Origin: an uncultured Candidatus Saccharibacteria bacterium | GTDB taxonomy: Bacteria > Patescibacteriota > Minisyncoccia > Spechtbacterales > HO2-43-30 | Length of the DNA stretch: 57,487 bases | Reading direction: 5' to 3' | Assembly (NCBI GenBank): GCA_964504205.1 | Contig: CAZDDE010000004.1 | Coordinates: 1 to 57,487 of the forward strand | Shown: in pieces, positions 1 to 57,487 of the stretch | How positions within the stretch are numbered: the stretch's first letter is position 1 | Layout: every line of letters begins with the position of its first letter | Translations under genes and position numbers: made by a program | Notes under the pieces: generated by a model | What the model saw: only the letters and a program-made list of their open reading frames with translations | What the model was told of the DNA's origin: nothing | The model's database searches: none

Positions 1-712
<712 letters not shown>

Positions 713-1081
713 AAATTTTGCCCTCCTCCGCTAAAGCTTCGGAGGGCGCTGTGTTTTCTTACTGCTCGTCCGCCAAAGGCGGACTCACACAGAAAACACA
801 CGGTATGCACCGTATAAAGCACAAGTATAGACTATATTAATCTGTCAACGAACTCACTAAACATCCTACCGCAAAACATCTATTTGAGTCAAGAGTCTGT
901 ACTTGTACTAGCTAACTTTGGCTTAAAATAAACTAAAATCGCCAAAAATAATCCCGGTATTACGATGTGCCGGCATAGCCCTATTGCAACTTTTCTAAAA
1001 CTTTAGACAGCCCTGCGTCTTTTTGCTATTCTGGCAATAGGTTCTTTGACAAAACAAAACTACTGAAAAGGAGAAACGGCA

Positions 1082-1618
1082 ATGAAGAACTACGTTGTTT
1101 TGGCCGATATAAAACTAGCGCGTATCGCAAAAATCTTCGTTAGCGACCATGCGGAAGATGAACGGCTGGGCGAAGTCTTTCAAGAATGGCAAGAAAGCTA
1201 TCGCGACGAGATAAATTCTAGACAATATGATCTTATCGTTGCGCGAACAGCAGACTTTAGCGATCTCAAATCCAAACTTTTTGCTTACGACAACTGGGAT
1301 GCGGCCGAATGGTACGGACCGGGAATAGAGCAAGAATATCAAGACGATGAAAAAAAAGTTTTTGTTCTTCTTGTTAACGAAAGTAAAATGAGGATTATCC
1401 AGATTTGGACCAGTGAAGTTCTCACTGATGAAAATCTTGTAGAGATCTCAAAAAAGGCCGGGGAGAAGTTCGGTTCCCTTCCGAGGGAGCACGGATGCGG
1501 TTTTGACACCATAATGCTCCGTGCTAAAAATATGGAAGCGGCCAAGCTCCAGCTATCCTTTGGCAACGGAAACCCCTATCATACCGGATGGTACACTGCC
1601 GAACGGAGTTGCTTATAG
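1082..1618 (+). CDS. hypothetical protein (178 aa, acidic)
   Basis: Long ORF with aaaggagaaacggca upstream of the ATG. No family recognised by eye. Confidence 0.6.
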   Translation: MKNYVVLADIKLARIAKIFVSDHAEDERLGEVFQEWQESYRDEINSRQYDLIVARTADFSDLKSKLFAYDNWDAAEWYGPGIEQEYQDDEKKVFVLLVNESKMRIIQIWTSEVLTDENLVEISKKAGEKFGSLPREHGCGFDTIMLRAKNMEAAKLQLSFGNGNPYHTGWYTAERSCL

Positions 1619-1632
1619 ACGGAGGCAACGTG

Positions 1633-1740
1633 ATGAACAGACAAAAATTTTTACAAACAGTTCGCGATAGGGCGATAATGAATGATTGCGAACTTAAAAA
1701 CATGCTTAATTCTATGATAGATAAATTCCAACCCCCTTAA
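1633..1740 (+). CDS. possible small protein (35 aa)
   Basis: ggagg at 1621-1625 lies 7 nt upstream of ATG 1633. The ORF ends in the 1732-1751 hairpin. It is below the ORF-track size cutoff. Confidence 0.3.
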   Translation: MNRQKFLQTVRDRAIMNDCELKNMLNSMIDKFQPP

Positions 1741-1760
1741 ACTAAAGGGGGATTTTTATT
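1732..1760 (+). terminator. intrinsic terminator hairpin (ccccctt/aaggggg) followed by atttttatt
   Basis: 7-bp GC-rich stem 1732-1738/1745-1751 with a T-run. It overlaps the convergent trmD stop. Confidence 0.55.
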
Positions 1761-2464
1761 GCGCCATCTTTACTCCCTTGCTCTGCCGGCTTGCGCGATT
1801 GTTCTCGCCATTCTTCTATCTTCTTATGGTGCCCGGAGACTAAAACTTCCGGTACGCGCCATTCTACGCCTTTTTTAGGAGAAAAGACTTCCGGGCGGGT
1901 GTAGACACCATGTTCATATTTCGCACCTTTTGAAAATGATTCGCCCTCTTTTGATTTAGAATCTCCGATGACACCCTTGACCATGCGCGAAACTGCGTCA
2001 ACCACTATCATTGCCGGCAATTCTCCGCCGGTTATCACATACTCACCTACTGATAGTTCCTCATCGGCAATATGTTCGGCCACGCGTTCGTCTACGCCTT
2101 TATAATGTCCAGCAATTAAAATAATCTGATCGTATTTTGCAAGTGTGCGTACATGGGCCTGTGTCAAAACCTTGCCCTTGGCAGAAAATAAAACAACTCG
2201 TGATTTGACTTTTGACTTTTGACTTTTGACTTTCCGCAGTGCCTGCACTGCGGAATATATTGGCCCTACCTTCATCACCATGCCTGAAATTCCGCCGTAA
2301 GCTAGATCATCTGTGGTCTTATGTTTGTCGGTCGCGTAATCCCGAATGTTATGTACGCGAATTTTAATAAGTTTATTTTTCTGCGCCCGCGCAAGCATGC
2401 TGCTCGCAAAGTAGCAGTCAAACATTTCAGGAAAGATTGTTAGGATATCAAATGTTATTTTCAT
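1742..2464 (-). CDS. trmD: tRNA (guanine37-N1)-methyltransferase TrmD
   Basis: MKITFDILTIFPEMF N-terminus and AGHYKGVDERV motif. Sits in an rpsP-KH-trmD operon. Confidence 0.93.
   Translation of the reverse strand: MKITFDILTIFPEMFDCYFASSMLARAQKNKLIKIRVHNIRDYATDKHKTTDDLAYGGISGMVMKVGPIYSAVQALRKVKSQKSKVKSRVVLFSAKGKVLTQAHVRTLAKYDQIILIAGHYKGVDERVAEHIADEELSVGEYVITGGELPAMIVVDAVSRMVKGVIGDSKSKEGESFSKGAKYEHGVYTRPEVFSPKKGVEWRVPEVLVSGHHKKIEEWREQSRKPAEQGSKDGAIKIPL
2205..2232. repeat. perfect tandem heptamer (tgacttt) x4 inside trmD
   Basis: Read directly. Encodes KSQKSKVKS in a variable loop and is preceded by the 9-bp palindrome ccgcagtgc/gcactgcgg. Confidence 0.9.
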
Positions 2465-2509
2465 AAAATCAAAAACCGCACCACTTATCGCAGCACGGTT
2501 TTTGGAAAA

Positions 2510-2833
2510 TTACAGATTAAGATCGCCTACTGCTTCCTCAACGCTTGTTGCGCGAGGCGCAGGACGTACGTGCGTACTACCTTCCGGTTCCTCGATCTTG
2601 AGGTTCACTCTGGCGTTGTTCTTCAAACCGACAATGCGGAGCAAAGAACGAATCGCCCGAGCAGTATTGCCGCGCTGGCCGATTATTTGGCCCATGTCTT
2701 CCGCGTGCACAGAAAGTGTAATCAGCACACCCATTTCGTCGATCTTGCGCTCTGTTTTGACAGATTCAGGATGATCCACGAGAGCTTTGATAACATACTC
2801 CAGAAAATCCTGATCGCTTGCTTTAGTAGCCAT
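2510..2833 (-). CDS. KH-domain RNA-binding protein (YlqC/UPF0109-like)
   Basis: GQIIGQRGNTARAIRSLL KH GXXG motif. Lies between rpsP and trmD. Start set to ATG 2833 (MATKAS) rather than the GTG at 2893. Confidence 0.8.
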   Translation of the reverse strand: MATKASDQDFLEYVIKALVDHPESVKTERKIDEMGVLITLSVHAEDMGQIIGQRGNTARAIRSLLRIVGLKNNARVNLKIEEPEGSTHVRPAPRATSVEEAVGDLNL

Positions 2834-2929
2834 AACAGGTTTTTTGTGATTAATTGTATTCAGTAATAACTCAACAATAAGCGACCTTTTCACCCCTTAC
2901 TTTTGGGGTAACTAACCATTATATCAAAA

Positions 2930-3274
2930 TCAAGCTTGGCTGTCAACCGCCTGAATTCCTCCCTTGTCGGCAGACGCGGCAGAGGTTGCGGGGGGTTCTT
3001 TCTTTTTTGATTTCTTATGCACCGCAACTTTTTTTCCTTCTACTATGCCAGCAGAAATCAGCATATTGCGCACCGTACTTGATGCCTGCGCGCCCTTGGA
3101 TAACCAGTACAAAATCCGCTCCTTATTGAAGTTGCGCACATGCTTTACGGGATTGTAAAAACCCAGCATTTCTAAAAATTTGCCGGTTTTTGGCGGAGTG
3201 CGCTGCGGCAGTACCACCAGCCGAAACTTGGGGTCGTTCTTTCTTCCGACACGAATCAAACGAATTCTAAGCAT
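2930..3274 (-). CDS. rpsP: 30S ribosomal protein S16
   Basis: MLRIRLIRVGRKNDPKFRLVV...YNP N-terminus typical of S16, with a basic C-terminal extension. Confidence 0.93.
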   Translation of the reverse strand: MLRIRLIRVGRKNDPKFRLVVLPQRTPPKTGKFLEMLGFYNPVKHVRNFNKERILYWLSKGAQASSTVRNMLISAGIVEGKKVAVHKKSKKKEPPATSAASADKGGIQAVDSQA

Positions 3275-3299
3275 ATAGCAACATTATTATCAAAAACCG

Positions 3300-3331
3300 T
3301 AAAATTGTAAAGCCCCCGCGTTAAGCGGGGG
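3300..3331 (-). terminator. hairpin cccccgc/gcggggg overlapping the ftsH stop
   Basis: 7-bp GC stem 3313-3319/3325-3331. The downstream minus-strand sequence is ctttacaatttt. Confidence 0.4.
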
Positions 3332-5174
3332 TTTCGGGGGCTCTAGGAGGCAAAATACCTTCAAGCAGTTCGCCTTCTAGAGTTTCCTGGTCTAGAAGAA
3401 TTTTTACTATCGTTTTGATGCGTTCTTTTTCTGCGCTGATCGCCTCTTCAGCCTTCTTCTTCGCTCCAGAAATAAGGCGGAGCACTTCTTCATCTATGGC
3501 CTTGGCGGTATCTTCCGAGTAATCACGCCGCTCGTGGATTTCGCGTCCAAGAAAAACCAATTCTTCCCTTTGGCCGAACGTCCGCAGGCCAAGCTTGCTC
3601 ATTGCAAATCTTGTTATGATGTCGCGAGCAAGCTGTGTGGCTTTCGCGATGTCATCACTTGCGCCAGTCGTAACGTGTTCCTCGCCATACTGCACTGCCT
3701 CGGAAACTCTGCCTCCCAGCATTATTGCCAGATTATCGAGAAGATAAGCATTGTCCACCAGGCCGCGATCTTCCTCCGGCAGCATTCTAGTGTAGCCGCC
3801 CATACCACCCCGCTGCACGATAGATATTTTGTGCACAGGATCGGCGTACTTCATTTTCCATGCCACCACGGCATGGCCGGCTTCATGATAGGCAGCTATT
3901 TCTTTTTCTCTTTTGCTGACTTTTCTGCTCTTTCTCGCCGGACCGGCGACGACGCGATCAACCGTTTCTGCGAAATCCTTAAAAGTAATGACTTTTCTAT
4001 TCTGGCGCGTTGCCAGAATCGCTGCTTCATTGACAAGATTCGCGAGATCAGCTCCGCTAAAGGCATAAGTCAGTTGTGCTATTTTCTTTATATCAACGTC
4101 TGGAGCTACGGGCTTGCCGCGCATATGAACTTTCAGGATATCCGCTCTTCCTTCGGCATCAGGAAGATCCACAGTCACTCGTCTATCAAATCTTCCGGGA
4201 CGAAGTAATGCCGGGTCAAGAATATCCGGACGGTTTGTAGCGGCAAGGACAATAACATTGGTTCTTGTGTCAAAGCCGTCCATCTCAACCAAGATCTGGT
4301 TTAAAGTCTGCTCACGCTCATCATGCCCGCTGCCAAGGCCGGCTCCGCGATGTCTACCGACGGCATCTATCTCGTCAATAAATATAATACAAGGCGCGTT
4401 GCCCTTGGCTTGGTCAAAAAGATCGCGCACACGCGCCGCACCCATCCCAACGAACATCTCCACGAACGCACTGCCGCTTATATGGAAAAAAGGCACACCT
4501 GCCTCTCCGGCAATGGCCCGCGCAAGTAAAGTTTTCCCGGTACCCGGCGCTCCGACTAAAAGAACGCCTTTGGGGATTCGCGCGCCCATGGCAAGAAATC
4601 TTTCCGGTAATTTCAGAAACTCCACCACTTCCTGCACCTCCTGCTTCGCTTCCTCAACCCCGGCGACATCATTAAAGGTTACCGCGGGACGCTCTGCCAC
4701 GAGCTTAGCTTTACTCCTGATCATTGCGTTGACGCCACCCTGCGGCTGAACGCGGCTCATCATGAATAAAAAGAAACCGATAATAACTATTACTGGCAAC
4801 AAACCCAGCAAGACTTTCCAGAAATTAAACCCTTCGCCTGTTCCTGTTACTTTTATCTTTATGCCATCTTTGCCAGTTTTTATCCCGAGCTCTTCAAATA
4901 ACTCCAGGATGCTCGTGCCCGGTTCTTTGCGTGACTTAAAAACTTTTCCGACCGTACTAGTAATAGTTAGATTATCACCCTTAACCTCGATAGTTCTAAT
5001 CTGCCCGTCTTCAGCCATGGCTACAACTTGACTTATCTCAATTTCTTCTTTCCGTTCTGAAGAACTAGGCGCAAGAACAGTCAATAACCACACAACTCCC
5101 AGAATGATAGCGATTATCGCGATTCCCTTCCAAACGCTCATACGCCCTCGCGGCCCCTGCGGCTTATTATTCAT
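3321..5174 (-). CDS. ftsH: ATP-dependent zinc metalloprotease FtsH
   Basis: N-terminal TM segments, Walker A GAPGTGKT, the second region of homology, and the HEAGH zinc motif. Start set to ATG 5174, 6 nt after aaggag. Confidence 0.95.
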
Positions 5175-5228
5175 CACAAGCTCCTTTCGCCTTCTTTCAA
5201 AGTCTTTTGTTCAGACTATACTATGTAC

Positions 5229-5915
5229 CTACCACCCTTTCATGTCAAGGGCTTTTCCTGCCGCTTTTTCCTGCGCTTCCTGTTTGCTCGAACCCTCGCC
5301 CTTGCTAACCAGCTCTTTTTCCAGAAACACGCCAACAGAAAAATTCTTGGCGTGATCTGGCCCCTTTTCACTCAAAACTTCGTAGGTTGGGGTAATCCCA
5401 ACCCTTTCCTGCGCTTCTTCCTGAAAGCGGCTTTTCGGGTCTCTATACAGCTCTTTTTCCAAAATTTCGGGCAGATGCGACAAGATATGCGTTCCAACAA
5501 ATTTACTCGCCGTATCGTACCCGCTGTCCAGATACACAGCGCCTATAGTCGCCTCCATAGCATTCGCCAAAATGTATTCGCGCGCACGACCGGTATCTTT
5601 TGCTTCGCCCTTCGACAATAGTAAGAAATCATTCATTCCAACCTCTTGCGAAATTTTTGCAAGCATCCTGCTGTTGACAAGCGCGGCACGCCAAGAAGTG
5701 AGGTCGCCTTCAGGATTTTTATAGTTATTATATAAGTATTCTGTGACCACCAATTCCAAAACGGCATCCCCTAGAAACTCAAGGCGCTCATTGTGGTCTA
5801 AATAAAAATTTGGGGTTTCGTTGAGATAAGAACGATGGGTAAGAGCCTGACGAAGCAAGTCCTCGTTTTTAAAATTCACTCCAAGCAATTGCTGAAGAGG
5901 AGAAAGATCGGTCAC
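5229..5915 (-). CDS. rnc: ribonuclease III
   Basis: RNase III signature ERLEFLGDAVLE plus a C-terminal dsRBD. Confidence 0.93.
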   Translation of the reverse strand: MTDLSPLQQLLGVNFKNEDLLRQALTHRSYLNETPNFYLDHNERLEFLGDAVLELVVTEYLYNNYKNPEGDLTSWRAALVNSRMLAKISQEVGMNDFLLLSKGEAKDTGRAREYILANAMEATIGAVYLDSGYDTASKFVGTHILSHLPEILEKELYRDPKSRFQEEAQERVGITPTYEVLSEKGPDHAKNFSVGVFLEKELVSKGEGSSKQEAQEKAAGKALDMKGW

Positions 5916-5916
5916 T

Positions 5917-6044
5917 TTCTAATTTCTAATTCCTAAGTTCTAATTTCTAATCAAGTCCCAAATCCCAATGTCTAATTTCTAAAATTTTAGAAATTAGACA
6001 TTTTGAATTAGAAATTTTATTAGAAATTAGTAATTAGAAATTAG
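5917..6044. repeat. intergenic heptamer-repeat array with embedded 30-nt perfect palindrome
   Basis: ttctaat-type units x5 (5917-5951), the perfect palindrome gtctaatttctaaaa/ttttagaaattagac (5970-5999), and complementary attagaa-type units up to 6044. Confidence 0.9.
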
Positions 6045-6048
6045 GCAT

Positions 6049-6564
6049 TTAATTACTCTGCTCTTGCTTTTTTTCTTCTACTAAAGGAGTTTCTTGTTCC
6101 TTGGCCTGTTCATCTTTCTTCTTGGACGTCTCGTCCTTCCCGGGTTCCCCAATCTCTCGATAGATCGTCCCCAAAACGCCGTTGATAAACCGCCCCGAGC
6201 TTTCACCGCCGAAATTTTTAGCAAGTTCAATCGCTTCGTTGATTGCCACCTTGGGCGGCACTTCATCGCGCTTGCCCCAGAGCAGCTCATAAATCCCCAC
6301 ACGCAGAACATTTCTATCGACTAAAGTAATTTGCGCCAACGGCCACTCCGGAGCGCACTTTACTATAATTTCATTTATTTTTTCCAAGTGCTCCATTACA
6401 CCATTGATCAATTGCCAGATAAAACCGGTGTCCTCAAGCCCAGGCCCAAATTCTTTGATATTTTTGTTGACAATGCTCTCCAATTTAGAATTATCCCCAC
6501 CCCAAAAATCCCACTCATAGAGCGATTGCATAGCGATTGACCTTGATAAATGACGAGAGGCCAT
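6049..6564 (-). CDS. nusB: transcription antitermination factor NusB
   Basis: [15 protein letters not shown]-terminus and a NusB-like helical core, with an acidic/lysine-rich C-terminal tail. Confidence 0.88.
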
Positions 6565-6854
6565 TACTTCTTCGAAAGTTCTTCTAAATTACCTGTAGCC
6601 GCTTTTTCTTGGGCATGCTCCTGATCGTGCGCTTTTTGCTCTTTTTCCCTGCGCTTGCGCTCTTTCTTATCAAGTTTGGCAAAAACATTGACAATTTCAC
6701 GGCCACGATATGTTCCGCAATTGTCACACATTATATGCGGCAAAACCTCTTTGCCGCATTTTTGGCAATGCGAAAAAACGATCGCTTTCAACGCGTGATG
6801 CGATCGCCGCTTGCCCTGATGTCCCTTTGTGTTTCGTTTCTTTGGTACGCCCAT
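6564..6854 (-). CDS. rpmF: 50S ribosomal protein L32 with extended basic C-terminus
   Basis: [22 protein letters not shown] and a CxxC...CxxC zinc ribbon. Confidence 0.9.
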
Positions 6855-6882
6855 GTAAATTTTTGCAGGGGCAAAAATTTAC
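6855..6882 (-). promoter_or_regulatory. perfect 12-bp hairpin abutting the rpmF start codon
   Basis: gtaaatttttgc/gcaaaaatttac with a 4-nt loop. It ends at the base next to the ATG, and no Shine-Dalgarno lies between them. Confidence 0.5.
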
Positions 6883-7023
6883 CCCTAACTACTAATTACT
6901 CACACTAATTACAATTTACAGTAGCTTTATAGCATATAAAATAATTTCAGGCAAATTTATGCAAGAAGCGCGCTATTCCGTAACCATGCGGCTGAGCGCA
7001 CCTTTCTTTCTGGCAGACATGTC

Positions 7024-7254
7024 CTACAAAACTTCTTCGCGGGCTTTAGTGATATCTTTGCCGAAGATTCTAATCTCTCCTCCGCTTGGGGAAAGCAGAG
7101 AAAGAATCATATGGATAATTGTTGTTTTCCCCGCCCCGTTGGGGCCGACAAGCCCCACCACCTCGCCCTCGCCAATCTCAAAAGAAACATGATCCACGGC
7201 AAGTTTTTCTTTATACTTTTTTGCAAGATTTTTAACTTCAAGAATCGGCCGCAT
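7024..7254 (-). pseudogene. truncated ABC-transporter ATPase (N-terminal 76 aa only)
   Basis: Walker A GPNGAGKTT is present. The ORF stops before the Q-loop, signature and Walker B, and no continuation is seen in any frame. Confidence 0.6.
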
Positions 7255-7284
7255 ATTTTTATTTTACTTTTTTTAGAGACTTTT

Positions 7285-7323
7285 GACAAAAAAGTAAGGC
7301 CCCCCGACTTAGGCCGAGGGGCC
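7285..7323 (-). terminator. intrinsic terminator after the 7341-8048 gene
   Basis: ggcccc.../...ggggcc stem followed on the minus strand by ttacttttttgtc. Confidence 0.55.
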
Positions 7324-7340
7324 ACAACTAGAGAAAGGGC

Positions 7341-8048
7341 TTACTCAAGTATTCTCCGACGGACAGTAGGGTCCGGTTTCTCGAGAACCACCTCCGGATC
7401 CTCCAGTCGGAGAACCTCGTGGCCCTCCCACCCGTGCTTGGGAGGGTAGGCTACGAGAAAGACCTCCAGGCACCTCGCCCGAATGCGCTCCCATGTTTCT
7501 TCCGTGGTCGCAACAATCTGGGAAGTATAGCCTTTTACGTCCTCCTCTCCCCACGACAAGATTATGAAGGCAAGTACGCCCAGGTACCCCCCCAGACCGG
7601 CTACTCCCAACCAGCGATACATGCCAAGTGGCCCGTAGGCAATAAGGAGCATCACGCCGCCAAAGATGATTATTCTAGGCAACTTTGGGACTATTTTCCT
7701 CCCGAAATCGACTGTTCCTTCAGACGCCTTCATCCAGAGGGCCAGTGCCCCCAAGATCATCGTCCCGAACGTCTTCTCTATTTTCTTTTCTCTCCACCAT
7801 ATTATGACTCGCGTAAATCGAGAAATAAAACCGGAAGAACGTATCACCCACGAGAAAACTAGCAGTATGATGGTTGCCCCAAAGAGAAAGGCCAATCCTT
7901 TCCCAATGATGGACAATACGTAAGGCAGTCTGGTGATTTCGATACCAATCAGGGGGTGGAAGAAACTCGTAAAAACCCCAATTACCAATGCGAGCGCAAC
8001 GAAGTACTCGCATACCTCGTACAACTCTTTAAAACGTTTTTTCCACAT
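7341..8048 (-). CDS. hypothetical multi-pass membrane protein (235 aa)
   Basis: Several hydrophobic segments. The region is clearly more GC-rich than its surroundings. Confidence 0.65.
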   Translation of the reverse strand: MWKKRFKELYEVCEYFVALALVIGVFTSFFHPLIGIEITRLPYVLSIIGKGLAFLFGATIILLVFSWVIRSSGFISRFTRVIIWWREKKIEKTFGTMILGALALWMKASEGTVDFGRKIVPKLPRIIIFGGVMLLIAYGPLGMYRWLGVAGLGGYLGVLAFIILSWGEEDVKGYTSQIVATTEETWERIRARCLEVFLVAYPPKHGWEGHEVLRLEDPEVVLEKPDPTVRRRILE

Positions 8049-8209
8049 ACACTTTCCTTCCCGCCAAGTTTAAATTTTTCTGCCTCTTTAGCAGAATGCT
8101 TGGCAGTTTGTTTGATAAAGGAACCTTTCAACCCTGAACGCCAGTTGAAGGGCTGAAAGGTTCCGGCGATCCGAGCGGAGTTGGTCCAACTCGGATCGCC
8201 TTTATCATG

Positions 8210-8638
8210 CTATCCGCAATCCTCCTTCTTCTCGATTATGACCTGGGTGGGTCCTTTCTCGCTCGGCGCGACTAAAGACTCACCTTGATATGGAATAAAA
8301 ATCTTTTCGTCACCGTCGTAGCGAACGCCCACTTTCACCCCGTCTGGACATACAGTATCGGTGGTTACATCAATAATATACCCCCGACCACCGGGCGCGA
8401 GTACATATAGACTCGCATAGCCGTTGCTCAACATGGACTTGACGTACATGTTTGGGCCAAACTTTACCCTTACCGTGCTCGCCACGGGATTAACCAGCAA
8501 GTACGGCTGGATCTCTTCAACGGCCAGCTCAGGCACCGGGGCTTCTTCCCTGGAACTTTCACCCACGATAACCACCAGCACCACCATAACCACAACCAAC
8601 GCGAGTACAATCGCCACCCCACACCACTCCTTTTTCAT
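8210..8638 (-). CDS. hypothetical membrane-anchored protein (142 aa)
   Basis: N-terminal hydrophobic anchor VAIVLALVVVMVVLVVIV. gaaggaggaggc lies upstream of the ATG. Confidence 0.65.
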   Translation of the reverse strand: MKKEWCGVAIVLALVVVMVVLVVIVGESSREEAPVPELAVEEIQPYLLVNPVASTVRVKFGPNMYVKSMLSNGYASLYVLAPGGRGYIIDVTTDTVCPDGVKVGVRYDGDEKIFIPYQGESLVAPSEKGPTQVIIEKKEDCG

Positions 8639-8761
8639 GCCTCCTCCTTCTCTCCTCTTATGCGGAATATTTAAATTTTTTATTTTCCGCGAGGAGAAGA
8701 ATATCCTAAAAATTGTTTGAGAACATTCTTCTCCTCGCTTAAATTTTTCCGCCTTGCGACC

Positions 8762-8806
8762 TAATACAGACTAGAGGCTCTTTTGGAGAGCCTCTAGTCT
8801 GTATTA
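8762..8806. repeat. perfect 19-bp inverted repeat with 7-nt loop
   Basis: taatacagactagaggctc (8762-8780) pairs with gagcctctagtctgtatta (8788-8806). No flanking T-run on either strand. Confidence 0.85.
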
Positions 8807-8957
8807 AGTTGTAAAGCAGTGGTTTTTGATGCCACTGATGGTGAGATAAAGAAGCATGTAGCCCCTCACCTCACCATCAGTAGCCTGCTTTGCAACTTGA
8901 GCTCTCCTCCTTTTGGCTTATATACCTGGCAAAGAGCCATTTTCATTCTATGCCACC

Positions 8958-8986
8958 ATTATAGCATACTATACATATTTTGTCAA
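8958..8986 (-). promoter_or_regulatory. consensus sigma70-type promoter (ttgaca-17-tataat) for a ~320-nt structured leader of the 8210-8638 gene
   Basis: Minus strand: ttgaca (8981-8986), a 17-nt spacer, then tataat (8958-8963). Confidence 0.6.
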
Positions 8987-9011
8987 GGTAAAATGCCCTT
9001 TTCGGACTTAT

Positions 9012-9635
9012 TTAAGCCAATCTGAAACTTCGCCTGTGTATCGCGCATGGGCCATATTTGGCAAGTAAAGCATAGTGCAAACGCGTGCCATAACCCTTGT
9101 GCAGGTCAAAGCGATATTGAGGATATTTCTTATGATAGCGCAACATGGTACGGTCGCGCGTAACTTTGGCGATGATAGAAGCAATGGCAATCAGGGCAAC
9201 TTTCTCGTCACCTTTTATAATTGCGCGCTGCTCTCTTTGCATCTCCAACACTGATTTACCGTCTAAAAGCAAAAGATCAGCTGCACCTCCCATCGCTCTT
9301 TCCAGTTTAATCACCGCATTTTTTGCAGCGCGCCGTCTTGCCTCATATATATTTATGCAATCAATGACTCTAGGCGAAACCCTGGAAACCGCCCAATGGA
9401 TATTTGGATCCCGGACGAAAATCTCAAAAAATTCCCCCCTTTGCTTTGGAGTTAACATCTTTGAATCCCGAAGGTTTAAAAATTTAAAATGAGAAATCAA
9501 AAATTTGGCAGGCCCAGTTACCGCGCAGGCCGTCACCGGCCCGGCCAACGGGCCCACGCCGACTTCATCCACGCCAACAACCATCAGATACCCTTTACTC
9601 CTTAATCTTTTTTCGTAAGAAAAATCTAAAAACAT
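9012..9635 (-). CDS. rnhB: ribonuclease HII
   Basis: VGVDEVGVGPLAGPV catalytic motif and overall RNase HII layout. Confidence 0.92.
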   Translation of the reverse strand: MFLDFSYEKRLRSKGYLMVVGVDEVGVGPLAGPVTACAVTGPAKFLISHFKFLNLRDSKMLTPKQRGEFFEIFVRDPNIHWAVSRVSPRVIDCINIYEARRRAAKNAVIKLERAMGGAADLLLLDGKSVLEMQREQRAIIKGDEKVALIAIASIIAKVTRDRTMLRYHKKYPQYRFDLHKGYGTRLHYALLAKYGPCAIHRRSFRLA

Positions 9636-9715
9636 TCTTCAGCTATGCTAAACCCCTAATTAAACCTAACTAAAATTGCATTATCACTATAAAACGGATA
9701 CAATAGAATTTGAGT

Positions 9716-10867
9716 ATGTTTAGATCACCACTTACTTGGAAAATATTTTTTGTTACATTATTTTTACTCATAATCTCGCTGCTTCTGCCGCTTATCTTTG
9801 CCGTTCACGGTTTTGAAAAACTCATCATTAATTATGCTCAATATGAAACGCAATTGGAAGTGCTGTACTCGGAACTTGAGGCGCTTAAATCTCAAATTAC
9901 TTTAATTACACTTACCGTGTTGATAGTCACAATACTGGGAAGTTTTGTACTGTTTGAATTAATTATTTCTCCCCTTCTTAAGATTGTAAAAGGCACCGAA
10001 GAAATCCTGCGCGGCAATTCAAAAAAACAATTAGATATTACTTCGGGCGATGAGCTGCAGATCCTTGCGGGTAATCTTAATAAGATGAATAAAAAATTTT
10101 CCGACGTTCTCGAACGCGAAAAAACAATTTCGCAAATGAAATCGGATTTCGTTTCTCTAGCAGCTCACCAGATGCGTACTCCTATTTCTGCGATTAAATG
10201 GGCGCTGCATAGTATGCTTCACGATGAGGTTGGCCCGATATCCGAAGAACAACGCGCGCTATTAAGGCGTACGGCTGAAAAAAGCGAAGTGATGATTAAT
10301 GTGATTAAAGACTTGATGGATGTCATGCGTCTTGAAGAAGGAAAATACCCGTACGAACCAAGGGAAGAAAGACTCGAACCTTTAATCCAACAAGTATTTC
10401 AGGAAAAAATTTCTCGCGCTAAATTGAACGATGTAATTTTTGATCTGAAGAGACCAAGTAGCCTGCTTCCTCTTCTGTTAATTGATGCGCAAAGCATCAA
10501 GACGGCATTGGATAATGTTATCGACAACGCGCTAGACTATACTCCGCCCAAGGGAAAAGTAACGATTGATTTAATGCAAGAACAAAATAATGTTATAATA
10601 ACCGTAAGTGATAATGGCATAGGCATGCCACAGAATGAAATCCCGCGGATCTTTGATAAATTCTTCCGCGGCACCCTAGCTATCCGTATGCAAACTGAAG
10701 GCAATGGCATGGGTCTATACATAGCAAAAAATATTATTGAACGTCATGGCGGCAAGATAACAGTCCGATCAAAAACTGACCAGGGCTCAACATTCTATAT
10801 TACCTTGCCGATACCCGAAAAATTTCTGCAGCCAAAGCAGTATAAAAAGTTTATTGAAGAACTTTGA
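9716..10867 (+). CDS. sensor histidine kinase (TM-HAMP-HisKA-HATPase)
   Basis: H-box SLAAHQMRTPISAI, N-box DNALDYT and G-boxes DNGIGM/GNGMGL. The ATG at 9716 is preferred over the TTG at 9710. Confidence 0.9.
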   Translation: MFRSPLTWKIFFVTLFLLIISLLLPLIFAVHGFEKLIINYAQYETQLEVLYSELEALKSQITLITLTVLIVTILGSFVLFELIISPLLKIVKGTEEILRGNSKKQLDITSGDELQILAGNLNKMNKKFSDVLEREKTISQMKSDFVSLAAHQMRTPISAIKWALHSMLHDEVGPISEEQRALLRRTAEKSEVMINVIKDLMDVMRLEEGKYPYEPREERLEPLIQQVFQEKISRAKLNDVIFDLKRPSSLLPLLLIDAQSIKTALDNVIDNALDYTPPKGKVTIDLMQEQNNVIITVSDNGIGMPQNEIPRIFDKFFRGTLAIRMQTEGNGMGLYIAKNIIERHGGKITVRSKTDQGSTFYITLPIPEKFLQPKQYKKFIEEL

Positions 10868-10927
10868 TTAAATGAATTAAAGGTCGCTCTAAATAGATTA
10901 GTAAACATCTATTCCTATAATCAAACA

Positions 10928-11683
10928 ATGAAAAAGATTTGGCTAATTTTTATCGCGATGGCCGCGGTTCTTGCCGGCGGCTGGCTAACCTACAACACTA
11001 AAAACGGGCCGGGTATTCCATTTGATTTCCTTACGCACGGACTGATGTCGCTGATTGCTTTGTATGTGTATGGCAAAATTAAAGAGACCTACGCGGCAAG
11101 CAAAAATATTGCGCATAAATACCTTGCTCATTTTATGCTTGGCTGGATAATCGCTGGTTTTTCTGTGGCCATCGGCAATTCCTACTTTTTTGACAACCCC
11201 TTTGTCTTTGGCCTCGGCTTTATCATCGCTCTTGTAGCTTTATTTCCGGCCTCCGCGTACCTTGTGCGCATACCGTTCATCGTTAAGGGCGCCCCTGGCC
11301 TTGAGAAACTTGCCTTTCGTCTTATTCTCCTTGTGGGTGTGCTAATTATTCTACTGAATGTCTTATATTGGCCGAACTCTTATGTCAACGAAGCCGGCTT
11401 TACCGTATACAACAGTGGGCTTACTGTGCCTTTTTTTGGCTTTCTGCCTTTTACAGCTTATGGTGCTGTTGCCGCACTTCTAGCGCTCTTCTTTTTTTAC
11501 GGATTTCTTACAGAAAAAAATCGAGTTGCCAAGATACGTTCTCTGTTCTTTGCTATTGGCACATTCCTTTCAATAGGGCTTGGACTTCATCTTGCCGGAG
11601 CAGGAGCGCTGTCTTCATGGGGAGAATTTACAGTGGCGCTTGGATTCTTATTTGTGTTGCTTGGCGTATTATACAAAGACTAA
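10928..11683 (+). CDS. hypothetical integral membrane protein (251 aa)
   Basis: Highly hydrophobic along its whole length (~7 predicted helices by eye). Confidence 0.7.
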   Translation: MKKIWLIFIAMAAVLAGGWLTYNTKNGPGIPFDFLTHGLMSLIALYVYGKIKETYAASKNIAHKYLAHFMLGWIIAGFSVAIGNSYFFDNPFVFGLGFIIALVALFPASAYLVRIPFIVKGAPGLEKLAFRLILLVGVLIILLNVLYWPNSYVNEAGFTVYNSGLTVPFFGFLPFTAYGAVAALLALFFFYGFLTEKNRVAKIRSLFFAIGTFLSIGLGLHLAGAGALSSWGEFTVALGFLFVLLGVLYKD

Positions 11684-11695
11684 ACTTCCCACAAC

Positions 11696-11725
11696 AAAAA
11701 ACCGCGTAAATTTGCGGTTTTTTGT
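11696..11725 (+). terminator. intrinsic terminator
   Basis: aaaaaccgc/gcggttttt stem followed by a T-run. Confidence 0.7.
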
Positions 11726-11730
11726 TTGGG

Positions 11731-11739
11731 TGATATAAT
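11731..11739 (+). promoter_or_regulatory. extended -10 element (tgatataat) 9 nt upstream of the dnaE ATG
   Basis: TGnTATAAT match. No Shine-Dalgarno before ATG 11749, which implies a leaderless or near-leaderless mRNA. Confidence 0.45.
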
Positions 11740-11748
11740 TTCTAAAAC

Positions 11749-14700
11749 ATGGATAAAAAATTTACGCATTTACATGTCCACTCGCATTACTCATTACTTG
11801 ATGGCCTTTCAAAGATTCCTAATCTTTTAGATTATACAAAGGAACTCGGCATGGACGCCATCGCGCTCACCGACCATGGCGTGCAGTATGGCAATATAGA
11901 ATTTTATAAAGAAGCAAAAAAGCGGAGTATCAAACCGATTTTCGGACTAGAGACTTATGTCGCCAATCACACCCGTTTTGACCGCCGGCCTGGCGTAGAT
12001 GATGTGCGCTACCATTTAACGCTTCTTTGCGAAAACAAAACTGGTTATAAAAATCTCATTGCGCTTTCCACAAAAGCGCATTTAGAAGGTTTTTACTACA
12101 AACCAAGAGTTGATAAAGAACTTCTGCGCGAGTATCGCTCTGGACTAATTGCGCTCTCGGGATGTTTAAACGGAGAAATCGCCAAGGCCATTCTTGCAAA
12201 TAACAAAGGTGAAGCCGAGCGGCTTATCGGCGAATACGCTGATATCTTCGGCAAAGACAACTTTTATTTGGAGCTGCAGCATCATCCCCATATACCCGAA
12301 CAGATCAAAGTTAACAAAGCGCTTATTGAGATTGGCAAAAAGTTCTCTGCGCGACTAGTTGCGACGCAAGACTCGCATTATCTCCGCCCCGAAGATGCCG
12401 AAGCACAGGATATTCTACTCGCTATTCAGACGGGCGACAAGACCAGCGATGAAAAACGCGGTTTAACCATGAAAGACGAGGATTATTCACTTACTTCTCC
12501 CGAGCAAATGCATGAATTTTTCAAAGATTTGCCGGAAGCTATAACAAACACGCAGGAAATTGCCGAACGCTGTAATGTGGAACTGGAACTTGGAAAGAAC
12601 CAGCTGCCATACTTCCCTCTGCCCGAAAGTGATGACGAGAACTTGTATTTGAAAAAACTGTGCCAAGAGGGGATTGAAAAACGTTATGGAATCACGAATC
12701 CCTCCTTCGCCAAGGCTACGGCGGGCAGGCAAGAATTAAGAATTAAGGAACGACTCGACTACGAACTTTCTGTCATCAAGAAAACTGGCTTCGCTTCTTA
12801 TTTCCTCATCGTCGCGGATTTTGTGAACTGGGCAAAAAAAAATGGCGTGATCGTGGGCCCGGGGCGCGGTTCTGCCGCAGGATCAATCGTTTCGTATCTT
12901 CTAAACATTACCAATGTAGATCCTCTCAAATATGGTTTAATTTTTGAAAGATTTCTGCAGGCCGAGCGCAACGAACTGCCGGATATTGATATTGACTTTG
13001 CCGACACCCGCCGCGACGAAGTGCTCGAATATGTTGCGCAAAAATATGGCCGGGAAAATGTCGCGCAAATCATCACGTTCGGCACCATGGCCGCGCGCGT
13101 GTCTGTGCGCGATGTCGGCCGGGCCCTCGATTATCCCTACGAATTCTGCGACAAACTGGCCAAAGCGATTCCGATGATGATGAACCTTGAAGAGGCCCTG
13201 CGCGAAAGCCAAGAATTTGCCATGCTCTATCAGGGCGACAGGGACGCCCGCCGCATTGTTGACGCCGCGAAGAAACTTGAAGGTGTGGCGCGGCACGCTT
13301 CAACCCACGCTTGCGGCGTCGTGATTACCAAACAGCCGCTCGCAGAAACCGTCCCCTTGCAGCGTTCTTCGCAGAACGAAACCGTCATCACAACACAGTA
13401 TGAAATGCACGCGATTGAAGGATTGGGACTGTTAAAAATGGATTTTTTGGGCCTCAAAAATCTCACCATTATTGAAAATACGCGTGAGCAAATCAAAAAA
13501 AACTACGGCGAAGAAATTGATATCGAAAAAATTCCTTTAGATGATCCAAAAACTTTCGAACTTTTTCAGCAAGCCAATACGACCGGTGTGTTTCAGCTGG
13601 AAAGTGCGGGAATGAAACGCTACCTTAAAGAATTAAAGCCCACGCGTTTTGACGATATAGTCGCCATGGTCGCGCTGTATCGCCCGGGCCCGATGGAGTT
13701 TATACCGGATTTCATAGATAGAAAACACGGCCGCAAGGAAATCAATTATCTCCATCCGGAACTCGAGCCGATTCTTAAAGATACCTACGGCATTGCTGTC
13801 TTTCAAGAACAGGTTTTGCAGATAGCGCGCGATCTTGCCGGATTCACCTATTCCGAAGCTGATGTTTTGCGCAAGGCCATCGGAAAAAAAATCAAAGAGC
13901 TTCTTGACGAACAGAAAGAAAAATTTGTGCAAGGCATGATGAAAAACGGCATTCAGAAGGCCACCGCCGAACAGATCTTTCGTTTTGTGGAGCCGTTCGC
14001 CAGATACGGCTTCAATAAAGCGCACAGTGTTTGTTATGCAACTGTGGGTTTTGAGACGGCCTATCTCAAAACCCACTATCCCCGCGAATTTATGGCCGCG
14101 CTTTTAAACGCCGAACAAAAAAATATTGATCGCCTTTCTTTCCTCATAGATGAATGCCGCGCCATGGACATCAAAGTTCTTTCTCCGGATATAAATGAAA
14201 GTGATGAGAAATTCTCTGTCGCTAAAGACGGGATCCGTTTTGGTCTTGCGGCAGTAAAAAATGTCGGCGCGCATATTGTTGAAGAAATAATCAAAGAACG
14301 CAACGCCCACGGGCCATATTTAAGCATCGAAAATCTTCTGGACCGCGTACAGGATAAGAACCTCAACAAAAAATCTATAGAAAGCTTAATAAAATGCGGG
14401 TCTTTCGACAAACTTAGCGAAAGAAATAAGCTCCTCGCGAATATAGACGCTCTGCTCAAGTACTCACGCGACCAAAAAAGCATCGCCAACTCCAACCAAA
14501 TGAGTCTTTTTGCTGAACAGCCGATGTTTGTCGGCGCCCTGAAACTTGCCCAAGCCGCCGTAGCACCCCAAAATCTAATGCTCGCATGGGAAAAAGAACT
14601 GCTCGGATTCTACCTCTCCAGCCACCCCCTTGAAGAATACAAAGACAAACTGCGCCTTTTCCCCAAAATCAAAAACCTTGCCGCAAAAGACGCGGGCAAA

Positions 14701-14940
14701 ATGCTCAACCTCGGCGGTATTATCGCAAGTATTAAGAAGATCGTAACCAAAAGCGGCCAACCCATGCTCTTTATTGGCATCGAAGACCAAACCGCAAGAA
14801 TTGAGGGCCTTGTCTTCCCGTCCACCCTTGAAAAAAACCAAAACATCTTTGTGGAAGGAACTGCCGTGAGAATCAAAGGCCGTCTTTCCGACAAAGACGG
14901 CACGTTGAAGATACTTTGCGAGGAGGTGAAGGAACTTTGA
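11749..14940 (+). CDS. dnaE: DNA polymerase III alpha subunit
   Basis: PHP domain HLHVHSHYSLLDG, palm/fingers motifs and a C-terminal OB fold. 1063 aa. Confidence 0.96.
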   Translation: MDKKFTHLHVHSHYSLLDGLSKIPNLLDYTKELGMDAIALTDHGVQYGNIEFYKEAKKRSIKPIFGLETYVANHTRFDRRPGVDDVRYHLTLLCENKTGYKNLIALSTKAHLEGFYYKPRVDKELLREYRSGLIALSGCLNGEIAKAILANNKGEAERLIGEYADIFGKDNFYLELQHHPHIPEQIKVNKALIEIGKKFSARLVATQDSHYLRPEDAEAQDILLAIQTGDKTSDEKRGLTMKDEDYSLTSPEQMHEFFKDLPEAITNTQEIAERCNVELELGKNQLPYFPLPESDDENLYLKKLCQEGIEKRYGITNPSFAKATAGRQELRIKERLDYELSVIKKTGFASYFLIVADFVNWAKKNGVIVGPGRGSAAGSIVSYLLNITNVDPLKYGLIFERFLQAERNELPDIDIDFADTRRDEVLEYVAQKYGRENVAQIITFGTMAARVSVRDVGRALDYPYEFCDKLAKAIPMMMNLEEALRESQEFAMLYQGDRDARRIVDAAKKLEGVARHASTHACGVVITKQPLAETVPLQRSSQNETVITTQYEMHAIEGLGLLKMDFLGLKNLTIIENTREQIKKNYGEEIDIEKIPLDDPKTFELFQQANTTGVFQLESAGMKRYLKELKPTRFDDIVAMVALYRPGPMEFIPDFIDRKHGRKEINYLHPELEPILKDTYGIAVFQEQVLQIARDLAGFTYSEADVLRKAIGKKIKELLDEQKEKFVQGMMKNGIQKATAEQIFRFVEPFARYGFNKAHSVCYATVGFETAYLKTHYPREFMAALLNAEQKNIDRLSFLIDECRAMDIKVLSPDINESDEKFSVAKDGIRFGLAAVKNVGAHIVEEIIKERNAHGPYLSIENLLDRVQDKNLNKKSIESLIKCGSFDKLSERNKLLANIDALLKYSRDQKSIANSNQMSLFAEQPMFVGALKLAQAAVAPQNLMLAWEKELLGFYLSSHPLEEYKDKLRLFPKIKNLAAKDAGKMLNLGGIIASIKKIVTKSGQPMLFIGIEDQTARIEGLVFPSTLEKNQNIFVEGTAVRIKGRLSDKDGTLKILCEEVKEL
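12690..12751. repeat. in-frame insertion-like element in dnaE (26-nt core shared with pheT plus heptamers)
   Basis: Core cgccaaggctacggcgggcaggcaag at 12708-12733, flanked by gaatcac/gaatccc and by aagaatt x2. Confidence 0.8.
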
Positions 14941-14971
14941 CGACTTCGCCGATTAACGCTATACTTAAACT

Positions 14972-15190
14972 ATGCAAAAACAAAATCTTACTGTAATTAC
15001 CTGGAGGGAGAGTAAATATTTCGTTGCCCAGTGTTTGAATGTGGATGTTTCTAGTTTTGGAAAAACAAAAAAGGAAGCGCTTGAGAATCTAGAAGAAGCA
15101 CTTGAGTTATATTTCGAAGATACTCACCCATCTCACGCCGAGAGAATAGAACGAAAATCTGTTTCGGTTGAATCGTTAGTATATGCCTAA
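14972..15190 (+). CDS. hicB: HicB-family antitoxin (UPF0150-like)
   Basis: YFVAQCLNVDVSSFGKTKKEALENLEEALELYFED matches the HicB N-terminal fold pattern. Confidence 0.75.
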   Translation: MQKQNLTVITWRESKYFVAQCLNVDVSSFGKTKKEALENLEEALELYFEDTHPSHAERIERKSVSVESLVYA

Positions 15191-15314
15191 ACTCTATTCT
15201 TCAAAGCATATTGTCCAAATCCTCAAAAAGCGAGGGTTTATTTTTATTTCGCAAAAGGGAACATTTCGCTCCATACTACGTCAATCTCGACTTTCCCAGG
15301 AAGACTTTCTATAA
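15183..15314 (+). pseudogene. HicA-like toxin remnant with internal deletion (43 aa)
   Basis: MPKLYSSKHIVQILKKRGFIFISQKG joins directly to TFRSILRQSRLSQEDFL, so the central His-containing core is missing. Overlaps the hicB stop. Confidence 0.5.
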
Positions 15315-15323
15315 TAAAAAGCT

Positions 15324-17045
15324 ATGCCTAGCCAAATCGAAAACATAAGACATTCTTTCGCCCATCTTCTTGCCGCGGCAGTAAAAAAGCTCTATCCCGG
15401 AGTACAATTTGGCATTGGGCCGACGATTGAAAACGGCTTCTACTATGATTTCGGGGATGTAAAAATTGGCGAAGAGAATCTGCCCAAGATTGAAATGGAA
15501 ATGCGTAAGGTTGCGAAAGAAGAGCATGAATTTAGGTATGAAGAATGGGACGCAGAACGCGCGAAAGAACATTTTGAGCAAGAAAATCAGCCGTATAAAA
15601 TTGAATTAATTGAAGAGTTGGGAAACAAAGTCGGCATGGTCCACATGGGCGATACATTTTTGGATTTATGTAAGGGCGGGCATGTCGAAGACACTACCGA
15701 TTTACCCCTTGAGGCGTTTAAACTGACGAGAATTGCCGGAGCGTATTGGCGCGGAAATGAGAAGAACCCAATGCTCACGCGCGTATATGGAGTAGCTTTT
15801 AATACTAAAAAAGAACTGGAAGAGTATCTGGAACAACTGGAACAGGCAGAAAAACGCGACCACAAAAAATTGGGGAAAGAATTGGGATTATTTACTTTTT
15901 CAGAGCTAGTTGGTCCCGGTCTCCCGTTATTCACACCCAAGGGCGCAATAATCCGAAATATTTTAAAAAACTTTGTAGAAAATCTGGAACGCAAGTACGG
16001 CTATCAGGAAGTATGGATTCCCCACCTTGCGAAGCCGGAGCTTTACAAAACCTCCGGACATTTAGAAAAATTCAAAGAAGATTTGTTTTATGTCAAAGGA
16101 TACGATAACGACTTTATCTTGAAGCCGATGAACTGCCCGCATCATACGCAGATTTACAAGTCTCAAATGCGAAGCTACAGAGACTTACCCGTCAGGTATT
16201 TTGAAACAACGACTGTCTATCGCGACGAGCAGGCCGGCGAGCTTGGCGGTCTCACCAGGGTGCGCGCGATTACCCAAGACGATGGCCACTGTTTTATGCG
16301 CGAGGATCAAATTGCCCAAGAATTTGAAATAAACCTTAAAATCCAGCAGGAACTTGCCGAAAAAATTGAGCTTAAAGAATACTGGATTCGTCTTTCTTTG
16401 CGTGATGAGAAAAACAAAACGGCTTATCTTGGCGACGATGCAACCTGGCAAAAAGCGCAGGAAGAAATGGAAGATTTACTCAAAAAACAAAAAATAGAAT
16501 ATGAATCAAGAGAAGGCGAAGCGGCGTTTTACGGACCAAAAATGGATTTTATGGCAAAGGACTCTCTCGGCCGCGCCTGGCAATTTTCTACGATTCAGCT
16601 TGATTTTAACCTTCCAAAACGTTTTAACCTTGAATACACGGCCGAAGATGGATCTAAAAAGACGCCGGTGATGATGCACAGGGCATTCATGGGATCTATT
16701 GAGAGATTCATGGCAATGCTGATTGAGCACTACGCCGGATCCTTTCCACTCTGGCTTGCGCCCGAACAAATCTGGATAATGCCCATCAGTGAAAAATTTA
16801 ACACATACGCTCGCAATGTTGCGGATGAACTTGGCAATTTTAGAATTTCAATTAAAGACGATAACGAAACGCTCGGCAAGAAAATCCGCGCGGGGCAAAT
16901 GCAAAAAATCCCCTATCTTATCATTGTCGGTGAGAAAGAAGAGAAATCTAAAAAAATATCCGTGCGCCAGCGCGAAAAAGGCGATCTTGGGTTATCCACA
17001 GTTAAGGAGTTTGTTGAAAATGTTAAAATAGAGCTAGAAAATTAA
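15324..17045 (+). CDS. thrS: threonyl-tRNA synthetase lacking the N-terminal TGS domain
   Basis: Begins at the editing-domain HxxxH motif (IRHSFAHLL). Class II motifs and a C-terminal anticodon-binding domain are present. Confidence 0.94.
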   Translation: MPSQIENIRHSFAHLLAAAVKKLYPGVQFGIGPTIENGFYYDFGDVKIGEENLPKIEMEMRKVAKEEHEFRYEEWDAERAKEHFEQENQPYKIELIEELGNKVGMVHMGDTFLDLCKGGHVEDTTDLPLEAFKLTRIAGAYWRGNEKNPMLTRVYGVAFNTKKELEEYLEQLEQAEKRDHKKLGKELGLFTFSELVGPGLPLFTPKGAIIRNILKNFVENLERKYGYQEVWIPHLAKPELYKTSGHLEKFKEDLFYVKGYDNDFILKPMNCPHHTQIYKSQMRSYRDLPVRYFETTTVYRDEQAGELGGLTRVRAITQDDGHCFMREDQIAQEFEINLKIQQELAEKIELKEYWIRLSLRDEKNKTAYLGDDATWQKAQEEMEDLLKKQKIEYESREGEAAFYGPKMDFMAKDSLGRAWQFSTIQLDFNLPKRFNLEYTAEDGSKKTPVMMHRAFMGSIERFMAMLIEHYAGSFPLWLAPEQIWIMPISEKFNTYARNVADELGNFRISIKDDNETLGKKIRAGQMQKIPYLIIVGEKEEKSKKISVRQREKGDLGLSTVKEFVENVKIELEN

Positions 17046-17064
17046 AATTAAAATTTTTAAGCAT

Positions 17065-20000
17065 ATGTCTATATCGCAAAACCTTAGCATCAAAATTTTT
17101 GTCTTTACCGCATCCATCGCCCTGCTCTTCGCCTTGGGCTTTTTAGTTACCCAAGCACAAGAAGCAGCCATAGGTGTGGGGGGCGGTAACGTAGACGCGC
17201 AGAGCGTTGCCCAAGCCGACGCCCAAGCAACTCAATTTGCCGCGCTTGATGAGAATATTAAACCGGAAGATTTGGGTGTTGGCGATCCCAATATTTTGCC
17301 AGACAGCCCTCTTTACGGCTTTAAGAACATGACGCGCGGTTTTCGCTCATTCATGACAAGAGATCCCGCCAAAAAGGCAGAACTCAAGATGGAATTCGCC
17401 AATGAAAAACTAATTGAAGCCCAAAAAATGTCCACGCAGGGTAAAAGCTCCCAAGCTGTAAAAAGCGCTGTTGAAAGCTATGAGAAAGAGGTCGGAAGGG
17501 TAAAAACCGAAGTAGGCAAACTCCAGCAAGCGCAAGTTAGCACCGCCAAAATTGAAAGAGTGGTTGAGAAAGCGCTTGACAGCCAATTCAAGCACAACAA
17601 GGCTCTTGGAAAGATGATGAAAGAGAACACCGATATTGCCACAGACATTGAACAAAAGAAGCAGGAAGTGATGAAAAATCTTACCGGCTCTGTTGCTAGT
17701 ATTGTGGATTCGGGAGTTTTCCAAAAAAAATTTGAGGAGGCGGTGCAAAATCAAAAAGGCAGCGCCTTTAAACACTTTAAGAATGTGGAAGTACTTGAGG
17801 AAGTAAAAGACTTTGTGCCGGAGCAGGCCAGGGGCGCCATTGAAAACGCCATCAAGCAATCCAGTAAATTGTTTCAGGAAGACTTCAGCGCGGCAACACA
17901 GGATCAGCGAAAAATCTTTAATAAATATGTAGAAAAAATGGGCGGCAATGAAGTGCGCCAGCTTGAAGCCTTTGACTCGCTCAACGCATTTGCTGATATC
18001 GAAAAAGAAATGCTTGGGGAAATGGAAAAAGCGCGCGAAAAAGCACGAGGGCGCATGGAAGAAAGAATGAACGGCTTCAAGGATGAAACGCAGCGCCAAG
18101 TCTTTATCGGTCACCTTGAAAACGGACGCATGGAAGACGCTCGCATTGTAAAGGAGCTTGAAAATAATCTGCCTTCTGATACCATCACGGGAATTCTTGG
18201 CATCAAGCATAAAATGGAAGAGAAAATGCGCTCAAGATTTGAAAACGCCCAATCTTCCGGGGATCTTAGCGGTTTCTTCGGCGAAATTGAGGACCGTCCG
18301 GATGCCCAAATGCTTTCGGTTATGAAAGAAATTGAAGCCATTATCCCGGCCGATAAGAAAGATTTCTTCCAGGAGATGAAAACCAAGGCCATGACTGAAA
18401 TGAGCAAAAATATTGAACAGGCCAGACAGTTCGGCCGCGCCGATGATCAGATGCGCCGCATGGCCAGCCTTGACCCGGAAAGTATGCAAGTCATGTCTGA
18501 ATTTCAGGATGAATTTGGCGGACAGTTTGGCTTCTTTGAAGACATGAAGCGCGAGCAGGCCAGTAAAATCTCGGACCGCTTTGCGCACTTCCAAGAATTT
18601 GCCGCAGAGGCGCAGTTTGGGCCGCAACAATCTGGCGGACCTGACTTTTCACCAAAGGGAGTTAGTGTTGGCGGAGGATTTCGTCCTGAAGATTTCTTCT
18701 CCAAGGCCGAGGAGTTCCGCTCGCGCATTGAATTTGATCCGAATGTAAAAAGCCAGATGCAGCAATTTTCGCCAGGTATTGATCAGCATTTCCAGAGCTT
18801 TGATACGCAAAGAAATCGTTTCTTTGAAGAATTTGTCCCTCCCTCCAGTCAAGAAAGCAGTGAACCTGGGCAGCCTTCTAGTAAGCCCGGCTTTGATATT
18901 GATGCAAAAATCGCCGAAGCCGAAGGATTTATCACGAAACTTACAGCATTAGTGCAGAATTCTCCCGAAGGCACACCCGGTCTTCAAGCGGCTCGCTCTT
19001 TGCTTTCAAACGCCCAAGACAAAGTCGCAAAGGCTAAAGCCGCAAAAGACAGCGGCAATACAGGCGAGGCGTTCGGGCAGGGCGTATCAGCAGTTGGCAA
19101 CGCCACAAATGGCATCCGTAAACTGGAAAGCGCCGGCTTTGAAACGGAGCGCAATCGCTACTTTGATGCGCGCGATGAAGTGCGTACGCAATTCCAAGAA
19201 GAAGGCGTTGCTCCAAGCCAAATCAACTTTGACGAATTTATAAAATTTGAACGGCCAAAATTTGAGGACTTCTCTCATCCTCAATTCTTTGGTCCTCCTC
19301 CCGGTTTTGGGAGCCAGCAACAAGGACAGCAGGGACAGAGCGGCCAAACCGGCACATCGCAGCAACAACAATCTGGTCAGCCCGGCACTGGCGGCCAGCA
19401 ACAGCAAAGCCAGTTTGGCGGCGGCTTCGGCTGCGCGCAAGTCTTAACTCCGGCAAGGGATATTAGGAGCGACACATGCCGCACGTTCAATAACGCCTGC
19501 CTCCCGCCGGGGTGGAAAGCCGATCCCTCTTGTGAGGGTCAGCAAGATAGCCGTTCTTTTCAAGAAATTGTAAAGCCGATGCCGGCGGAAGAGTCTATTG
19601 ACCACAGCCGCCTGCAGGACTTCACACAGCAATTCCAGCAGCAGCAACAATTTGAACCATTCCGCCAGCCATTCCCATCGCCAGCGCCTACTTCAGGCAC
19701 CGCACAGCCGACACAAAGCGCATTCCCGACTCATTCACCCTTCCCAACCTTTGGCCAGCCAACTCCGTTTCCCACGTATCAGCAGCCTTTTCCAACCTAC
19801 CAACAGCCCAGCCCAACTCCGTTCCCCACGTACAAAGAACCCTACCCCACTTATCAGCAGCCCACCCCTACTCCTTTCCCGACATATAAGGAGCCCTACC
19901 CAACCTACCAGCAGCCCAGTCCAACTCCATTCCCGACTTACACCCAGCCATCACCCACCCCAGCGCCGACCTATAAGGAGCCCTACCCAACCTACCAACA

Positions 20001-27447: not shown

Positions 27448-28257
27448 TTATTGCAAGTATTCTAAATATACTATGTCTCTTTCTCGTATGATGCCTTCAT
27501 TAAGGTGAAGGTAGTTTCTCCCAAACACCACGCCCTCGGACGTCTTGCGATATTTTGCAAGTGTGCGCAAAGGCTCTTTACTGCGTTTCCCTGTAGTCTG
27601 GTCGGTTGTGGGTATTGCGCATCGCACGCACTGTTTTGCGCCTTGAAGCTTGACGTTACCCACTCGAATCTCCTGCCATTGATCTTCTTCGTATGGCTTA
27701 CAGCCAGATACTACGATATTTGGCCTAAAGCGATTCATCGGAAGCGGCTCTGCTAGCCGACTATTTAAATCCCCGAGGGACTCTTCGGAAATAATCAATA
27801 GGGGATATGAATCGGCGAAACTTATGTGAATTTTTCTACCGAGAAAATCTGATTCGCGCAGGCGAGGGTACTTCTCGGCATATCCGATAAGCCGACATTT
27901 AGAACCAATGACTTCACTAAACCATTCCGCAAGCGCATCGCCCTGATCCAATCCTAAACAAGTATCGCTATGGAGGGTAACCCCTACAATAGGCCCTTCC
28001 CGTGGCTCTAGTGAAACACCGATCTCCGGCATATTAGGCGCACGAACAAGTAAAGTCTCATCTCGCAATTCTGTTTCGATTAAACACATCTTTGTCTCTT
28101 GAAAATCGCGCTGCGAAAGGAATTTGCCCTTGTCATTTATAAGCACAAACTGTCTATCATATTGAGGGCCATGCGGAGTGAGGATGATTTCCGGAACCCT
28201 TATCCCGCCACAAGACTTAATCGGATAGATGTATAACGAAGAAACTCTTACCGTCAT
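27448..28257 (-). CDS. MOSC domain protein (YcbX-like)
   Basis: N-terminal beta-barrel YIYPIKSCGG and the C-terminal MOSC conserved Cys context KQCVRCAIPT. Confidence 0.85.
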   Translation of the reverse strand: MTVRVSSLYIYPIKSCGGIRVPEIILTPHGPQYDRQFVLINDKGKFLSQRDFQETKMCLIETELRDETLLVRAPNMPEIGVSLEPREGPIVGVTLHSDTCLGLDQGDALAEWFSEVIGSKCRLIGYAEKYPRLRESDFLGRKIHISFADSYPLLIISEESLGDLNSRLAEPLPMNRFRPNIVVSGCKPYEEDQWQEIRVGNVKLQGAKQCVRCAIPTTDQTTGKRSKEPLRTLAKYRKTSEGVVFGRNYLHLNEGIIRERDIVYLEYLQ

Positions 28258-28274
28258 CTTTTTTCTCTCCTTAA

Positions 28275-28688
28275 CTAGGATTTGATTATACCAAGCTTTT
28301 CAAAAAAGTACCGCCAAACTGGTTCTAATTCAAGGTGCTGAATTTCCTCTGGCGAAAACCAGCCGCCGTCCTTAGCTTCCTCTGGATTGGGTACCGGCTC
28401 GCCGCCCAGATCCTTCATTTCAAAGACATGCCAATAGTGTCCATGCCCTTCGCTTTTCCAGCAATTATTCCAGTCCACCATTTCCTCAAGCAGAAGTTTT
28501 CCTGAATGAACCTGCAACCCGATTTCTTCGCTAAACTCGCGTTCCGTTGCTTCTGCTGGATCCTCTCCTTCCTCCAAATGCCCAGCGGGACAAGCCCAGC
28601 CGGTAGGCGCGAATCTCCGGTCAATCAAATAAATTTCGCTGTTTCTTCTTAAAATCCCGCCAACTGATTTATTAGGACACTTTGCCAT
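28275..28688 (-). CDS. NUDIX hydrolase
   Basis: Complete Nudix box GHLEEGEDPAEATEREFSEEIGL. Confidence 0.9.
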   Translation of the reverse strand: MAKCPNKSVGGILRRNSEIYLIDRRFAPTGWACPAGHLEEGEDPAEATEREFSEEIGLQVHSGKLLLEEMVDWNNCWKSEGHGHYWHVFEMKDLGGEPVPNPEEAKDGGWFSPEEIQHLELEPVWRYFFEKLGIIKS

Positions 28689-28701
28689 AACGCCCTCCTT
28701 T

Positions 28702-29133
28702 TTAACTTAAAAGTTCGCTTAATTTCTTGGAATCCCGCACAATATGGTTGACCAGAATCTCCGCGCATACTTCCCGTACTTTCCCGTCCACCATCATTCG
28801 TTCGTCATAAGCGCAGATGAATTTCTCTTTCCCGGCCGCAAAAAATAGCTCGCCGAGCGTATTATGCCCGATATAGCCGTCTTTGTTGTAAATGTACACC
28901 ACATCCGCGGGCGCTATCTTTTTCCAGAGGTGACTCAAAACAAAACCAGGAATGCTTTCGCGGTACTTCTCTTCTTTTAAGCGCTCTGCCTCCTCTTTCT
29001 TGATTGTATCCCCTGAAAGTCTCCGAAAATCCGGCTCAAGAATTATACCAACTCTAAAACTCCGAAGTTTTCTGCTAAAACTTTTTAAATCTCCGCGAAA
29101 ACGCATACTGCTACAAATAACAATACTCCGCAT
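28702..29133 (-). CDS. nucleoside 2-deoxyribosyltransferase-superfamily protein
   Basis: IVICSSMRF N-terminus and a GHNTLGELFFAAGKEK motif resembling the NDT/DNPH1 catalytic Glu region. Start set to ATG 29133. Confidence 0.55.
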   Translation of the reverse strand: MRSIVICSSMRFRGDLKSFSRKLRSFRVGIILEPDFRRLSGDTIKKEEAERLKEEKYRESIPGFVLSHLWKKIAPADVVYIYNKDGYIGHNTLGELFFAAGKEKFICAYDERMMVDGKVREVCAEILVNHIVRDSKKLSELLS

Positions 29134-29178
29134 GTTTCTTCTATAAAATATCACAGTGTGCTATGTTAAGCAAGCAGC

Positions 29179-29799
29179 ATGGCTAAACAACAGCATCACT
29201 ATATCGGCATTGCCGGAGTAATGGGCTCCGGAAAAACAACCTGCGCAAAAATTCTCAAGAAAGAACTAAATTTCCCTTTGCTGGAAGAAAAGCCGCAGGA
29301 AAATCCGTTTCTCCAAGATTTCTATAAAGATATGCGCCGCTGGGTCCTGCATAACCAGCTTGCTTTTGAGCTGATAAAAACCCGCCAAAATATGCGCGCT
29401 CAAAACATACTCGCGCGCACCAGCGTTATTCACGACGGCCCGCTTGAGCAAAATAGAGTCTACAACAAAACTAACTACCAATTTGGCAATATAGGGAAAG
29501 AGGAGTACAAACTTCTAGCAAACATTGTTAAACTGTACAAGCCATATACTATTCAACCCGATCCGCTTATCTTTCTTGACGCGCCGGCAGATCTTATCCT
29601 AAAAAGGATAGCAAAAAGGGCGCGAAATTATGAGCAAAAAGTACCGCGTGATTATGTCGAAGCGCTTCTTAAGTTTCAGAAGCGCTTGATTTCTAGCTAC
29701 CCACGCAGTAAAAAAATAATCGTCCCGATGGATAAATTTGATCTTACAGAAAAAAGGCATAGAAATGCCTTTTTGAAACTCATTCGCCGGGCTCTTTGA
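29179..29799 (+). CDS. deoxynucleoside kinase
   Basis: P-loop IAGVMGSGKTT, a dNK-like core and the LID RIAKRARNYE. Confidence 0.85.
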   Translation: MAKQQHHYIGIAGVMGSGKTTCAKILKKELNFPLLEEKPQENPFLQDFYKDMRRWVLHNQLAFELIKTRQNMRAQNILARTSVIHDGPLEQNRVYNKTNYQFGNIGKEEYKLLANIVKLYKPYTIQPDPLIFLDAPADLILKRIAKRARNYEQKVPRDYVEALLKFQKRLISSYPRSKKIIVPMDKFDLTEKRHRNAFLKLIRRAL

Positions 29800-30601
29800 G
29801 CCGAAAATTCTCAAAGTCCATTCTCCTCAATTCCAGAATAGAACGCAAAGTTATCACGCGGGGATGCTCCAGAGGCGAAATACTGTAGGGCTCACTGCCG
29901 CTTTCGGTCGTAAAGATTGGAGAAGAAGACGGGTGCGGGATATGTATTCCGCACCAGCGTTCAGAAATTCCAACGGCTGTTAGAATATCGGTTGGAGCTG
30001 CGTTGCCGACAGTATAAAATATAGTATCGAGCGGCTCATTTTCGTAATTGCTCACTTCGATAAAATCCTGGGCGGTTTTCTTTGTCCAAACTGTCTTGAT
30101 GCGCGAAAAATATTTATCCGCTTCAAGGTGCTTGCCCCTATCGCGCCAGACGTTGACATCGTAGCTAGTCAGAAGGCAAAACGCAAACCTCTTATCTCGC
30201 TTAAGCTCGGCGAGCAACTCGCGCAAACCCTCAACCCAGCTAAGCTCGTAGAAATTAAAAGGCATGTCGCCGAACTCAAAAATTTTTTTCTCGTGCTCAT
30301 CTTTCTCTGCAAGAATCGTCTTAAATCTTGCGCTATTTTCTCCCAACTTTTCTTTGAAATAATCCAGCAGTTCTTGATAGGTCTTGCGCATACCGAAAAA
30401 TACTCGTCCGCGCTGTATACCCCAAACTGGGAAAAAATATTCATCATTTTGCTTATACCGGAGGGAAAGAAAATCACGCCCGGGCATCAAGTCCCTGAAC
30501 TCATCATAAAGAAAGCAAAAAAAATACGCCCGTGCTCTTTCGTACTGCCATGCATTCATCCAGCAAGTGTCGTCGCCGTCAAAGACCAGAACTATTTTCA
30601 T
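29780..30601 (-). CDS. HAD-superfamily hydrolase (putative nucleotidase)
   Basis: Motif I FDGDDT, motif II LLTS, motif IV-like GNAAPTD. Confidence 0.65.
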   Translation of the reverse strand: MKIVLVFDGDDTCWMNAWQYERARAYFFCFLYDEFRDLMPGRDFLSLRYKQNDEYFFPVWGIQRGRVFFGMRKTYQELLDYFKEKLGENSARFKTILAEKDEHEKKIFEFGDMPFNFYELSWVEGLRELLAELKRDKRFAFCLLTSYDVNVWRDRGKHLEADKYFSRIKTVWTKKTAQDFIEVSNYENEPLDTIFYTVGNAAPTDILTAVGISERWCGIHIPHPSSSPIFTTESGSEPYSISPLEHPRVITLRSILELRRMDFENFRLKEPGE

Positions 30602-30603
30602 AA

Positions 30604-31170
30604 CTAAACCTCACCAATATCCTTGATAGAAATGCGCAGTTTTGTGCAGAAAGACAGAAACCACGCAAACATATCGGCGTTTTCCTCTCGCAACCTTTCG
30701 TAATTTTGAAGCCTTAGCTCACGACTCACTTCTCCGATCTCTTCTATCAAATGAAACCAGACCGCGTGCGTAGAGTTTATCTTGTTTACTCTCCCATAAA
30801 TCTTCGCCAACATTGCCTGCCACCCTACTGCATCCCGCGGATTGTTCGCGGCAATTCGCCTAAGCTCATCAAGACTGCTCTCATTGGAGTTGTACTTTAA
30901 CTCCATAATGATGCATGAACATAAATCTTTGCTCAAACAGTACGGGCATACGCCCGGATATTTAAACCAAGCGGCTTCTTTGATGTTAATTCCAAGATTA
31001 TTCCATAATGCGGTCATCCAGCTAAACAGTACTGGGAGACATGCTAAGATTGCCGCACTGTCTTCTTTGCGCATCTCTTCGCAAACATGACCGACGCTTT
31101 CCCAGATATGGCTCATAATCTCGTAACTTTCCGGCGATATTTCATATCGTCTATCGCGTGCTTCAGCCAA
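30604..31170 (-). CDS. MazG-like nucleotide pyrophosphohydrolase
   Basis: HLIEEIGEVSRELR...ENADMFAWF MazG-type helices, plus a KYPGVCPYC...CSC Cys cluster. Confidence 0.6.
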   Translation of the reverse strand: MAEARDRRYEISPESYEIMSHIWESVGHVCEEMRKEDSAAILACLPVLFSWMTALWNNLGINIKEAAWFKYPGVCPYCLSKDLCSCIIMELKYNSNESSLDELRRIAANNPRDAVGWQAMLAKIYGRVNKINSTHAVWFHLIEEIGEVSRELRLQNYERLREENADMFAWFLSFCTKLRISIKDIGEV

Positions 31171-31200
31171 TTTATCCTCCCTTTTTAGCTCGTACCGTTG

Positions 31201-31815
31201 CTATACGCCTATTGCTTTTTTAAGGTCCTTGAATACTTCGTCAATAGATCGCTCGCCGTCTATCACTACCCATTTTGCCAAGGCCTGTCTTTGAGCAAGC
31301 TGTTTATAAAAATCGGCAAGCTCTCTTAAAAGCTTTTTATTTTCCTCATTGCGATCAAGTTTGTTCCCTTTTTCTTTCTTTTTCCGCGCCATAGAAGTTT
31401 CCGGGCTAATATTCAAAAGAATGATCAAGTCCGGCCGCGGCAAATCAAAAAGCTTGCTGGCGTTCAAAGCAGTATCCGCTGACACCCCGTTGAGACATTG
31501 ATATGCCATCGTTGAACTGAAATACCTGTCGGCGATAATCGTTGTTCCTTCGCCCAGCCACTTATTTATCTTATCTTTGTCTTTTAAAAAATCAGAAAAG
31601 TACAGTAAAAACTGTACTTCTTTGGAAAAATTATATTTTTTATGAAGATAGTTATTGATAACTTCCCCGATGGGGCCTTTGTAATCAGGATAAGACAATG
31701 TCCTTACAATGACATCCTTTGCTCTTAAATACTTAGCAAATTTTTTGGACTGCGTTTCTCCGCCGCAGCCGTCAATTCCTTCTATGACGATAAATTTCCC
31801 CTTACTTGATGACAT
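31201..31815 (-). CDS. tmk: thymidylate kinase homologue with non-canonical P-loop
   Basis: IVIEGIDGCGGETQ (Lys missing from GK[ST]), a DRY-type motif (ADRYFSSTMAYQ) and a LID region. Confidence 0.8.
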   Translation of the reverse strand: MSSSKGKFIVIEGIDGCGGETQSKKFAKYLRAKDVIVRTLSYPDYKGPIGEVINNYLHKKYNFSKEVQFLLYFSDFLKDKDKINKWLGEGTTIIADRYFSSTMAYQCLNGVSADTALNASKLFDLPRPDLIILLNISPETSMARKKKEKGNKLDRNEENKKLLRELADFYKQLAQRQALAKWVVIDGERSIDEVFKDLKKAIGV

Positions 31816-32299
31816 TGTATTCCAATAAAATCGTCCCCTCCCCCAATTTACTCATAGATATTAACTTTAATTTCCTATCAAATTTTTTGTTAAAAAGTGT
31901 CATGCCCGAGCCAAACAATACCGGTTCAATAGTTAAGTACAATTTATCCACCACCCCCGCTTCCATAAACATTGTGTAGATCGTCGCTCCGCCACAAATA
32001 GCAACTTCCTTGAAACCTCTAGCTTCTAAATCGCGCAGTAAATCTTTCGGTTCTTTTTGCGTTACTTCGACTCCATTGATCTTTTCTTCTTTATTAGAGT
32101 ACACGATATTGAGCCGATTGGGCAATGGCTTGCCAATTGTTTTATATGTGTTGTATCCAAAAACAATAGCGCCCGCTTGTTTTGTGCGTTCGCTAAAAAA
32201 TTTTTTGTCTTCCTTGCTCGTCCAGTCCGTAGAAATCTGATCTTTATTTTTCGCAATAAACCCATCGGCAGTAAGCGCGGCAATGATAAAAATTTGCAT
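31802..32299 (-). CDS. dihydrofolate reductase family protein (RibD C-terminal-domain type)
   Basis: IIAALTADGFIA...FGYNTYKTIGKPLPNRLNIV pattern. Sits directly downstream of thyA. Confidence 0.8.
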   Translation of the reverse strand: MQIFIIAALTADGFIAKNKDQISTDWTSKEDKKFFSERTKQAGAIVFGYNTYKTIGKPLPNRLNIVYSNKEEKINGVEVTQKEPKDLLRDLEARGFKEVAICGGATIYTMFMEAGVVDKLYLTIEPVLFGSGMTLFNKKFDRKLKLISMSKLGEGTILLEYNVIK

Positions 32300-32300
32300 A

Positions 32301-33161
32301 CTAGACTGCCATCGGCGCTTTAATGCCGGGGTGGCATTGATAGTTTTCTAATTTGATATCGTCCATTGTGAATTTATCGATGTCTTTTATTTCTGGATTT
32401 AGCCAAAGTTTGGGCAGGGCATACGGCGCGCGCGATAACTGTTCTTTGACTTGATCAAAGTGATTTTTATAGATATGCGCGTCGCCAAGCGTGTGCACAA
32501 ACTCGCCGGGCTCAAGACCGGTTACTTGCGCCACCATATGCAGTAACAGTGAATAAGATGCAATGTTAAACGGCACGCCGAGAAACATATCGCAACTGCG
32601 CTGGTACATCTGCACGGATAGCTTGCCCCGAGTATTGTTGATAGGTTTACCCCGAGCATTGTCGATGGGCTCCACATAAAATTGAAAAAAGCTATGGCAA
32701 GGCGGCAGGGCCATTTGGTCTATTTCGCCGGGATTCCAAGCCGCGACGATTAAACGTCGATCGTAAGGGTCTTTTTTAATGCGCTCTATAACTTCATGAA
32801 GCTGATCAATAGTTCGACCATCCGGAGCTTGCCAATTTCTCCACTGTACGCCGTAAACTCTGCCCAGATCCCCTTCAAAGCGCGCTTTGGGCTTCCAATA
32901 ATCTGCTTTTGCATTAGCATCCCAAATTCGGCAACCTAATTTCTGCAGCTCTTTAACATCCGAACTTCCACTGATAAACCATAAAAGCTCCGCCTTCACC
33001 GCATTGAACGCCAACTTTTTAGTAGTCATGGCCGGAAAACCATCGGCTATGTTATAACGAAACTGCATGCCAAAAACTCCGCGCGTGTCTACGCCGGTGC
33101 GCGTGGGCTTATCTACACCTTTGTCCATTATATATTTAAGGGCGTTGAGATACTGTTCCAT
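32301..33161 (-). CDS. thyA: thymidylate synthase ThyA with an internal 8-aa tandem duplication
   Basis: Canonical ThyA motifs: TRTG, VYGVQWR, catalytic PPCH, YQRSCD, FNIASY. Extra PIDNARGK/PINNTRGK before KLS. Confidence 0.94.
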   Translation of the reverse strand: MEQYLNALKYIMDKGVDKPTRTGVDTRGVFGMQFRYNIADGFPAMTTKKLAFNAVKAELLWFISGSSDVKELQKLGCRIWDANAKADYWKPKARFEGDLGRVYGVQWRNWQAPDGRTIDQLHEVIERIKKDPYDRRLIVAAWNPGEIDQMALPPCHSFFQFYVEPIDNARGKPINNTRGKLSVQMYQRSCDMFLGVPFNIASYSLLLHMVAQVTGLEPGEFVHTLGDAHIYKNHFDQVKEQLSRAPYALPKLWLNPEIKDIDKFTMDDIKLENYQCHPGIKAPMAV

Positions 33162-34105
33162 GGCTGATAATATCCAGAGAGCACATCTAATATTTTTACT
33201 TCTGAAATTCTGCGCAGTTTTATCCCCCCCTGCAACGCAAACTCGCGAGACATTTGATAACGGCTCTTATGCCCGTTATATTCACTCTCATAGACTACTT
33301 CGGCAATTCTTGCTGAAATTATTGCCTTCATGCAGTCAATGCAGGGCAGATATGGAGTATAAAGGGTGCCGCCGGCAACATTTTTGGAATCCTGAAGCAC
33401 GGCATTGTGCTCGGAGTGAACAACGCGCCGGCATGATGTCCCCTCGTCTTCAAAAATAAGACAGCCAATTTCAGTGCAGTGCGGCTGTCCGGGCGGCGCG
33501 CCGTTAAAGCCCGAAGCGACAATGCGCCTGTTTTTCACAATCACAGTCCCGACATGCAATTTTGGACAAGTCGCCATCACGGCGATGAGCTTCGCCGCCA
33601 TCATGAAATATTCGTCCCACGATGGTCGGCTGGCCACCTTACGAAACTGACGAGGAATCTCCTCGGCTACGGCCGGTCGGCCCCACATGCCGCTACTGCC
33701 GAACCCTCCTTGCCCCCTATTCGTTTCATCATTTATTTCGCCCTCCTCAATCTCTGGGGCCTCCACTGCCTTAATAACTAATTGGGCGATTTTTGAACCC
33801 TTCTCGACATGATATGACTCGCGGCTAAGGTTAGTCAAAACAATCAGCAACTCGCCGCGGTAATTGCAGTCCAAAACTCCGGCCATTGTTTTTAAGTGAT
33901 GCTTGAAGGCCAAGCCGCTTTTGTCCCACACAAAACCCGCGTAGCCGCGGGGTATGGCAAATTTTAATCCAGTGCGTATCGCCGCTTTTTCTCCCGGCGC
34001 AATCGTTACATCCTCAACCGAAAAAAGATCCATTCCCGCATCGCCATCGTAAGCATATGATGGCAATTTGGCGGACGGATCTAATTTTTGAATTTTGACC
34101 TTCAT
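33128..34105 (-). CDS. dUTPase - dCMP deaminase fusion protein
   Basis: N-terminal half carries the dUTPase motifs (AGMDL, GVLDCNYRGE, RGQGGFGSSG). C-terminal half carries the zinc deaminase motifs HSEHNA and PCIDC. Overlaps thyA by 34 nt. Confidence 0.88.
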   Translation of the reverse strand: MKVKIQKLDPSAKLPSYAYDGDAGMDLFSVEDVTIAPGEKAAIRTGLKFAIPRGYAGFVWDKSGLAFKHHLKTMAGVLDCNYRGELLIVLTNLSRESYHVEKGSKIAQLVIKAVEAPEIEEGEINDETNRGQGGFGSSGMWGRPAVAEEIPRQFRKVASRPSWDEYFMMAAKLIAVMATCPKLHVGTVIVKNRRIVASGFNGAPPGQPHCTEIGCLIFEDEGTSCRRVVHSEHNAVLQDSKNVAGGTLYTPYLPCIDCMKAIISARIAEVVYESEYNGHKSRYQMSREFALQGGIKLRRISEVKILDVLSGYYQPWNSISTPLNI

Positions 34106-34111
34106 GGCCTT

Positions 34112-34382
34112 GGGGTGTAGGGTTCGAACAAAAATCGATTGAGCGGAGCGAATTCAGGCAAGATTCCAGGCGCGAGGAGCGATGCGTACCCTTGCGGTAC
34201 GTGAGCGACGAGCAACGAAGAAGATTGCCTGAATTCGCTCCGCCCGAAGGGAAGTTGGGAAATGGCCGATTTCTTCGTTGCTCCTCCTAGAAGTAGTGCA
34301 AGACTACATCTTCGTCGTCGCGTCTCGAAATCGTCTCATTTCCCAACTTCTCAAGCCGATTTGTGTTCGGACCCTACACCCC
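34112..34382. repeat. 271-nt composite element: two diverged ~135-nt units in inverted orientation
   Basis: 26-nt termini pair (34112-34137/34357-34382). Arm B has a 19-bp perfect stem 34143-34161/34224-34242. Arm C has a 14-bp perfect stem 34250-34263/34337-34350. Confidence 0.85.
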
Positions 34383-34482
34383 TAAATTTTTACAAAATAT
34401 AGGACTTTTGGAAAGACAATAACTGTGGATAACTCCGATGCCCAGAAGTGCCCGAGCCGGACCACCGACCGAAAAGTCGGGG

Positions 34483-34905
34483 CTACTCCACCGTAATCCC
34501 CATACTTCGCGCTGTTCCTGCGATTATTTTTGCGGCTTGGTCAATATCGTAGGCATTTAAGTCTTGCATCTTAATTGCGGCGATTTCGCGAAGCTGGGTT
34601 TTAGTTATTTTTCCAGCTTTTACTTTAGGAGTACTGCCGGAGCCCTTCTCTACGCCCGCGGCTTTGCGCAACAAATCTGAAGCGGGCGGAGTCTTTAGCT
34701 TAAATGTGTAAGTCCTATCCTCATAAACATAAATCTCCACGGGGATAATGTTACCCATTTTGTCTTTGCTTGCCGCATTGAACTTCTGGCAAAACTCCTG
34801 AATGTTTAATCCATGCTGACCCAAAGCTGGGCCTATCGGAGGAGCAGGGTTTGCCTGGCCTGCAGGAATCTGGAGTTTGATAATTTTTTTAACTGTCTTA
34901 GGCAT
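34483..34905 (-). CDS. rplK: 50S ribosomal protein L11
   Basis: [24 protein letters not shown]. Start set to ATG 34905 (MPKTVKK) rather than the TTG at 34923. Confidence 0.93.
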
Positions 34906-34921
34906 TATTTTTCGATTACTC

Positions 34922-34969
34922 AATTAACGAATTAACGCGTTGTTTTTTTAATCCGTTAATTCGTTAATC
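34922..34969. repeat. hairpin built from tandem 8-mers (aattaacg x2 / cgttaatt x2) between nusG and rplK
   Basis: Arms 34922-34937 and 34954-34969. T-rich loop. Confidence 0.8.
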
Positions 34970-34970
34970 C

Positions 34971-35516
34971 TTAAATCTTTTTAATCTGAAGGTAATCTAG
35001 TTCCACCGGCGTCTCCCGGCCAAACATTGAAACAAGCACTGTTACTTTTCCGCGCTCATCGTCAATCGCCGAAACTTTGCCATCAAAGTCCTTAAATGGC
35101 CCATCTGTAATTTTTACCGGATCGCCAATTCCAACTTCTATCTTATAAGTCGGCTCTTCCACGCCCATGCGTTTCTGAAGCAACTCTATCTCTGGCCTTG
35201 ATATCGGCACTGGCGTCGTTCCAGAACCCACAAACCCGGTAACGCGCGGGGTGTTGCGCACAACATACCAAGAATCATCGGTTACGATCATCTCCACGAG
35301 GACATACCCAGGGTATATTTTTTCCTCAATGATTTGCCGTTTTCCGCTTTTTATCTTAATCTTTTTTTCCTTCGGCACAAGCACACTAAAAATCTTATCT
35401 TCCATACCAAGATTTTCAATTCTCTGGCGCAAATTTTCCGCCACCGCGTCTTCGTAGCCTGAATAAGTATGCAACACATACCAGTTTCTGCCTTGTTGTA
35501 GTTGTTGACGAGCCAT
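34971..35516 (-). CDS. nusG: transcription termination/antitermination factor NusG
   Basis: WYVLHTYSGYE NGN domain and a C-terminal KOW domain. Start set to ATG 35516. Confidence 0.92.
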   Translation of the reverse strand: MARQQLQQGRNWYVLHTYSGYEDAVAENLRQRIENLGMEDKIFSVLVPKEKKIKIKSGKRQIIEEKIYPGYVLVEMIVTDDSWYVVRNTPRVTGFVGSGTTPVPISRPEIELLQKRMGVEEPTYKIEVGIGDPVKITDGPFKDFDGKVSAIDDERGKVTVLVSMFGRETPVELDYLQIKKI

Positions 35517-35521
35517 GCCGC

Positions 35522-35592
35522 AGGCACTAGGCACTAGGGCGCTAGGCACTAGGAAATCCTAAAGCCTAGAGCCTAATAGCCTAGAGCCTAGA
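35522..35592. repeat. intergenic heptamer arrays (ggcacta-type and tagagcc-type)
   Basis: Read directly. The arrays are imperfectly complementary and overlap the last codons of secE. Confidence 0.8.
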
Positions 35593-35775
35593 AATTACAA
35601 ACTGAAAAATTATATCCAGCGCTCCAAGATATATAGAAACTGCCAATGAAAAAATAATCACAATAACAGTATACTTTGCTACTTCGTTTCTTGTCAGCCA
35701 ATTCACCTTTTTCATCTCAAGGCGAACCTCTTTCAAGAACGATACTATCTTGCTCAAGTTTGGCAAAAATTTCAT
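35581..35775 (-). CDS. secE: preprotein translocase subunit SecE
   Basis: 64 aa with a single C-terminal TM. EVRLEMKKVNWLTRNE motif. Sits in a secE-nusG-rplK arrangement. Confidence 0.88.
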   Translation of the reverse strand: MKFLPNLSKIVSFLKEVRLEMKKVNWLTRNEVAKYTVIVIIFSLAVSIYLGALDIIFQFVISRL

Positions 35776-35825
35776 GTTTTTTAAATGGCCCTGCGGGCCA
35801 TTAGTTATTCTCTATGATACTCTCC

Positions 35826-35874
35826 CCCAAAATAAAAGTCAAGCCCTATGCATTTGTTGACAATGCATAGGGCT
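35826..35874 (-). terminator. intrinsic terminator
   Basis: 13-bp stem agccctatgcatt/aatgcatagggct. The minus strand continues tgacttttatttt. Confidence 0.7.
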
Positions 35875-35887
35875 CTTTGCTTTGGGT

Positions 35888-36550
35888 TCATTCAGTCTTC
35901 AAGTTAATACGGAGTTTCCCGTCCACATCAATTGGGCGTTCGCCGCCAATACGCAATGTCCCAATCGCGTTATCAGAGTCTATAGATCCATTCTTGGGAA
36001 TCTTCACTGTTATTCTTGTTTCCTCTTGAGCGCCTGGTTCGCCTACTTCTGTGCGGAATTTGTTACCATAAAAGTGCTGGGTTACCGATGATTCAGGCGC
36101 AATCACAACTCCTTGTGCATGCCGTATGTTTATGTTGTACTTACCATCCCCTAGGATTACTCCACGCGTGTTAACCTCCTTACTACCCTCAATCAATAAT
36201 ACTCCTTTTCTAACGTCGATATGGAGGTCAGGCGCTCCATCAGACGACCTTTCCACGGCTATCTCCGCATAGCGCTCCTCATGAGGCTCTACCTCAAGAC
36301 TGAAGTTTTCTACATTGAGAACCTTCAGTCCGCTAATACCGCTAATGTTATCAAGCACTAGAGGTCCGATACTATAGGCGGGCCCATCCACGCTCGCACG
36401 AATTTCTAGTCCTTCCGGGCCATTATTTGCTAACTCCCCGGTCTTAACATTGCAAAAACTTCCGTCCGGGAAGATAACTAGTGCCCCAGAAATCATACAT
36501 ACTCGCTTAGTGGAATATACGCTACAGCCATTGCTTGTTATTATGTGCAT
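35888..36550 (-). CDS. hypothetical protein (220 aa, beta-rich)
   Basis: ggaaggtg lies upstream of ATG 36550. No signal peptide and no recognisable family. Confidence 0.6.
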   Translation of the reverse strand: MHIITSNGCSVYSTKRVCMISGALVIFPDGSFCNVKTGELANNGPEGLEIRASVDGPAYSIGPLVLDNISGISGLKVLNVENFSLEVEPHEERYAEIAVERSSDGAPDLHIDVRKGVLLIEGSKEVNTRGVILGDGKYNINIRHAQGVVIAPESSVTQHFYGNKFRTEVGEPGAQEETRITVKIPKNGSIDSDNAIGTLRIGGERPIDVDGKLRINLKTE

Positions 36551-36601
36551 CAACTCACACCTTCCTTTCGCTCAGTTTACTTATATTATACATCAATAAA
36601 A

Positions 36602-36679
36602 CTATATGTCAAGATTTTGGACGCTTTTAACGTGCACTTGAATAAAACGCTTCCGCGGGGCGACTTCGGCGCCCATAAT
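36602..36679 (-). pseudogene. diverged duplicate of the gyrB 3' end (last 25 codons plus stop)
   Basis: Translates to [25 protein letters not shown], against [25 protein letters not shown] for the real gyrB end. 63/80 nt identical to 37254-37333. Confidence 0.75.
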
Positions 36680-36952
36680 TTAATAAGTCTTTGAAGTCCT
36701 ACGCTCAACATGAAATACATAAATAGTTTTTGTTCCGTCAATCAGCTCGTAGAAAATTCTGTAGGAACCCGCCCTCCGTCGCCAAACATTTTTCTCATTT
36801 TTCATTTTTTGGATATCGCCATAAAACGGATCAACTGACAGATCATCAAGTGTAGATAGAATACGCCCGCTATCTTTACGGGGTATTTTCTTAAGTTTCT
36901 TATAAATGTTCGAGTCAATTTGTAAAACCCAATTTTTGTTTAAGTTCGCCAA
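36680..36952 (-). CDS. RelE/ParE-family toxin
   Basis: C-terminal WRRRAGSYRIFYELIDGTKTIYVFHVERR pattern. Apparent TTG start overlapping the antitoxin end. Confidence 0.8.
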   Translation of the reverse strand: MANLNKNWVLQIDSNIYKKLKKIPRKDSGRILSTLDDLSVDPFYGDIQKMKNEKNVWRRRAGSYRIFYELIDGTKTIYVFHVERRTSKTY

Positions 36953-37151
36953 GGGTTAGGAAGTTACCTTTTGCCCTATTGAGCCGAGCTTTCTTCAAGA
37001 TTTCTTTCTGTGTTTTGGTGGGCTCAAACTCTTTCACTTTCTTCTTAGGGCTCCCGGGCATCCTAAGATTCTCGTATTCTCTGCGAGTTACAATGACCAA
37101 CTTTTCTCCTTTCGTGACGGTCTTTAGTATTGTTATATTTACATTTTGCAT
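36915..37151 (-). CDS. putative antitoxin (78 aa)
   Basis: Immediately upstream of and overlapping the toxin. C-terminal KGNFLTLGELKQKLG motif is like the other antitoxin in the window. Confidence 0.65.
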   Translation of the reverse strand: MQNVNITILKTVTKGEKLVIVTRREYENLRMPGSPKKKVKEFEPTKTQKEILKKARLNRAKGNFLTLGELKQKLGFTN

Positions 37152-37257
37152 ATTTCTATTGTACTTCTTGTTTAAAAAAAATCAACAACACGTGAGTGTT
37201 GCACTTCAGGGTTTAATGCGGGTTCGGTGTACTTCTTATATACTAGCATAAAACCAA

Positions 37258-39216
<1,959 letters not shown>

Positions 39217-39250
39217 TTAATTATACCTTTTTATAAAGGATTAGAGAACA

Positions 39251-39279
39251 TTGACAAAAATTCCAATATATTCTATAAT
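39251..39279 (+). promoter_or_regulatory. consensus sigma70 promoter ttgaca-17-tataat
   Basis: -35 at 39251-39256, -10 at 39274-39279, exact 17-nt spacer. Confidence 0.6.
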
Positions 39280-39314
39280 TGCAGCACACAGGAAGAAAGG
39301 TAGGAAGTGAAGGC

Positions 39315-39533
39315 ATGGAGGCTCTGTATTGGACGGCAGGTTTTATGGTTTATTTCGGAATCGGATTTGGGGTGCTCACTTTTCTCGGTGTTGTCCAGAA
39401 GTACTGCCCGACAAAAAAAGATGAGGAGGGCGGGAGCATTTTATTGTTTTTAATAAACTGGGCAATATGGCCCGTAGATGCCATATCAGTACTCACGCTG
39501 AGACTTCTTAACAAAATCTTTAGAAGGGGATAG
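39315..39533 (+). CDS. small membrane protein (72 aa)
   Basis: Start moved to ATG 39315, downstream of the promoter. Two hydrophobic helices. Confidence 0.55.
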   Translation: MEALYWTAGFMVYFGIGFGVLTFLGVVQKYCPTKKDEEGGSILLFLINWAIWPVDAISVLTLRLLNKIFRRG

Positions 39534-39555
39534 TTAGTCCCGTGATGTCGGATTG

Positions 39556-39586
39556 TAGGGGTTACTACGGTAACCCCTATTTCATT
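39556..39586 (+). terminator. intrinsic terminator
   Basis: taggggttac tacg gtaaccccta followed by tttcattt. Confidence 0.7.
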
Positions 39587-39605
39587 TATACTAAAATGAC
39601 GCTAG

Positions 39606-39857
39606 TTAATTATAAACGTCGTCGCGTTTTCTGATCTTTAAGACATAAATCTTATTTCCCTTAAGATCAAAGATAACCCTATAATCACCAACACGAAATC
39701 TAAATTCCCCCATCTCATAAAAAGTAAGTTTCTTGGCATATTCTAAGGGATTTTTGCTGGATTTATAAAAACGCATCTTTTCGGCAATGCGTTTTTGAAC
39801 GTTTTGCGGCAACCTTTTAAGATCTCTTATTGCCTTGGGAAGATAAATTATTTCCAT
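39606..39857 (-). CDS. RelE/ParE-family toxin
   Basis: EFRFRVGDYRVIFDLKGNKIYVLKIRKR pattern typical of the ParE/RelE fold. Confidence 0.82.
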   Translation of the reverse strand: MEIIYLPKAIRDLKRLPQNVQKRIAEKMRFYKSSKNPLEYAKKLTFYEMGEFRFRVGDYRVIFDLKGNKIYVLKIRKRDDVYN

Positions 39858-39858
39858 T

Positions 39859-40062
39859 CTATATCTCCAATTCTCTGAATAGTTGATCTTGTTTGATTCC
39901 CTTCCCCTTCCTTATATCATCTCTAGCTTCGCTAATGTCGTTTGCATGTTCTGCAAAACGCAAGAAATACCCGAATTTTTTCTCGAGTCCTTTGAGTCTT
40001 TGATACTCGCTCCTCGTAATTTCTAAGGTATCCGTATGGATTTTTGAAAGTGTTGGGTTCAT
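39859..40062 (-). CDS. putative antitoxin (67 aa)
   Basis: Directly upstream of the toxin with a 1-nt gap. DDIRKGKGIKQDQLFRELEI C-terminus. Confidence 0.65.
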   Translation of the reverse strand: MNPTLSKIHTDTLEITRSEYQRLKGLEKKFGYFLRFAEHANDISEARDDIRKGKGIKQDQLFRELEI

Positions 40063-40104
40063 ATTTCTTATTATAGTGCTGTAAAAAGTTAAGTCAAGGT
40101 ATGC

Positions 40105-42180
40105 CTACCGCACTTCCCACAACTTTTCTTCTAATGCTTTCGTGATTTTTGACATTATTTCATCCACTTCTTGCGCGGTTAGAGTTCGTTCGTCAGATTG
40201 AAAGAGGAGATGAAAAGCTAAATTTTTCCTGCCTTCCGGCAGATTTTCGCCTTCGTATATATCAAATAGATCAGTATCGCGGAGCAAAGGGCCGCCGACG
40301 GTTTCAATAACATTTAATACTTCCTCCACCATCACTTCGCGCGGAACAAGTAAAGCAATATCGCGCACAACTTCAGGATATTTAGACGGCGTTTGATAAA
40401 TTTGCTCCTCCTCGGCGGCGGCTTGAATTTTTTCGAAATAAAGTTCGGCTTTATAGACTCTGCCCCCTATGCCCAATTTCGCGCAATCGTAAGGATGGCT
40501 TTCTCCCAAAATTCCCACCTTCTCATCGCCTAAAACAACGCACGCTCTTTTCCCCGGATGGAGCTGTCCAATTGTATTTTTTTCTTGATCCTCAAAAGAC
40601 TTTGTATCGTAATGAAAATCAGTTATTCCAAGTCTTCTCAGCAATTCATCGACATATCCTTTTAACAGATAAAATCCGCCAGACTCACTTTTGCCGGATT
40701 TATCATATATTGCCAAGGCGCATCTTTCTTCTTCCACGACCTCGCCATTAATTTCAGACATCCTAAAAATTTTACCGAATTCGAAAATTTGTACTGTCTC
40801 AAAAAACTTCTGGTTTGTTGAAATACTTTTCAACATGCCGTAAGTAAGGCTTCCGCGCAAGTACTTGAACTCCTCGCTTATGGGATTTAGTAATTCAATT
40901 AGCTGTGTAAATGACACGAGGGAATAATTATAAACTTCAGAAAAGCCGAAACCAACTAAAATTTGTCGCGCCATATTTCGCCAAAAGACTTGCTCGTTGC
41001 GACGCGGGGCGACAAGGATGCCTCGCGGCGGCTCGGCACTTATGTTTTCATATCCATAGACTCGGCCGATTTCTTCTACTAAATCTTCGGGAATATTGAT
41101 GTCAAGACGATAGGTCGGTATGGTAATCCGTAATACGTAATCCGTAATCCGTAACTTGTTCTCTTCTTCTACAGTAAAATTTAACCTTTCCAGAATTTGC
41201 TTCATCTCCCGCATTGATAAATATGTCCCAAGCAATTTATTGACATAATTAACATCAAGACTGATTTTCTTAGGCTTAATAAGTTCAGGATAAATATCTA
41301 TTTTTTGCACTATCTTCGCCTCGGGATTTGTTTCGCTAAGTATCTCAATTGTCCGCTCCAGAGCTTGCGGCGGCAAATTTGGGTCAAAGCCGTGCATATA
41401 GCGCACTGCGGCATCTGTTCTTATGCCTAGTTTTTGCGAAGTTCCGCGAATACGCGCCGGATCAAAAATCGCCGCCTGAAAAATAACTCTCTTTGTATTC
41501 TCATCAATCTGTGAATTGGCGCCGCCCTTGATTCCGGCAAGATCAATAATTCTTTCGCCATCTTCAATGACCACTGCGTCGTCACCCAAATCATGCGTCG
41601 CGCCATCAAGTGTTTCTAATTTTTCGCCCCCTTTAGACAATCTAGTGTTCATCTTTCTGTCTTTTATCTTATCCAAGTCAAAAGCATGTAGCGGCTGGCC
41701 CAACTCCCACATCACATAATTCGTAATGTCCACGACATTGTTAATCGTTTTCTGCTCCATCGCCGCAAGTCTTTCTTTGATCCAGTCAGGCGATTCAGTA
41801 ATTTTTACACCCTCCATAACATAGGCGCTATATCGAGGACATAAAGATTCATCCTGAATTGTTACAGAAAGTAATTTTAAGTTTTGAGTTTTGAGTTTTG
41901 AGTTTTGTTTGGAACTTGCCTGCCCGCCGAAGCCTTGGCGCAGGCGGGTTGGTTGTAATTTGTAATTTAGCAATGCCGCGCATTCTCTAGCCACCCCCAA
42001 ATGACTTAAACAGTCGCTTGCCCTGTTGGGGAGTATATCAATATCCAAAATGTAATCGTCGCCTCTCTTGATAACTTCTTCAACTTCAAAACTGTGCATC
42101 GTTAAAAGCTCGGCCAACTCCTCTGGCTTAGGAAATTCTTTGTCGAAAAACGATTGTAGCCAATTGTAGGAAAATTTCAT
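40105..42180 (-). CDS. pheT: phenylalanyl-tRNA synthetase beta subunit (no N-terminal OB/tRNA-binding domain)
   Basis: MKFSYNWL start, B3/4 domain NNVVDITNYVMWELGQPLHAFD, B5 and a C-terminal FDX-ACB domain. Confidence 0.94.
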   Translation of the reverse strand: MKFSYNWLQSFFDKEFPKPEELAELLTMHSFEVEEVIKRGDDYILDIDILPNRASDCLSHLGVARECAALLNYKLQPTRLRQGFGGQASSKQNSKLKTQNLKLLSVTIQDESLCPRYSAYVMEGVKITESPDWIKERLAAMEQKTINNVVDITNYVMWELGQPLHAFDLDKIKDRKMNTRLSKGGEKLETLDGATHDLGDDAVVIEDGERIIDLAGIKGGANSQIDENTKRVIFQAAIFDPARIRGTSQKLGIRTDAAVRYMHGFDPNLPPQALERTIEILSETNPEAKIVQKIDIYPELIKPKKISLDVNYVNKLLGTYLSMREMKQILERLNFTVEEENKLRITDYVLRITIPTYRLDINIPEDLVEEIGRVYGYENISAEPPRGILVAPRRNEQVFWRNMARQILVGFGFSEVYNYSLVSFTQLIELLNPISEEFKYLRGSLTYGMLKSISTNQKFFETVQIFEFGKIFRMSEINGEVVEEERCALAIYDKSGKSESGGFYLLKGYVDELLRRLGITDFHYDTKSFEDQEKNTIGQLHPGKRACVVLGDEKVGILGESHPYDCAKLGIGGRVYKAELYFEKIQAAAEEEQIYQTPSKYPEVVRDIALLVPREVMVEEVLNVIETVGGPLLRDTDLFDIYEGENLPEGRKNLAFHLLFQSDERTLTAQEVDEIMSKITKALEEKLWEVR
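41123..41157. repeat. tandem heptamer (gtaatcc) x4.7 inside pheT
   Basis: Read directly. Encodes LRITDYVLRITI. Confidence 0.9.
41874..41967. repeat. in-frame insertion-like element in pheT (heptamers + 26-nt core shared with dnaE + heptamers)
   Basis: gttttga x4 (41881-41908), core cttgcctgcccgccgaagccttggcg (41915-41940), tgtaatt x2 (41954-41967). Confidence 0.85.
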
Positions 42181-42189
42181 AAATCTTGT

Positions 42190-43158
42190 CTAGAATTGTT
42201 TCAAAAACCTCAAATCCCCTCCATAAAACAATCTAATATCATCTATCCTATATTTCATCATCGCGATTCTGTCTAAGCCGATGCCAAAAGCAAAGCCGGT
42301 CCAATCCGATGGATTGTATCCTGCGGCTTTAAAAACATTGGGGTGCACCATGCCAGCGCCCAGCATTTCCATCCAGCCGTAAGGACCATACAGATCGACC
42401 TCGAAACCCGGCTCCACGAACGGAAAATAGCTCGGACGCAATCTTATTCTCACCTTTTCTCCGAAAAGCCCTTTCAAAAATTCATCGATAACCGTCTTAA
42501 AATTTGCTACGCTTATTTCTTTATCCACCATTAAGCCCTCCAGTTGATAAAACTGAATATCATGCGAGGAATCTGACGCCTCGTGTCTAAACACTCTTCC
42601 CGGTGCAATAATCCTAAATGGCGGCTGATTCTTTTCCATGTAGCGCACTTGCACAGGGCTTGTATGGGTTCGTAGAAGCAGTTTTTCAGATTTTAACCAG
42701 AACGTATCCCACATATCCCGCGCCGGATGATCTTTTGGTATGTTTAAAGCATCAAAGTTATACCACTCGGTTTCAACCTCCGGCCCTTCAACAATTTCAA
42801 AGCCAAGGGATGTAAAAATCTCGTTGACTTTATTTTGAATCAAAGTCAAAGGATGCAAATGTCCTCGCTCGGCTTTTTTTCCCGGTGCGCTCACATCCAG
42901 CCATTCTGCCGCAAGGCCTTCTTCTTGCGCCTTGTGTTTTAATATCTCGGCGCGCTTGGTTACTTCGGACTCTACTGTCTTTTTTAACGCTTGAAGCTCC
43001 GGCGCTTTTTGCTTACGTTCGTTTTCTGGAAGTTTGCTCAACTCACGCAGAGCAAAAGTAACCTCGCCCTTTTTGCCCAAGTACTTACGATAGATACGAT
43101 CCAATTCTTTTAAATCACGGGCGAGTTCTATTTCATTTTTTATTGTTTCGTTTTCCAT
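42190..43158 (-). CDS. pheS: phenylalanyl-tRNA synthetase alpha subunit
   Basis: Class II motifs (HPARDMWDTF, FRIIAPGRVFRHE, GFAFGIGLDRIAM). Start set to ATG 43158 (MENETIK). Confidence 0.94.
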   Translation of the reverse strand: MENETIKNEIELARDLKELDRIYRKYLGKKGEVTFALRELSKLPENERKQKAPELQALKKTVESEVTKRAEILKHKAQEEGLAAEWLDVSAPGKKAERGHLHPLTLIQNKVNEIFTSLGFEIVEGPEVETEWYNFDALNIPKDHPARDMWDTFWLKSEKLLLRTHTSPVQVRYMEKNQPPFRIIAPGRVFRHEASDSSHDIQFYQLEGLMVDKEISVANFKTVIDEFLKGLFGEKVRIRLRPSYFPFVEPGFEVDLYGPYGWMEMLGAGMVHPNVFKAAGYNPSDWTGFAFGIGLDRIAMMKYRIDDIRLFYGGDLRFLKQF

Positions 43159-43510
43159 ATCGCATGCTTCGCGCAATCGCCAGCATTTCCAAAGCCACGG
43201 CCAGCATAAATACCGCAAACGCATTTCCTATATTTAATATCGCTCCGGCCTCAAGCGCAACTAATGTTACAGCGAGCAGTGCAAGAAGAAGGCCTTTTCT
43301 TAAAGCTGAACCAAGAGCGATCGGCTTTCCGATCAGCCTTGATCCGAAGACCCCGCAGAATGTAAACAACCCGCTCGCCGTAAAAAATAGGGTTATAAAA
43401 AACAAAATTTTAATCAAACCACCGCTAGTATATGGATCCGCGCCCCATAGAATTCCACTAAAAGCAATTAAGGAAAATAAAGTAAAAACTAATAGTAGGG
43501 CACTGTTCAT
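43133..43510 (-). CDS. hypothetical membrane protein (125 aa)
   Basis: Four hydrophobic segments. Overlaps the pheS start by 26 nt. Confidence 0.6.
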   Translation of the reverse strand: MNSALLLVFTLFSLIAFSGILWGADPYTSGGLIKILFFITLFFTASGLFTFCGVFGSRLIGKPIALGSALRKGLLLALLAVTLVALEAGAILNIGNAFAVFMLAVALEMLAIARSMRYGKRNNKK

Positions 43511-43585
43511 TATCTCTATTATAAACCCTTAAAACTCCGAAAACAAGCGTGGCGAAATCTTCACAAAAAAAAACGGCAGTTTGTC

Positions 43586-44698
43586 TTAGCCGTCTTTAAA
43601 TAATTCTCTGTAGAGGTTGTGCCCATAACGGGCAAACTTATCAAAACATGCTGTAAACCATAGATTCATTGCTATGCCGGCGCGGTCGGATTCGTCAATG
43701 TCTTTGCGATTTTCTATCCCGCCGGTTCGCCAGACATGAAACTCGTGCGCGGGTGGACCAGCCCGATGATATTCCACAGCGCTTGCGGCAAGAGCTAAAG
43801 ACCTTTCTTTAAGCGGCGCTCCACTTACCCCTCCGCCAAACTCTTTAGTGAAAAAATCATAAAGCCTTCTTTCTTTGGGATGAATCTTTGCGCGCATGTC
43901 TCCGTAGTCGGTTGACGTATTCCCGAAATTAACGCCATCAAAACCAAATTCAAATAAGAGGTCAAGGAGCGGCGGCACCTGCTCAATTTCGGTGTCATTG
44001 GAAAACTTGACGATAACCGGCAGGCGCCTTGAACGCTCGTCTAAAAAGTGCTCCTTGACATAACGCAGTCGGTTTACCAGATCGTCATCCTGCGGCCTTC
44101 CATGCGCGGTATTCGGACAACTCTCGTTGATTTCCAAAAAATCGACTCTTTTCCCATACAACCGCATTCCCCGCACAAGACATTTTAATTTTCCTTCTCC
44201 TTCTAAGTCAGGAGAGCCCATAACGCTCCAGCCAAGAGGACAACCATTTATTTGCTTCAGCCACAGGATTCTCTCCGAGTTTGCCTCATCTCCATCATTA
44301 GGAAGGCCGAGCCAGTTTGAAGCGGCATGTGATCTTGGATATGGAGCGAATGGCAAAGAGATGCCGTGCTTTTCATTGCCCCTTCGCGCATTCCATGTTC
44401 CTGTGCCGCCAAGATACGCTCCAGCGCCTTGCGCTACTGCTAGGAGGTAACACTCGCCATTCTTAAACATACCGGCCGCGTTCATCAGCGGCAAACGAAA
44501 CTTGATGCCCCACAAAGTCCTGCTTAAATTTTCAGGCGGGAAATATGCTTCAACCCTCTTAATCTCCTCTTCCATGTTTAGAAGATCTAAAAAATCAAGG
44601 CGACTTTGGGAATACAATGAAACAACCCATTTTGCGGGTAATTTTGTTATTAAAGGACGCAATCTATAATCCAGTCGCGCTAAAGTTGCTAGTCTCAT
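43586..44698 (-). CDS. dihydroorotate dehydrogenase-like TIM-barrel flavoprotein (PyrD family)
   Basis: MNAAGMFKNGE, LGLPNDG, EINESCPNT (Cys-type active site), VIVKFS, GGVSGAPL, TGGI. Start set to ATG 44698 after aggagg. Confidence 0.8.
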   Translation of the reverse strand: MRLATLARLDYRLRPLITKLPAKWVVSLYSQSRLDFLDLLNMEEEIKRVEAYFPPENLSRTLWGIKFRLPLMNAAGMFKNGECYLLAVAQGAGAYLGGTGTWNARRGNEKHGISLPFAPYPRSHAASNWLGLPNDGDEANSERILWLKQINGCPLGWSVMGSPDLEGEGKLKCLVRGMRLYGKRVDFLEINESCPNTAHGRPQDDDLVNRLRYVKEHFLDERSRRLPVIVKFSNDTEIEQVPPLLDLLFEFGFDGVNFGNTSTDYGDMRAKIHPKERRLYDFFTKEFGGGVSGAPLKERSLALAASAVEYHRAGPPAHEFHVWRTGGIENRKDIDESDRAGIAMNLWFTACFDKFARYGHNLYRELFKDG

Positions 44699-44757
44699 AT
44701 AACTCCTCCTGCTATTCAGCAAACCAAGCTTAGCAAAAAAAACACGCTTTATACAAG

Positions 44758-46290
44758 TTATTCTGCCGGCACTTCTTTTATCTTTTTCTCGCTGGCTATT
44801 GGCAGACGGATAAAAAATGTTGATCCTTCTCCCTTTTTGCTCTCCGCCCAAATTTTGCCGCCCATGCGTTCAATAAGCTGTTTTGTAATCCAAAGCCCAA
44901 GGCCGGTACCCTCTATGTTCCTGTGCTCCGGCGCGCGCCAAAATTTTCCAAAAAGATGCTCCACATCTTCTTCACTAATCCCAACGCCTGTGTCTTTGAC
45001 GCTTGCTTCTAAAAAATCTGCCTCTTGCCGCACATTCACCTCCACACTTCCGTGCGCCTTATTGTATTTAATCGCGTTAGAAAGGAGGTTGGAAAAAACT
45101 TCTTTCAGCCGTTCGCTATCGCTCATAGCAAATGGCATTTTTTTGCTCTGATCATATTCAAAAGAAATGGCAATATCCTGTTTTTCCGCTTCTGGCTTAA
45201 ACTGAAGAGCTACATCCTGGACAATAGCAACAAGATCCGTGGGATGCACCAAAACTTTTACTGTGCCGCTTTCCAAACGAGCCACATTTAAGAGATCGGA
45301 TACCAATTTAGCTAAAGAGTCCGAAGCTTTCTTAATCACACTCATAAGATCATGTATCTCCGGAGGGACTTTCTCCTGTACGTCTTTACTAGCAAAGAAC
45401 TCTGCCATACTCCAGCGAAGATGCGTGATCGGCGCTTTGAGCTCATGCGCGGCGATAAAGACGAATTCATCTTTCAAACGCGCTAGCTCCTTGGCTTGAG
45501 CAATCTGACGTTGCGTTGACTGCTCTAAATCAAAAGTTCGTTCACGAACTCGTTGCTCCAAGTTGCGAGTATAACTTGCAAGCTCTCCGGCTTGACGGCG
45601 AATCGTGCGCGAAGCCCGCCAGACAATCACAAAGAGAACGCTATACAGAAAGAGCAGGCCGCCAATTATACGCACTGCCATAGCCGCTTGGGTATCTTCG
45701 ATTTGCTTGCGCAGTAAACCAACGCGCGCAACAATATATGCCACTCCGGACACTTCGCCGGAGGTTCCAAAAGTTATTGGCACTACTTGAATAAAAGCCT
45801 CACCCACTCCCAGCTCCTGCTGTTCTTTTGGAGTAACTTTTTGGAAACGCGCCGTTGCCTGACGTCGTTCCAAAGCAAATTTAAAATCCGCGTTTTCGGC
45901 AAATGTCCTGCCGATATACTCGGCAGGACGAGCGTATATTATTAGTCCAGAGCTGTCAACAACAAAAAACTGGATTAGTCCGCTGATATTTGTGTTTTTA
46001 ATAAAAGCATCCAGCCGCGCCGCTTGAATAGCGGTTAAGGGAAGTTGAAAATCTTGCGCTGTTAGAAGCTGGCCGGCCTGGCTGTTGATCGCGACAACTG
46101 TGCCTGCCTCTTCTTTGCGCAGGATAAACCCCTCCAACGCCGGCCTAACTGCGCTTAGAACCGTGTAGCCAATAACCGCAAAGGCGACGAAACTTAAAAC
46201 AGAAAATTCGAGTAATAGAAGATTGCGCGCAGGTTTTGCCTCGTCATTCTTTTCTAACCTATTTTTTCTAACAATATCTTCTCTTTTCAT
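44758..46290 (-). CDS. sensor histidine kinase (510 aa)
   Basis: Two TM segments flank a periplasm-like domain. H-box FIAAHELKAPITHL, N-box SNAIKYN, G-boxes DTGVGI/GTGLGL. Confidence 0.9.
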   Translation of the reverse strand: MKREDIVRKNRLEKNDEAKPARNLLLLEFSVLSFVAFAVIGYTVLSAVRPALEGFILRKEEAGTVVAINSQAGQLLTAQDFQLPLTAIQAARLDAFIKNTNISGLIQFFVVDSSGLIIYARPAEYIGRTFAENADFKFALERRQATARFQKVTPKEQQELGVGEAFIQVVPITFGTSGEVSGVAYIVARVGLLRKQIEDTQAAMAVRIIGGLLFLYSVLFVIVWRASRTIRRQAGELASYTRNLEQRVRERTFDLEQSTQRQIAQAKELARLKDEFVFIAAHELKAPITHLRWSMAEFFASKDVQEKVPPEIHDLMSVIKKASDSLAKLVSDLLNVARLESGTVKVLVHPTDLVAIVQDVALQFKPEAEKQDIAISFEYDQSKKMPFAMSDSERLKEVFSNLLSNAIKYNKAHGSVEVNVRQEADFLEASVKDTGVGISEEDVEHLFGKFWRAPEHRNIEGTGLGLWITKQLIERMGGKIWAESKKGEGSTFFIRLPIASEKKIKEVPAE

Positions 46291-46898
46291 TGCGAAGGCA
46301 AGACCCTAATTACGCCAGTAAGCGTGGCTATGCCGGCAACCACTGCGAGCGTATGGTCGTGATAGCCATAAACTCCCGGACTATTAAACGTGAACGAAAA
46401 GCTCTCGCCGGGCAAAAGATCAGCAAGCGGATCAAAGCCCGAAAGACCAGTATGTGTGGGGTGAGGATCAGAAGCTGGCCAATGCAGACGCGTATCATTA
46501 TTCACCCACTTTACCGTATCGCCGGCAATTATCACAAGAGTCCTCGCATTAAAACCATCGCGATCCATGGAGATGATATGAGTTTCTTGGCCTCTTTCGT
46601 TTGACGGAGGTGGTTCTGGATTTTGAATCGGAGCTGGCCGGACCTCTCCTTTCGGCTGAATTCTTGGCGCGGGAATAAAAGAAGTTTCCTGCTCGACGGT
46701 CTCCTCTTCTATCTTTTCCATCTCGTCTATGATCGCTTTCTCTATGCCGCTGTCGGAAAGAGATGGCAAAATGCTTCGCGGTACCGATTTTTCCGCGCCC
46801 CAAAAAATAATTTTTTCTGCGGTTAAAATGTAGAACACTGCTCCAAACGCGATGATTATAACAACGCTTATTGGAAAATAAGAAAAGACTTTACTCAT
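46287..46898 (-). CDS. membrane-anchored cupredoxin-like protein
   Basis: N-terminal TM. IAGDTVKWVNNDTRLHWP...GVYGYHDH resembles a plastocyanin/cupredoxin-like fold. 4-nt overlap with the kinase start. Confidence 0.7.
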   Translation of the reverse strand: MSKVFSYFPISVVIIIAFGAVFYILTAEKIIFWGAEKSVPRSILPSLSDSGIEKAIIDEMEKIEEETVEQETSFIPAPRIQPKGEVRPAPIQNPEPPPSNERGQETHIISMDRDGFNARTLVIIAGDTVKWVNNDTRLHWPASDPHPTHTGLSGFDPLADLLPGESFSFTFNSPGVYGYHDHTLAVVAGIATLTGVIRVLPSQ

Positions 46899-46961
46899 GG
46901 TTCAACCGGCTCGCCACAAGATGGTCTGATGTGGCTCATCCTATTGTCATTATAACACTTT

Positions 46962-49235
46962 TTACAATACTTTTTCTTCTATTGCCTTAAACAAAGTGCC
47001 TAACCCGCCCCCGCCGTAATACTGCGTGTTTAAGCATAGCTCCACCAAGGCCTCTCCGCTATATTTTTGCGTCAAGCAAAATTCCACATCTGCCCGCGTA
47101 AGCGCGGAAGCAATCTCCCGGTAGAATACCGCATGGATGTCGTTCAGCGCGGAAAGCTTTTCCTTTAATTCGACAATCCAGCCCCTTAAATAAATTTTAG
47201 CATCAATGTTATGTGAAACAATCATCAGACGTTCCGGAGAATTAAGCGATTTTTCTAAATCTTCAATCCAGATTTTAAGAAATATCTTAAAATCTTCTAC
47301 GCTTTGCACAAAGCGCGAGTCTGTTTCGTAGCCGGCAGCCACCGCCGCTCTCGTTTCGAGCACATCTTCCCATTTGTAACCATGAGCATTAAAGGCATCT
47401 ATGTTTGGAATGTGCCGCTTTTTTTCGCCATCTATTGCATAAACCTCTGGCCGCCCTTCTTCCCTGATAAGAAGCGCCTCTGCTAAATTAGCGCTGTAAG
47501 CCGGGTCAATTTCTTTTATACCCCCCCAATCATACCCAGCAGAGTTGAATGCAAAAGGATTTGGTATCCAAATTTTTCTGCCATTTTTAACTGCATAAAC
47601 CTTATCATCGCCTCGCGCGCGAATCACATCTCCTTCAGTTACAGGGACGATTGGGGGAATTGCTGGAGGAATCGCGGGAGGGATAGTTGGCACGAAAATC
47701 TCTTCCATTTGAGGGGGTTTCACTTCAGGAGGAGTTTGTTCTTTTTGTTCTTCCGGAGGCTTTAGGATAAGCGGAAGAGCTAAAGTTGTCGTGCTGACCA
47801 CATTTGAAAATGCCGATTCGTTGCCAACTTCATCCTTACTACTAACTGCGAAATAATAGGTTGCTACATCGCCCAACCCAAGAACAATCATAGACTGTTT
47901 TGTGCCGGAAACTTGCGGTGCTGGTTCTCCCGTTGCCTGAATTATAAACGGCCAATTGCCAAGAGTAATTTCTTTCTGCGCATAGCGCATATCATATACC
48001 GCAGACCTGCCTATTTTTTCATCGTCCCCAGACGCGGTCCAGGACAGCTCTGCCGTGGAAGTACTCACTGCGATGATTTGAAGATCTAAAATTTTTTCTG
48101 GAGAGGTAATGTCGCCAAAACGTTCCAAGGCTTGCGATGATGGAGTAATAGTTGCAAGAATAGGTATATTAGATAAACTGGATTCATTACTGCTCTCGTC
48201 GATTGCTTTTAATCCGAAATAATAAGTAACCCCGGAGCTTAGTCCGGACACGATCATTGACTGGCTCGTACCGGCAACCGCCGGCGCAGGTTCGCCCGCA
48301 ACCTGCACGGCGGAAGACCAGTTAGAGTCAATTATAAGTGAAGTAGAATATCGGGTATCGTACGATTGCGCTGTGCCGCTATTTCCATCATCCCCGGGAG
48401 AAGTCCAGGAAAGAGTCATTGCTTTTTCAGTGGGGCTTGACAAAGATAAGTTTGACACTGACGCCGGCGCGGTGGTGTCCGCTGGATCTACTGTCGCCCG
48501 CGTTAAGATATTTGAAAGCGCTGACTCATTTGAAACCTCATCGCGCGTTTTAATTGCAAAGTAATAAGTGGTTCCAGCAGATAAACTAGACACGGTCATT
48601 GACTGGCTGGTGCCGGCAACGCTCGGGCTTGGTTCGCCTGTCGCTTGAGTTGCCGAATCCCAGTTTCCCGAAGTTATTGTCGCTGTGGAGTAGCGCACAT
48701 CGTAAGTTGTCGGCGTCCCGTAATTAACATAATTGCCCTGATCGTCTCCCGGCGAAGTCCAGGTTAAACTTATCGAAGTCTGCGTTGCTCCAGACGAAGC
48801 AAGATTACTCACCGCCGCCGGAGCACGGGTGTCACTCACGGCAATACTCGCTGGCCCAGCTTGCCCAGATCCTTGACTGGACTGATGATCGTGATAATAC
48901 CAGGTTCCCGCGATCATAAACGTAAAGGAATAAGTAGTCGGACCGCCATTGTAGAGAATTGGTCCGTCAAAACAATTCGTCGTATCATTCTGACATGAAG
49001 GATCTGGGTAATCATAGTGCACGAGGTGCGTGTCGCTTGCCGGTTCATAAAAACCAGATAGCCCAGATTGCACCGTCCAGCGCACCGTGTCGCCAGCATT
49101 GATAGTTACCGCAGACGGACTGAAAGAATTGCTTCCGGTAATGGTCACGTCAACTGTCGCGGCAAAAGAATCTTTGATGTTCCCAAAGAAAAAAATCGTT
49201 GCGCACACAAAAACAATTAACACAAATACACGCAT
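46962..49235 (-). CDS. secreted cupredoxin-like / 4x fibronectin-III repeat protein
   Basis: Signal peptide MRVFVLIVFVCATIFFFG. INAGDTVRW...GTWYYHDH. Four ~95-aa repeats (LTWTSPGDD...YDVRYS...TYYFAIK...SNES), a Pro-rich linker and a C-terminal domain. Start trimmed to ATG 49235. Confidence 0.85.
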   Translation of the reverse strand: MRVFVLIVFVCATIFFFGNIKDSFAATVDVTITGSNSFSPSAVTINAGDTVRWTVQSGLSGFYEPASDTHLVHYDYPDPSCQNDTTNCFDGPILYNGGPTTYSFTFMIAGTWYYHDHQSSQGSGQAGPASIAVSDTRAPAAVSNLASSGATQTSISLTWTSPGDDQGNYVNYGTPTTYDVRYSTATITSGNWDSATQATGEPSPSVAGTSQSMTVSSLSAGTTYYFAIKTRDEVSNESALSNILTRATVDPADTTAPASVSNLSLSSPTEKAMTLSWTSPGDDGNSGTAQSYDTRYSTSLIIDSNWSSAVQVAGEPAPAVAGTSQSMIVSGLSSGVTYYFGLKAIDESSNESSLSNIPILATITPSSQALERFGDITSPEKILDLQIIAVSTSTAELSWTASGDDEKIGRSAVYDMRYAQKEITLGNWPFIIQATGEPAPQVSGTKQSMIVLGLGDVATYYFAVSSKDEVGNESAFSNVVSTTTLALPLILKPPEEQKEQTPPEVKPPQMEEIFVPTIPPAIPPAIPPIVPVTEGDVIRARGDDKVYAVKNGRKIWIPNPFAFNSAGYDWGGIKEIDPAYSANLAEALLIREEGRPEVYAIDGEKKRHIPNIDAFNAHGYKWEDVLETRAAVAAGYETDSRFVQSVEDFKIFLKIWIEDLEKSLNSPERLMIVSHNIDAKIYLRGWIVELKEKLSALNDIHAVFYREIASALTRADVEFCLTQKYSGEALVELCLNTQYYGGGGLGTLFKAIEEKVL

Positions 49236-49258
49236 AGTTTTATTATACAACATAAGGA

Positions 49259-49287
49259 TTGCGTTCACGCTGTGGATTATGTATAAT
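49259..49287 (+). promoter_or_regulatory. promoter ttgcgt-17-tataat for the tRNA cluster
   Basis: -10 at 49282-49287, about 12 nt upstream of the first tRNA. Confidence 0.5.
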
Positions 49288-49299
49288 GTCAAATATATC

Positions 49300-49369
49300 C
49301 GCGGGTGGTTGGTCGGTATCATAGAAGGCTCATAACCTTCTAAAGGGGGTTCAACTCCTCCACCCGCAA
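49300..49369 (+). tRNA. initiator tRNA-fMet (CAT), compact D-arm
   Basis: cgcgggt.../...acccgca gives a C1xA72 mismatch. Anticodon loop ctcataa, T-loop ttcaact. Closely parallels E. coli tRNA-fMet. No encoded CCA. Confidence 0.8.
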
Positions 49370-49380
49370 CTGCGCAATGC

Positions 49381-49452
49381 GGCTGGGTAGCTCAGTGGTA
49401 GAGCAATGCTTTCATAAGGCAGGGGTCGTGAGTTCGATCCTCACCCCAGCCA
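49381..49452 (+). tRNA. tRNA with CAT anticodon (elongator Met, or Ile2 if lysidinylated)
   Basis: Canonical cloverleaf: ggctggg/cccagcc, D gctc-agtggta-gagc, loop ttcataa, T gtgag-ttcgatc-ctcac. Confidence 0.88.
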
Positions 49453-49464
49453 CTCAAATTAACT

Positions 49465-49543
49465 GCGGGCGTAGCTTAGCCTGGTTTAAAGCGCCTCCCT
49501 GTCACGGAGGAGATCGTGGGTTCAAATCCCATCGCCCGCGCCA
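49465..49543 (+). tRNA. tRNA-Asp (GTC) with encoded CCA
   Basis: gcgggcg/cgcccgc acceptor, anticodon stem cctcc/ggagg with loop ctgtcac, T-loop ttcaaat, 3' gcca. Confidence 0.9.
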
Positions 49544-49551
49544 AATAAATT

Positions 49552-49578
49552 ACCCCGCTAGTTACGAACTAGCGGGGT
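49552..49578. terminator. 12-bp hairpin shared by the tRNA cluster and the convergent vWA gene
   Basis: accccgctagtt acg aactagcggggt. T-rich downstream on the plus strand. Confidence 0.6.
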
Positions 49579-50558
49579 TAAGTTTTGCTTAATCGCGCAT
49601 ACAATATCAAAGGAACCAGCGCGGCAATCAGCAAGATTGCCGCAAGCGGACTATTGGGGTTATCCGCTTTCATTTTTTCCTTCTTTAGATTCGCCGCGAG
49701 AAACCCGCGTGCCTTATCTAGTTCATCTTCGCGAACATAAATTCCGCCAGTTTCTTCTGCGATCAAGCGCATCGTATCTTCGTCAAGTTTTGTCAAAAAT
49801 CTATTGCCCGAAGAATCCTTTTCGTAATCAACAAGTCTTCCGTATTCGTCGTAAATAGGAATCGGAACTGACTCCGTTTCCCCCACGCCGACAGCAATAA
49901 CTTTGATGTTATTGGCTCGGGCAAATCTTAACGCGTCAGCAAGAGTTGCGCTCTTGCCAATATTTTCGCCATCGGATGCAAATACCACAAGGCACGATCG
50001 CTTCCCGAGTCGTTGGCATTCTTGAGCAAGCTCTTCGGCAATGTTGAATAAAGAATAGCCGAGATCCGAACCGGAGCCAGGTACGGCTTCAATCGCCGCA
50101 AGATAATTGATCGTATCGCGGAAATGTTTATAGTTTTTGGAAAATGAAGATTGTGAAGAAGCTCTGTCGGTGAAGCCATAAGCCGCAACCAATAAATCGG
50201 GTAAGCTCGTGCATAGATTGATCGCAATAGCCCGTTCGCGTTCAATGCGCCCGACCCCCTTGTTGTTTTCCGCGGCTGCGCTTCTTGATTCGTCAATCGC
50301 GCAAGCAACAAGGCCAGTCTGTCTCTCCTCAAACGAATCGGCCGCTACGCTAACCAGCACATAAGCGGCCAAGGCCATAAAAGCAAGTAGTACCACAATT
50401 CTAGCAAGCTGATTCGCGCCTACTTCTCTCGCCCCGAGGGAAGGCAAAACTATTTTTGTACGTTTTTTGTAACCGTACAAGCACAAACAAACAATGGCCA
50501 GACTAACACCCGCAATGATGAACAAGATCAATCCGCTGTTCTCAAAGTGACTAGTCAT
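49578..50558 (-). CDS. vWA-domain membrane protein (BatB-like)
   Basis: N-terminal TMs, MIDAS DESRS, a vWA core and a C-terminal TM anchor. Confidence 0.8.
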   Translation of the reverse strand: MTSHFENSGLILFIIAGVSLAIVCLCLYGYKKRTKIVLPSLGAREVGANQLARIVVLLAFMALAAYVLVSVAADSFEERQTGLVACAIDESRSAAAENNKGVGRIERERAIAINLCTSLPDLLVAAYGFTDRASSQSSFSKNYKHFRDTINYLAAIEAVPGSGSDLGYSLFNIAEELAQECQRLGKRSCLVVFASDGENIGKSATLADALRFARANNIKVIAVGVGETESVPIPIYDEYGRLVDYEKDSSGNRFLTKLDEDTMRLIAEETGGIYVREDELDKARGFLAANLKKEKMKADNPNSPLAAILLIAALVPLILYARLSKT

Positions 50559-50578
50559 TTATCCTCGTTCTCCATCTT

Positions 50579-51328
50579 CTACGGCCGATTCTCATTTTCT
50601 TTATATCCCCCGCCCAGTAGCGAAAGAGGATCGTCCAGGGGATCAGGATCATTGCTTATTTTGCCGCGCACGCTTCCTTTGAACGGATCTTGTCTAGAAA
50701 ATTCTTTCTCCCCCAAATCATTCTGTCCTTGCGGCAATTCTCCGGACAGTGGATCTTGAGGCGAACTGTTCTTATTGTCAGACCCACTGCCCGCTTTCTC
50801 TCCCTCTTTTTTAGCTGATTCAATCTCCGGAGACTTAAGTTTTTCTTTGGTCAATTCGCGAAGAAGTCCGGCCGCATAGTCAAGGTTTTCCTGGATTGAT
50901 CCCGCATAACACCCCTCGCTGCCTGGCGGACAGACCTTTGCCGCTCCCCTAAGATAAGTAATCGCGCTATTAATCCTGGAACTATCTGGCTTTAAAAAAC
51001 TGAATTGAACTTTCCCCCTCTCATATTCGTCTTGTTCGCGCTCATACTCATCAAGCGAAAGAATCGCGGCCGCAAGGAGTGCCGGGGCTTTTATTGAAGC
51101 ATCTTTACTCTTTGCGGCAATCGCCAGATATTCACCAACCATCACGCCGACAAAATCTTTTCTTTCATCTGTTTCTGTCGGCAGATTCCTTCCTTTTTCG
51201 GCAAGCATGTTAATCTCGCGAGACAAGTCGTCGCCGCCCCTTTGGAAGAAAGCGCTCATTCCTATTCCTAAAAAAATCAGCGTTGCCGCAATTAAAAGTA
51301 CCTTTGAAACTACCTTTAATTTATTCAA
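50579..51328 (-). CDS. membrane-anchored hypothetical protein in the MoxR-vWA operon
   Basis: N-terminal TM, a helical middle and an acidic/Gly-rich disordered tail. It occupies the BatC position. Confidence 0.65.
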   Translation of the reverse strand: MNKLKVVSKVLLIAATLIFLGIGMSAFFQRGGDDLSREINMLAEKGRNLPTETDERKDFVGVMVGEYLAIAAKSKDASIKAPALLAAAILSLDEYEREQDEYERGKVQFSFLKPDSSRINSAITYLRGAAKVCPPGSEGCYAGSIQENLDYAAGLLRELTKEKLKSPEIESAKKEGEKAGSGSDNKNSSPQDPLSGELPQGQNDLGEKEFSRQDPFKGSVRGKISNDPDPLDDPLSLLGGGYKENENRP

Positions 51329-51339
51329 CTTACACCTCC

Positions 51340-52392
51340 TTAGGGTACTTTTCTAAAAATAAGTTCCTGCAAAATAACAAATAAGAACATCCCAGCCAAA
51401 GCGGCGTATATGAATAGATGTTGAAGAGGATCGGAGTCATGATACTCCAGCTTTATCTCCGCAAATGGCTTCTCCGCAGCGCTAATGGCGGCGAACACCG
51501 CGTGCAGACTCGCCGCGCTTTCCGCCTTGAGGATACGCACCTGCTCCGGATATTTAAGCGCTTGTTCAAACGGAGCGGCACTCGCGCCGGTCAGCGTTCC
51601 TTTGGGAAGCGTAATCATGTACACCTTGCGGTTTAATCCGGAATCGATAAGCGAGTCTATGGCTTTAGCAGTTTTGTAGATATCCGGGTCTTCGAAATCA
51701 GTAAGAATGATGAGCACGCTTTGACTGTGTTCTTCCGAAAAGATAAGCCGATATCTTGCCGCCGCCTCGATGGCAAAACCAGTATGCGTACCTTCCAGAT
51801 AAAATCTCCGCGAGGCATCTCTGCGCTTAATTATCTCGCGAGGAAGATTTTCCAGAAACTGCGCGATTTGGGTATCGGCTTCTTTTCCTCCCGCGAAATA
51901 ACGGGCGGCGTAAGGAGTATCGCTGTAAAGAATCAGGAAAAACTCCGCCCGGTGCTTTTCACTGTTCACAAAATCGAGAAGCGCTGTCCGGAAAGCGTTG
52001 AGTACCGTCTCGTCAAAACTAAGCGGCACGTCACGACTGAATGCGCTGGCCGAGTCCGTACTGCCTGACGTGTCCAGTATCACCACGTACGGAGTCCGCT
52101 TTTGCGAAACTATCTCTGTGTTTTGATGAATAGGATTGCCCGCCGCTAGCACAACTGCCGCAAGAATAAAGTAAGGCATAATCATAAAAATCCTGAACAA
52201 CCACCAGCGAAAATTGGACAACCTGTGTTCGTCTCTTGCTGTCCCCCAAAACGAGATAAGATCGTGAGGAATAGCCCTTGGCTTCAAAAAAAACCAGGAT
52301 ATTGCGACAACTGCCGCCGCAACTGCCGTCGCCAGCCCTAGAAAAAAAAGGGAGGCGAAATGGATTTGGGAAAGATAGTTAACTATATCCAT
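51340..52392 (-). CDS. vWA-domain membrane protein (BatA-like)
   Basis: Two N-terminal TMs, MIDAS VVILDTSGS and a C-terminal TM. Confidence 0.8.
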   Translation of the reverse strand: MDIVNYLSQIHFASLFFLGLATAVAAAVVAISWFFLKPRAIPHDLISFWGTARDEHRLSNFRWWLFRIFMIMPYFILAAVVLAAGNPIHQNTEIVSQKRTPYVVILDTSGSTDSASAFSRDVPLSFDETVLNAFRTALLDFVNSEKHRAEFFLILYSDTPYAARYFAGGKEADTQIAQFLENLPREIIKRRDASRRFYLEGTHTGFAIEAAARYRLIFSEEHSQSVLIILTDFEDPDIYKTAKAIDSLIDSGLNRKVYMITLPKGTLTGASAAPFEQALKYPEQVRILKAESAASLHAVFAAISAAEKPFAEIKLEYHDSDPLQHLFIYAALAGMFLFVILQELIFRKVP

Positions 52393-52394
52393 TG

Positions 52395-53324
52395 TTACAC
52401 CTCCCTCGCTGTCACATACGACTTGACGCGCAAAATGATTTCTTTTAGAGCACCTTTGGCAATCTCTTCGCCTCCATAGACCACACTTAACTCTTTTAGT
52501 ATTTCTGTAAGCTCGACGTCTTGACCATACTCTATAGAAAAGGCCAGGAGCGTCCGATAGAGAGAACGGGCTGTTGCACTGGCATCCGCGCTTTCAATCT
52601 GCCGCTCAAGCTGAACTATTGTTCTTGTGAATTTTCTGTCAGCAGATTCTACCGCGTCCGCTTTCACTCCACGCCTTTTTAGTCTTCTGCAGGCAAATTC
52701 CCCAGCAAGAATGATCAAACAAATTCCGGCAAGAACAAAGAAAAGGTAGTAGTTAAAACTCTTCTTTTCCGCCAAACGCGGCAAGGTTCTTTCCGGATGC
52801 TCGTTATTGGGAAGCGGTGCAAAAACTAGATCCTTGGAAGGAATGCTCACAAAATCCACCCTGCCAGTTGCAATGTTCTTTTTCTTAATCCCCGGCGACT
52901 GCGTCGAGTTAAAGCTTATGGAGTTCTTCTCATCTCGGCACAAGAAACATTGTATTGTCCAGCGCGCTTCAAGAAAAGCTATCTTGGCTATGCTAAAATA
53001 CTTGACGCTTCTAGAGTTAACTTCTATCTTCTCCTCAAACGGCGTGTCGTTTTTCAACGTATCGTCGGATACTTCCCAGATTTTATCATCAAAAGCAATG
53101 GTAATCCGCACCTCGATCAAGTCGCCGACGTGATGAATTCCTGCAGGATTAATCGTCACAAAAGACTTAATCCTTTCCTCTGTTTGCTCTGTTGCTACGG
53201 CAAAGGCGATGTATTCAGCTTCGCGACTGTCGCCCCCCCTGCTTGCCTCAAAGGTTGCGAGCAACGCCGCGAATGTAAGTACAATTATGACACCAGCGCC
53301 CAGAAGCGCTGCTTTGCTAAGCAT
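52395..53324 (-). CDS. membrane protein (BatD/DUF4381-like architecture)
   Basis: Signal anchor, a beta-rich ectodomain, a TM (YYLFFVLAGICLIILAG) and then a helical cytoplasmic tail. Confidence 0.65.
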   Translation of the reverse strand: MLSKAALLGAGVIIVLTFAALLATFEASRGGDSREAEYIAFAVATEQTEERIKSFVTINPAGIHHVGDLIEVRITIAFDDKIWEVSDDTLKNDTPFEEKIEVNSRSVKYFSIAKIAFLEARWTIQCFLCRDEKNSISFNSTQSPGIKKKNIATGRVDFVSIPSKDLVFAPLPNNEHPERTLPRLAEKKSFNYYLFFVLAGICLIILAGEFACRRLKRRGVKADAVESADRKFTRTIVQLERQIESADASATARSLYRTLLAFSIEYGQDVELTEILKELSVVYGGEEIAKGALKEIILRVKSYVTAREV

Positions 53325-53355
53325 TCTCGCAACCTCCTTTCCTATATAAATAATA

Positions 53356-54270
53356 CTAAATTAGCGCAAATTTTTGAGCAAAAAAATGTTTAAGCGCTTG
53401 ATGGCATGTATCGAAATCCGCAGAATCCAACTCGACATGGGCCAATTGCAATCCCCTCAATATCGCGCGAACTTTCTCGTAATAGCGCTCCTCGGCGAGC
53501 ATTATTTCAGCAAACTCTTTGGCTCCGACGTAGCAACGAGTCTTCCTGCCTGTTTCCGGATCGGAGCATAAAAACTGCGCTCCGTGCGGAAAACCAGCTT
53601 GCTTGAGAGGATCTCTAATTACGATCGGGACCAAATCAAGCCGTGACGGACCAAGCTGTCTGATCCACGAATGTTCAATATCTGCGTCCTTAAAGTCAGA
53701 AACCAGACAAATCATCGCCTCCTGAAATTCATGAATATAACGTTCAATGCACGCAAGTGAAGTCCCTACGCCTTCAATCCTTGGTTCTTCTGATAAAAAT
53801 TTTTGCAAGGCGTAGAACGCGTATTCTCCCGATTGCGGCCGAAACACATTCTCCACTCTATCAGAAAAAAGCACGAGTCCCACCGGACTCATCATCTGAT
53901 ACGCCGAGTTAACGAGCAATGACATTGCAATGTCCCGAATAAGCCCTTTGGAATATTCAGGGTGCCTCGGATAGTATGTCAGCGAAGAAGAAATGTCCGC
54001 GAAAATCATCAGCACCATGCCTTCCATGGCCTGGCGCACCACAACATCTTTCTCGCCGGAAGCGATGCTGTCTATGTCCAGATCTTCAGGATCGTCTTGT
54101 GGGTCAAATGCACGGATGCGCGCAACATCAAAGCCGTCTCCTTCTCTCTGGCTTTCCCAGAATTCCGAAAAAACACTGTGCCTTTTATCCAAAGCAACAA
54201 GATTGATTAGTTCCCGGCGTCGCGCCTTTAAACTGACTTTTTCTCTCGATTCATGCCAAAAGTGTTTCAC
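53356..54270 (-). CDS. DUF58-family (vWA-like) protein
   Basis: REGDGFDVARIRAFDPQDDPEDLD matches the DUF58 core (G-x-EF...R-x-Y-x-GD). Start is uncertain. GTG 54270 was chosen to limit overlap with moxR; ATG 54369 is the alternative. Confidence 0.7.
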   Translation of the reverse strand: MKHFWHESREKVSLKARRRELINLVALDKRHSVFSEFWESQREGDGFDVARIRAFDPQDDPEDLDIDSIASGEKDVVVRQAMEGMVLMIFADISSSLTYYPRHPEYSKGLIRDIAMSLLVNSAYQMMSPVGLVLFSDRVENVFRPQSGEYAFYALQKFLSEEPRIEGVGTSLACIERYIHEFQEAMICLVSDFKDADIEHSWIRQLGPSRLDLVPIVIRDPLKQAGFPHGAQFLCSDPETGRKTRCYVGAKEFAEIMLAEERYYEKVRAILRGLQLAHVELDSADFDTCHQALKHFFAQKFALI

Positions 54271-55264
54271 TAATTTTTGCCTCAATCCGGGATTTTTTTT
54301 CAGAGCTTGGCACTTCAAAACCAAAACTAATGCGATGACGGAGTATTGGATAGGCGAGCTTGGTGACATCTTCAAGGATAACGTAAGACCTGCCAAAAAG
54401 AAAGGCGCGGGCTTTAGCAGTGCGCACAAACCATAACGCAGAGCGTTCTCCCTCGGCTCCATATCTTGAAGAATCTTGATCGTCTTTAAATAAATCCGCA
54501 AATAATCTTGTCAGCTGTTCAATAAAAACGGCGACAGTAGTTTTGTCCACGCTAACTTCACTGTGAATAAGGTCGCGCGCCTTCAAAATGTCTTCGCACG
54601 ATAGCACTGCCCTAATTTTCTCTTTCGAACGCTCTTCTTGGCCGAGCATAATTGAAACACGCTGCTCTCTCGTGTATTCGGGCGCATCAATCCTGAAAAC
54701 AAATCGGTCGCTGAAAGCAGTGCCGAGTCTGCCGACAACCCCCGTGACATCGCGAGGATTAGCTGTCGCTAAAACCATGTAGGGCCGCGGCGTTTGATAG
54801 ATCTTGCTCGGCGTGACCAATACACCTTCGGCCATTGCTTCAAGTAGGGCAGCATGCACGGCATCGCCTGCGCGAGTTATCTCGTCGGCCAACACAAAGT
54901 TAGCGCTAAGCGGACCGGGGGAGTACTTGATCAGCCCGTCTTCATCTTGCTCTACTGTTCTTTTCAAAGATAACTGTTTTAAATCGCGTGTAAATTGAAC
55001 GCGATTGTAAGTTGAGTTCTCCACGGTCTTCGCGATAGTAGAGAAAATAAACGTTTTGCCCGTACCCACTCCGCCTTCGGTCAAGATGTGAGCATGATAC
55101 TCGGGAGCTCCTTCATCACGGTGGCCGCTACCGGCAAGCAAAGTCAGTAAAACCATCCAAATAAACTCTTCGGCTCCAACAACATGCTTCGCCATCTCGC
55201 TTGGAATTTCTCGCCCAAACAGCTCGCGGAACTTTGCCAGTTCACAGCTCAATCCTTTGGCCAT
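54251..55264 (-). CDS. MoxR-family AAA+ ATPase (divergent)
   Basis: Walker A GGVGTGKT, LADEITRAGDAVHAALLEAMAEG, VLATANPRD...AFSDRF. Confidence 0.85.
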   Translation of the reverse strand: MAKGLSCELAKFRELFGREIPSEMAKHVVGAEEFIWMVLLTLLAGSGHRDEGAPEYHAHILTEGGVGTGKTFIFSTIAKTVENSTYNRVQFTRDLKQLSLKRTVEQDEDGLIKYSPGPLSANFVLADEITRAGDAVHAALLEAMAEGVLVTPSKIYQTPRPYMVLATANPRDVTGVVGRLGTAFSDRFVFRIDAPEYTREQRVSIMLGQEERSKEKIRAVLSCEDILKARDLIHSEVSVDKTTVAVFIEQLTRLFADLFKDDQDSSRYGAEGERSALWFVRTAKARAFLFGRSYVILEDVTKLAYPILRHRISFGFEVPSSEKKSRIEAKISETLLA

Positions 55265-55361
55265 TCTCTTTTCTCCTCTCTTCAGTTATTTAGTTGGCAA
55301 AGTGCTTAACTCTTGTTTTTAACACGAGTTGCCTAATGGGTAAAGGGGTAAAAGTTTTATA

Positions 55362-55937
55362 CTATGCTTTAACATAAACAAACAAAATTTCGTGATCCGG
55401 CATCTTGGGAAAAACTTTTGAAGAAACAGAGATTTTTTGCAACGGCTCTAGATTGGGGAAGCGCGACGTATTGGTGATAACAAGTGCGCCTGGCTTTAGT
55501 TCTTTTTGCAATTTTTCTTCAAGCGGCGACATGCGGTCATACCACAAATAAGTATAAACGACATCTGCGTTGCTTAAATCAGTTTGAAAAATATCCTGCT
55601 TTTTAAAATTAGCTTTCCGCCTTAAAATTCTTGCTTTGAGCTTCGCAAAGAAAATCCGTACCGGACTTTTGTCTATGCCCCATATTGCGACATCCGGCAA
55701 ATCTTTTTTTAGCCGCAGGCATAAATCGCCGTGCGCGCAGCCCAAATCATAAAAGTTTTTTGCATCGGGCTTGTACTGCTTAACTGCCACAACCAGCGCT
55801 TTTGCCGCGCGCCGGCTTGTCGGCAAATCATGGCCGTAGATTAAAGAATCCAAAACAAAAATTACAAACGTTGCTGCGCTAAGCGCCGATAAAACTAGCA
55901 TTAAAAATACAAAACCGTATTCTAAAAGAATCATCAT
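55362..55937 (-). CDS. membrane-anchored class I SAM-dependent methyltransferase
   Basis: N-terminal TM. Motif I YDLGCAHGD. Acidic residue after beta-2 (WGIDKS). Confidence 0.75.
   Translation of the reverse strand: MMILLEYGFVFLMLVLSALSAATFVIFVLDSLIYGHDLPTSRRAAKALVVAVKQYKPDAKNFYDLGCAHGDLCLRLKKDLPDVAIWGIDKSPVRIFFAKLKARILRRKANFKKQDIFQTDLSNADVVYTYLWYDRMSPLEEKLQKELKPGALVITNTSRFPNLEPLQKISVSSKVFPKMPDHEILFVYVKA

Positions 55938-57487: not shown

Follow-up and report, generated by a model that had tools for sequence, protein, structure and literature searches.

A 30-nt hairpin module in dnaE and pheT of an uncultured Saccharibacteria bacterium and its likeness to small bacterial repeats

Rickettsia palindromic elements (RPEs) are ~100-150 bp long and are not known outside Rickettsia and its relatives. 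These palindromic repeats occur in frame in essential protein-coding genes, where the added peptide is tolerated (cited in PMC3733652). The tagged REPs (GTAG/CGTC) and the REPINs are stem-loops of 20-40 nt with stems of 6-9 bp, and are moved by RAYT transposases (PMC3733652, PMC3116915). Some REPs are intragenic, notably in genes for DNA replication/repair and for tRNA synthetases; examples are R. conorii dnaE and numerous Opitutus terrae genes (PMC3733652). The SDRs, of 21-27 nt, are reported only in Nostocaceae (PMC5861425). Finally, locus-specific 7-nt tandem arrays, both genic and intergenic, are described as the commonest long SSR class (PMC4679880, PMC4692102).

Here, a hairpin module of 30 nt is described that occurs twice in the window, by which we mean the whole stretch of 57,487 nt that was analysed. 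Judged from its sequence and from its copies elsewhere, the module is probably a tiny, non-coding and non-autonomous selfish hairpin of the REP/SDR kind that is placed precisely in new sites. The original prediction of a small selfish or insertional element tolerated in open reading frames is supported by the further copies, by the indels in PheT and DnaE, by a pair of filled and empty SecA sites and by the use of reading frames.

Two copies in the window and anatomy of the unit

The two host genes are dnaE (11749..14940, plus strand), which encodes DNA polymerase III alpha of 1063 amino acids, and pheT (40105..42180, minus strand), which encodes PheRS beta of 691 amino acids; the frame of each is unbroken across the insert. 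The 26-nt GC-rich core that the two genes were said to have in common is real. The segments 12708-12733 (+) and 41915-41940 (-) are identical at 25/26 positions and match the degenerate pattern CGCCAAGGCTWCGGCGGGCAGGCAAG with 0 mismatches, for which the chance expectation is 0 (no match in 100 shuffles of the window). A third copy at up to three mismatches to this pattern was not detected in the window, and a GC-island scan of the window revealed no clear further sister elements. The core had been taken as the unit, and on this point its length required revision: the likeness stretches to 31/34 on extension, and the unit comprises 30 nt (31 conserved positions).

The dnaE copy occupies 12700..12729 on the plus strand (CCCTCCTTCGCCAAGGCTACGGCGGGCAGG), encodes PSFAKATAGR and is followed by the conserved C at 12730. 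The pheT copy occupies 41919..41948 on the minus strand (sense strand CCCGCCTGCGCCAAGGCTTCGGCGGGCAGG), encodes (T)RLRQGFGGQA and is followed by the conserved C at 41918. As had been described earlier, the core lies within both open reading frames and is read in different frames, giving ...PSFAKATAGRQ... in DnaE and ...RLRQGFGGQAS... in PheT; an example of the PheT stretch spanning the insert is ...QPTRLRQGFGGQASSK...

The module consensus is CCCGCCTTCGCCAAGGCTWCGGCGGGCAGG, usually followed by a C, and its 30 nt correspond to 10 codons; all six frames are free of stops. The ends are sharp, with the information content falling to ~0 beyond the unit. The fold comprises a 6-bp GC stem (1-6:21-26), a conserved loop of 14 nt and a conserved unpaired 3' tail, CAGG(C), which reads GCCTG on the other strand. 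Compensatory change supports this stem: when position 23 was forced to be non-C, 73 of the 89 copies carried the Watson-Crick partner at position 4 and 7/89 had G.T, and compensatory pairs were also seen at 1:26, 4:23 and 5:22 in unbiased secondary copies. The plus-strand RNA adopts the covarying register in 86% of the ensemble, and the stability of the hairpin is unexceptional relative to shuffled sequences (z of approximately -1.4 for RNA and ~0 for DNA). An alternative register pairing 1-6 with 25-30, which is thermodynamically favored on the minus strand, was dropped as incompatible with the covariation. Pairing between the hypervariable loop positions 8 and 19 was also discarded, as their association is not significant.

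Insertion sites and heptamer arrays

A filled and an empty SecA site, ...aaaggc[30 nt]cataac... and ...aagggc^cataat..., exhibit a precise 30-nt insertion without target duplication and with a 1-nt microhomology at the junction. The insert corresponds to exactly 10 amino acids in an alignment of 120 homologs. The two genes of the window display an equivalent gain, PheT carrying ~10-11 extra amino acids (~11 relative to its closest relatives, at 66-72% identity) and DnaE ~10-11 relative to 120 homologs, so that ortholog alignments bear out the lineage-specific indel predicted at both sites. Near-isogenic empty sites were not found in the searched collections, where the best relatives are at most 72% (pheT), 64% (dnaE) and 59% (the L021 ligA copy) identical. 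The placement of both copies in variable linkers, also part of the original prediction, agrees with mapping: the dnaE insert, projected onto E. coli Pol III alpha, falls in a variable surface loop, and the pheT insert in a variable linker or surface loop of PheRS beta. The module is preferentially found in loops that, in other lineages, hold other, unrelated hairpin modules or heptamer-only arrays.

Flank repeats around the module are lacking in ~90% of copies, and insertion sites usually lie just 5' of a C. Copies would enter new sites precisely, without target duplication and usually 5' of a C. An earlier model of a 32-nt element with a 5-nt target duplication and a CA excision footprint was dropped because the SecA pair represents a clean 30-nt insertion, and an unbiased scan showed that the 'A' of the supposed footprint was imposed by the search patterns.

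Both copies lie among short tandem heptamers. Upstream of the dnaE copy, at 12686..12699 (+), are atggaat cacgaat, which come into phase with the downstream units once the 30 nt are removed; the latter, caagaat taagaat taaggaa, occupy 12730..12750 (+), where TRF reports AAGAATT x2.4 at 12731-12747. In the gene sense, the pheT copy is preceded by taaatta caaatta caaccaa at 41949..41969 (-; TRF TTGTAAT x2.3, 41953-41968) and followed by caagttc caaacaa and three to four units of aactcaa at 41875..41918 (-; TRF TTTTGAG x4.7, 41875-41907, 96% matches). In dnaE and in pheT alike, the 7-nt phase is recovered once exactly 30 nt are taken out. TRF confirms that heptamers bracket the two copies, but they do not belong to the element: a degenerate heptamer array surrounds the module, which keeps to its phase. 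Approximately 9-15% of module copies, including both in the window, are in phase within locus-specific heptamer arrays. A lag of 7 is the sole enriched period in the module flanks, only the offset of 37 (30 + 7) is enriched across the module, and heptamer arrays are 11-fold enriched beside module copies. Heptamers are also the commonest long SSR class both in the window and in the fetched loci. They constitute a hot-spot or by-product context. The preferred target may be DNA that is prone to slippage and transiently single-stranded, of which heptamer arrays are an example.

Much of this evidence would also fit templated repair or oligonucleotide capture, in which a 30-31-nt hairpin nucleic acid from a dedicated template (a retron-like or other RT/nuclease product) enters nicks, gaps or slipped structures by ligation or by copying, the heptamer duplications being repair by-products. 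Precise insertion without target duplication, the 1-nt microhomology, the constant length and ends, the absence of a nearby transposase, and the association with slippage-prone arrays and with hot spots that elsewhere carry expanded heptamers only are all in its favor. However, neither a candidate template locus or enzyme nor a match to an E. coli RNA or gene fragment was found, and the lineage sub-variants with compensated stems fit copy-from-copy propagation at least as well as they fit a single master template. We regard capture as unlikely and prefer the selfish, REP/SDR-like hairpin.

Genomic distribution, function and propagation

Exact-pattern scans of uncultured genomes and metagenomes returned more than 300 copies (at least 120 plus 89 in genomes and at least 120 in metagenomes) from ~19 phyla according to MAG labels, which are the submitters' own and may in some cases be wrong. 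The core therefore has hundreds of further copies in genomes outside the window, and it is not specific to CPR, the MAGs being labelled as so many phyla. Some MAGs contain several copies, and only two matches came from Cyanobacteriota-labelled MAGs. Copies are mostly single, and the rare multiples are direct tandems one heptamer (7 nt) apart. How a parasite with no known vector could keep the identity of its 30-mer from phylum to phylum is difficult to see.

Every source is a MAG or metagenome and none is an isolate, which is what a sequencing or assembly contaminant might produce; chance likeness of two GC-rich coding segments is the related possibility. Both are hardly credible. No match is expected by chance, and the copies derive from numerous independent projects with Illumina as well as nanopore/long-read assemblies and lie in frame within intact essential genes. 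The compensatory stems, the copies at orthologous sites in related species and the GC content of the loci, spanning 0.28 to 0.72, are incompatible with a contaminant. The same independent assemblies, in-frame copies and compensatory variants remove the concern, raised with the original prediction, that the two sites might be assembly chimeras.

The copies occupy ORFs as well as intergenic DNA: 66-68% of them fall within an open frame of 600 nt or more, compared with 78% for random positions. Within ORFs the orientation is biased to the sense strand (63/81 and 22/30), and all three sense frames as well as antisense frames are used. Because all frames are used, conservation acts at the nucleotide level and not at the protein level, as had been argued from the two copies in the window. 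The hosts are unrelated housekeeping genes, among them those for SecA, CysRS, LeuRS/IleRS, ProRS, ArgRS, LigA, MutS and MurC. The peptide signatures RLRQGFGGQA, PAFAKASAGR and PPSPRLRRAG and their antisense forms appear in many predicted metagenome proteins. Insertion into a surface loop of PheRS beta or DNA Pol III alpha would add 10 residues that are tolerated; the frame-neutral and stop-free nature of the module would account for such tolerance in essential proteins, and for the reading of the same DNA in different frames, since 10 tolerated residues are merely added in each case. The sense-strand bias may originate from selection on the peptide or mRNA, or from the exposure of a single strand during transcription.

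Three Udaeobacter species have the module at orthologous sites, where its conservation exceeds that of the coding sequence around it, with the caveat that an exact match was the means of finding these copies; conservation of this kind could indicate function rather than pure selfishness. A host-functional cis-element is accordingly to be weighed, in which some widely conserved protein binds the hairpin or reads it as an RNA signal (for example, in mRNA stability or localization, replication or repair), selection keeps the hairpin, and the inserts are domesticated. The loop and tail are conserved beyond the needs of a simple structural hairpin, orthologous copies exceed their coding flanks in conservation, the sense strand is favored with its RNA taking the covarying fold, and translation and replication genes recur as hosts. 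Yet the position within a host gene differs between lineages, the insert is missing from close relatives, and all frames, both orientations and intergenic DNA are used in near-random proportions. Moreover, unrelated hairpin modules use the same loops, and no Rfam family matches the module. A cis-element of this type appears rather unlikely, and the selfish hairpin module remains the preferred interpretation.

For that module, propagation would proceed by means of a trans-acting factor that recognizes the hairpin together with its loop and tail. The REP/RAYT and IS200/IS605 systems suggest, by analogy, that the factor is probably a single-strand-specific nuclease or transposase. ORF clustering at 209 loci showed no recurrent non-housekeeping gene within 2 kb of module copies, and a phmmer search of the window and of the 120 loci fetched first detected no RAYT/Y1 transposase. 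A neighboring driver gene was dropped as a candidate because the ORF clusters near copies are housekeeping families only. That no mobilizing gene was found near 200+ copies weighs against the selfish interpretation. A phage or plasmid vector was rejected: viral contigs, 2.9 million in all, gave 1 match, and matches in plasmids and phages did not exceed chance. Origin as a piece of some universal RNA or gene was rejected too, given 0 matches in 5,426 E. coli genomes and the lack of an Rfam family.

A broader scheme is possible but speculative. In it, pan-bacterial (~19 phyla), codon-neutral mobile hairpins of 30 nt without a linked transposase would be moved by an unrecognized, widespread hairpin-specific activity; together with sister modules that share the ...GGCAGGC tail or the 30-nt length, they would be coupled to the birth of heptanucleotide repeats and would repeatedly supply the loops of essential proteins with inserts of 10 residues. 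Such coupling would help to explain the bacterial excess of 7-nt microsatellites. If the mobile interpretation, which is drawn from comparative data, is correct, few known DNA modules that look mobile are as small as this one, which is unusual in comprising exactly 10 stop-free codons, by virtue of which it can colonize essential genes in streamlined genomes, in its near-identity across distant phyla and in having no visible transposase. It would also provide a handle on how REP/SDR-type mini-repeats move without a dedicated enzyme and on the frequency of heptanucleotide repeats in bacteria. The peptide signatures can introduce errors into alignments, into the placing of domain boundaries, into phylogenies and into short-k-mer assembly graphs, and their recognition therefore improves the annotation of CPR and other uncultured lineages.

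Comparison with described small repeats

Like the RPEs, the module is inserted in frame into ORFs of functional genes, and the analogy to Rickettsia palindromic elements drawn at the outset is apt in concept, as the inserts lie in frame in essential genes. It differs from them in its 30-nt length and its occurrence in ~19 phyla. It is not a MITE (TIRs and TSD, 70-300 bp), having no TSD, an inverted repeat that is not terminal at the 3' end and a length of 30 nt. Nor is it a CRISPR repeat, which forms regular arrays with unique spacers of ~30-40 nt, whereas the module is single, with rare tandems 7 nt apart.

The module resembles the tagged REPs in its unpaired conserved tag at one end, in compensatory stem sub-families and in multiple copies per genome, and is comparable to REPs in size, stem-loop structure and copy number (30 nt, a covarying 6-bp stem and hundreds of copies). 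In contrast to the GTAG/CGTC tag of REPs, that of the module is CAGG(C), and GTAG is found only in the loop, on the minus strand of the W=A variant. The loop is long and highly conserved, and the copies are mostly singletons with near-random ORF occupancy, unlike the mainly extragenic REPs, which are often inverted dimers. Membership of the RAYT/REP family was dropped on the basis of the missing GTAG/CGTC tag, the lack of a RAYT hit in the 120 loci scanned and the absence of the peptides from the published table of intragenic REPs. Intragenic REPs in dnaE and tRNA-synthetase genes were already known for other families (PMC3733652), but searches of the literature by sequence string, peptide signatures and keywords found no description of the 30-nt module family.

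Reports on short tandemly repeated heptanucleotides (STRR) and on heptamer SSRs (PMC4679880, PMC4692102) describe locus-specific 7-nt arrays like those in the window and in the fetched loci, and attribute them to polymerase slippage, with no link to a hairpin module. Here, the arrays are 11-fold enriched beside the module and have hot spots in common with it.

The SDR4, SDR5 and SDR6 repeats of Nostoc and its relatives are likewise tiny, non-coding hairpin modules (tens of nt) with precise insertion. The module, too, enters its sites precisely and duplicates no target sequence, as seen in the SecA pair and in the ~90% of copies without a flank repeat. Compared by description, the module is slightly longer than SDRs (30 nt versus 21-27), is GC-rich and extends to ~19 phyla. 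Elhai et al. reportedly observed in 2008 that SDRs often sit within tandem heptameric repeats, and the module matches this reported setting in lying in phase in heptamer arrays.

Anatomy of a 30-nt module shared by dnaE and pheT

The CGCCAAGGCTWCGGCGGGCAGGCAAG pattern matches the window at exactly two positions, 12708-12733 on the plus strand and 41915-41940 on the minus strand, with no other window match at up to 3 mismatches and none in 100 dinucleotide-preserving shuffles. The shared core that the original prediction described is therefore real; in gene sense the two copies align with 31/34 identity. The corresponding 30-nt modules lie in the open reading frames (ORFs) of dnaE (module 12700-12729; ORF 11749-14940, plus strand, 1063 aa) and pheT (module 41919-41948; ORF 40105-42180, minus strand, 691 aa), and are indeed read in different frames, as PSFAKATAGRQ in DnaE and RLRQGFGGQAS in PheT. 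Mapping onto solved structures bore out the placement of both copies in variable surface linkers, and ortholog alignments reveal an indel at each site: PheT has ~11 extra residues compared with its closest relatives (66-72% identical), and the DnaE loop has ~10-11, most of 120 homologs having 4-5 there. The window PheT also lacks ~115 residues present in solved bacterial PheRS-beta chains, the alignment skipping from chain residue ~41 to ~156; we take this gap, after which the module-bearing linker follows, to be the B2 / tRNA-binding OB domain.

Information content falls to ~0 directly beyond the unit ends. The initial search patterns imposed a terminal CA; an unbiased scan instead ended at ...CAGG, followed by C in 81% of copies and then by a base near background, so that the conserved unit is CCCGCCTTCGCCAAGGCTWCGGCGGGCAGG(C). 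Positions 4, 8 and 19 vary freely, and all six frames lack a stop codon. Covariation supports a 6-bp stem in which positions 1-6 pair with 21-26. Of 89 copies chosen solely because position 23 is not C, 73 have its Watson-Crick partner at position 4 (T:A 46, A:T 24, C:G 3) and 7 have a G.T pair there, and compensatory pairs at 1:26, 4:23 and 5:22 occur in 33 secondary copies outside all search patterns, for which a reversed-sequence control gave 1 match. Position 4 is mismatched in ~30% of copies keeping C23, but complementary in 82% when position 23 has changed; the 4:23 pair is mismatched in 2 of the 33 secondary copies. The plus-strand RNA is predicted to fold in exactly the 1-6:21-26 register (86% of the ensemble, -14.2 kcal/mol), whereas the minus strand favours a different register that the compensated variants would disrupt. 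Since fold stability is not exceptional relative to shuffles, the case for structure rests on covariation. The sequence conservation of the 14-nt loop and 3' tail suggests that they are recognised by a specific factor.

Precise insertion and insertion-prone loops

The SecA gene of a Saccharibacteria MAG (L019) carries a copy directly upstream of the VDEVDSILIDE motif, where the protein has an insert of exactly 10 residues relative to 120 homologs (...QAKG[PASAKASAGR]HNFAIVDEVD...). The filled site reads ...aaaggc[CCCGCCTCCGCCAAGGCTTCGGCGGGCAGG]cataac... and an empty ortholog ...aagggc^cataat..., the sole ambiguity being 1 nt (C). A flank repeat of any kind accompanies only ~10% of copies. On these alignments the module is an insertion of exactly 30 nt without target duplication. 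The proposal of a selfish or insertional element tolerated within ORFs is essentially right. Comparison of the SecA homologs P0241 and P0247 shows, at protein level, a different 10-residue insert (PTSPAGGQGG) at the identical position, and homolog P0250 has a 16-residue tandem duplication (DYLRDNMVYRLEDMVH/Q) directly upstream of it. Two Verrucomicrobiae species (L028 and L062) show 94% homology on the right-hand side of the module, but on its left the homology stops after ~10 nt (36% identity); here the module marks a rearrangement or indel boundary.

The module-carrying loops are hot spots in other lineages too. The PheT linker of various Parcubacteria holds a diverged module copy, a 30-nt double-hairpin module, a CTACCGGTAGGCAGGCG palindrome or heptamers alone. 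In 80 Patescibacteria LigA orthologs, one loop has 50 residues in 44 and is expanded in 34, by heptamer-only arrays of differing units or by hairpin modules, one module adding exactly 10 residues. The double-hairpin family, exactly 30 nt with two 15-nt hairpins (e.g. TCCGCCGAAGGCGGA TCCGCCTCTGGCGGA; peptides ...SAEGGSASGGK... or ...QGGPASGW...), was seen in the PheT linker (L122, L126, L128) and the LigA loop (L391) of other Patescibacteria. Four further loci, L076 (~5070-5100), L194 (~1950-1975), L127 and L012, have GC-rich inserts with a 3' tail ...GGGCAGGC(A/G), e.g. CCCTTCGACTTCGCTCAGGGCAGGCA, which likewise adjoin heptamer arrays; the shared tail points to a possible superfamily with CAGGC / GCCTG as its tag.

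Heptamer arrays and their relation to the module

Tandem Repeats Finder confirmed that heptamers bracket both window copies: TTTTGAG x4.7 (41875-41907) and TTGTAAT x2.3 (41953-41968) in pheT, and AAGAATT x2.4 (12731-12747) in dnaE. The units are locus-specific, so the heptamers do not belong to the element. Lag 7 is the sole enriched period in module flanks, and only 37 = 30 + 7 is enriched as left-to-right flank offset. Deleting the 30 nt restores the 7-nt phase in dnaE (atggaat cacgaat/caagaat taagaat taaggaa, the stroke marking the junction) and in pheT (taaatta caaatta caaccaa/caagttc caaacaa aactcaa...), and the rare tandem module copies have one heptamer between them. Across the fetched loci, period 7 is the most frequent class of tandem repeat (72 arrays vs 4-24 for other periods), and such arrays are 11-fold enriched at <=12 nt from a module copy. 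Arrays may attract modules, for instance by offering slipped, single-stranded DNA, or may arise from them, for instance by stalling and slippage or by duplication followed by hairpin loss. Bacteria have a known excess of heptanucleotide repeats, generally put down to slippage (PMC4679880, PMC4692102).

Tandem repeats in the window are mostly of period 7, with at least 10 arrays of differing units, among them 2204-2233, 5916-5951, 5987-6055, 26186-26216, 35522-35592, 36791-36809 and 41123-41154. The last, a second pheT array distant from the module (GTAATCC x4.6, 92% matches), encodes LRITDYVLRIT, and at 5916-6055 two arrays with complementary units (TTTCTAA / TTAGAAA) lie opposed in apparently non-coding DNA. 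In a TrmD-like minus-strand ORF (1742-2464), (TTTGACT)x4.3 adjoins a 20-nt GC hairpin, CCGCAGTGCCTGCACTGCGG (2204-2253; peptide ...SAVQALRKVKSQKSKVKS...), which looks like a hairpin-plus-heptamer composite of a different family. At 26186-26237, in a GatB-like minus-strand ORF (25586-27046), a TTTAGAA-like array (x4.4) adjoins CCCCCGATCTTAATCGGGGGG; this pairing may be coincidental, given that the hairpin extends over the conserved PEPDIPP motif and that, judged by eye, the region seems to have its normal length. A complex tandem repeat of long period (33/54/66/87/108, 66-84% matches) at 19755-20210 lies where the window is most GC-rich.

Distribution, host genes and known systems

The 26-mer proved to have many copies in other genomes. 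An exact scan for GCCAAGGCTNCGGCGGGCAGGCA, with one genome per species, gave at least 120 copies, a second scan for stem variants 89 more, and a metagenome scan at least 120. All genome matches are metagenome-assembled genomes, nanopore assemblies among them, with locus GC from 0.28 to 0.72. By submitters' labels, some possibly wrong, the carriers span ~19 phyla: CPR/Patescibacteria (many classes), Verrucomicrobiota, Acidobacteriota, Planctomycetota, Omnitrophota, Chloroflexota, Pseudomonadota, Desulfobacterota, Myxococcota, Elusimicrobiota, Desantisbacteria, Saganbacteria, Marinimicrobia, Bacteroidota, Ignavibacteria, Chlamydiota, Cyanobacteriota, Clostridia and one Woesearchaeota bin. Within records L340-L418, however labelled, several MAGs titled 'uncultured Gammaproteobacteria' or 'Bdellovibrionales' surfaced among the Patescibacteria LigA orthologs with LigA 41-50% identical to a Patescibacteria LigA, so some labels behind the phylum count may be unreliable. 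No match was found in 5,426 complete E. coli genomes, plasmids and phages gave matches at chance level only, 2.9 million viral contigs yielded one, and no Rfam family corresponds to the module.

Long open frames contain copies nearly as often as random positions (68% vs 78%; replicate, 66% vs 78%), with all three sense frames and the antisense frames in use and a coding-strand bias of orientation (63/81 and 22/30, p = 0.016). Hosts recognised by motif include SecA, CysRS, Leu/IleRS, ProRS, ArgRS, LigA, MutS, MurC, P-type ATPase and FtsW; no recurring gene outside the housekeeping set was found within 2 kb of copies in 209 loci, nor any transposase-like gene near the copies. Three Udaeobacter species share an orthologous copy that is intact at all 22 pattern positions, with 200-nt coding flanks 61-88% identical; this is suggestive of better preservation than the flanks, but an exact match was the criterion by which these copies were selected. 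MAGs labelled Gammaproteobacteria or Rickettsiales (L032/L119, L066/L113, L038) carry a CCAGCC... variant of the module nested in the tip of a longer palindrome that is itself dispersed (...ccccgatc[module]gggtcggggatgac...), one repeat lying inside another.

The module is classified as a probable selfish hairpin module of the REP/RPE/SDR-like kind. Its distinguishing traits are the exact 10-codon, stop-free design, near-identity across those ~19 labelled phyla, coupling to heptamer arrays and the absence of a linked transposase among the neighbouring genes. The literature searched, which covered the SDRs through papers citing Elhai et al. 2008, gave no description of the 30-mer or its peptides. 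GTAG-/CGTC-tagged REPs have intragenic copies in R. conorii dnaE, tRNA-synthetase genes and many Opitutus terrae genes (Di Nocera et al., PMC3733652). In contrast to these, the module has neither tag, its peptide signatures are missing from the intragenic-REP table of that paper, and it is neither mainly extragenic nor dimeric. No RAYT was found in the window or the first 120 loci. Among known systems, the SDRs of cyanobacteria come closest; they reportedly often lie within heptameric repeats. According to citing papers, SDRs are mobile repeats of very small size that insert precisely and have been reported from Nostocaceae alone (PMC5861425).
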